Notes under the pieces: model-generated
The model's database searches: none
What the model was told of the DNA's origin: nothing
Seen by the model: the letters and a program-made list of their open reading frames with translations, nothing else
Part shown: positions 1 to 64,000 of the stretch, in pieces
Numbering within the stretch: position 1 is the stretch's first letter
Layout: each line of letters starts with the position of its first letter
Position numbers and translations under genes: made by a program
Assembly: GCF_016026235.1 (NCBI RefSeq)
Contig: NZ_CP065613.1
From: Escherichia coli
GTDB taxonomy: Bacteria > Pseudomonadota > Gammaproteobacteria > Enterobacterales > Enterobacteriaceae
Direction: 5' to 3' (one strand)
DNA length: 64,000 nt

Positions 1-77
1 CGCCTGCAACCGACTTGCATAAGATAAACTAATTGTTCATTGTTTATGCTCACTTGTAGGTCGGAGTTAACGTAGGT

Positions 78-893
78 ATGACGGAAGTTAGACGGCGCGG
101 CAGGCCAGGACAGGCGGAGCCTGTGGCACAGAAGGGCGCACAGGCATTAGAGCGGGGAATTGCGATTCTGCAATATCTGGAAAAAAGTGGGGGAAGTTCG
201 TCGGTTAGCGATATTTCTCTCAATCTGGATTTGCCGCTCTCCACGACCTTTCGCTTGCTGAAGGTTTTACAGGCAGCGGATTTTGTCTATCAGGACAGTC
301 AGTTAGGCTGGTGGCATATAGGATTAGGTGTCTTTAACGTCGGTGCAGCGTACATCCATAACCGCGATGTCCTCTCCGTCGCCGGGCCGTTTATGCGCCG
401 CCTGATGTTACTTTCCGGCGAAACGGTCAATGTCGCGATCCGTAACGGCAATGAAGCGGTATTAATTGGTCAGTTAGAGTGTAAATCGATGGTCAGGATG
501 TGTGCTCCACTGGGCAGTCGTCTGCCACTGCATGCTTCCGGTGCGGGCAAAGCGCTGCTTTATCCGCTGGCGGAAGAGGAGTTGATGAGCATCATTCTGC
601 AAACCGGTTTGCAGCAGTTTACGCCAACTACGCTTGTGGATATGCCCACTCTGCTGAAGGACCTGGAACAAGCGCGTGAACTGGGCTATACCGTAGATAA
701 AGAAGAGCATGTTGTAGGTCTGAATTGCATAGCTTCAGCAATTTACGATGATGTAGGTAGCGTTGTTGCCGCTATCTCCATCTCCGGGCCTTCATCAAGA
801 CTGACAGAAGATCGTTTTGTCAGTCAGGGTGAGCTGGTCAGAGACACCGCCCGCGATATCAGCACGGCGTTGGGACTGAAAGCACATCCATAG
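78..893 (+). CDS. allR: IclR-family transcriptional repressor of allantoin/glyoxylate genes
   Basis: 271-aa ORF with IclR-type N-terminal HTH and C-terminal effector domain; position upstream of gcl matches K-12 synteny. Confidence 0.9.
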
Positions 894-905
894 TGTCTGT
901 CGCAT

Positions 906-930
906 CCCGCTCTGCGGAGCGGGTTTTTTT
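906..930 (+). terminator. Rho-independent terminator after allR
   Basis: GC hairpin cccgctc-tgcg-gagcggg followed by a T7 run, starting 13 nt after the allR stop. Confidence 0.7.
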
Positions 931-945
931 GACAAAATTTGAAAG

Positions 946-962
946 TTGGAAAATTTTTCCAA
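946..962. promoter_or_regulatory. Probable AllR operator in the gcl promoter
   Basis: Perfect palindrome TTGGAAAATTTTTCCAA about 20 bp upstream of the gcl start; AllR is known to bind an inverted repeat in the gcl promoter. Confidence 0.6.
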
Positions 963-982
963 TTAATAGGGGTAGGAATAAA

Positions 983-2764
983 ATGGCAAAAATGAGAGCC
1001 GTTGACGCGGCAATGTATGTGCTGGAGAAAGAAGGTATCACCACCGCCTTCGGCGTTCCGGGAGCTGCAATCAATCCGTTCTACTCAGCGATGCGTAAGC
1101 ACGGCGGTATTCGTCACATTCTGGCGCGTCATGTGGAAGGTGCTTCGCACATGGCGGAAGGTTATACCCGCGCAACGGCAGGGAATATCGGCGTATGTCT
1201 GGGGACTTCCGGTCCTGCGGGCACGGACATGATCACCGCGCTCTATTCCGCTTCTGCTGATTCCATTCCTATTCTGTGCATTACCGGCCAGGCACCGCGC
1301 GCCCGTCTGCATAAAGAAGATTTTCAGGCTGTTGATATTGAAGCAATTGCTAAACCGGTCAGCAAAATGGCGATTACAGTACGTGAAGCGGCGCTGGTGC
1401 CTCGCGTGCTGCAACAGGCATTTCACCTGATGCGTTCTGGTCGTCCGGGTCCGGTACTGGTGGATTTACCGTTCGACGTTCAGGTTGCGGAAATCGAGTT
1501 TGATCCTGATATGTACGAACCGCTGCCGGTCTACAAACCTGCTGCCAGCCGTATGCAGATCGAAAAAGCTGTAGAAATGTTAATCCAGGCCAAACGTCCG
1601 GTGATTGTTGCCGGGGGCGGGGTAATTAATGCTGACGCAGCTGCACTGTTACAACAGTTTGCTGAACTGACCAGCGTTCCGGTGATCCCAACGCTGATGG
1701 GCTGGGGCTGTATCCCGGACGATCATGAACTGATGGCCGGGATGGTGGGTCTGCAAACCGCGCATCGTTACGGTAACGCAACGTTGCTGGCGTCCGACAT
1801 GGTGTTTGGTATCGGTAACCGTTTTGCTAACCGTCATACCGGTTCGGTAGAGAAATACACCGAAGGGCGCAAAATCGTTCATATCGATATTGAGCCGACG
1901 CAAATTGGTCGCGTGCTGTGTCCGGATCTCGGCATTGTCTCTGATGCTAAAGCGGCGCTGACACTGCTGGTTGAAGTGGCGCAGGAGATGCAAAAAGCGG
2001 GTCGTCTGCCGTGTCGTAAAGAATGGGTCGCCGACTGCCAGCAGCGTAAACGCACTTTGCTGCGCAAAACCCACTTCGACAACGTGCCGGTGAAACCGCA
2101 GCGCGTGTATGAAGAGATGAACAAAGCCTTTGGTCGCGATGTTTGTTATGTCACCACCATTGGTCTGTCACAAATCGCTGCGGCACAAATGCTGCATGTC
2201 TTTAAAGACCGCCACTGGATCAACTGTGGTCAGGCTGGTCCGTTAGGCTGGACGATTCCGGCTGCGCTAGGGGTTTGTGCCGCTGATCCGAAACGCAATG
2301 TGGTGGCGATTTCTGGCGACTTTGACTTCCAGTTCCTGATTGAAGAGTTAGCTGTTGGCGCGCAGTTCAACATTCCGTACATCCATGTGCTGGTCAACAA
2401 CGCTTATCTGGGGCTGATTCGCCAGTCGCAGCGCGCGTTTGATATGGACTACTGCGTGCAACTCGCTTTCGAGAATATCAACTCCAGCGAAGTGAACGGT
2501 TACGGCGTCGACCACGTAAAAGTAGCGGAAGGTTTAGGTTGTAAAGCGATTCGCGTCTTCAAACCGGAAGATATTGCGCCAGCCTTTGAACAGGCGAAAG
2601 CCTTAATGGCGCAATATCGGGTACCGGTAGTCGTGGAAGTTATTCTCGAGCGTGTGACCAATATTTCGATGGGCAGCGAACTGGATAACGTCATGGAATT
2701 TGAAGATATCGCCGATAACGCAGCGGACGCACCGACTGAAACCTGCTTCATGCACTATGAATAA
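983..2764 (+). CDS. gcl: Glyoxylate carboligase (tartronate-semialdehyde synthase), ThDP enzyme
   Basis: 593 aa from the ATG ([18 protein letters not shown]); the track ORF from 893 is an in-frame upstream extension; ThDP-enzyme family features. Confidence 0.92.
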
Positions 2765-2776
2765 GGGAGATAAATA

Positions 2777-3553
2777 ATGTTACGTTTCTCTGCTAATTTA
2801 TCGATGTTATTTGGAGAATATGATTTTCTCGCCCGTTTTGAGAAAGCTGCGCAGTGTGGTTTTCGCGGCGTTGAATTTATGTTTCCTTATGACTACGACA
2901 TTGAAGAATTAAAACAGGTGCTGGCGAGTAATAAACTCGAACATACGCTGCACAATTTACCGGCGGGTGACTGGGCGGCGGGGGAGCGCGGTATTGCCTG
3001 TATTCCTGGCCGTGAAGAAGAGTTTCGGGATGGCGTAGCAGCAGCGATTCGTTATGCCCGTGCGCTGGGTAATAAAAAAATTAACTGTCTGGTCGGTAAA
3101 ACGCCGGCTGGTTTCAGCAGTGAACAGATTCACGCAACGCTTGTAGAAAACCTGCGTTATGCCGCGAATATGCTGATGAAAGAAGATATTTTATTACTGA
3201 TTGAACCTATTAACCATTTTGATATTCCTGGTTTCCATCTCACCGGAACTCGGCAGGCGCTGAAATTGATTGATGATGTTGGTTGCTGCAATTTGAAAAT
3301 TCAGTATGACATTTATCACATGCAGCGGATGGAAGGTGAATTAACCAACACCATGACTCAGTGGGCTGATAAAATTGGTCACCTGCAAATTGCCGATAAT
3401 CCGCATCGCGGCGAACCGGGAACCGGAGAAATTAATTATGATTATCTCTTTAAGGTAATCGAAAATTCTGACTACAACGGTTGGGTTGGGTGTGAATATA
3501 AACCCCAAACCACCACGGAAGCCGGTTTACGCTGGATGGATCCGTACCGTTAA
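2777..3553 (+). CDS. hyi: Hydroxypyruvate isomerase
   Basis: 258-aa ORF, xylose-isomerase-like TIM barrel; SD-like AGGGAGA upstream; synteny gcl-hyi-glxR. Confidence 0.9.
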   Translation: MLRFSANLSMLFGEYDFLARFEKAAQCGFRGVEFMFPYDYDIEELKQVLASNKLEHTLHNLPAGDWAAGERGIACIPGREEEFRDGVAAAIRYARALGNKKINCLVGKTPAGFSSEQIHATLVENLRYAANMLMKEDILLLIEPINHFDIPGFHLTGTRQALKLIDDVGCCNLKIQYDIYHMQRMEGELTNTMTQWADKIGHLQIADNPHRGEPGTGEINYDYLFKVIENSDYNGWVGCEYKPQTTTEAGLRWMDPYR

Positions 3554-3652
3554 AACGTAACGCTATTCAGACAATGCTTTTTTAGGCCGCTAAGTTGGCA
3601 GGGGATCGTGTTGTCTGAATTCAGGAAAAGCGAAATTTAAAAGAGGTTAATT

Positions 3653-4531
3653 ATGAAACTGGGATTTATTGGCTTAGGCATTATGGGTACACCGATGGCC
3701 ATTAATCTGGCGCGTGCCGGTCATCAATTACATGTCACGACCATTGGACCGGTTGCTGATGAATTACTGTCACTGGGTGCCGTCAGTGTTGAAACTGCTC
3801 GCCAGGTAACGGAAGCATCGGACATCATTTTTATTATGGTGCCGGACACACCTCAGGTTGAAGAAGTTCTGTTCGGTGAAAATGGTTGTACCAAAGCCTC
3901 GCTGAAGGGCAAAACCATTGTTGATATGAGCTCCATTTCCCCGATTGAAACTAAGCGTTTCGCTCGTCAGGTGAATGAACTGGGCGGCGATTATCTCGAT
4001 GCGCCAGTCTCCGGCGGTGAAATCGGTGCGCGTGAAGGGACGTTGTCGATTATGGTTGGCGGTGATGAAGCGGTATTTGAACGTGTTAAACCGCTGTTTG
4101 AACTGCTCGGTAAAAATATCACCCTCGTGGGCGGTAACGGCGATGGTCAAACCTGCAAAGTGGCAAATCAGATTATTGTGGCGCTCAATATTGAAGCGGT
4201 TTCTGAAGCCCTGCTATTTGCTTCAAAAGCCGGTGCAGACCCGGTACGTGTGCGCCAGGCGCTGATGGGCGGCTTTGCTTCCTCACGTATTCTGGAAGTT
4301 CACGGTGAGCGCATGATTAAACGCACCTTTAATCCAGGTTTCAAAATTGCGCTGCACCAGAAAGATCTCAACCTGGCACTGCAAAGTGCGAAAGCACTTG
4401 CGCTGAATCTGCCAAACACCGCGACCTGCCAGGAGTTATTTAATACCTGTGCGGCAAACGGTGGCAGCCAGTTGGATCACTCTGCGTTAGTGCAGGCGCT
4501 GGAATTAATGGCGAATCATAAACTGGCCTGA
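3653..4531 (+). CDS. glxR: Tartronate semialdehyde reductase (2-hydroxy-3-oxopropionate reductase)
   Basis: 292-aa ORF with N-terminal Rossmann motif GFIGLGIMG; synteny. Confidence 0.9.
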   Translation: MKLGFIGLGIMGTPMAINLARAGHQLHVTTIGPVADELLSLGAVSVETARQVTEASDIIFIMVPDTPQVEEVLFGENGCTKASLKGKTIVDMSSISPIETKRFARQVNELGGDYLDAPVSGGEIGAREGTLSIMVGGDEAVFERVKPLFELLGKNITLVGGNGDGQTCKVANQIIVALNIEAVSEALLFASKAGADPVRVRQALMGGFASSRILEVHGERMIKRTFNPGFKIALHQKDLNLALQSAKALALNLPNTATCQELFNTCAANGGSQLDHSALVQALELMANHKLA

Positions 4532-4699
4532 TACCCGCAATAAAAATGGCCGATATCAGAATATGAATCGGCCAGCAATATTAAAAAAGAAAGCAGCCAA
4601 AGATGTTGCTTCAGTATTAAAAATAATATTTTTATTTTATTTGTTCCTCATAGCTAGATTAAAACAACGTTATTCGATACGTGAAATTAAGAGGGATTT

Positions 4700-6154
4700 A
4701 TGGAACATCAGAGAAAACTATTCCAGCAACGCGGCTATAGCGAAGATCTATTGCCGAAAACGCAAAGCCAGCGGACCTGGAAAACATTTAACTATTTTAC
4801 CTTATGGATGGGTTCGGTTCATAACGTTCCCAATTATGTGATGGTCGGCGGCTTTTTTATTCTCGGCTTGTCTACCTTTAGTATTATGCTGGCAATTATC
4901 CTCAGCGCCTTTTTCATTGCCGCGGTAATGGTATTAAACGGCGCTGCGGGCAGTAAATACGGCGTACCGTTTGCCATGATCCTGCGTGCTTCTTACGGCG
5001 TACGTGGCGCACTGTTTCCCGGATTATTAAGAGGCGGTATTGCTGCCATTATGTGGTTTGGCCTGCAATGTTACGCGGGGTCACTGGCCTGCTTGATTCT
5101 GATTGGCAAAATCTGGCCGGGATTTTTAACTCTCGGTGGTGATTTCACGCTGTTAGGGCTTTCTCTACCGGGCTTAATTACTTTCTTACTCTTCTGGCTG
5201 GTCAACGTTGGTATAGGTTTTGGCGGTGGCAAAGTTTTAAATAAATTCACTGCCATTCTTAACCCGTGCATCTATATCGTTTTCGGCGGTATGGCGATTT
5301 GGGCGATTTCGCTGGTCGGGCTCGGTCCAATCTTTGACTACATTCCGAGCGGTATTCAGAAAGCAGAAAACAGTGGCTTCCTGTTCCTGGTGGTGATAAA
5401 CGCGGTAGTTGCGGTCTGGGCGGCACCGGCGGTGAGCGCATCCGACTTTACGCAAAACGCCCACTCGTTTCGTGAGCAAGCGCTGGGGCAAACGCTGGGT
5501 TTAGTTGTGGCCTATATTCTGTTTGCGGTCGCGGGGGTATGTATTATTGCCGGAGCCAGTATTCATTACGGCGCTGATACCTGGAACGTGCTGGATATTG
5601 TTCAGCGTTGGGACAGCTTGTTCGCCTCGTTCTTTGCGGTACTGGTTATTCTGATGACGACTATCTCCACTAACGCCACCGGTAATATTATTCCTGCCGG
5701 TTATCAGATTGCCGCTATTGCACCGACGAAACTGACTTATAAAAACGGCGTACTGATTGCCAGTATTATCAGCCTGCTGATCTGCCCGTGGAAATTAATG
5801 GAAAATCAGGACAGTATTTATCTGTTCCTCGATATTATCGGCGGAATGCTTGGTCCGGTAATTGGTGTCATGATGGCGCATTATTTTGTGGTGATGCGTG
5901 GGAAAATTAATCTTGATGAACTGTATACCGCACCTGGCGATTATAAATATTACGATAACGGTTTTAACCTCACTGCGTTTTCAGTAACTCTGGTGGCCGT
6001 TATTTTATCTCTTGGCGGTAAGTTTATTCCCTTTATGGAACCGTTATCGCGTGTTTCATGGTTTGTCGGCGTCATCGTCGCCTTTGCGGCCTACGCCTTA
6101 TTAAAGAAACGTACAACAGCAGAAAAAACAGGAGAGCAAAAAACCATAGGTTAA
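4700..6154 (+). CDS. ybbW: NCS1-family allantoin transporter
   Basis: 484-aa polytopic membrane ORF located between glxR and allB. Confidence 0.85.
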   Translation: MEHQRKLFQQRGYSEDLLPKTQSQRTWKTFNYFTLWMGSVHNVPNYVMVGGFFILGLSTFSIMLAIILSAFFIAAVMVLNGAAGSKYGVPFAMILRASYGVRGALFPGLLRGGIAAIMWFGLQCYAGSLACLILIGKIWPGFLTLGGDFTLLGLSLPGLITFLLFWLVNVGIGFGGGKVLNKFTAILNPCIYIVFGGMAIWAISLVGLGPIFDYIPSGIQKAENSGFLFLVVINAVVAVWAAPAVSASDFTQNAHSFREQALGQTLGLVVAYILFAVAGVCIIAGASIHYGADTWNVLDIVQRWDSLFASFFAVLVILMTTISTNATGNIIPAGYQIAAIAPTKLTYKNGVLIASIISLLICPWKLMENQDSIYLFLDIIGGMLGPVIGVMMAHYFVVMRGKINLDELYTAPGDYKYYDNGFNLTAFSVTLVAVILSLGGKFIPFMEPLSRVSWFVGVIVAFAAYALLKKRTTAEKTGEQKTIG

Positions 6155-6213
6155 TTAATCCCGATATTGAACATTGAGTTAAAAACCAATCTGTATTTTA
6201 CAAGGAGTTTGTT

Positions 6214-7575
6214 ATGTCTTTTGATTTAATCATTAAAAACGGCACCGTTATTTTAGAAAACGAAGCTCGCGTTGTAGATATCGCCGTTAAAGGCGGAAAA
6301 ATTGCTGCTATCGGTCAGGATCTGGGCGATGCAAAAGAAGTTATGGATGCGTCTGGTCTGGTGGTTTCGCCGGGCATGGTTGATGCGCACACCCATATTT
6401 CTGAACCGGGTCGTAGCCACTGGGAAGGTTATGAAACCGGTACTCGCGCAGCGGCAAAAGGTGGTATCACCACCATGATCGAAATGCCGCTCAACCAGCT
6501 GCCTGCAACGGTTGACCGCGCTTCAATTGAACTGAAGTTCGATGCCGCTAAAGGCAAGCTGACTATCGATGCGGCACAACTCGGTGGCCTGGTGTCTTAC
6601 AACATCGACCGTCTGCATGAGCTGGATGAAGTGGGCGTTGTCGGCTTCAAATGCTTCGTTGCGACCTGTGGCGATCGCGGTATCGACAACGACTTCCGTG
6701 ATGTAAACGACTGGCAGTTCTTCAAAGGTGCGCAGAAGCTGGGCGAACTGGGGCAGCCGGTGTTGGTGCACTGCGAAAACGCGCTGATCTGTGACGCACT
6801 GGGCGAAGAAGCGAAACGTGAAGGTCGCGTAACTGCCCATGACTATGTGGCTTCGCGTCCGGTATTTACCGAAGTGGAAGCGATTCGCCGCGTGCTGTAT
6901 CTGGCGAAAGTTGCCGGTTGCCGTCTGCACGTTTGCCATATCAGCAGCCCGGAAGGTGTTGAAGAAGTGACTCGTGCACGTCAGGAAGGTCAGGATGTTA
7001 CCTGTGAATCCTGCCCGCATTACTTTGTACTGGATACCGATCAGTTCGAAGAAATCGGCACTCTGGCGAAGTGTTCACCGCCGATCCGCGATCTGGAAAA
7101 CCAGAAAGGCATGTGGGAAAAACTGTTTAACGGTGAAATCGACTGCCTGGTTTCCGACCACTCACCATGCCCTCCGGAAATGAAAGCCGGCAACATCATG
7201 GAAGCATGGGGCGGTATTGCCGGTCTGCAAAACTGTATGGACGTGATGTTCGATGAAGCGGTACAGAAACGCGGAATGTCTCTGCCAATGTTCGGCAAAT
7301 TAATGGCGACTAACGCAGCAGATATTTTCGGTCTGCAGCAAAAAGGCCGTATCGCCCCAGGAAAAGATGCCGACTTCGTCTTCATTCAGCCGAATAGCAG
7401 CTATGTTCTTACCAATGACGATCTGGAATATCGCCACAAAGTCAGCCCGTATGTTGGCCGTACCATTGGCGCGCGTATCACGAAAACCATCTTACGTGGT
7501 GATGTGATTTACGACATCGAACAGGGCTTCCCTGTTGCGCCGAAAGGTCAATTTATCCTTAAACATCAGCAGTAA
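6214..7575 (+). CDS. allB: Allantoinase (cyclic amidohydrolase)
   Basis: 453-aa ORF with metal-binding DAHTH motif; synteny. Confidence 0.92.
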
Positions 7576-7625
7576 TCTGGCCCCTGCAATGCCCGTCCTT
7601 GCGGCGGGCATTCTCCGGTTAAGGT

Positions 7626-8933
7626 GTGTTTATGTTCAATTTTGCAGTCAGCCGCGAAAGCCTGTTATCAGGATTTCAGTGGTTTTTCTTTATTTTTTGC
7701 AACACGGTTGTGGTTCCTCCTACGCTACTTTCTGCTTTTCAGTTGCCGCAAAGTAGCCTGCTTACACTCACACAATATGCTTTTCTTGCTACCGCACTGG
7801 CCTGCTTCGCTCAGGCGTTCTGTGGCCATCGTCGCGCTATTATGGAAGGGCCGGGGGGCCTGTGGTGGGGAACCATCCTAACTATCACCCTTGGCGAAGC
7901 ATCGCGCGGGACACCGATCAACGATATCGCCACCAGCCTGGCAGTGGGGATTGCGCTCTCCGGCGTGCTGACGATGTTGATTGGTTTTAGCGGATTAGGC
8001 CATCGCCTGGCACGGTTATTTACGCCGTCGGTGATGGTCTTGTTTATGTTGATGCTGGGCGCACAGCTGACCACTATCTTTTTCAAAGGTATGCTCGGGC
8101 TGCCGTTTGGCATAGCCGACCCAAATTTTAAAATTCAGTTACCACCGTTCGCGCTCTCGGTGGCGGTGATGTGCCTGGTACTGGCGATGATTATTTTCCT
8201 GCCGCAACGTTTTGCCCGTTATGGCCTGCTGGTCGGTACGATAACCGGCTGGTTGTTGTGGTACTTTTGCTTTCCTTCTTCGCATTCGCTCTCCGGTGAG
8301 TTGCACTGGCAGTGGTTTCCGCTCGGCAGTGGCGGTGCTTTGTCGCCGGGAATTATTCTGACGGCGGTGATTACAGGTCTGGTAAATATCAGCAATACCT
8401 ACGGTGCGATTCGGGGCACGGATGTTTTTTATCCGCAGCAGGGCGCGGGGAATACGCGTTATCGTCGTAGCTTTGTGGCGACCGGATTTATGACACTGAT
8501 AACCATACCGCTGGCGGTAATTCCATTTTCACCGTTTGTTTCATCCATTGGTTTATTAACCCAGACTGGCGATTACACGCGGCGTTCGTTTATTTATGGC
8601 AGCGTTATTTGCCTGCTGGTGGCGCTGGTTCCTGCACTCACGCGACTGTTTTGCAGTATCCCTTTACCCGTGAGTAGTGCGGTCATGCTGGTTTCTTATC
8701 TGCCTTTACTCTTTTCCGCGCTGGTGTTTAGCCAGCAAATAACGTTTACCGCTCGCAATATTTATCGACTCGCATTGCCGTTATTTGTCGGCATATTTTT
8801 AATGGCATTACCGCCTGTGTATCTGCAAGACCTTCCATTAACGCTTCGTCCTCTGCTCAGTAACGGCTTATTGGTCGGGATTTTACTGGCTGTTCTTATG
8901 GATAACCTTATTCCGTGGGAACGCATCGAATAA
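7626..8933 (+). CDS. ybbY: Putative purine/uracil permease (NCS2 family)
   Basis: 435-aa hydrophobic ORF between allB and glxK; start may be the second Met at 7632. Confidence 0.8.
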   Translation: MFMFNFAVSRESLLSGFQWFFFIFCNTVVVPPTLLSAFQLPQSSLLTLTQYAFLATALACFAQAFCGHRRAIMEGPGGLWWGTILTITLGEASRGTPINDIATSLAVGIALSGVLTMLIGFSGLGHRLARLFTPSVMVLFMLMLGAQLTTIFFKGMLGLPFGIADPNFKIQLPPFALSVAVMCLVLAMIIFLPQRFARYGLLVGTITGWLLWYFCFPSSHSLSGELHWQWFPLGSGGALSPGIILTAVITGLVNISNTYGAIRGTDVFYPQQGAGNTRYRRSFVATGFMTLITIPLAVIPFSPFVSSIGLLTQTGDYTRRSFIYGSVICLLVALVPALTRLFCSIPLPVSSAVMLVSYLPLLFSALVFSQQITFTARNIYRLALPLFVGIFLMALPPVYLQDLPLTLRPLLSNGLLVGILLAVLMDNLIPWERIE

Positions 8934-8954
8934 TTTGTTGAAAAAGGATTGATA

Positions 8955-10100
8955 ATGAAGATTGTCATTGCGCCAGACTCTTTTAAAGAGAGCTTAAGTG
9001 CAGAAAAATGTTGTCAGGCAATTAAAGCCGGGTTTTCGACCCTCTTTCCCGATGCGCACTATATCTGTTTACCGATAGCGGATGGCGGCGAAGGGACAGT
9101 GGATGCGATGGTCGCCGCGACGGGCGGCAACATCGTGACACTTGAAGTCTGCGGGCCGATGGGCGAAAAAGTGAATGCTTTTTATGGCCTTACCGGCGAC
9201 GGGAAAACGGCGGTGATTGAGATGGCGGCAGCAAGTGGCCTGATGCTGGTCGCACCTGAAAAGCGTAATCCGTTGCTGGCCTCCAGTTTTGGTACGGGGG
9301 AGTTAATTCGTCATGCGCTGGATAACGGCATTCGCCATATTATTCTCGGCATTGGCGGCAGTGCGACGGTCGACGGCGGTATGGGCATGGCGCAGGCGCT
9401 TGGTGTGCGTTTTCTCGATGCCGACGGTCAGGTGCTGGCAGCTAACGGCGGCAATTTAGCGCGCGTGGCAAGCATTGAGATGGAGGAATGCGATCCGCGT
9501 CTGGCGAACTGCCATATTGAAGTAGCATGTGACGTTGATAACCCGCTGGTAGGGGCACGCGGCGCGGCGGCGGTGTTTGGCCCGCAAAAAGGGGCAACGC
9601 CGGAGATGGTCGAAGAGCTGGAACAGGGGCTGCAAAATTACGCCCGTGTTTTACAACAGCAAACTGAAATTAATGTCTGTCAGATGGCGGGCGGCGGCGC
9701 TGCGGGCGGTATGGGTATTGCGGCGGCGGTATTCCTCAATGCGGATATTAAACCGGGTATTGAGATTGTACTGCGGGCGGTCAACCTGGAGCAGGCGGTG
9801 CAGGGCGCAGCACTGGTGATCACAGGGGAAGGGCGCATCGACTCGCAAACGGCAGGCGGTAAAGCGCCGCTGGGCGTTGCGTCGGTGGCGAAGCAGTTTA
9901 ATGTACCGGTGATTGGGATTGCTGGCGTATTGGGTGATGGCGTGGAAGTGGTACACCAGTACGGCATTGATGCGGTATTCAGCATTTTGCCACGTCTGGC
10001 ACCTTTAGCCGAAGTGCTCGCCAGCGGTGAAACCAATCTCTTCAACAGCGCGCGAAATATTGCCTGCGCCATTAAAATAGGTCAGGGAATTAAAAACTGA
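8955..10100 (+). CDS. glxK: Glycerate 2-kinase
   Basis: 381 aa from [11 protein letters not shown] (track ORF starts 2 codons earlier at 8949); glycerate kinase family. Confidence 0.9.
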
Positions 10101-10147
10101 CCCTTACCTTTAAAGCGGATGCGATTTATTTCGCATCTTTTTTTACC

Positions 10148-10156
10148 TGAATTTAC
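10148..10156. repeat. IS1 target-site duplication, left copy (tgaatttac)
   Basis: 9-bp direct repeat immediately flanking the IS1 left inverted repeat. Confidence 0.8.
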
Positions 10157-10211
10157 GGTAATGCTGCCAACTTACTGATTTAGTGTATGATGGTGATTTT
10201 AAGGTGCTTGC

Positions 10212-10487
10212 GTGGCTTCCATTTCCATCAGATGTCCTTCCTGCTCCGCTACTGAAGGCGTGGTGCGTAACGGCAAAAGCACTGCCGGACATCAGCGCTA
10301 TCTCTGCTCTCATTGCCGTAAAACATGGCAACTACAGTTCACTTACACCGCCTCTCAGCCCGGTACGCACCAGAAAATCATTGATATGGCCATGAATGGC
10401 GTCGGATGTCGCGCCAGTGCACGCATTATGGGCGTTGGCCTCAACACGGTTTTACGTCACTTAAAAAACTCAGGCCGCAGTCGGTAA
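10212..10487 (+). CDS. insA: IS1 InsA (transposition inhibitor / N-terminal part of InsAB' transposase)
   Basis: 91-aa [40 protein letters not shown], recognisably InsA; the A6C frameshift motif at 10463-10469 is intact. Confidence 0.92.
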
Positions 10488-10909
10488 CCTCGCGCATACA
10501 GCCGGGCAGTGACGTCATCGTCTGCGCTGAAATGGACGAACAGTGGGGCTACGTCGGTGCTAAATCACGTCAGCGCTGGCTGTTTTACGCGTATGACAGG
10601 ATACGGAGGACGGTTGTGGCGCACGTCTTCGGTGAACGCACTCTGGCCACACTGGAGCGTCTTCTGAGCCTGCTGTCGGCCTTTGAGGTCGTGGTATAGA
10701 TGACGGATGGCTGGCCGCTGTATGAATCACGCCTGAAGGGAAAGCTGCACGTTATCAGCAAGCGTTACACTCAGCGCATTGAGCGACATAATCTGAATCT
10801 GAGACAACATCTGGCAAGGCTGGGACGGAAGTTACTGTCGTTCTCAAAATCGGTGGAGTTGCATGACAAGGTCATCGGGCATTATCTGAACATAAAACAC
10901 TATCAGTAA
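10406..10909 (+). pseudogene. insB: IS1 insB frame interrupted by an in-frame TAG stop at 10697-10699
   Basis: The InsB frame is split into two track ORFs (10406-10699 and 10700-10909, same frame); the stop lies where canonical InsB, as I recall it, has Trp (…[10 protein letters not shown]). Confidence 0.7.
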
Positions 10910-10924
10910 GTTGGAGTCATTACC

Positions 10925-10933
10925 TGAATTTAC
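10925..10933. repeat. IS1 target-site duplication, right copy (tgaatttac)
   Basis: 9-bp direct repeat identical to 10148-10156. Confidence 0.8.
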
Positions 10934-11005
10934 TACAAAAAAAGCCACGGTATAAACCGTGGCAAAATCCAACATAGCTAAAAATAATCAGGCGAGTGGT
11001 ATGAC

Positions 11006-11791
11006 TTAAATCTCTACGTCGCGGTTGCAATCTTTCGAGTAAATATAGCTGAACGCTTCACCACGCCCTACGCCATAACCAGCCTGTAAAGAATAAGCGC
11101 CCATAAAGATGTAATCGCCTTTTTTCACCGGGATCCAGTTATTGTCGAGGTTATAAACCCCCTGACCGGAAAGAATATAGGCACCGTGTTCCTGAACGTG
11201 TGTTTCGATATAACCATGGCTGGCACTTGGTGCAAAAGAGAGGATATGCATGTTCATATCAAAACCTAACTCTTTGGGCAGAAAATCCAGCAGGATCACA
11301 TCATCCATACCTTCATAGTGAATGCGTTCCAGTTCGCTGGCATTGCCAGAAACCAGCCACGGTGCATGGCCTTCTACCGGAACATAGCGGCGCTTATATA
11401 AAAAGATTTGGCTGTCTTCGGACTGGGCGTTAACAAACGTCATTAAGGAGCCTGGCGGGCAATAAAGATAGCCACCTTCGCTTAAGGCAAATGTTTTGCC
11501 TTCGGCTTTGGCAGTGATATTTCCAGAGATCACATACAGGAACGTTTCAATGCCTTCGCCACCGAAGCCCTGTTGGTTGCCACCGTTTTGATGCAGTGTG
11601 ACCAGATAATCAACAAAAGAGGCACCCAGCTTTGGCGTGGAGAGGATTGTCGCGTCACAATTTTCAAAGCCCGGAATAATATTTTTTACCAGACCGTCTG
11701 GTGTTAACAGTGCGAAATTACCGTGTTTCACAATCGCACGGTTAGCCAGTAAATCATCGCGGTAACCGGTGACGTTATTTAAATATCCCAT
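11006..11791 (-). CDS. allE: (S)-ureidoglycine aminohydrolase (cupin)
   Basis: 261-aa ORF, last gene of the allD-allC-allE operon by synteny (K-12 ylbA). Confidence 0.88.
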   Translation of the reverse strand: MGYLNNVTGYRDDLLANRAIVKHGNFALLTPDGLVKNIIPGFENCDATILSTPKLGASFVDYLVTLHQNGGNQQGFGGEGIETFLYVISGNITAKAEGKTFALSEGGYLYCPPGSLMTFVNAQSEDSQIFLYKRRYVPVEGHAPWLVSGNASELERIHYEGMDDVILLDFLPKELGFDMNMHILSFAPSASHGYIETHVQEHGAYILSGQGVYNLDNNWIPVKKGDYIFMGAYSLQAGYGVGRGEAFSYIYSKDCNRDVEI

Positions 11792-11801
11792 TTATGACTC
11801 C

Positions 11802-13037
11802 TTATTTCTGCCAGGCAAGTTGATAAAGCATGAGTGCCAACGTTTTGACCCCTTCGGCAAGGTCGGTAATATTGGTGCGTTCCGCCGGGTTATGGCTGAT
11901 CCCGTTGATGCTGGGGATAAAAATCATGCAGGTTGGTACGCGAGGCGCGAAAATTTGCGCGTCGTGCCCGGCACCACTGTGCATCACCCGGTAATTCAGT
12001 TTTTCACTTTCACACAATTCTGTCAGGGTGGCGACCAGGTCCTTATTCATCGGCACGGGTTCTTCGTCCATCCATAAATCGATATCAATACCAATGTCCA
12101 TTTCATCGCAAATCGCCCGCATGTCGTTTTCTAACTGTTGGGTGAAATCATGCAGCACGGCGGCGTCGGTATGACGACAATCAATGGTGAACGTGGTTTT
12201 ACCCGGCACCACATTCACCGTATTCGGGCGCGGCTCTACTTTCCCAAAGGTCAGAACCAGCGGATCGCCCATCTTTTTCGCTTTTTCGATCGATTGATGG
12301 CAAATGCGACTGAAAGCGTAAACCGTATCACGACGATAACCCATCGGCGTGGTGCCTGCATGGTTTGATTCGCCGTTCAGCGTCACCGTATAGCGACGTT
12401 GCCCGACAATTGCATTCACCACGCCAATTGATTGCCCATTACTTTCCAGCACACAGCCCTGTTCGATATGCAGTTCGACAAAGGCTTTAATATCCTGACG
12501 CGGAGTTAGCGGGGCGTCCGGCAGAGTAAATCCGCAAGCCTTCATCGCATCGACAAAACTATTTCCTTTGGCATCACAGATATTCCGCACGTCGTCAGGA
12601 TTCGCCAGTCCAAAGATATTTTTACTGCCCCAGAAAACATACGGGAAGCGGCTGCCTTCTTCTTCCGCCATCGCCACCACTTCAACCGTACGCAGCGGTG
12701 CGCCGTATTGAGTTTTCAGCCAGTCAATTGCCAGCCACGCCGCCAGCGCGCCGAATTGCCCGTCGAGGTTACCGCCGTTAACCACGGTATCGATATGCGA
12801 ACCGCTCAGAACCACTTCCTGTGGATATTCGGTGCCATTCAGGCGACCGTATAAATTCCCCACTTCATCGAAACGTGTTTCCAGCCCGCTTGCTGCCATT
12901 CTTTTTTTAAATTGCTGCTGGGTTTCCAGCCATTCCGGCGAATAAAGTAAACGGGTCATCCCACCCGTTGGGTCAGCGCCAAATGAGGAAAGCCAGGGCA
13001 GCGCTTCTTCTATGGCTTGACGAAAATGTGTAATCAT
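11802..13037 (-). CDS. allC: Allantoate amidohydrolase (M20 peptidase family)
   Basis: 411 aa from MITHFRQAIEE (track ORF extends 6 codons upstream to 13055); synteny. Confidence 0.9.
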   Translation of the reverse strand: MITHFRQAIEEALPWLSSFGADPTGGMTRLLYSPEWLETQQQFKKRMAASGLETRFDEVGNLYGRLNGTEYPQEVVLSGSHIDTVVNGGNLDGQFGALAAWLAIDWLKTQYGAPLRTVEVVAMAEEEGSRFPYVFWGSKNIFGLANPDDVRNICDAKGNSFVDAMKACGFTLPDAPLTPRQDIKAFVELHIEQGCVLESNGQSIGVVNAIVGQRRYTVTLNGESNHAGTTPMGYRRDTVYAFSRICHQSIEKAKKMGDPLVLTFGKVEPRPNTVNVVPGKTTFTIDCRHTDAAVLHDFTQQLENDMRAICDEMDIGIDIDLWMDEEPVPMNKDLVATLTELCESEKLNYRVMHSGAGHDAQIFAPRVPTCMIFIPSINGISHNPAERTNITDLAEGVKTLALMLYQLAWQK

Positions 13038-13058
13038 AAGAAAGTCCTGTCTCAATAA

Positions 13059-14108
13059 TTATTGCGCAAAGGGATTTTTCGTTTCGTATGACGTGTTATA
13101 AAGCGCGTCGGAAATTAAATACTGGTAAATATCATCAACAATTTCGATGCCTTCGACGGCGGCTTTGCGTTGTTTAATATCCTGATCCTGTCCGGGATAA
13201 TAAACCTGATTAAAACCGGGCGCGGGGGTAATGGCATTTAATTCGCGCATGGTCTGGCTAAGATGTTGACGGAATAATTCGCTGGAGGAGAAAAAGTTCG
13301 GGTTAATAACTACATGTAATTGCCCCAAATTACGCCCGGCGTGTAAATCGTCATACATCGAACTAACCTGTCGCCCGAACGGTAAGCCGAGTAAGACGCC
13401 TGAGAGGACGTCAATCATCATCATCAGGCCATACCCTTTCGGCCCGGCTGCGGGGAGCAGAGCATGTACCGCGAACGGATCGGTTGTTGGTGCACCGTTT
13501 TTATCGACCGCCCAGGTATCCGGGATAGACATATTACGCGAGCGGGCGTCGAGCACTTTTCCCCATGCCTGTACGGTAGTCGCCATATCAAAGGTAAGGA
13601 TCTCGTCGCCTTCTCCCGGCGCGGCAAAGGCCAGTGGGTTAGTACCGTAGTAAATTTCCGCGCCGCCAAACGGCACCACCATTGGATCGGACTGGCACAT
13701 CGAAATGCCAATTAATCCGGCGCGGGCTGCCTGCTGCACAAAATAAGAGATTGCGCCGCTGTGACCCATCCGGCTGATACCGACCACCGCAACGCCATTT
13801 TGCTGGGCGGTTTCGATGGCATGTTCCATACCCATTTTCGCCGCGACCTGTCCGGCGGCATTGTCGGCATGTAAAATTGCCGAGCACGGCCCGGTTTCCT
13901 CAAGACGAAACTCCGGTTCGCGGTTGGTGCCGCCTTTTGAAATGCGTTCCGCGTAGTATTCCACGCGCACCGCGCCATGAGAGTGGATCCCTCTGGCATC
14001 GGCGTAAACCAATACTTCAGCCACGGTTGCAGCGTGCTCACGTTTTAACCCAGCCTGGCAGAGTTTATTCTCAATTAGCTGGTGGAGTGTTTCCCGACTG
14101 ATTTTCAT
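13059..14108 (-). CDS. allD: Ureidoglycolate dehydrogenase
   Basis: 349-aa ORF, Ldh_2 (malate/L-lactate dehydrogenase-like) family; synteny. Confidence 0.9.
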   Translation of the reverse strand: MKISRETLHQLIENKLCQAGLKREHAATVAEVLVYADARGIHSHGAVRVEYYAERISKGGTNREPEFRLEETGPCSAILHADNAAGQVAAKMGMEHAIETAQQNGVAVVGISRMGHSGAISYFVQQAARAGLIGISMCQSDPMVVPFGGAEIYYGTNPLAFAAPGEGDEILTFDMATTVQAWGKVLDARSRNMSIPDTWAVDKNGAPTTDPFAVHALLPAAGPKGYGLMMMIDVLSGVLLGLPFGRQVSSMYDDLHAGRNLGQLHVVINPNFFSSSELFRQHLSQTMRELNAITPAPGFNQVYYPGQDQDIKQRKAAVEGIEIVDDIYQYLISDALYNTSYETKNPFAQ

Positions 14109-14424
14109 CTGTCTTCCTTTTTAACGACGGTGTGAAGCATGACTGCAATTAACATACAGGGAAAATATCTGGATTATGTGATCCAGACAGGCAAAAAAAT
14201 ATAGTTAGAATTTATTTGATAATCTTCGCGCTTTTAACCTGGTTTTTAAAACAACCATGCTTATTAAAAAATAACGCGTAATAGTCTGGCGGTTATTTGA
14301 ATTCTTTTGTTAATAATCCCTGTGTGATATTCATCACCTTATTTACCCGTTGTCATCGATACCGTAATCGCCACATTAACACTGCTCGTGCAATTGCCAT
14401 GGGTGCAATTTTTAAGGAGTTGTT

Positions 14425-16092
14425 ATGATCCACGCCTTTATTAAAAAAGGGTGTTTTCAGGATTCGGTCAGTTTAATGATTATTTCACGAAAACTCAGCG
14501 AATCAGAAAATGTTGATGATGTTTCCGTAATGATGGGTACGCCCGCCAATAAAGCGTTATTAGATACCACAGGTTTCTGGCATGACGATTTTAATAACGC
14601 CACGCCGAACGATATTTGCGTGGCAATTCGTAGCGAAGCGGCGGATGTGGGGATCGCGCAGGCGATTATGCAGCAGCTTGAAGAGGCGCTAAAACAACTG
14701 GCGCAGGGGTCAGGCAGCAGCCAGTCCTTGACGCAGGTGCGTCGCTGGGACAGTGTCTGTCAGAAATTACCCGATGCCAATCTGGCGCTGATTTCAGTGG
14801 CTGGCGAGTATGCGGCGGAGCTGGCGAATCAGGCGCTGGATCGCAACCTCAACGTGATGATGTTCTCCGATAACGTCACGCTGAAAGATGAAATCCAACT
14901 TAAAACCCGCGCGCGAGAAAAAGGCTTGCTGGTGATGGGGCCGGACTGCGGTACGTCGATGATTGCCGGCACGCCGCTGGCTTTTGCTAACGTGATGCCG
15001 GAAGGCAATATTGGCGTCATTGGCGCTTCCGGTACCGGGATTCAGGAGCTGTGCTCGCAGATTGCGCTGGCAGGGGAGGGAATTACTCACGCGATTGGCC
15101 TTGGCGGCCGCGACCTCAGCCGTGAAGTGGGCGGCATCAGTGCGCTAACAGCGCTGGAAATGCTCAGTGCAGACGAGAAAAGCGAAGTGCTGGCATTTGT
15201 TTCAAAACCACCTGCCGATGCTGTGCGTCTGAAAATTGTTAATGCCATGAAAGCAACCGGCAAACCGACGGTGGCGCTGTTTTTAGGTTATACCCCGGCG
15301 GTGGCCCGTGACGAGAATGTCTGGTTTGCCTCCTCGCTGGATGAGGCCGCACGCCTGGCTTGCCTGCTTTCACGCGTTACGGCGCGACGTAACGCGATAA
15401 CGCCAGCCAGCAGCGGATTTATTTGCGGTTTGTATACCGGCGGTACGCTGGCTGCCGAAGCGGCGGGATTACTTGCCGGACACCTTGGCGTGGAAGCCGA
15501 TGATGCCCATCATCACGGCATGATGCTCGACGCCGATGGTCACCAGATTATTGACCTCGGCGATGATTTCTACACAGTCGGGCGTCCCCATCCGATGATC
15601 GACCCAACCTTACGCAACCAGTTAATTGCCGATCTCGGCGCTAAACCGCAAGTGCGTGTGCTGCTGCTTGATGTCGTGATTGGCTTCGGTGCGACTGCCG
15701 ATCCTGCCGCCTCGCTGGTAAGCGCCTGGCAAAAAGCCTGTGCTGCGCGTTCAGACAATCAACCACTGTATGCCATTGCCACGGTGACAGGCACTGAACG
15801 TGACCCGCAATGCCGCTCGCAGCAAATCGCCACGCTGGAAGATGCGGGGATTGCGGTCGTGAGTTCGCTACCGGAAGCCACCTTGCTGGCGGCAGCGTTA
15901 ATTCATCCGCTCTCACCTGCCGCACAGCAACACACACCGTCATTACTGGAAAACGTCGCCGTGATTAACATCGGATTACGCAGTTTTGCGCTGGAGCTAC
16001 AAAGCGCCAGCAAACCGGTTGTGCATTACCAATGGTCGCCAGTCGCCGGCGGCAATAAAAAACTGGCTCGTTTATTAGAACGTTTGCAATAA
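14425..16092 (+). CDS. fdrA: FdrA (acyl-CoA synthetase/succinyl-CoA ligase alpha-like); proposed oxamate carbamoyltransferase component
   Basis: 555-aa ORF with CoA-binding Rossmann-like region; synteny after allD. Confidence 0.85.
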   Translation: MIHAFIKKGCFQDSVSLMIISRKLSESENVDDVSVMMGTPANKALLDTTGFWHDDFNNATPNDICVAIRSEAADVGIAQAIMQQLEEALKQLAQGSGSSQSLTQVRRWDSVCQKLPDANLALISVAGEYAAELANQALDRNLNVMMFSDNVTLKDEIQLKTRAREKGLLVMGPDCGTSMIAGTPLAFANVMPEGNIGVIGASGTGIQELCSQIALAGEGITHAIGLGGRDLSREVGGISALTALEMLSADEKSEVLAFVSKPPADAVRLKIVNAMKATGKPTVALFLGYTPAVARDENVWFASSLDEAARLACLLSRVTARRNAITPASSGFICGLYTGGTLAAEAAGLLAGHLGVEADDAHHHGMMLDADGHQIIDLGDDFYTVGRPHPMIDPTLRNQLIADLGAKPQVRVLLLDVVIGFGATADPAASLVSAWQKACAARSDNQPLYAIATVTGTERDPQCRSQQIATLEDAGIAVVSSLPEATLLAAALIHPLSPAAQQHTPSLLENVAVINIGLRSFALELQSASKPVVHYQWSPVAGGNKKLARLLERLQ

Positions 16093-16101
16093 GGGGTTCC
16101 C

Positions 16102-17361
16102 ATGTTTACATCAGTGGCGCAAGCCAATGCTGCGGTTATCGAACAAATTCGTCGCGCTCGTCCACACTGGCTGGATGTGCAACTGGCTTCTTCACTTATC
16201 AGCGAACTACACCCGGGCAAAACACTGCTTCACGCCGGGCCGCCAATGCGCTGGCAGGAGATGACCGGACCCATGAAAGGGGCGTGCGTGGGCGCATGTC
16301 TGTTCGAAGGTTGGGCGAAAGATGAAGCGCAGGCGCTGGCAATACTGGAGCAGGGGGAAGTGAACTTCATTCCTTGTCACCATGTGAATGCCGTCGGGCC
16401 AATGGGCGGTATTACTTCTGCCAGTATGCCGATGCTGGTGGTCGAGAACGTGACCGACGGCAACCGGGCGTACTGCAACCTCAACGAAGGTATCGGCAAA
16501 GTGATGCGTTTTGGCGCTTACGGCGAAGATGTCCTGACTCGCCATCGCTGGATGCGCGATGTGTTAATGCCAGTATTAAGCGCGGCGCTGGGGCGCATGG
16601 AGCACGGTATCGATCTCACGGCGATGATGGCGCAGGGCATTACCATGGGCGATGAGTTCCATCAACGCAATATTGCTTCCTCAGCACTGTTAATGCGTGC
16701 GCTGGCCCCACAAATTGCTCGCCTCGATCATGATAAACAGCACATCGCGGAAGTGATGGATTTCCTCAGCGTGACCGATCAGTTCTTCCTCAACCTTGCG
16801 ATGGCTTACTGCAAGGCGGCGATGGATGCTGGCGCGATGATCCGCGCAGGCAGCATCGTCACGGCTATGACCCGCAACGGCAATATGTTCGGGATTCGGG
16901 TAAGCGGGCTGGGCGATCGCTGGTTTACTGCGCCTGTAAACACTCCGCAAGGTCTGTTTTTCACCGGCTTCTCGCAGGAGCAGGCGAACCCGGATATGGG
17001 CGATAGCGCGATTACCGAAACCTTTGGTATCGGAGGTGCGGCAATGATCGCAGCGCCTGGCGTAACGCGCTTTGTCGGTGCGGGTGGCATGGAAGCCGCC
17101 AGAACGGTATCTGAAGAGATGGCGGAAATTTACCTTGAACGCAATATGCAGTTGCAGATCCCTGGCTGGGATTTCCAGGGCGCGTGCCTGGGGCTGGACA
17201 TTCGTCGCGTGGTAGAAACCGGCATTACGCCACTCATCAATACCGGTATCGCCCATAAAGAGGCGGGGATCGGGCAGATTGGCGCAGGCACCGTGCGGGC
17301 ACCGCTGGCGTGTTTTGAACAGGCCCTGGAAGCACTGGCTGAAAGTATGGGGATTGGTTGA
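16102..17361 (+). CDS. ylbE: DUF1116 protein YlbE, intact
   Basis: Uninterrupted 419-aa ORF starting 10 nt after the fdrA stop; synteny. Confidence 0.85.
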
Positions 17362-17371
17362 GGAACGCACA

Positions 17372-18187
17372 ATGACGATCATCCATCCTCTGCTTGCCAG
17401 TAGTAGCGCACCGAATTATCGCCAGTTCTGGCGGTTAGCGGGAGTGTGGCGGCGGGCGATTAACCTGATGACGGAAAGCGGCGAACTGTTAACGCTGCAT
17501 CGTCAGGGTAGTGGTTTCGGCCCCGGAGGATGGGTGCTTCGCCGCGCGCAATTCGATGCGTTATGCGGTGGATTATGCGGCAATGAACGACCACAGGTTG
17601 TGGCTCAAGGGATTCGCCTCGGACGTTTCACGGTTAAACAGCCACAGCGTTATTGTTTGCTGCGTATTACGCCGCCTGCGCATCCTCAACCGCTTGCAGC
17701 TGCATGGATGCAACGCGCGGAGGAAACCGGGCTTTTCGGGCCACTGGCGTTGGCGGCAAGCGATCCGCTGCCCGCTGAATTACGCCAGTTTCGTCACTGT
17801 TTTCAGGCCGCGCTCAATGGCGTTAAGACCGACTGGCGGCACTGGCTGGGTAAAGGCCCCGGATTAACGCCAAGTCATGATGACACGCTGAGCGGAATGC
17901 TGCTGGCGGCCTGGTATTATGGTGCTTTAGATGCGCACTCCGGTCGTCCGTTTTTTGCCTGTTCCGACAATCTTCAACTCGTTACCACAGCGGTGAGCGT
18001 CAGTTATTTACGTTATGCCGCGCAAGGATATTTCGCCTCGCCACTCCTGCATTTTGCTCATGCTCTGAGTTGCCCGAAACGTACCGCTGTTGCGATTGAT
18101 TCGCTGCTGGCGCTGGGGCATACGTCAGGGGCAGATACGCTGCTGGGGTTCTGGCTTGGTCAACAATTATTACAAGGAAAACCATGA
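17372..18187 (+). CDS. ylbF: DUF2877 protein YlbF
   Basis: 271 aa from [10 protein letters not shown] (track ORF 17279 is an upstream extension overlapping ylbE); synteny. Confidence 0.8.
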
Positions 18188-19077
18188 AAACACTGGTTGT
18201 AGCTCTTGGGGGCAACGCCTTACTCCAGCGCGGTGAGGCGCTGACGGCGGAAAATCAATATCGCAATATCGCCAGTGCTGTCCCCGCGCTGGCGCGCCTG
18301 GCCCGTTCTTATCGGCTGGCGATTGTTCACGGCAACGGGCCGCAGGTGGGGCTGCTGGCATTACAGAATCTGGCGTGGAAAGAGGTAGAACCGTATCCGC
18401 TGGATGTGCTGGTAGCGGAAAGTCAGGGGATGATTGGCTATATGCTGGCGCAGAGTTTGAGCGCACAGCCGCAGATGCCGCCTGTCACGACGGTGCTGAC
18501 GCGCATTGAAGTTTCGCCTGATGATCCGGCGTTTTTGCAGCCAGAGAAGTTTATCGGTCCGGTTTATCAGCCAGAAGAACAAGAGACACTAGAAGCGGCT
18601 TACGGCTGGCAGATGAAACGTGATGGTAAATATTTACGCCGGGTGGTGGCGTCTCCGCAACCGCGTAAAATTCTCGACAGCGAAGCCATCGAGTTGTTGC
18701 TCAAAGAGGGGCATGTGGTGTTTTGCAGTGGCGGCGGCGGTGTGCCTGTGACGGATGACGGAGCAGGGAGTGAAGCAGTGATTGATAAAGATCTCGCCGC
18801 TGCGTTGCTCGCCGAGCAGATTAATGCCGATGGACTGGTGATCCTCACCGATGCTGATGCGGTATATGAAAACTGGGGAACGCCGCAGCAACGTGCCATT
18901 CGCCATGCCACACCGGATGAGTTAGCGCCATTTGCCAAAGCCGATGGTTCGATGGGGCCGAAGGTAACGGCGGTGAGTGGTTATGTCAGAAGCCGTGGTA
19001 AACCCGCGTGGATTGGGGCGTTATCGCGAATTGAAGAGACGCTGGCGGGCGAAGCGGGGACCTGTATTTCGCTGTAG
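18184..19077 (+). CDS. ybcF: Carbamate kinase-like protein (arcC paralogue)
   Basis: 297-aa ORF, amino-acid kinase fold; start overlaps the ylbF stop by 4 nt (ATGA). Confidence 0.88.
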
Positions 19078-19107
19078 TGATGAGAGCATCCGGCAATCGG
19101 CGCACCA

Positions 19108-19198
19108 TGCCTGATGCGACGCTTGACGCGTCTTATCAGGCCTACAATGGGTACCGGATCGGTGTAGGCCGGATAAGGCGTTCACGCCGCATCCGGCA
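19108..19198. repeat. REP/BIME palindromic repeats
   Basis: gcctgatgcgacgct…gcgtcttatcaggcctaca and gtaggccggataaggcgttcacgccgcatccggca units between convergent ybcF and purK. Confidence 0.8.
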
Positions 19199-19215
19199 AT
19201 CAAATGAGCACCAGG

Positions 19216-20283
19216 TTAACTGAACTTACTCTGTGCCCACATCACGCCGCTGGCATACTCCGGCGGCAGCAGCGGGATTAAGGCTTCCAGCGTCGCGGAC
19301 AGACGCGATGTGTCGCTGTCGGTCAAATTCAGATGCCCCACTTTACGGCCCGGACGGACTTCTTTGTCGTACCAGTGCAGATGCACCAGCGGCAGTTTCA
19401 GCCAGTCATAATTCACATCGCTACCAATCAGATTGATCATCACCGACGGATTATTCACCACTGGTTGCGGTAACGGCAGATCGGTAATCGCCCGCAGATG
19501 TAGCTCAAACTGGCTGATGCTGGCACCGTTTTGTGTCCAGTGACCGCTGTTATGCACACGCGGTGCCAGTTCGTTGATCAACAGACCTTGCGGGGTGACA
19601 AAACACTCCATTGCCATCACGCCTACATAGCCCAGCTCCTGCATAATCGCCGAAAGCATCTCTTCGGCTTGCGCTTGCTGCTGCGCATTGGCCTGCGGGA
19701 AAGCGACGCTGGTGCGCAAAATACCGTCCTGATGCAGGTTATGCGTCAGCGGATAAAACACGGTGCTGCCATCAAAGCCGCGCGCGCCAACCAGCGACAC
19801 TTCACCAGAGAAGTTTATGCCCTGCTCGACAATACATTCGCCGTAGCATTCAGCCGGTAACTGTTCGGTTTCATCGGCGCGTAAACGCCATTGACCGCGT
19901 CCGTCATAGCCACCAGTGCGACGCTTAACAATCGCCAGCTCACCTAAACGATCAAACACCGCAGGCCACTCGCTGCGTTCGGCAAGTAACTGCCACGGTG
20001 CAGTCGGCAGGTGGAGCTTATCGAAAAGCTGCTTCTGAGTCAGACGGTCAGCAATAATCGGGAACACATCGCGGTTCACAAAGGCCGGATGGCGCGCCAG
20101 CTCGCGGGTTAATGCGGTTTCCGGCCAGCGTTCGATCTCAGCGGTAATCACGCTTTGTTGAAAAGGCACCGCCGCCGGTTCAGCGTCCAGCCCGACCGGC
20201 CAGACAGCAATGCCTAACGGTTCGCCGGCCTGGCGCAACATACGGCCTAACTGCCCGTTCCCGAGGACGCAAACCTGTTTCAT
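19216..20283 (-). CDS. purK: N5-carboxyaminoimidazole ribonucleotide synthase
   Basis: 355-aa ATP-grasp ORF; start overlaps the purE stop. Confidence 0.93.
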
Positions 20284-20789
20284 GCCGCACCTCGCGGGTC
20301 CGGGTTTTCCAGCACTTCGTCGGTCTGGGCTTTGCGCCAGTCATTCAGACGCTGGTGCAGTTCTTTATCATGAGTCGCAAGAATTTGTGCTGCCAGTAAC
20401 GCCGCGTTTGCCGCGCCAGCTTTACCAATCGCCAGCGTACCCACCGGAATGCCACGCGGCATTTGTACGATAGAGTAGAGGCTATCGACACCGCTCAGTG
20501 CGGCGCTCTGTACTGGCACGCCCAGCACTGGCACCAGCGTTTTGGCGGCAATCATGCCTGGCAGGTGCGCTGCGCCGCCTGCGCCCGCAATAATCACCTG
20601 ATAACCGTTCTCTTCGGCGCTTTCGGCGAAGCTGAACAGTTTATCGGGGGTGCGGTGAGCAGAAACCACTTCAACGTGGTGCGGGACATTCAGGATTTCG
20701 AAGATTTCGGCGGCGAACTGCATGGTAGCCCAGTCGCTTTTGGACCCCATCACGATGGCGACACGCGCCGGATTATTGCGGGAAGACAT
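20280..20789 (-). CDS. purE: N5-CAIR mutase
   Basis: 169 aa from [16 protein letters not shown] (track ORF is extended upstream to 20816). Confidence 0.93.
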
Positions 20790-20906
20790 GCGTCTTAAAA
20801 CTCCTGTGGTGCACAACTCTCGGCTTTAGAGGGCACAGAGAATAGCACGGAAAGAGAGCAAGGAAAACGGTTGCGTGGCTGTGAAATCAGCAAAGTTGCG
20901 GGTTTT

Positions 20907-21629
20907 TTAAAACGGAAAATGAATTAGCTCAACGTCATCCGCCGTGACTTTCACCATCGAACCTTCCGTATGCCAGGCACCCAGTACCACGCGAAAAGCA
21001 GGTTGCTGATTGGCGATAAGTTCATGCACCGCCGGGCGATGGGTATGCCCGTGGATCAGCCATTGCACCTGATGTTTTTCCATCGCACTGACTACCGCGT
21101 TTTGGTTAACGTCCATGATCGCCAGCGATTTACTGCTGTTGGCTTCTTTACTGTTCGCGCGCATTCGCGCGGCAATGCGTTTGCGCATAAACAACGGCAG
21201 AGCGAGGAATAGCGTTTGCAGCCAGGGTTTGTGGACTTTGGTGCGAAAAGCCTGATAACCCGCGTCATCGGTGCACAGCGTGTCGCCATGCATAATCAAC
21301 ACCCGACGACCATAAAGTTCGAGCACCTTTTCTTCCGGCAATAACGTCATGCCGCTTTCACGGGCAAAGCGTTTGCCGAGCAGAAAATCACGGTTGCCAT
21401 GAATGAAATAACAGGGAACGCCGGAATCGGACACCGCTTTGATCGCTGCCGCCATCTGGCGATGGAGTGGGTTGGGATCGTCGTCGCCAATCCACGCTTC
21501 AAACAGATCGCCAAGAATATACAGCGCGTCGGCCTTGCGAGCTTCCCCCGCTAAAAAACGCAGAAAACCGGCGGTGATCGCCGGTTCTTCCACGCAGAGA
21601 TGAAGATCTGCAATAAAGAGTGTCGCCAC
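20907..21629 (-). CDS. lpxH: UDP-2,3-diacylglucosamine hydrolase (lipid A pathway)
   Basis: 240-aa calcineurin-like phosphoesterase ORF (DLHL…GDLFE, GNRD motifs). Confidence 0.92.
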
Positions 21630-21631
21630 GA

Positions 21632-22126
21632 TTACTCGCTAACGGTCACGCTTTCAATGATAACGTCTTCTTTTGGCACGTCCTGGTGCATACCGCTACG
21701 ACCGGTTGCAACACCTTTGATTTTGTCTACCACGTCCATGCCTTCAACCACTTCAGCAAACACGCAGTAGCCCCAACCTTGCAGGCTTTCGCCAGAGAAG
21801 TTCAGGAAGTCGTTATCAACCACGTTGATGAAGAACTGTGCAGTTGCAGAGTGCGGAGCCTGAGTACGGGCCATTGCCAGCGTACCACGGGTATTTTTCA
21901 GGCCGTTGTTGGCTTCGTTTTTGATCGGTTCTTTGGTGGCTTTTTGTTTCATGCCCGGTTCAAAACCGCCGCCCTGAATCATAAAGCCGTTGATAACACG
22001 GTGGAAAATGGTGTTGTTGTAAAAACCTTCGCGGCAGTAGTCCAGGAAGTTTTTAACTGTTTCAGGTGCTTTATCGTCAAAAGTTTTGATGACAATATCG
22101 CCGTGATTGGTGTGGAAAGTAACCAT
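21632..22126 (-). CDS. ppiB: Peptidyl-prolyl cis-trans isomerase B (cyclophilin)
   Basis: 164-aa cyclophilin ORF ([15 protein letters not shown]). Confidence 0.95.
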
Positions 22127-22299
22127 TTTTGCATCCTGTTCCGTTTGATTGGTGCTTCAACCCGGTTCGGGTCATATATAGGGTGGTGTTATAGCATAAC
22201 CGCACGATCGGATCATCACGCAATGTATGCTGATTCGCGCGGGAAATATGGGTATTATACGCAACTCAATTACCCACACATGTATAAACGGAATCTTCG

Positions 22300-34375: not shown

Positions 34376-37348
34376 TTACCAGTGCACTCCAATGGTGAGA
34401 AACGCGTTGTTGCGCTCTCCGTTACGTTGATTAATCGCCTTAAAGGTATGTTGATACTCGACGCCGAGACTGACTTTGTGCGGCCAGGCGTCGTAGTGCG
34501 TCTCGCCGGTCCAAATATTCCAGCGGACCCCGACACCGCCAAGCTGCGCGCCCTGAGTGCCTTTATCACGATAGCCGTTGTCCTGAACGTGAGCGTAAGG
34601 CTCAATAGTCTGTCCGTTAGCTACCTTCTGATGCCAGCTGACGCGATAATCTGCCGTCCACGCCTGAATATCTTGGCGGATATATTGCGCCGCATCGAGG
34701 TACAGGTTTTGGGCAAACCAGCCTGAACCGTTCGGGTGCCATTCGTCGCTGTATTTGCCGCCATTAAAGAATGAGACGCTGGCGCGCAGCATGGTATCGG
34801 ATGCGCCATTTTGCCCGTTCAGCGGCAACTGCTGTTCGACGGCGAGGAAAAAGATCTGATCGCGCAGCGGCTTCCAGCGTAGACCGGTGCCGGACATCGG
34901 ATTTTTCACCGGCATCATCACCCCGTTTTCTCCGGTATCGGCAAAGACGCGGCTATAAACTGAAAGCAGGTCGCCTTCCAGCAGCATATTGCGTCCGATG
35001 CGGTATTCGGCTTCCAGTTGCCCGTAGCTACGATAGCTTTTCCCTGGCGCTGCGCCGCCGACATTATTGTTAGCGGTACTCATTGCGCCGGAACGCAAGC
35101 CGATGGAAGAATCGAAACTGAACGTCCAGCGGCGACCGACCTCCTCATGCAAACGGCGGAAATTGAAGCGTTGCTGATTTTGCTCTGGGGTGAGTGGGGT
35201 TATCAGCGCCTGATTATCAATGTCATCAATCACCAGCCGGGCGTAGTGCTGCGTCGCAGGCATGTCATCCAGACGCTGGTTCACATAGGCCAGTTGTCGG
35301 ATCAGTGCCGGATCGTCCGGTAGCCCTTTATGCGCCTGTTCGAGCATTTCCCGCGACTGTGCGATATCACCGCTATCCCACAAGGCGTAACCAAGCGCTG
35401 CCTGGGTGTTGCTATTATTCGGTTCCAGTTCCAGCGCGGCGCGCAAATCACTCACCGCGGCCGGGACATTATGACGTTGGCGATAAATTGTCGCCCGCGC
35501 AACGTAAGCGTTGGCAGAAGGCGCAATATTGATTGAGCGCGTGAGATCGTTCAGTGCGAGTTCCGGCTGACCAGGAATGTAACGTTGCGCATGCAGCCAC
35601 CAGTAGAGCGCATTGCTTCCCAGTCCACGTTGTTCTGCCTGTTGTAGCCAGCGATCGCGAGCCGCACCATTTCCTGCCGCCTGGGCGGTATTGGCAGCAG
35701 CAAGCAGATCCTCATTGCTCATGTCGTGAAGACTGATTTTCTGCCAGGCCGCCAGTGCGGTGGCGTAGTCCTCAACCTGATACGCCTGATAGGCTACCGC
35801 ACGATGTTGCCAGGCGTTCGGTTGTCGTTGTTCGGCCTGAAGCCATGCATACAACGCCACACCGGGTAGCGTGTCCCGATAACACTTTGCCAGACGGTTC
35901 CAGGCGGCGGCATCGTAGGAAGGCGACATATCGCCCAGCAAGCGAACTATTGCCGGGCAATTATCTGCAATACCCGGCAACTGGCTTTGCCACTGACGTT
36001 GCGCCGCCAGCGGCAAGGGTTTTGATAAAATCGCCACCTTCGCTGGAGTTGCCAGGTAAGGATGACTTTCCAGCAGAGACGCCAGTCGCGCCATTAAAGT
36101 CTGGCTGACACGCGCATCGCCCTGGAAAGGATAGCGTTGCAGCAATAAATCGGCAGCTTCGCGTGACTGCTCGTTCTGCATCAGTTGCCAGGTCAGTTGA
36201 TCCAGGCGGGTAAGATTTGCCGGTTCTTGCTGATACAGCAATCGTGCCAGACGCAAAGCTTCAGTCTTGTTACGGGTCGCCACGCTGACAGCATAACGCT
36301 CCTCAAGCATTTCATTGGCGGGGAGGGTGGCGAGCAGTTTTTGCGCTGCGTCGTACTGACCTTCTTTTAACAGCACCGGTAGCGTCGCGCCAACAACATA
36401 CTGGCGGTTATCGGCAAACTGCACCGTATAATTCGCCAATGCCTGAACGGGGTTGGCGCTGTATTTAGATAACAGATAGAGCCAACTTTTCTCTTGTGCG
36501 TCCGTGGTAAACAGCGGCTTATTTTCAATGAGATAATGCTGGAGGCGTGCTTTTTCGCCACGATAAGCCAGCGCGGTCGCGTAAGTAATATATGACTGAG
36601 GATCGGTGAAGATCCCCTGTGATTGCAGCGCCAGGATCCGATCGTCCAGCTGCCCGGCAAGAAGCACGTCAAACCACTGACGGCGTTCTGCCGCGCTTAA
36701 TGTGTTCTGCTGGCGTGCTTCATTGTATAGCGTATCTGCCTGGGACCATTGTTTCAGGTAGATTGCCCGTTGCAGCAGATCGGTTCGCAGCGTTTTTCCT
36801 TCCGGCGATGCAGCAAACGTCGCATCGTTCAGTTGCGCTCTGGCGACAGGTAACTGTGCCAGCCGCAGGGCATTCTGCCCGACTTCACTGCGACAACGCA
36901 GGGTCGGCGCAGCATCGCACGCTTTTTGCTGGGCAAGCAGTTCTTCAACTGTCGTAACGCTTTTCACTTCAACTGGAATAGCCGCCAGACTGCGCTCAAG
37001 TCGGGCATCTCCTGGGTGACGTTTCAGTTGATCCTCAAGCAACTGCCGCGCCCGGTCATCATGACCAAAATGGCGATAGGCTTCCGCAAGGTATAAAGTC
37101 AGCGGAATATTATCCGGCACCTGCTGGTGTATATATTCAAATTCGCGGATGGCGGTTGCTTCGTCGTTATTTTTCTGTGCCTTCAGCGCCTTATCGAGAC
37201 GGGGATAAATAACAAAATGGCGATAATCGCTCAGCCCCAGCTCTTCTGCGCTGGTGCCGATATTGTCTGCGAGTGCGCTGGTACTCAATAAAGACGTCAG
37301 CAGTAAACCAGACCATCCGATGACGCGATTAAGGTTATTCTCCTTCAT
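34376..37348 (-). CDS. nfrA: Outer-membrane TPR/beta-barrel protein NfrA (phage N4 adsorption; PgaA-like exporter)
   Basis: 990-aa ORF with signal peptide, N-terminal TPR repeats and a C-terminal beta-barrel ending in aromatic residue; overlaps nfrB by 14 nt. Confidence 0.9.
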   Translation of the reverse strand: MKENNLNRVIGWSGLLLTSLLSTSALADNIGTSAEELGLSDYRHFVIYPRLDKALKAQKNNDEATAIREFEYIHQQVPDNIPLTLYLAEAYRHFGHDDRARQLLEDQLKRHPGDARLERSLAAIPVEVKSVTTVEELLAQQKACDAAPTLRCRSEVGQNALRLAQLPVARAQLNDATFAASPEGKTLRTDLLQRAIYLKQWSQADTLYNEARQQNTLSAAERRQWFDVLLAGQLDDRILALQSQGIFTDPQSYITYATALAYRGEKARLQHYLIENKPLFTTDAQEKSWLYLLSKYSANPVQALANYTVQFADNRQYVVGATLPVLLKEGQYDAAQKLLATLPANEMLEERYAVSVATRNKTEALRLARLLYQQEPANLTRLDQLTWQLMQNEQSREAADLLLQRYPFQGDARVSQTLMARLASLLESHPYLATPAKVAILSKPLPLAAQRQWQSQLPGIADNCPAIVRLLGDMSPSYDAAAWNRLAKCYRDTLPGVALYAWLQAEQRQPNAWQHRAVAYQAYQVEDYATALAAWQKISLHDMSNEDLLAAANTAQAAGNGAARDRWLQQAEQRGLGSNALYWWLHAQRYIPGQPELALNDLTRSINIAPSANAYVARATIYRQRHNVPAAVSDLRAALELEPNNSNTQAALGYALWDSGDIAQSREMLEQAHKGLPDDPALIRQLAYVNQRLDDMPATQHYARLVIDDIDNQALITPLTPEQNQQRFNFRRLHEEVGRRWTFSFDSSIGLRSGAMSTANNNVGGAAPGKSYRSYGQLEAEYRIGRNMLLEGDLLSVYSRVFADTGENGVMMPVKNPMSGTGLRWKPLRDQIFFLAVEQQLPLNGQNGASDTMLRASVSFFNGGKYSDEWHPNGSGWFAQNLYLDAAQYIRQDIQAWTADYRVSWHQKVANGQTIEPYAHVQDNGYRDKGTQGAQLGGVGVRWNIWTGETHYDAWPHKVSLGVEYQHTFKAINQRNGERNNAFLTIGVHW

Positions 37349-39572
37349 TTTCGGACTCCAGTTGCGTAACCTGTTCTGTGCTTAAACCTGCTTTGAGTAA
37401 TAGTGATTGCATCGAAACTTGTAATTCGCGTTGAATTGTCAGGACGCGATCCAACGTTTCCTGGCTGATAACGCCTTCGGTGACCAAAAACTTGCCGAGC
37501 GGCAGAGAACTGCGTTCATGGCGCAATAACAACACGTTAATTGCTGAACGATTAATATGACCGAGCGTGGTCAGTATTTCGGCGAACAGGAACTGATGCG
37601 GCACATATTGCCGCCAGATTTCACCGGCCTGCTGTTCCGTGAGCCACTGATGCTGAACCGCATTGTACAACATTGCCCGCGGATCGTGACCGCGTCGGCG
37701 TGCATACCAGTGACGTAACCCCGTGACAATTTGTCCCAGCAGAACAATGACGTAACGCACTTTGCGTCCGACTTTACGCGTCAGGGCCGCCAGCGAAACT
37801 GGGTCAATACCATCTTCACTGCCGACAATTAACTCATCATTTTCCAGACGCAGCGGCAGTACCGCATAATGCAGCGCCACGGAGGCCGGCATTTCGGCAA
37901 TCAGCGAGGAAGGGATCTGCCAGGCATCGATGGATTCCCACGCCACGCCGTTTTGCTCTGCCAGCGCCTGTGCCAGTTGCTCGGCGCTAATCAGCCCCTG
38001 CATCAGCATTGAACCGCCCAGGCGTAGACCTTCGACGCGATTACGCAGTGCTGTATCGAGTTGTTCTTCAGTGATGACCTGATTTTCCAGCAGAATTTGA
38101 CCTAACGGGCGCAACGAGCGGGTATCGCCAGTGACGCTGGGGAAGTCATGCGTTGTTTTATCCCACGCCACGCGACGTGGATCGCCGTGTTGAAGTACCT
38201 GTTTTAACGCGCGCCAGTTGGCCATGAAGTTAATCAGGTTGCCCCAGAAAAGACGCAGGACGGAAAGCAGCCCCTGCGTCAGGCCGTAGTAGCCAGTAAC
38301 GAAAATCACCCGCTGCACGATGCGGTTAACCATCAAACCAAAGTTTAGCCACAGCAGGGTCATTAACCATGCGCTGCCGCTGAAAATAGAAAGGAAATGC
38401 CAGGCATCGGGCCACAAACTTTCATACGCCAGCAACAGCAAAAGCTGGATCATCACCAGCATCGCGAGGAAGCTGACAAAGTTACTGATTGCCCCTTTGC
38501 GGTCGCGCCAGAGAAAGTAGTTCAGCGTCAGGCTGGAGGTCCATTTATGGGTTTTAAAGCCCTGGAAAACAATGCCGATGATCCAGCGGGATTTTTGTCG
38601 AACCGCAGTCGAAAAGGTATCGGGGAAATATTCGCGCACGCAGATCATGTTTGACGTCCGTGCGTGCTGTAAAAATTTACGCTGCTCGCGTTCTTTGGCT
38701 TCGTCCACCACCGGAAAACGGACAAAAATTTCCGTCATACCTTTTTCTTTCAGGCGGAAGCCAATGTCGTAATCTTCAGTAAGACTCTGCACGTCGAAAG
38801 CAATACCGTCACCGTCAGCTAACAGTGCGGTCACGGCGCGGCGGCTGAAACAGGTGCCGACGCCTGCGCTGGGCACTTGTCCGGCGAGGGCTTCACGCAC
38901 CGGAACATCTTTGCCATGCAGCTCTGAAAACTCATCAATGTAAGTCATGCTAGTGAAGTGCGTCCATTCGCGTTCAAACGGATACACCGGGATCTGAATC
39001 AGATCTTTACGCTCGACCAGATAGTTGAACAGACGCAATTCCATCGGTGAAATCACATCTTCGGCGTCATGCAGAATAAAACCAGCAAAAGCGAAATTGG
39101 CGCTACGCTCAAACTGGGTGATGGCGTCCAGCACGTTGTTCAGACAGTCGGCTTTGCTGGTGGGGCCAGGACGCGCGCAGACTACCTTATGCACATTCGG
39201 GAAGCGAGCGCACACTTCGTCAACATCACGCTGAGTGTCCGGGTCGTTGGGGTAGGTGCCAACAAAGATATGATAGTTTTCGTAGTCGAGCGTGGTCGCC
39301 GCCAGCTCGGCCATATTGCCGATGACGCCCGTTTCATTCCACGCCGGAACCATAATCGCTAACGGTTTTTCATCTGGTTTATACAGTTCGCGGTAACTCA
39401 TTCGCGGGTAGCGGCGATAAACACTCAACTTGCGTTTAATGCGGCGTACCCAGTAGACGACATCAATAAAAAAATCGTCCAGCCCGCTGATGAACATGAT
39501 GACCGCTAACGTTATCGCGATTACTTTTAAGCCATAGAGCCAGGTAGCAAAAACATCAAGAAGCCAGTCCAC
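37335..39572 (-). CDS. nfrB: Inner-membrane family-2 glycosyltransferase with C-terminal c-di-GMP-binding MshEN domain
   Basis: 745-aa ORF with GT2 core and two C-terminal RLGxx…G(I/L)…Q motifs. Confidence 0.9.
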   Translation of the reverse strand: MDWLLDVFATWLYGLKVIAITLAVIMFISGLDDFFIDVVYWVRRIKRKLSVYRRYPRMSYRELYKPDEKPLAIMVPAWNETGVIGNMAELAATTLDYENYHIFVGTYPNDPDTQRDVDEVCARFPNVHKVVCARPGPTSKADCLNNVLDAITQFERSANFAFAGFILHDAEDVISPMELRLFNYLVERKDLIQIPVYPFEREWTHFTSMTYIDEFSELHGKDVPVREALAGQVPSAGVGTCFSRRAVTALLADGDGIAFDVQSLTEDYDIGFRLKEKGMTEIFVRFPVVDEAKEREQRKFLQHARTSNMICVREYFPDTFSTAVRQKSRWIIGIVFQGFKTHKWTSSLTLNYFLWRDRKGAISNFVSFLAMLVMIQLLLLLAYESLWPDAWHFLSIFSGSAWLMTLLWLNFGLMVNRIVQRVIFVTGYYGLTQGLLSVLRLFWGNLINFMANWRALKQVLQHGDPRRVAWDKTTHDFPSVTGDTRSLRPLGQILLENQVITEEQLDTALRNRVEGLRLGGSMLMQGLISAEQLAQALAEQNGVAWESIDAWQIPSSLIAEMPASVALHYAVLPLRLENDELIVGSEDGIDPVSLAALTRKVGRKVRYVIVLLGQIVTGLRHWYARRRGHDPRAMLYNAVQHQWLTEQQAGEIWRQYVPHQFLFAEILTTLGHINRSAINVLLLRHERSSLPLGKFLVTEGVISQETLDRVLTIQRELQVSMQSLLLKAGLSTEQVTQLESENEGE

Positions 39573-39721
39573 ACAAAAACCTTACATTAACGCTGGTTAT
39601 GTTTAGGGTGGCGTATATTAAGGTTTTTTATGAATTGTGACAGCTTTTTACCATTAATAGGTATGACTATTGCGGCACGTTATTTTTACACTGGTTATAA
39701 AAGTTGCCGTTTGCTGAATAA

Positions 39722-41164
39722 TTAAGCGGGTAATGTGATAACAAACCTTGTCCCCCGCGCATCTGACGTTACGGCAACCGTGCCTTTATGCGCGACAACA
39801 ATTGATTTCACTATCGCCAGCCCAATGCCGCTACCTTCGCCTTTTCGCTGGCGGGAGGGGTCAACGCGGTAGAAACGGTCAAACAATCGCGGTAAGTGTT
39901 CGGGCGCAATGGGCGTACTGGGGTTTTCGACGATAACTTGCACCTGATGCTCGACCGTCTGGCAGCGCACTACAATAGCCTCACTGGGTGGCGTATAACG
40001 TAGGGCATTAGAAAGCAGGTTGCTTAATGCCCGACGCAGCATCAGCGGATCGCCCGCAACCTGACATTCGTCGCCAACAAATCGCAACTCCACGCCGCGA
40101 TCTTCCGCTAACGCCTCGAAAAAATCGAACACTTTGCCGACTTCATCCGCCAGGTTGAGCATTTTCTTTTCGGGGATTAGCTGGTTGTTATCGGCCTGAG
40201 CGAGAAACAGCATATCGCTGACCATTTTCGCCATTCGCGTCAGCTCTTCGAGATTAGAGTAGAGCACATCTTCCAGCTCCTTCTGGCTGCGCGACTGGCT
40301 GAGGGCGATTTCGGTTTGCGTTATGAGATTCGTAATTGGTGTGCGAATTTCGTGGGCGATGTCCGCTGAGAAATTGGACTGGCGGGTAAAGACATCCTCA
40401 ATACGCTCGATCATATGGTTGAACGACAGTACCAGCTGTTCCAGCTCAATGGGCACGGTCTGCGGGTCAAGGCGGACGTCGAGATCTTTCGAGGTGATAT
40501 TCTGGATTTGACGGCTGACGCTGCGGATCGGCGCGTGACCTTTATGTACCGCCAACAGTACGATAAAGACGATCAGGATGCTGATGATCGATGCGGTCAT
40601 AATAAGTTTATTCATCAAATCATTTATGTAATGAAGATGAAAATCGATCGAAAGCGCGATATAGAGCGTATAAATCGGTTTTCCGTCCACCAACGGGCCA
40701 ACCGGCAAGTTAATCATCCGCCAGTTGCTGTGTTCCATATGCCCGTGACCGTGGCCTGGCATCATCATCGTCGGGCCGGAAAGGAGATACACCTCACCGC
40801 CCCGCGCGTCTTTATCGGGTATGGCGTCACACGCAAACTCGCGGATATCCGGCGCACCGGGGGAGTGATACACCGTTTTACCCTGACTATCTGCCAGGGA
40901 AATCAACACGTTGGAATAACCACTGACGATATCTTCCAGCGTCATTAAGCGTCGGGCTTGCGTTTCGTCAGGGTGATTTAGTACCCGTTCAAGGGTGGCG
41001 CTAATCTCTTTTAAATCATTAATATCCTGCTCGGCAAAATGCACTTTTACTGAGTGGATCATGATCCATGCAAAGGCGAAAAACGCCGCGATGGTGGCCA
41101 GGCTGATAAAAAAGGTCAGGCGGGTTGCCAGCGAAAACGGACGCTGAAATGGTTTACTGACCAT
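39722..41164 (-). CDS. cusS: Copper/silver-sensing histidine kinase
   Basis: 480 aa from [13 protein letters not shown], HisKA and HATPase regions; overlaps cusR. Confidence 0.92.
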
Positions 41165-41837
41165 CCGGCACCTCAAGCATGTAGCCCACGCCGCGCACGG
41201 TTTGAATCAGCTTCGGCTCAAAGTCGTTGTCGATTTTGCCGCGCAGCCGCTTCACCGCCACATCAATAGCATTGGTATCGCTGTCAAAATTCATGTCCCA
41301 TACCTGCGAGGCGATAAGCGAGCGGGGCAGCACTTCGCCCTGATGGCGGAGAAAAAACTCCAGCAGAGTAAACTCTTTACTGGTCAAAGTGATGCGCGTG
41401 CCGCTGCGGGTGACTTTGCGGCTGACGAGATCGACCATCAGATCGGCAACCTGAAACTGACTTTCGATAATCACCGCCGCCCCGCGCCGCAGGAGAGTGC
41501 GCACCCGCGCCAGTAGTTCAGCAAAAGCGAATGGTTTCACCAGGTAGTCATCTGCCCCCAACTCCAGCCCCTTGACGCGATGTTCAATGGTGCCAAGCGC
41601 GGTAAGCAACAGAATCGGCATCCCTTTATTGGCGGAGCGCAACATGTGCACGATATCCCAGCCGTTCACGTCCGGCAGCATAATATCGAGGATTATCAGA
41701 TCATAATCACCGGTCATCGCCAGATGGTAGCCATTCAGCCCGTTGTCGGCCAAATCGACCACAAAACCGGCTTCGGTTAACCCTTTGGTCAAGTATTCTC
41801 CGGTTTTCTTTTCATCTTCGACAATCAACAGTTTCAT
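41154..41837 (-). CDS. cusR: OmpR-family response regulator for the cus operon
   Basis: 227-aa ORF with receiver and winged-helix domains. Confidence 0.93.
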
Positions 41838-41902
41838 ATTTCCTCCGCATGTTGCCCGGGCAATTCTAGAGTAGCGGGATCAGATGGCAATCGCTTATTG
41901 GT

Positions 41903-41924
41903 AAAATGACAATTTTGTCATTTT
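41903..41924. promoter_or_regulatory. CusR box in the cusR/cusC divergent promoter
   Basis: Palindrome AAAATGACAATTTTGTCATTTT centred between cusR and cusC. Confidence 0.7.
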
Positions 41925-41993
41925 CCTGTCACCGGAAAATCAGAGCCTGGCGAGTAAAGTTGGCGGCATAAAATCACCAGAAATTATGAGCCT

Positions 41994-43376
41994 ATGTCTC
42001 CTTGTAAACTTCTGCCATTTTGTGTGGCCCTTGCGCTAACCGGTTGTTCACTGGCACCGGATTATCAGCGTCCGGCAATGCCCGTTCCTCAGCAGTTCTC
42101 ACTCAGCCAGAACGGCCTCGTTAACGCAGCAGATAACTATCAGAACGCGGGCTGGCGCACCTTTTTTGTTGATAATCAGGTGAAGACGCTGATTAGCGAG
42201 GCGCTGGAGAATAACCGGGATTTGCGCATGGAGACGCTGAAAGTGCAGGAGGCACGGGCGCAATATCGTCTGACTGATGCCGACCGCTACCCACAGCTCA
42301 ATGGTGAGGGCAGCGGCAGCTGGAGCGGCAATCTTAAAGGCGATTCAGCCACGACGCGGGAGTTTTCTACTGGCCTTAACGCCAGCTTTGACCTCGATTT
42401 TTTCGGGCGCTTAAAGAACATGAGCGAAGCCGAGCGACAAAATTATTTAGCCACTGAGGAAGCTCAGCGCGCGGTGCATATTCTGCTGGTTTCTAATGTC
42501 GCGCAAAGCTATTTCAATCAGCAGCTGGCGTATGCGCAATTGCAAATAGCCGAAGAAACGCTGCGTAATTATCAGCAGTCATATGCGTTTGTCGAAAAAC
42601 AACTGTTGACAGGTAGCAGTAATGTTCTGGCGCTGGAACAGGCTCGCGGGGTGATTGAAAGTACCCGCAGCGACATCGCTAAACGTCAGGGGGAACTGGC
42701 GCAGGCGAATAATGCATTGCAACTGTTATTGGGAAGCTACGGCAAGCTGCCGCAAGCGCAGACAGTAAACGGCGGCAGTCTGCAAAGCGTTAAATTACCG
42801 GCGGGCTTGTCGTCGCAAATCTTATTGCAGCGCCCGGATATTATGGAAGCTGAACACGCGTTAATGGCGGCTAATGCCAATATTGGCGCTGCACGCGCGG
42901 CATTTTTCCCATCTATAAGCCTGACCAGCGGAATATCAACCGCCAGCAGCGATCTGTCGTCATTATTTAACGCCAGCAGCGGGATGTGGAATTTTATTCC
43001 TAAAATTGAGATCCCCATTTTTAATGCCGGACGCAACCAGGCCAATCTGGATATCGCCGAAATTCGCCAGCAGCAGTCGGTGGTGAATTATGAACAGAAA
43101 ATCCAGAACGCCTTTAAAGAAGTGGCAGATGCGCTGGCATTACGTCAAAGCCTGAACGATCAAATTAGCGCCCAGCAGCGTTATCTGGCATCGCTGCAAA
43201 TTACTTTGCAACGGGCGCGGGCATTATATCAGCACGGAGCAGTAAGTTATCTGGAAGTGCTGGATGCCGAGCGTTCGTTATTTGCAACCCGACAAACTTT
43301 ACTTGACCTGAATTATGCCCGTCAGGTTAACGAAATTTCTTTATATACCGCACTTGGTGGCGGTTGGCAGCAATAA
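41994..43376 (+). CDS. cusC: Outer-membrane factor of the Cu(I)/Ag(I) efflux pump
   Basis: 460-aa ORF with lipoprotein signal (LTGCS); OMF family. Confidence 0.93.
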   Translation: MSPCKLLPFCVALALTGCSLAPDYQRPAMPVPQQFSLSQNGLVNAADNYQNAGWRTFFVDNQVKTLISEALENNRDLRMETLKVQEARAQYRLTDADRYPQLNGEGSGSWSGNLKGDSATTREFSTGLNASFDLDFFGRLKNMSEAERQNYLATEEAQRAVHILLVSNVAQSYFNQQLAYAQLQIAEETLRNYQQSYAFVEKQLLTGSSNVLALEQARGVIESTRSDIAKRQGELAQANNALQLLLGSYGKLPQAQTVNGGSLQSVKLPAGLSSQILLQRPDIMEAEHALMAANANIGAARAAFFPSISLTSGISTASSDLSSLFNASSGMWNFIPKIEIPIFNAGRNQANLDIAEIRQQQSVVNYEQKIQNAFKEVADALALRQSLNDQISAQQRYLASLQITLQRARALYQHGAVSYLEVLDAERSLFATRQTLLDLNYARQVNEISLYTALGGGWQQ

Positions 43377-43399
43377 CTTTTAACTCCAGGAGAGAATAA

Positions 43400-43732
43400 A
43401 TGAAAAAAGCACTGCAAGTCGCAATGTTCAGTCTGTTTACCGTTATTGGCTTTAATGCCCAGGCTAACGAACATCATCATGAAACCATGAGCGAAGCACA
43501 ACCACAGGTCATTAGTGCCACCGGCGTGGTAAAAGGTGTTGATCTGGAAAGCAAAAAAATCACCATCCATCACGATCCGATTGCTGCCGCGAACTGGCCG
43601 GAGATGACCATGCGCTTTACCATCACTCCGCAGACGAAAATGAGTGAAATTAAAACTGGCGACAAAGTGGCGTTTAATTTTGTCCAGCAGGGCAACCTTT
43701 CTTTATTACAGGATATTAAAGTCAGCCAGTAA
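43400..43732 (+). CDS. cusF: Periplasmic copper/silver chaperone
   Basis: 110-aa ORF with signal peptide and small beta-barrel. Confidence 0.93.
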   Translation: MKKALQVAMFSLFTVIGFNAQANEHHHETMSEAQPQVISATGVVKGVDLESKKITIHHDPIAAANWPEMTMRFTITPQTKMSEIKTGDKVAFNFVQQGNLSLLQDIKVSQ

Positions 43733-43747
43733 CCCAGGTTTAATGAG

Positions 43748-44971
43748 ATGAAAAAAATCGCGCTTATTATCGGCAGCATGATCGCGGGCGGTATTATTTC
43801 TGCGGCAGGTTTTACCTGGTTTGCAAAGGCTGAACCACCCGCAGAAAAAACGTCGACCGCAGAACGTAAAATCTTATTCTGGTACGACCCGATGTACCCC
43901 AATACGCGGTTCGATAAACCTGGTAAATCGCCGTTTATGGATATGGATCTGGTGCCGAAATATGCCGATGAAGAGAGTTCTGCGTCTGGTGTGCGCATTG
44001 ACCCGACTCAGACGCAGAATCTGGGGGTGAAAACGGCTACCGTCACGCGCGGGCCGCTGGCTTTTGCCCAGAGTTTCCCGGCGAATGTCAGTTACAACGA
44101 GTATCAGTATGCCATTGTGCAGGCTCGCGCCGCCGGGTTTATCGACAAGGTGTATCCGCTTACCGTGGGCGATAAAGTGCAAAAGGGCACACCGCTTCTC
44201 GACCTGACCATTCCCGACTGGGTGGAAGCGCAGAGTGAGTATTTACTGCTGCGCGAAACCGGCGGTACGGCGACCCAGACTGAAGGCATTCTTGAGCGGC
44301 TGCGACTGGCGGGAATGCCGGAGGCGGATATTCGCCGCCTGATCGCCACGCAAAAAATCCAGACTCGCTTTACGCTCAAAGCGCCCATTGATGGCGTGAT
44401 CACCGCGTTTGATCTGCGCGCGGGAATGAATATCGCCAAAGATAACGTGGTAGCGAAAATTCAGGGTATGGACCCGGTGTGGGTCACTGCTGCGATCCCG
44501 GAGTCCATCGCCTGGCTGGTGAAAGATGCCTCGCAGTTTACGCTCACCGTTCCGGCGCGACCTGATAAAACACTCACCATCCGCAAATGGACGCTACTAC
44601 CTGGCGTGGATGCCGCGACCCGCACGCTGCAGCTGCGTCTGGAAGTCGACAACGCCGACGAGGCGCTAAAACCGGGAATGAACGCCTGGTTGCAACTCAA
44701 TACCGCCAGCGAACCGATGCTGCTCATTCCGTCACAGGCGCTGATTGATACCGGCAACGAACAGCGGGTGATTACCGTTGATGCCGACGGGCGCTTTGTA
44801 CCGAAACGCGTTGCCGTTTTCCAGGCATCGCAAGGTGTCACCGCGTTACGCTCTGGTCTGGCGGAAGGTGAAAAGGTGGTTTCCAGCGGCCTGTTCCTGA
44901 TTGATTCCGAAGCCAATATTTCTGGCGCACTGGAGCGGATGCGCTCTGAAAGTGCTACCCATGCGCATTGA
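43748..44971 (+). CDS. cusB: Membrane fusion protein of the Cus efflux system
   Basis: 407-aa ORF, HlyD/MFP family. Confidence 0.93.
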   Translation: MKKIALIIGSMIAGGIISAAGFTWFAKAEPPAEKTSTAERKILFWYDPMYPNTRFDKPGKSPFMDMDLVPKYADEESSASGVRIDPTQTQNLGVKTATVTRGPLAFAQSFPANVSYNEYQYAIVQARAAGFIDKVYPLTVGDKVQKGTPLLDLTIPDWVEAQSEYLLLRETGGTATQTEGILERLRLAGMPEADIRRLIATQKIQTRFTLKAPIDGVITAFDLRAGMNIAKDNVVAKIQGMDPVWVTAAIPESIAWLVKDASQFTLTVPARPDKTLTIRKWTLLPGVDAATRTLQLRLEVDNADEALKPGMNAWLQLNTASEPMLLIPSQALIDTGNEQRVITVDADGRFVPKRVAVFQASQGVTALRSGLAEGEKVVSSGLFLIDSEANISGALERMRSESATHAH

Positions 44972-44982
44972 GGGAATAACCA

Positions 44983-47900
44983 ATGATTGAATGGATTATT
45001 CGTCGCTCGGTGGCGAACCGTTTTTTGGTGCTGATGGGCGCGTTGTTTCTAAGTATCTGGGGCACCTGGACCATCATTAACACGCCAGTGGATGCGTTGC
45101 CGGATCTCTCCGATGTGCAGGTGATTATTAAAACCAGCTATCCCGGTCAGGCACCGCAAATCGTTGAAAATCAGGTGACTTATCCGCTAACTACCACCAT
45201 GTTGTCGGTGCCTGGCGCGAAGACTGTGCGTGGTTTCTCGCAGTTTGGCGACTCTTATGTGTATGTCATTTTCGAAGATGGCACCGATCCGTACTGGGCG
45301 CGCTCGCGGGTGCTGGAGTACCTCAACCAGGTACAGGGTAAGCTGCCTGCGGGAGTCAGCGCCGAGCTGGGACCAGATGCCACGGGTGTTGGCTGGATCT
45401 ATGAATATGCACTGGTGGATCGCAGCGGTAAGCACGATCTGGCCGATTTACGCTCATTGCAGGACTGGTTTCTCAAATATGAGCTAAAAACCATCCCTGA
45501 CGTTGCGGAAGTGGCGTCGGTGGGCGGTGTGGTGAAAGAGTATCAGGTGGTTATCGATCCTCAGCGCCTGGCGCAATATGGCATCAGTCTCGCCGAAGTA
45601 AAAAGCGCGCTGGATGCTTCAAACCAGGAAGCGGGCGGTTCGTCGATCGAACTGGCGGAAGCGGAATATATGGTGCGCGCCAGCGGCTATCTGCAAACGC
45701 TCGACGACTTTAATCACATCGTTTTAAAAGCCAGTGAAAATGGCGTGCCCGTTTATCTGCGCGATGTTGCGAAGGTCCAGATTGGCCCGGAGATGCGCCG
45801 GGGCATTGCCGAACTAAACGGCGAAGGCGAAGTGGCGGGCGGGGTGGTGATCCTGCGCTCCGGCAAAAACGCCCGAGAAGTAATCGCCGCCGTGAAGGAC
45901 AAACTGGAAACGCTGAAAAGTAGTCTGCCGGAAGGCGTGGAGATAGTTACAACATACGATCGCAGCCAGCTCATTGACCGCGCCATCGACAACCTCAGCG
46001 GCAAGTTGCTGGAAGAGTTTATTGTGGTGGCGGTAGTCTGTGCGCTGTTTCTCTGGCATGTGCGCTCGGCGCTGGTGGCGATTATTTCGTTGCCGCTGGG
46101 GTTGTGTATTGCTTTTATTGTCATGCACTTCCAGGGACTGAATGCCAATATTATGTCGTTGGGTGGCATTGCGATTGCCGTCGGGGCGATGGTCGATGCC
46201 GCTATCGTCATGATCGAGAATGCACATAAACGGCTGGAAGAGTGGCAGCACCAGCATCCTGACGCCACGCTGGATAATAAAACGCGCTGGCAGGTGATTA
46301 CCGATGCATCTGTTGAAGTGGGGCCGGCGCTGTTTATCAGTCTGCTGATTATCACGCTGTCGTTTATCCCGATCTTCACCCTGGAAGGGCAGGAAGGGCG
46401 TCTGTTTGGCCCGCTGGCGTTCACTAAAACCTATGCGATGGCGGGTGCGGCGCTGCTGGCGATCGTAGTGATCCCTATCCTGATGGGTTACTGGATCCGT
46501 GGCAAAATTCCGCCGGAAAGCAGTAACCCGCTCAATCGCTTTTTGATTCGTGTTTATCATCCTCTATTGCTGAAAGTACTGCACTGGCCGAAAACCACGC
46601 TGTTGGTGGCAGCGCTTTCGGTGCTGACGGTTCTCTGGCCGCTCAATAAAGTTGGCGGGGAATTTTTACCGCAGATCAATGAAGGCGACTTGTTGTATAT
46701 GCCATCGACGCTGCCGGGGATTTCCGCAGCAGAGGCGGCGAGTATGCTGCAAAAAACCGACAAGCTAATTATGAGCGTACCTGAAGTGGCGCGGGTATTT
46801 GGCAAAACCGGGAAAGCGGAAACCGCCACCGACTCTGCTCCGCTGGAGATGGTGGAAACGACCATCCAGCTTAAGCCACAGGATCAGTGGCGGCCAGGCA
46901 TGACGATGGACAAAATCATTGAGGAACTGGATAACACCGTGCGTCTGCCGGGGCTGGCGAATCTGTGGGTGCCGCCAATTCGTAACCGTATCGATATGCT
47001 CTCAACCGGCATTAAAAGCCCCATCGGCATTAAAGTTTCCGGCACTGTGCTGGCGGATATCGACGCGATGGCGGAGCAAATTGAAGAGGTGGCACGAACG
47101 GTGCCAGGCGTGGCTTCTGCGCTTGCCGAGCGTCTGGAAGGTGGGCGCTATATCAACGTTGAGATTAACCGTGAAAAAGCCGCACGTTACGGTATGACGG
47201 TGGCGGATGTGCAGTTGTTTGTGACTTCTGCGGTGGGCGGGGCGATGGTTGGCGAAACGGTGGAAGGGATTGCCCGTTATCCCATTAATCTGCGTTATCC
47301 GCAAAGCTGGCGCGATAGTCCGCAGGCACTGCGCCAGTTGCCGATCCTGACGCCGATGAAGCAGCAAATCACTCTGGCAGACGTGGCCGATGTTAAAGTC
47401 TCTACCGGACCGTCGATGCTGAAAACCGAGAATGCGCGCCCGACGAGCTGGATTTATATCGATGCCCGCGATCGTGACATGGTGTCGGTGGTTCACGATT
47501 TGCAAAAAGCGATAGCTGAAAAAGTGCAGTTAAAACCGGGCACCAGTGTGGCATTCTCCGGGCAGTTCGAGCTACTGGAGCGCGCCAACCATAAGCTTAA
47601 ACTCATGGTGCCGATGACGTTGATGATTATCTTCGTGCTGTTGTATCTGGCGTTCCGTCGGGTGGGCGAAGCGTTGCTGATTATTAGCAGCGTACCGTTT
47701 GCGCTGGTGGGCGGCATCTGGTTGCTGTGGTGGATGGGCTTTCATCTTTCCGTGGCGACGGGCACCGGTTTTATTGCCCTTGCCGGGGTCGCCGCCGAAT
47801 TTGGCGTGGTGATGCTGATGTATTTACGTCACGCCATAGAGGCCGAGCCGTCGTTGAATAATCCGCAAACATTCAGCGAGCAGAAGCTGGATGAGGCGTT

Positions 47901-48126
47901 GTATCACGGCGCGGTACTGCGCGTGCGCCCGAAAGCGATGACGGTGGCGGTGATTATCGCTGGTCTGCTGCCGATTCTGTGGGGAACAGGAGCAGGGTCA
48001 GAGGTGATGAGCCGGATTGCCGCGCCGATGATTGGCGGCATGATCACCGCACCTTTGCTGTCGCTGTTTATTATCCCGGCGGCGTATAAGCTGATGTGGC
48101 TGCACCGACATCGGGTACGGAAATAA
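44983..48126 (+). CDS. cusA: RND heavy-metal efflux transporter
   Basis: 1047-aa ORF with 12 TM segments, RND family. Confidence 0.95.
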
Positions 48127-48227
48127 AAGCAGGATACCCCGTTTAACCGTGTGGATTGTGTCTTGCGACGATGGGCACTAAATGTTAAAAGGTGCCCCTC
48201 AACAAAAAAGACACACAGGGGAAAGGC

Positions 48228-49604
48228 GTGAAAAACGCGTCAATCGTATCGGAAGATACTGCGTCGAATCAAGAGCCGACGCTTCATCGCGGATTACATA
48301 ACCGTCATATTCAACTGATTGCGCTGGGTGGCGCCATTGGTACTGGTCTGTTTCTTGGCATTGGCCCGGCGATTCAGATGGCGGGTCCGGCTGTATTGCT
48401 GGGCTACGGCGTCGCCGGGATCATCGCTTTCCTGATTATGCGCCAGCTCGGCGAGATGGTGGTCGAAGAGCCTGTATCCGGTTCATTTGCCCACTTTGCC
48501 TATAAATACTGGGGACCGTTCGCCGGGTTCCTCTCCGGCTGGAACTACTGGGTGATGTTCGTGCTGGTGGGAATGGCAGAGCTGACCGCTGCGGGCATCT
48601 ATATGCAGTACTGGTTCCAGGATGTTCCAACGTGGATTTGGGCTGCCGCCTTCTTTATTATCATCAACGCCGTTAACCTGGTAAACGTGCGCTTATATGG
48701 CGAAACTGAGTTCTGGTTTGCGCTGATTAAAGTGCTGGCAATCATCGGTATGATCGGCTTTGGTCTGTGGCTGCTGTTTTCTGGGCACGGCGGCGAGAAA
48801 GCCAGTATCGACAACCTCTGGCGCTACGGTGGTTTCTTCGCCACCGGCTGGAATGGGCTGATTTTGTCGCTGGCGGTAATTATGTTCTCCTTCGGCGGTC
48901 TGGAGCTGATCGGGATTACTGCCGCTGAAGCGCGCGATCCGGAAAAAAGCATTCCAAAAGCGGTAAATCAGGTGGTGTATCGCATCCTGCTGTTTTACAT
49001 CGGTTCACTGGTGGTTTTACTGGCGCTCTATCCGTGGGTGGAAGTGAAATCCAACAGTAGCCCGTTTGTGATGATTTTCCATAATCTCGACAGCAACGTG
49101 GTAGCTTCTGCGCTGAACTTCGTCATTCTGGTAGCATCGCTGTCAGTGTATAACAGCGGGGTTTACTCTAACAGCCGCATGCTGTTTGGCCTTTCTGTGC
49201 AGGGTAATGCGCCGAAGTTTTTGACTCGCGTCAGCCGTCGCGGTGTGCCGATTAACTCGCTGATGCTTTCCGGAGCGATCACTTCGCTGGTGGTATTAAT
49301 CAACTATCTGCTGCCGCAAAAAGCGTTTGGTCTGCTGATGGCGCTGGTGGTAGCAACGCTGCTGTTGAACTGGATTATGATCTGCCTGGCGCATCTGCGT
49401 TTTCGTGCTGCGATGCGACGTCAGGGACGTGAAACACAGTTTAAGGCGTTGCTTTATCCGTTCGGCAACTATCTTTGCATTGCCTTCCTCGGCATGATTT
49501 TGCTGCTGATGTGCACGATGGATGATATGCGCTTGTCAGCGATTCTGCTGCCGGTGTGGATTGTATTCCTGTTTGTAGCATTTAAAACGCTGCGTCGGAA
49601 ATAA
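48228..49604 (+). CDS. pheP: Phenylalanine-specific permease (APC family)
   Basis: 458 aa from a GTG start (MKNASIVSED); the track ORF begins at an upstream in-frame ATG (48192). Confidence 0.9.
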   Translation: MKNASIVSEDTASNQEPTLHRGLHNRHIQLIALGGAIGTGLFLGIGPAIQMAGPAVLLGYGVAGIIAFLIMRQLGEMVVEEPVSGSFAHFAYKYWGPFAGFLSGWNYWVMFVLVGMAELTAAGIYMQYWFQDVPTWIWAAAFFIIINAVNLVNVRLYGETEFWFALIKVLAIIGMIGFGLWLLFSGHGGEKASIDNLWRYGGFFATGWNGLILSLAVIMFSFGGLELIGITAAEARDPEKSIPKAVNQVVYRILLFYIGSLVVLLALYPWVEVKSNSSPFVMIFHNLDSNVVASALNFVILVASLSVYNSGVYSNSRMLFGLSVQGNAPKFLTRVSRRGVPINSLMLSGAITSLVVLINYLLPQKAFGLLMALVVATLLLNWIMICLAHLRFRAAMRRQGRETQFKALLYPFGNYLCIAFLGMILLLMCTMDDMRLSAILLPVWIVFLFVAFKTLRRK

Positions 49605-49637
49605 GGCATTCACGCTACATCCGACAAAACGATGTCC

Positions 49638-49669
49638 GCTCTCATCCATTCGATGAGAGCGTTTTTTTT
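49638..49669. terminator. Bidirectional terminator shared by convergent pheP and ybdG
   Basis: Hairpin gctctcatc-cattc-gatgagagc followed by a T8 run (A-rich on the opposite strand). Confidence 0.75.
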
Positions 49670-49671
49670 AA

Positions 49672-50967
<1,296 letters not shown>

Positions 50968-51029
50968 TTATGCAAATCAGGAGAATCTGAGGGGGGATTT
51001 CCTGCGAGGGCTGATGGCAAATACAAAAT

Positions 51030-51118
51030 TGCCTGATGCGCTACGCTTATCATGCCTACCTGAATGAATTGGCACGAACTTGTAGGCAGGATAAGGCGGT
51101 CACGCCGCATCCGGCATA
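51030..51118. repeat. REP/BIME palindromic repeats
   Basis: gcctgatgcgctacgcttatca… and gtaggcaggataaggcggtcacgccgcatccggca units between ybdG and nfsB. Confidence 0.75.
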
Positions 51119-51176
51119 AACAAAGCGCACTTTGTCAGCAATCTGAGCCGGGATGGGGTCCCGGCTGTCAGGAGAA

Positions 51177-51830
51177 TTACACTTCGGTTAAGGTGATGTT
51201 TTGCGGCAGACGAGATTTCGGCAGCGTAGCGTTAAAATCTTCAACGCTGTGATGACCTACCGGAACAACCACCAGACTGGTGTAGCCTTTCTCTTTCAGA
51301 CCAAATTCTGCATCGAGGATGGCGGCGTCAAAACCTTCGATGGGTACCGCGTCCAGACCCAGAGCCGCCACGCCGAGCAGGAAGTTACCGACGTTGAGAT
51401 AAACCTGTTTTGCCATCCACTCTGCATCATCATGCAGATCTTTACGGTGCATATCAGCGAAGAACTTGCGACCTTTATCGTTCGCGGCTTTCGCTTCCGG
51501 CGTGGCAAAGCGGCCATCAGCATCTTCCTGGTCAACAACCAGCTTCAGCCAGGCATCGTCCATCGCGGTTTTTGCACAGAACACCACGACGTGCGAGGCA
51601 TCAAGTATTTTACGTTCGTTGAACACATAATTACCGGCAGCGGATTTGGCAACACGCGCTTTACCTTCTTCCGTGCTGGCAACAATAAAATGCCACGGCT
51701 GGGAGTTGGTGCTGGATGGGCTGTATTGCAGGAGAGTTTTGATCTGCTCGGCCTGTTCCGGGGTAAGTTTTTTGCTGGCATCAAATGCCTTAGTGGAATG
51801 ACGCTTTAAGGCGACAGAAATGATATCCAT
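51177..51830 (-). CDS. nfsB: Oxygen-insensitive NAD(P)H nitroreductase
   Basis: 217 aa from [17 protein letters not shown]. Confidence 0.93.
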
Positions 51831-51923
51831 AAAGACTCCATGTGAAAGTAATTTTGCGTGCCAGCAGATTACAAGGTTCAACGAGAAATGGTAAGCGAGA
51901 AAAATGCGCTATAGATTTCCGCT

Positions 51924-52292
51924 TTAGCCTGGACGCACTCTTTTTTGATCGCGTTTAGCCAGACCATCAACCACCAGATTCCACGAATCGTTGATCAGAT
52001 CGCGAAGTAACGCTTCGGAGATTTCCTCGCCGGGATACACCGAAATCCAGTGCTTTTTATTCATGTGATACCCTGGCTTAATGCTCGGGTATATCTGCTG
52101 ATTTAACAGGGATTTTTGTGGATCGGACTTCAGATTGATAAAGGGGACGCCGCGTAGCTCCGACGACAGCATAAAAATCTTGCCGCCAATTTTAAAAACA
52201 TCGAACTCCGGGCCAAAAGGCCAGCAAAGCTCGACAAAGGGTAACTCAAGGGCCAGGCGTTTCGCCGTTTCGTGCAGTGATTGTTTATCCAT
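51924..52292 (-). CDS. ybdF: Uncharacterised DUF419-like protein
   Basis: 122 aa from [13 protein letters not shown]; the track ORF is extended upstream and would overlap ybdJ. Confidence 0.75.
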
Positions 52293-52356
52293 AAACGTTC
52301 CTTTAGGCGAAGGAGAATAAGCAAAGTATGCCGCGAAGTACGGCGATAATCGACGT

Positions 52357-52605
52357 TTAATCCGCCAGCGAGAACCAGCGTCGCCAGATAAAGCGCAGAA
52401 CAAAATACTCAATAGCGCCCAGCACTAAAAACCACAGACAAAACAATAAAGTGTAAAGCTGACTAAGATCCATCAGATGGAACGTGGTCACCAGTTTTTG
52501 TGCCAGCGTCAGCCCCAGTGCGGGGGCGGGCAGCAGCAGGCAAGAGAGGAAAGCCATCAGCAAAATGCCTGCTGCGGTGGTCAAGGTTTCTAAAGGGTGT
52601 TTCAT
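52357..52605 (-). CDS. ybdJ: Small inner-membrane protein (DUF1158)
   Basis: 82-aa ORF with two hydrophobic segments; synteny. Confidence 0.75.
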
Positions 52606-52670
52606 AACATTGTTAAATGTAAGTTAAAACACCATTGTCAGGGATATTCTTCTGTAAGGCAATTCCCGAC

Positions 52671-53798
<1,128 letters not shown>

Positions 53799-54126
53799 TT
53801 ATGTTGGCGTTTTCTATTCAGTATAGAAGTCGGAGCGGCTGGGCGAGATGCGGAAGTTCTGGAATGTTTCTTTTTTTGATGATGGTGACTGAAGCAAATT
53901 GGCTACATTTTGCAATGTGACCAGTTGCGTCATAGTTGGCTGGCGGCGAAGAATTTTGACGATTGCGGCATGCAGAAAAAAACGGGTTCAGCTTCAGTTG
54001 ATTAAATGAGGAGTGAGAAGTCCGAAACAGGATTCACTGTATAAATAAACAGCCATTTTGTTGAGGAAGGGTAAGATAACGGCGGGTGCCTGAAGCTTTC
54101 CGGTTTCAGGTTTACTCTGAGGTCTG

Positions 54127-54185
54127 GAAAGATGAAGCCCCAGGAGATATTTCTATCAACCCTGGGGCTGCCACTCCAAACCAGA
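54127..54185 (-). ncRNA. sokE: Putative Sok-type antisense RNA, hok copy 1
   Basis: Placed by analogy with known hok/sok loci (antisense to the mok leader 45-100 nt upstream of hok); exact ends were not determined. Confidence 0.35.
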
Positions 54186-54229
54186 CAATTTGGATGGTAG
54201 TTCCTTCTTCGCATGGAGGCAATATAAAC

Positions 54230-54382
54230 ATGCTGACGAAATATGCCCTTGTGGCAGTCATAGTGCTGTGTTTGACGGTACTGGGATTTACGCTTCTGGT
54301 CGGAGACTCGCTGTGTGAGTTTACGGTGAAGGAACGTAATATTGAGTTCAGGGCTGTTCTCGCTTACGAACCGAAGAAGTAG
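54230..54382 (+). CDS. hokE: Hok-family type I toxin (50 aa), copy 1
   Basis: [50 protein letters not shown]; overlapped in frame by a mok-like ORF starting at GTG 54086. Confidence 0.88.
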
Positions 54383-54404
54383 CCGTTGTGCGGGGAGTAA
54401 TCCC

Positions 54405-55698
54405 CTGAGGGATCCCCAGAAAATTTAGTAAACCATTATCATATTGGTATACCGTTGCTGTAGAACTTTCAGCCCTGCGTCAAGTGACAGTGTGTTTAGT
54501 ATGAGTGGAGAATGTCGAATCACATTCTCCGCCAGTTTTAATAACGAGATGACTCGCCTGTGCTTCACTGTATTTGCCTGATATTTATGATGTATCCCTT
54601 TGTTTTCCAGGCTGAAACCGCTTAACCACATAATGATACTGGCTAATGTTGCGATCAGACTCAATACCGTGACCCGCCCGGATGAATGACTGGCACCAAA
54701 CCGTAGTCCAAATCCCCAGCGAGGATTTTTTTCATCCCTGAAATTTTGCTCAATTTGCATTCTACGGCTGTATAATTTCATTACCTGTTTTGGCGAGAAC
54801 TCAGTACTGTTTGTGAAAATAAACCATGGTGATTTCCCGGCAGTACGAGCTTTAGCCGTCACCGATGGTCTGGTTGCTCTTTCCTTCGAGCGTTTAAATC
54901 TACGACCTTTAGGCTTACTTTTATAAAGATAAAAATGCCCTTCATGTTGTGCATTTTTATCTCGACCCAGCAGGCCTTCACCTAAATAAATTGCTGTCGT
55001 TGATGCTTTTGTGCCTGAGTCCGACACCTTTTCCCAGCCATTACCAACATTGTAATAATGATTGCCCAGTACCCGGCAAATATAGGTCCAGCCACGGGAG
55101 CGGAGCTGTTGGAACCATCGCCCCTGAAAACCGGCATCTGTAATAACAATGACATCAGTCCCGGGGGAAAAGCACTCAGCAAGCGATTCCAGAAAACGCT
55201 CATGTACATCTGCATTCGCTGTCTGTGATGATGGAACGACACAACTCATCAACGGTAAAGAACGCCCGTCACATGCCAGGCTTGCCCGCAAAAGCTGAAA
55301 ACGAGAGGCATGATAAGCACTCCAGTCAATGAGTATCACAACACGAGACATTCCCCGCGTAATCTTTTGGGTAATTCGCTGAAAAATGGTGGAAACCTCA
55401 TTTTGCAAATGTCGATTCCCCAACAGTCGATCCACCCGCTTTATTTTGTTTTTAACTGATGCCGTACCGGTTAAATGACGCCCGATACTGGTAAGTGTGA
55501 GGGAAGCGCCATTTATTACAGCATTAGTTGCGTCAATCAGTGATTTTTGACGGTAAAGATGCAAAGGGGCCAGTATATTGTTAAGGAAATTTTGGCATAA
55601 TGAACGTGCAGGCATAGTGGTGATCTCCTTGAAATTGTTAGCACAATCAATTAGATCACATCTCACTATGCCTGTCTTGTTTTCTGGGGATTCCTCAG
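54405..55698 (-). mobile_element. IS4-family insertion sequence, about 1.3 kb (IS186-like by position and target, IS10-like by ends and transposase)
   Basis: Imperfect terminal inverted repeats ctgagggatccccagaaaa / ctgaggaatccccagaaaa; flanked by a roughly 10-bp direct repeat (gagtaatccc); inserted in a GGGG-N-CCCC hairpin 22 bp after the hok stop; boundaries uncertain by 1-2 nt. Confidence 0.8.
54425..55615 (-). CDS. DDE transposase, IS4 family
   Basis: 396 aa from MPARSLCQNFLNN; DDE residues (VILIDWS, VITDAGF) and the YSRRMQIEQNFRDEK signature; the 568-aa track ORF is a read-through from flanking DNA. Confidence 0.85.
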   Translation of the reverse strand: MPARSLCQNFLNNILAPLHLYRQKSLIDATNAVINGASLTLTSIGRHLTGTASVKNKIKRVDRLLGNRHLQNEVSTIFQRITQKITRGMSRVVILIDWSAYHASRFQLLRASLACDGRSLPLMSCVVPSSQTANADVHERFLESLAECFSPGTDVIVITDAGFQGRWFQQLRSRGWTYICRVLGNHYYNVGNGWEKVSDSGTKASTTAIYLGEGLLGRDKNAQHEGHFYLYKSKPKGRRFKRSKERATRPSVTAKARTAGKSPWFIFTNSTEFSPKQVMKLYSRRMQIEQNFRDEKNPRWGFGLRFGASHSSGRVTVLSLIATLASIIMWLSGFSLENKGIHHKYQANTVKHRRVISLLKLAENVIRHSPLILNTLSLDAGLKVLQQRYTNMIMVY

Positions 55699-55932
55699 GA
55701 GTAATCCCCGCATATCCGGTTGTCAGGTCAGGATGGTAAGGCACCTGCTTTACACTTTCGCCCGCGGTCAGTGATGGCTGCGGGCGATTTCGTTTTAAGA
55801 GCAATGATGAGTTTTGCCGACAGAAGTCCGAAACAGGACTCACTGTATAAATAAACAGCCATTTTGCTAAGGAAGGGTAAGATAACGGCGGGTGCCTGAA
55901 GCTTTCCGGTTTCAGGTTAACTCTGAGGTCTG

Positions 55933-55992
55933 GAAAGATGAAGCCCCAGGAGATATTTCTATCAATCCTGGGGCTGCCACTCCGAGCCTCAA
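55933..55992 (-). ncRNA. Putative Sok-type antisense RNA, hok copy 2
   Basis: Homologous position to copy 1; exact ends were not determined. Confidence 0.3.
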
Positions 55993-56036
55993 CAACTCGG
56001 ATGGTAGTCCCTTCTTCGCATGGAGGCAATATAAAC

Positions 56037-56189
56037 ATGCTGACGAAATATGCCCTTGTGGCAGTCATAGTGCTGTGTTTGACGGTGCTGGGATTTACGC
56101 TTCTGGTCGGAGAGTCGCTGTGTGAGTTCACCGTAAAGGAACGTAATATTGAGTTTAAGGCTGTTCTCGCTTACGAACCGAAGAAGTAG
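56037..56189 (+). CDS. Hok-family type I toxin (50 aa), copy 2
   Basis: [50 protein letters not shown]; intact 3' hairpin gcggggagcaatccccgc downstream. Confidence 0.85.
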
Positions 56190-56310
56190 TCGTTGTGCGG
56201 GGAGCAATCCCCGCATATCCGGTTGTCAGGTCAGAGTGGTAAGGCACCTGCTTTACACTTTCGCCCGCAGTCAGTGATGGCTGCGGGCGAATCGTACCAG
56301 ATGTTGTCAA

Positions 56311-56940
56311 TTAATCGTGTTGGCACAGAGTTATGACTATTTTTTCTTTTATCTGCCAGTGCACAGCAAACATCTCATTCTCACGATGAATGATGACCTG
56401 CTGTTTATTCCAGCTAATTATCTGATAGTCCAGAAAACCTGCATCAGTTTGGATCTCACTTGCCTTAAATGCGCTCTCTTTGGCGGAAAATGCCAGTGTC
56501 AGCGCCAGAGAAAAGGCTAAACCGCAGTCTGCGAGTCGCTCGTGTTCTGCTGGTGTAATAATGTTGTCTGCCAATTCGGTCGCTGTTTGCGCAGAAAAAA
56601 TTTCTTCGATATCAACGCCAATCGGTTGACGGGAAACCACGGCCAATGCCGTAGCCCCGCAGTGGCTAATACTGCCGTATACCTCCGCAGGCCACACCGG
56701 TTGGCGTAGCTCGCCGATTGCGGGCACACATTTATAGCCATATTCCCGCAAGGCATAAACAGCAGCGATCCGTCCGGCTAAATGCTCTGTTTTACGTTTA
56801 CGTCCAGCGTGTTGCAGTTGTGCGTAGTGCGGCAGCCAGAGTAAATCCTGCTCACAAAAATTCGCCGGATCGAACTCAACAAAATGCAGCGTATGTCCGG
56901 CAAAGGGGAGGGAGGTATGCGTAGTTTTCATATCGACCAT
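56311..56940 (-). CDS. entD: Enterobactin synthase phosphopantetheinyl transferase
   Basis: 209 aa from MVDMKTTHTSLPFAGHTLHF; the track ORF is extended upstream into the REP region. Confidence 0.88.
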   Translation of the reverse strand: MVDMKTTHTSLPFAGHTLHFVEFDPANFCEQDLLWLPHYAQLQHAGRKRKTEHLAGRIAAVYALREYGYKCVPAIGELRQPVWPAEVYGSISHCGATALAVVSRQPIGVDIEEIFSAQTATELADNIITPAEHERLADCGLAFSLALTLAFSAKESAFKASEIQTDAGFLDYQIISWNKQQVIIHRENEMFAVHWQIKEKIVITLCQHD

Positions 56941-56944
56941 ATCC

Positions 56945-57070
56945 GAGACTGATGACAAACGCAAAACTGCCTGATGCGCTACGCTTATCAGGCCTACATG
57001 GTCCTGCAATATATTGAATTGGCAAGATTTTTGTAGGCCGGATAAGGCGTTCACGCCGCATCCGGCATGA
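56945..57070. repeat. REP/BIME palindromic repeats
   Basis: ctgatgcgctacgcttatcaggcctaca and gtaggccggataaggcgttcacgccgcatccggca units between entD and fepA. Confidence 0.75.
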
Positions 57071-57105
57071 ACGACGCGCACTTTGTCAACAATCTGACGT
57101 TAGCA

Positions 57106-64000: not shown

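Follow-up and report, generated by a model that had tools for sequence, protein, structure and literature searches.

Two hokE genes lie in tandem between ybdK and entD (synteny ybdK-hokE-entD) in a 64,000-nucleotide stretch of an Escherichia coli chromosome, here called the window, and a mobile element sits inside the palindrome GCGGGGAGTAATCCCCGC downstream of the first of them. This raises the question of which element this is, whether it came there by transposition, why it is found in this hairpin and what became of hokE copy 1. A preliminary description, made from the sequence without database searches, had recognized an IS4-family element at this position and had left its exact identity undecided. 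According to our explanation, to which we assign a probability of roughly 0.93, an intact ISEc60 transposed into the post-stop palindrome of hokE copy 1 and generated a 10-bp duplication, whereby the control exerted via the hok mRNA would have been lost for this copy. The presence of ISEc60 at hokE is known biology; the insertion is nothing out of the ordinary for a mobile element, and its site is one that such elements hit repeatedly. The positions of all features are given in Table 1.

Table 1. Features of the hokE locus and of the inserted element, in window coordinates.
Feature	Position	Strand	Evidence or remark
hok leader and sok antisense region, copy 1	54084..54238	+	Rfam RF01794 'sok', 80.2 bits, E = 1.4e-17; untouched by the insertion
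hokE copy 1, 50-aa Hok-family toxin, ORF intact	54230..54382	+	PF01848; HokE annotation of the same protein in FDAARGOS_943
Split post-stop hairpin GCGGGGAGTAATCCCCGC	left half 54390..54404, right half 55699-55711	+	
Target-site duplication, left, GAGTAATCCC	54395..54404	.	Empty sites in L033, L036, L037
ISEc60 (by NCBI annotation of near-identical copies), complete copy, 1294 bp	54405..55698	- (strand of the transposase gene)	DNA identity, 99.9% over full length
Terminal inverted repeat CTGAGGGATCCCCAGAAAA, 3' end of transposase gene	54405..54423	+	
Transposase gene, 396 aa, intact	54425..55615	-	NF033591, PF01609
Terminator-like hairpin inside the element, hokE strand	54505..54532	+	11-bp stem followed by CAGTTTTAAT; consensus match only
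Long hairpin, transposase leader	55609..55674	-	Nested inverted repeats I9 (11/11) and I10 (11/13)
Terminal inverted repeat CTGAGGAATCCCCAGAAAA, 5' end of transposase gene	55680..55698	-	1 mismatch to the other end
Target-site duplication, right, GAGTAATCCC	55699..55708	.	
fbi-like fold-back element AGGCACCTGCT, hokE copy 1	55739..55749	+	Now 1.3 kb from the mRNA body
Terminator hairpin and T-tract, hokE copy 1	55758..55797	+	13-bp stem followed by TTTCGTTTTA; displaced with the fbi-like element
hokE copy 2 with intact and empty post-stop hairpin GCGGGGAGCAATCCCCGC (56197-56214)	56037..56214	+	

Identity and Family of the Element

The DNA of the element is 99.9% identical over its whole length, with one base different, to copies annotated by NCBI as 'IS4-like element ISEc60 family transposase' in E. 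coli CFSAN029787, FDAARGOS_943, RMDEC and VL strains, and its transposase is 100% identical to WP_001111632.1. By this comparison the element is ISEc60, a name which rests on the NCBI annotation of the near-identical copies. All full-length copies with about 99% identity that were read through both ends have identical termini and a length of 1294 bp, and the more degenerate copies (L040, L042) align over 1292 bp. As described before, the element begins inside the palindrome, separated by 22 bases from the stop codon of hokE copy 1, and its terminal inverted repeats, CTGAGGGATCCCCAGAAAA and the reverse complement CTGAGGAATCCCCAGAAAA, are imperfect, agreeing at 18/19 positions. The end motif marks a single element only in the 64-kb window, where the chance expectation is none. 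With an ORF taking up 1191 of the 1294 bp, short inverted repeats and a 10-bp duplication, the element has the layout of the IS4 family.

The transposase matches NF033591 with 360 bits (cut-off 152) and PF01609 with E = 1.8e-20, which identifies it as an IS4-family DDE transposase with a DDE_Tnp_1 domain. The stretch YSRRMQIEQNFRDEK provides Y282, R285, E289, and K296 and thereby the signature Y-(2)-R-(3)-E-(6)-K, and these four residues as well as D97 and D160 do not vary when the protein is aligned with IS10A and ISSfl1. The amino acid identity is 52% to ISSfl1 and 35-36% to IS10A and ISVsa5, the latter over 93% of the length (E ~1e-63). The ends of the element read CTGAGG, with the initial CTGA of the IS10 group, and the terminus CTGA...ATCCCC is present at both ends of ISSfl1. 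These alignments place ISEc60 in the IS10 branch of the IS4 family, as a distant relative of IS10, in line with the family and the IS10-like character initially assigned to the element. A phmmer search of solved structures with the transposase returned nothing meaningful, the Tn5 transposase being too remote in sequence for this method.

The long hairpin in the transposase leader would, by analogy to IS10, sequester the RBS (GGAG) and the ATG in transcripts entering from outside. An Rfam scan of positions 53800-56400 at a permissive threshold gave only two sok/hok leader matches and no match of an RNA-OUT-like family for the element, and therefore an antisense control as in IS10 is unsupported by that test.

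Both elements to which the preliminary description had pointed, IS10 and IS186, have features in common with the one found here. If it were IS10 itself or a remnant of Tn10, the motifs IKR(V/I)DRLLGN and RMQIE, the size of about 1.3 kb and the single ORF would be explained, and its ends CTGA..ATCCCC match what we take to be the termini of IS10. However, the low amino acid identity to IS10A refutes this identity, and the duplications of 10-11 bp in GGRG-N4-CCCC as well as ISSfl1 as closest named relative after ISEc60 also speak against IS10, to which we give practically no weight. IS186 (IS421) or a variant of it would fit in that locus, hairpin, size and target type are all as for IS186 at hokE and hokC of K-12, and it was rightly noted before that the same post-stop palindrome is occupied by IS186 at K-12 hokE. 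The comparison with IS186, which had been proposed as a check, nevertheless showed a different element: the termini are CTGAGG... vs. (C)ATAAGCGCTAACTTAAGGGTTG, and the latter terminal repeats are absent from the element; the transposase aligns with the InsL-type transposase of IS186 just in a 22-aa motif (E = 0.008); the duplication comprises 10 bp here vs. 12 bp for IS186 in the same hairpin; and both carry separate names in the NCBI annotation. The restriction of the alignment to 22 aa and the different termini and duplication lengths at one hairpin refute an identity with IS186, which is as improbable as that with IS10.

Insertion Footprint and Empty Sites

In three E. coli loci (L033, L036, L037), which have hokE in tandem but lack an insertion sequence, GTGCGGGGAGTAATCCCCGCATATCC is uninterrupted, and the window, after subtraction of the element and one repeat, aligns gap-free through the junction with all three. 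The 10-bp direct repeat, which the preliminary description had noticed on each side of the element, is therefore a true target duplication and not a by-product of the palindrome. Moreover, other copies of the element have flanking bases that vary between sites, which excludes the hairpin halves from the element. One could still argue that the repeat is no footprint of transposition, since the flanks are themselves inverted repeats of each other, although imperfect ones (I3, 15 nt, 87%), so that the hairpin halves might lie in extended inverted repeats, or that two copies have recombined, as there are ISEc60 copies without matching duplications (L015, L017). However, the variable flanks elsewhere and the empty sites, which restore the palindrome exactly, refute this, and both 10-bp repeats are identical and have the T specific for copy 1 (C in copy 2), so that we regard such an origin as very improbable.

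In the course of events that we propose, ISEc60 jumped into the GC-rich palindrome located 12-29 bp past the stop codon of the first gene in the hokE tandem and copied 10 bp of the target, GAGTAATCCC. By homology with IS10, the element probably moves by cut-and-paste via its DDE transposase, whereby cut-and-paste and a hairpin intermediate are drawn from IS10 and IS50 at a homology of only about 36% identity. The post-stop hairpin is split by the insertion, and the fold-back element and the terminator of copy 1 now lie 1304 bp further downstream.

Target Preference of ISEc60 and the hok Hairpins

Comparison of 18 insertion sites of ISEc60 or close relatives leads to a consensus of about GGRG-N4-CCCC for the target, which is usually a hairpin; the duplications measure 10 bp at 16 sites and 11 bp at two. 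In the sixteen 10-bp duplications position 1 is always G, and positions 8-10 are C in 13-14. Perfect stems of at least 5 bp are present at 12/18 sites vs. 2.8% in the background (binomial 3e-15), and the same number of sites matches G3+ N2-8 C3+ vs. a background of 0.43% (7e-25). As a good hairpin is absent at the remaining six sites, a hairpin is not required. As far as can be read from the aligned sites, the ISEc60 transposase is thus shown to prefer a symmetric target of about GGRG-N4-CCCC and to cut one base inside each end, leading to duplications of 10 and sometimes 11 bp. Most of these target sequences form the stem of an intergenic hairpin or terminator. At one chromosomal site, insertions in both orientations are found (L007, L009), and a plasmid hairpin (L004) harbors one IS186 end together with two tandem ISEc60 copies. 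Further locations of ISEc60 are the hokC and hokB hairpins and a site downstream of an ibs toxin gene, and the same consensus is found at toxin-unrelated sites such as gatD-gatC, nupC, valS, and fimbrial and plasmid sites. The sites that can be observed are those that passed selection, and the surplus of intergenic hairpins is therefore partly due to survivorship, although the consensus of single bases at the positions of the cuts speaks for a genuine target preference.

For IS186, the target rule GGGG(N6/N7)CCCC has been reported (PMC6925257), and its duplication length is described as variable (PMC6925257; title of Sengstag 1986 as cited in PMC3562002). It occupies the hokE hairpin of K-12 type strains, is found there in opposite orientation in L031 (in both tandem copies) and L035, and is also carried by the hokC hairpin of K-12. 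At the hokE hairpin its 12-bp duplications (GGGAGYAATCCC) enclose the 10-bp duplication of ISEc60, which uses GGAG-TAAT-CCCC nested in the GGGG-AGTAAT-CCCC used by IS186. The target type GGGG-N6-CCCC, which had been ascribed to the insertion, fits the hokE hairpin as such, and the 18 sites of ISEc60 itself are nearer to GGRG-N4-CCCC with duplications of 10-11 bp; the two elements behave alike, which does not make ISEc60 a member of the IS186 group. Since the preference of ISEc60 overlaps the IS186 rule, both elements land repeatedly and independently in hok post-stop hairpins. In strain GN03551, an IS150 is located upstream of the hokE toxin ORF and outside the hairpin, and is hence not another hit on this site.

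Alternatively, insertion sequences might accumulate at hok hairpins because inactivated toxin loci are selected for, and not because the transposases prefer this target. In favour of this, ISEc60 is present in the hokB, hokC, and hokE hairpins of the ISEc60-rich lineage and IS186 in those of hokC and hokE of K-12, IS150 is present elsewhere in the hokE locus of one strain, and one ISEc60 copy lies just downstream of an ibs toxin gene. Against it stand the toxin-unrelated sites with the same consensus, the toxin ORFs, every one of which is spared by the insertions, and the empty hairpin of copy 2. Selection and target preference are compatible and not mutually exclusive, and we consider selection as an unlikely cause. 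With target preference, the common landing site of two unrelated transposases follows from the fact that both favour G-run/C-run palindromes, and this accounts without selection for the frequent post-toxin insertions at chromosomal hok loci.

We lean towards the view that ISEc60 acquired its preference for GC-palindromes of about GGRG-N4-CCCC with flexible duplications of 10-11 bp, unlike the 9-bp NGCTNAGCN of IS10, and thereby converged on the sequence-unrelated IS186. If this is true, hok-family post-stop hairpins (hokB, hokC, hokE) and further terminators of small toxins would serve two transposase lineages as common landing pads, and in a sister strain the preference may even have guided a deletion by the transposase, reaching from the element end to the neighbouring paralogous hairpin. 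For annotators, GGRG-N4-CCCC is a simple rule to predict ISEc60 sites where the element has expanded, as in FDAARGOS_943 with at least 38 copies. Little hangs on the single insertion described here, which concerns a named insertion sequence at a locus long known to gather such elements. In the literature, we found ISEc60 mentioned merely as a listed hit and no paper on its target choice.

Consequences for hokE Copy 1

The ORF of copy 1, its leader with the sok region and the entire copy 2 are intact. Both copies can be assigned to the hok/sok type by a Hok_Gef ORF (PF01848) and leaders matching RF01794 with 80 and 86 bits, the latter at 55890-56045 of copy 2, to which the predicted fold of copy 2 adds 5'-3' pairing and a terminal hairpin. 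For the intact mRNA of copy 2, the predicted minimum-energy and centroid structures agree in pairing AGGCACCTGCT with the 5' end GGCGGGUGCCU (z = -7.0), so that a closed 5'-3' stem is formed besides the terminal hairpin and the post-stop hairpin, the latter with a 9-bp stem. The corresponding fold-back element of copy 1 is presumably fbi, by analogy with hok of plasmid R1. The insertion was initially thought to take the 3' fold-back region away from copy 1, and the fbi-like element and the terminator are indeed displaced beyond the element. Therefore, copy 1 transcripts would have to run into the element, where the terminator-like hairpin is a possible candidate for their end point. For a hypothetical read-through transcript of copy 1 ending at this hairpin, the minimum-energy and centroid folds disagree on the partner of the 5' end, and this fold is given no weight here.

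Copy 1 transcripts would no longer be able to form the 5'-3' closed, inert, 3'-processed hok mRNA, and the normal hok mRNA control of copy 1 is probably lost. A gef/hokC locus with an IS186 insertion is reported to be still transcribed and still under antisense RNA regulation (PMC3562002), and thus the loss of a stable, inert mRNA pool, which we infer here, is a safer statement than the silencing of copy 1 suggested at first. Chromosomal hok loci may be functionally inert even without any insertion (bioRxiv 10.1101/2025.08.07.668861).

Comparison with Known Elements

The closest other named relative of ISEc60 is ISSfl1 of the Shigella flexneri virulence plasmid, which has near-identical termini (CTGAGGAATCCCCAGAAAA). 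Its 9-bp duplication CCTGAAGGG has the C-run followed by the G-run and thus the reverse polarity compared to ISEc60, although one copy was examined and this is not conclusive. IS10 (IS10R of Tn10; IS10A) sits in the same IS4-family branch as ISEc60 and has in common with it the aligned DDE and YREK residues, the single transposase gene, a hairpin over the transposase start and, as we assume, ends of the type CTGA..ATCCCC; it differs by the amino acid identity of only about 36% and by RNA-OUT, for which ISEc60 has no Rfam match. IS10 generates 9-bp duplications in NGCTNAGCN, a length found at none of the 18 ISEc60 sites. IS186 (IS186A/B; IS421 family) at hokE and hokC of K-12 resembles ISEc60 in the choice of post-stop hairpins, the GC-palindrome as target, the spared toxin ORF and the similar size, but its termini and transposase are unrelated, and it uses GGGG-N6-CCCC with 12 bp instead of GGRG-N4-CCCC with 10 bp. 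The same hokE insertion of ISEc60 in the same orientation is already annotated in RefSeq for FDAARGOS_943, where a single hokE is present and 503 bp beside the element are absent, whereas the locus of the window has hokE in tandem.

Identity of the Element

The window is an ordinary Escherichia coli chromosomal segment (nfrA, nfrB, cus ... ybdK-hokE-entD-fepA), and the feature in it is likewise an ordinary event, namely a known insertion sequence, ISEc60, in a known hot spot; only the inferred target rule of ISEc60 and its overlap with the rule of IS186 are mildly new. The sequence around 54395-55708 reads ...GAAGAAGTAGCCGTTGTGCGGG, the repeat GAGTAATCCC, CTGAGGGATCCCCAGAAAA ... TTTTCTGGGGATTCCTCAG, the same 10 bp again and CGCATATCC..., with 22 bases between the end of the hokE copy 1 reading frame and the element, whose 19-nt ends mismatch at one position. 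A 568-aa frame in a mechanical ORF list is the transposase frame extended upstream past the true ATG. Stop distance, repeat, element size and transposase length had all been given correctly in the preliminary description. Elsewhere in the 64-kb window the end motif of the element does not occur, and none is expected by chance.

Features of the hokE region in the window
Feature	Position	Strand	Remark
First hokE unit	54010-55800		carries the element
mok-like frame, copy 1	54133-54200		shortened
hokE copy 1	54230-54382	plus	
Left repeat	54395-54404		10 bp
ISEc60 element	54405-55698		1294 bp
Terminator-like hairpin in element	54505-54532		
Transposase reading frame	55615-54425	minus	396 aa, sole long gene of the element
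Right repeat	55699-55708		10 bp
Copy 1 fold-back element	55739-55749		displaced 1304 bp downstream
Copy 1 terminator	55758-55797		displaced 1304 bp downstream
Joint between hokE units	55788-55823		35 nt
Second hokE unit	55824-56300		
mok-like frame, copy 2	55938-56189		83 aa
hokE copy 2	56037-56214	plus	includes unoccupied post-stop hairpin

Among 5,426 complete E. coli genomes searched by megablast, only 14 contained full-length copies; the best of these are 99.9% identical and annotated as 'IS4-like element ISEc60 family transposase', and in FDAARGOS_943 at least 38 places were matched. The transposase is 100% identical to WP_001111632.1 and is recognised by the IS4 models NF033591 (360 bits) and PF01609; the nearest other named relatives are ISSfl1 (52% amino acid identity), IS10A and ISVsa5 (~36%) and ISEc29 (32%). 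With these matches and relatives the earlier IS4-family, IS10-like assignment stands, and the name that had been left open can be filled in by DNA and protein identity: the element is ISEc60, of the IS10 branch of the IS4 family, a name that rests on the NCBI annotation. IS10 itself is ruled out by the low identity to IS10A, and IS186 by an alignment with the transposase of a K-12-type strain that is limited to 22 residues around the signature (E = 0.008). Since D97, D160, E289 and the signature Y282-R285-E289-K296 are invariant in a three-way alignment with IS10A and ISSfl1, the ISEc60 enzyme looks catalytically intact.

Empty Sites and Target Choice

Looking up the HokE protein of copy 1 yielded E. 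coli loci in which hokE is present once, twice or three times in tandem between ybdK and entD. Three of them (L033, L036 and L037) possess two hokE copies without an insertion sequence and contain uninterrupted GTGCGGGGAGTAATCCCCGC in the first and GTGCGGGGAGCAATCCCCGC in the second copy. After removal of the element and one repeat the window aligns with them gap-free through the junction, with 18-36 mismatches in ~1.24 kb, and therefore the 10-bp repeat, previously described as a direct repeat on each side, is a genuine target duplication. Judged from the alignments, the tandem hokE locus predates the insertion.

Full-length copies of ~99% identity read through both ends are all 1294 bp long, start with CTGAGG and finish with CCTCAG, and since these termini are common while the flanks differ, the element ends are fixed. 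Complete genomes and an index of encoding contigs supplied the flanks of 18 insertions, either of ISEc60 or of relatives that are 85-99% identical. Sixteen sites have a 10-bp duplication and two an 11-bp one, and alignment on the duplication gives the consensus g/G-R-G-N-W-A-W-C-C-C/c, i.e., GGRG-N4-CCCC cut one base inside each end (slashes). Perfect stems of >=5 bp are present at 12 of the 18 sites compared to 2.8% of random window positions (binomial ~3e-15), and G3+ N2-8 C3+ is matched at 12/18 compared to 0.43% (~7e-25). The strength of the preference is apparent from several cases. ISEc60 occupies a fimbrial intergenic hairpin in opposite orientations in two strains (L007, L009) and one plasmid hairpin in both orientations (L008, L042), the latter with duplications of 10 or 11 bp depending on the plasmid; in plasmid pCFSAN029787_01 (L004) this hairpin contains, after an IS186 end, two ISEc60 copies in tandem, the same 10 bp separating each. 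The post-stop hairpins of hokC (L019, L028; adjoining dnaJ) and hokB (L011, L012; adjoining ydcA) are occupied as well. In the CFSAN029787 chromosome (L005, 221-300) ISEc60 lies in GCGGGGGAAACCCCGC, a terminator-like hairpin directly 3' of a type I toxin gene of the Ibs family. The 3' hairpins of small toxins seem, in general, to suit ISEc60 as targets. Survivorship in intergenic hairpins must contribute to the site pattern; nevertheless, the G at the first position, which is invariant, and the CCC at positions 8-10 speak for a preference of the transposase itself.

The two copies of pCFSAN029787_01 (L004, 184-2810) lie head to tail with the spacer GGTAAATCCC, adjoining the IS186 end. The hokB hairpin also contains a dimer, with inner spacer GGTAAATCCC and flanks GGAAAATCCC, and this common spacer suggests that the dimer moved as a unit. 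In GCA_031665325.1 two copies (L015, L017) lack a matching target duplication, an indication that copies of the element have recombined with each other, and hence of rearrangements, in a lineage in which ISEc60 has expanded.

In a K-12-type strain IS186 resides in the same hokE palindrome with the 12-bp duplication GGGAGCAATCCC. It is found at this position in the opposite orientation in L035 and both tandem copies of L031, insertions that are independent since each duplication shows the T or C variant of the copy in which it lies. The hokC hairpin contains IS186A in MG1655 (duplication GGGAGTGATCCC) and ISEc60 in another lineage (GAGTGATCCC); the ISEc60 duplication is nested within that of IS186 and the right boundary is common to both. 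A passage of PMC6925257 gives the IS186 preference as 5'-GGGG(N6/N7)CCCC, and one of PMC3562002, citing Sengstag 1986, describes variable-length duplications at one target. The hokE hairpin satisfies both rules, as GGGG-AGTAAT-CCCC for IS186 and as GGAG-TAAT-CCCC for ISEc60, an overlap that suffices to account for the occurrence of both elements, unrelated in their transposases, at one site. The GGGG-N6-CCCC target type named in the preliminary description holds for the hairpin and for IS186; the sites of ISEc60 are nearer to its own consensus.

A Deletion at the Element in FDAARGOS_943

Over 2.2 kb upstream of the hokE unit FDAARGOS_943 and the window are identical; downstream they differ at 1/2500 bases, and within the element at one base. 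FDAARGOS_943 contains only one hokE and is without exactly window 55699-56201 (503 bp; L001, 4910 onward), a stretch made up of the copy 1 3' part and the copy 2 body, and its element has mismatched flanks, left GAGTAATCCC and right GAGCAATCCC. Adjacent deletion by the transposase is an event described for IS10 and fits here, as the deletion begins at the right element end (within 3 bp) and finishes in the copy 2 hairpin, at the cut position expected for ISEc60. Unequal recombination of the two 3' regions, accompanied by co-conversion, fits as well.

Probable Effect on hokE Copy 1

In both units hokE has an intact 50-codon reading frame and intact leaders that match the Rfam sok/hok model at 80 and 86 bits. 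For the uninterrupted copy 2 mRNA (404 nt) the predicted fold greatly exceeds shuffled controls in stability (z = -7.0). Its minimum-energy and centroid structures both pair the 5' end GGCGGGUGCCU with AGGCACCUGCU, close to the 3' end, and the fold has a hairpin of 9 bp behind the stop codon and a terminal one of 13 bp. In copy 1 the post-stop hairpin is split, and transcripts must run on into the element, antisense to the transposase, where the terminator-like hairpin could end them. It had been proposed that the insertion removes the 3' fold-back region and likely silences copy 1. The fold-back element and the terminator are indeed displaced; regarding silencing, we infer only that copy 1 mRNA no longer attains the closed, stable form that can be processed.

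The two units differ at 21/387 aligned positions, including apparently compensatory changes in a leader hairpin (CCAAACC-AGACAATTTGG vs. CCGAGCCTCAACAACTCGG). In copy 2 the mok-like frame runs in frame into hokE, and in copy 1 a 1-nt difference leads to a TAG stop ~30 nt before the hokE ATG; because of this early stop, translational coupling of copy 1 may have been different already before the insertion. The joint between the units, TTTCGTTTTAAGAGCAATGATGAGTTTTGCCGACA, is the T-tract source for the copy 1 terminator, and the last unit is without this T-tract (GAATCGTACC). A different disruption of the locus is present in E. coli GN03551 (L045, 1021-2390), where IS150 sits in the leader region, upstream of the hokE frame.

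Comparison with Known Systems

Fold-back inhibition and 3' processing characterize the hok mRNAs described by the Gerdes laboratory, and the predicted copy 2 fold has the same architecture. Both features are summarised in PMC3562002, where the gef/hokC::IS186 transcript reportedly ends within the element and stays under antisense RNA regulation. According to bioRxiv 10.1101/2025.08.07.668861, chromosomal hok loci do not bring about post-segregational killing even when they carry no insertion. On the side of the element, ISSfl1 from a Shigella flexneri plasmid (L038, 319-1619) is the closest other named relative, and its termini nearly match those of ISEc60; in the single copy studied the duplication measures 9 bp, CCTGAAGGG, with a C-run followed by a G-run.
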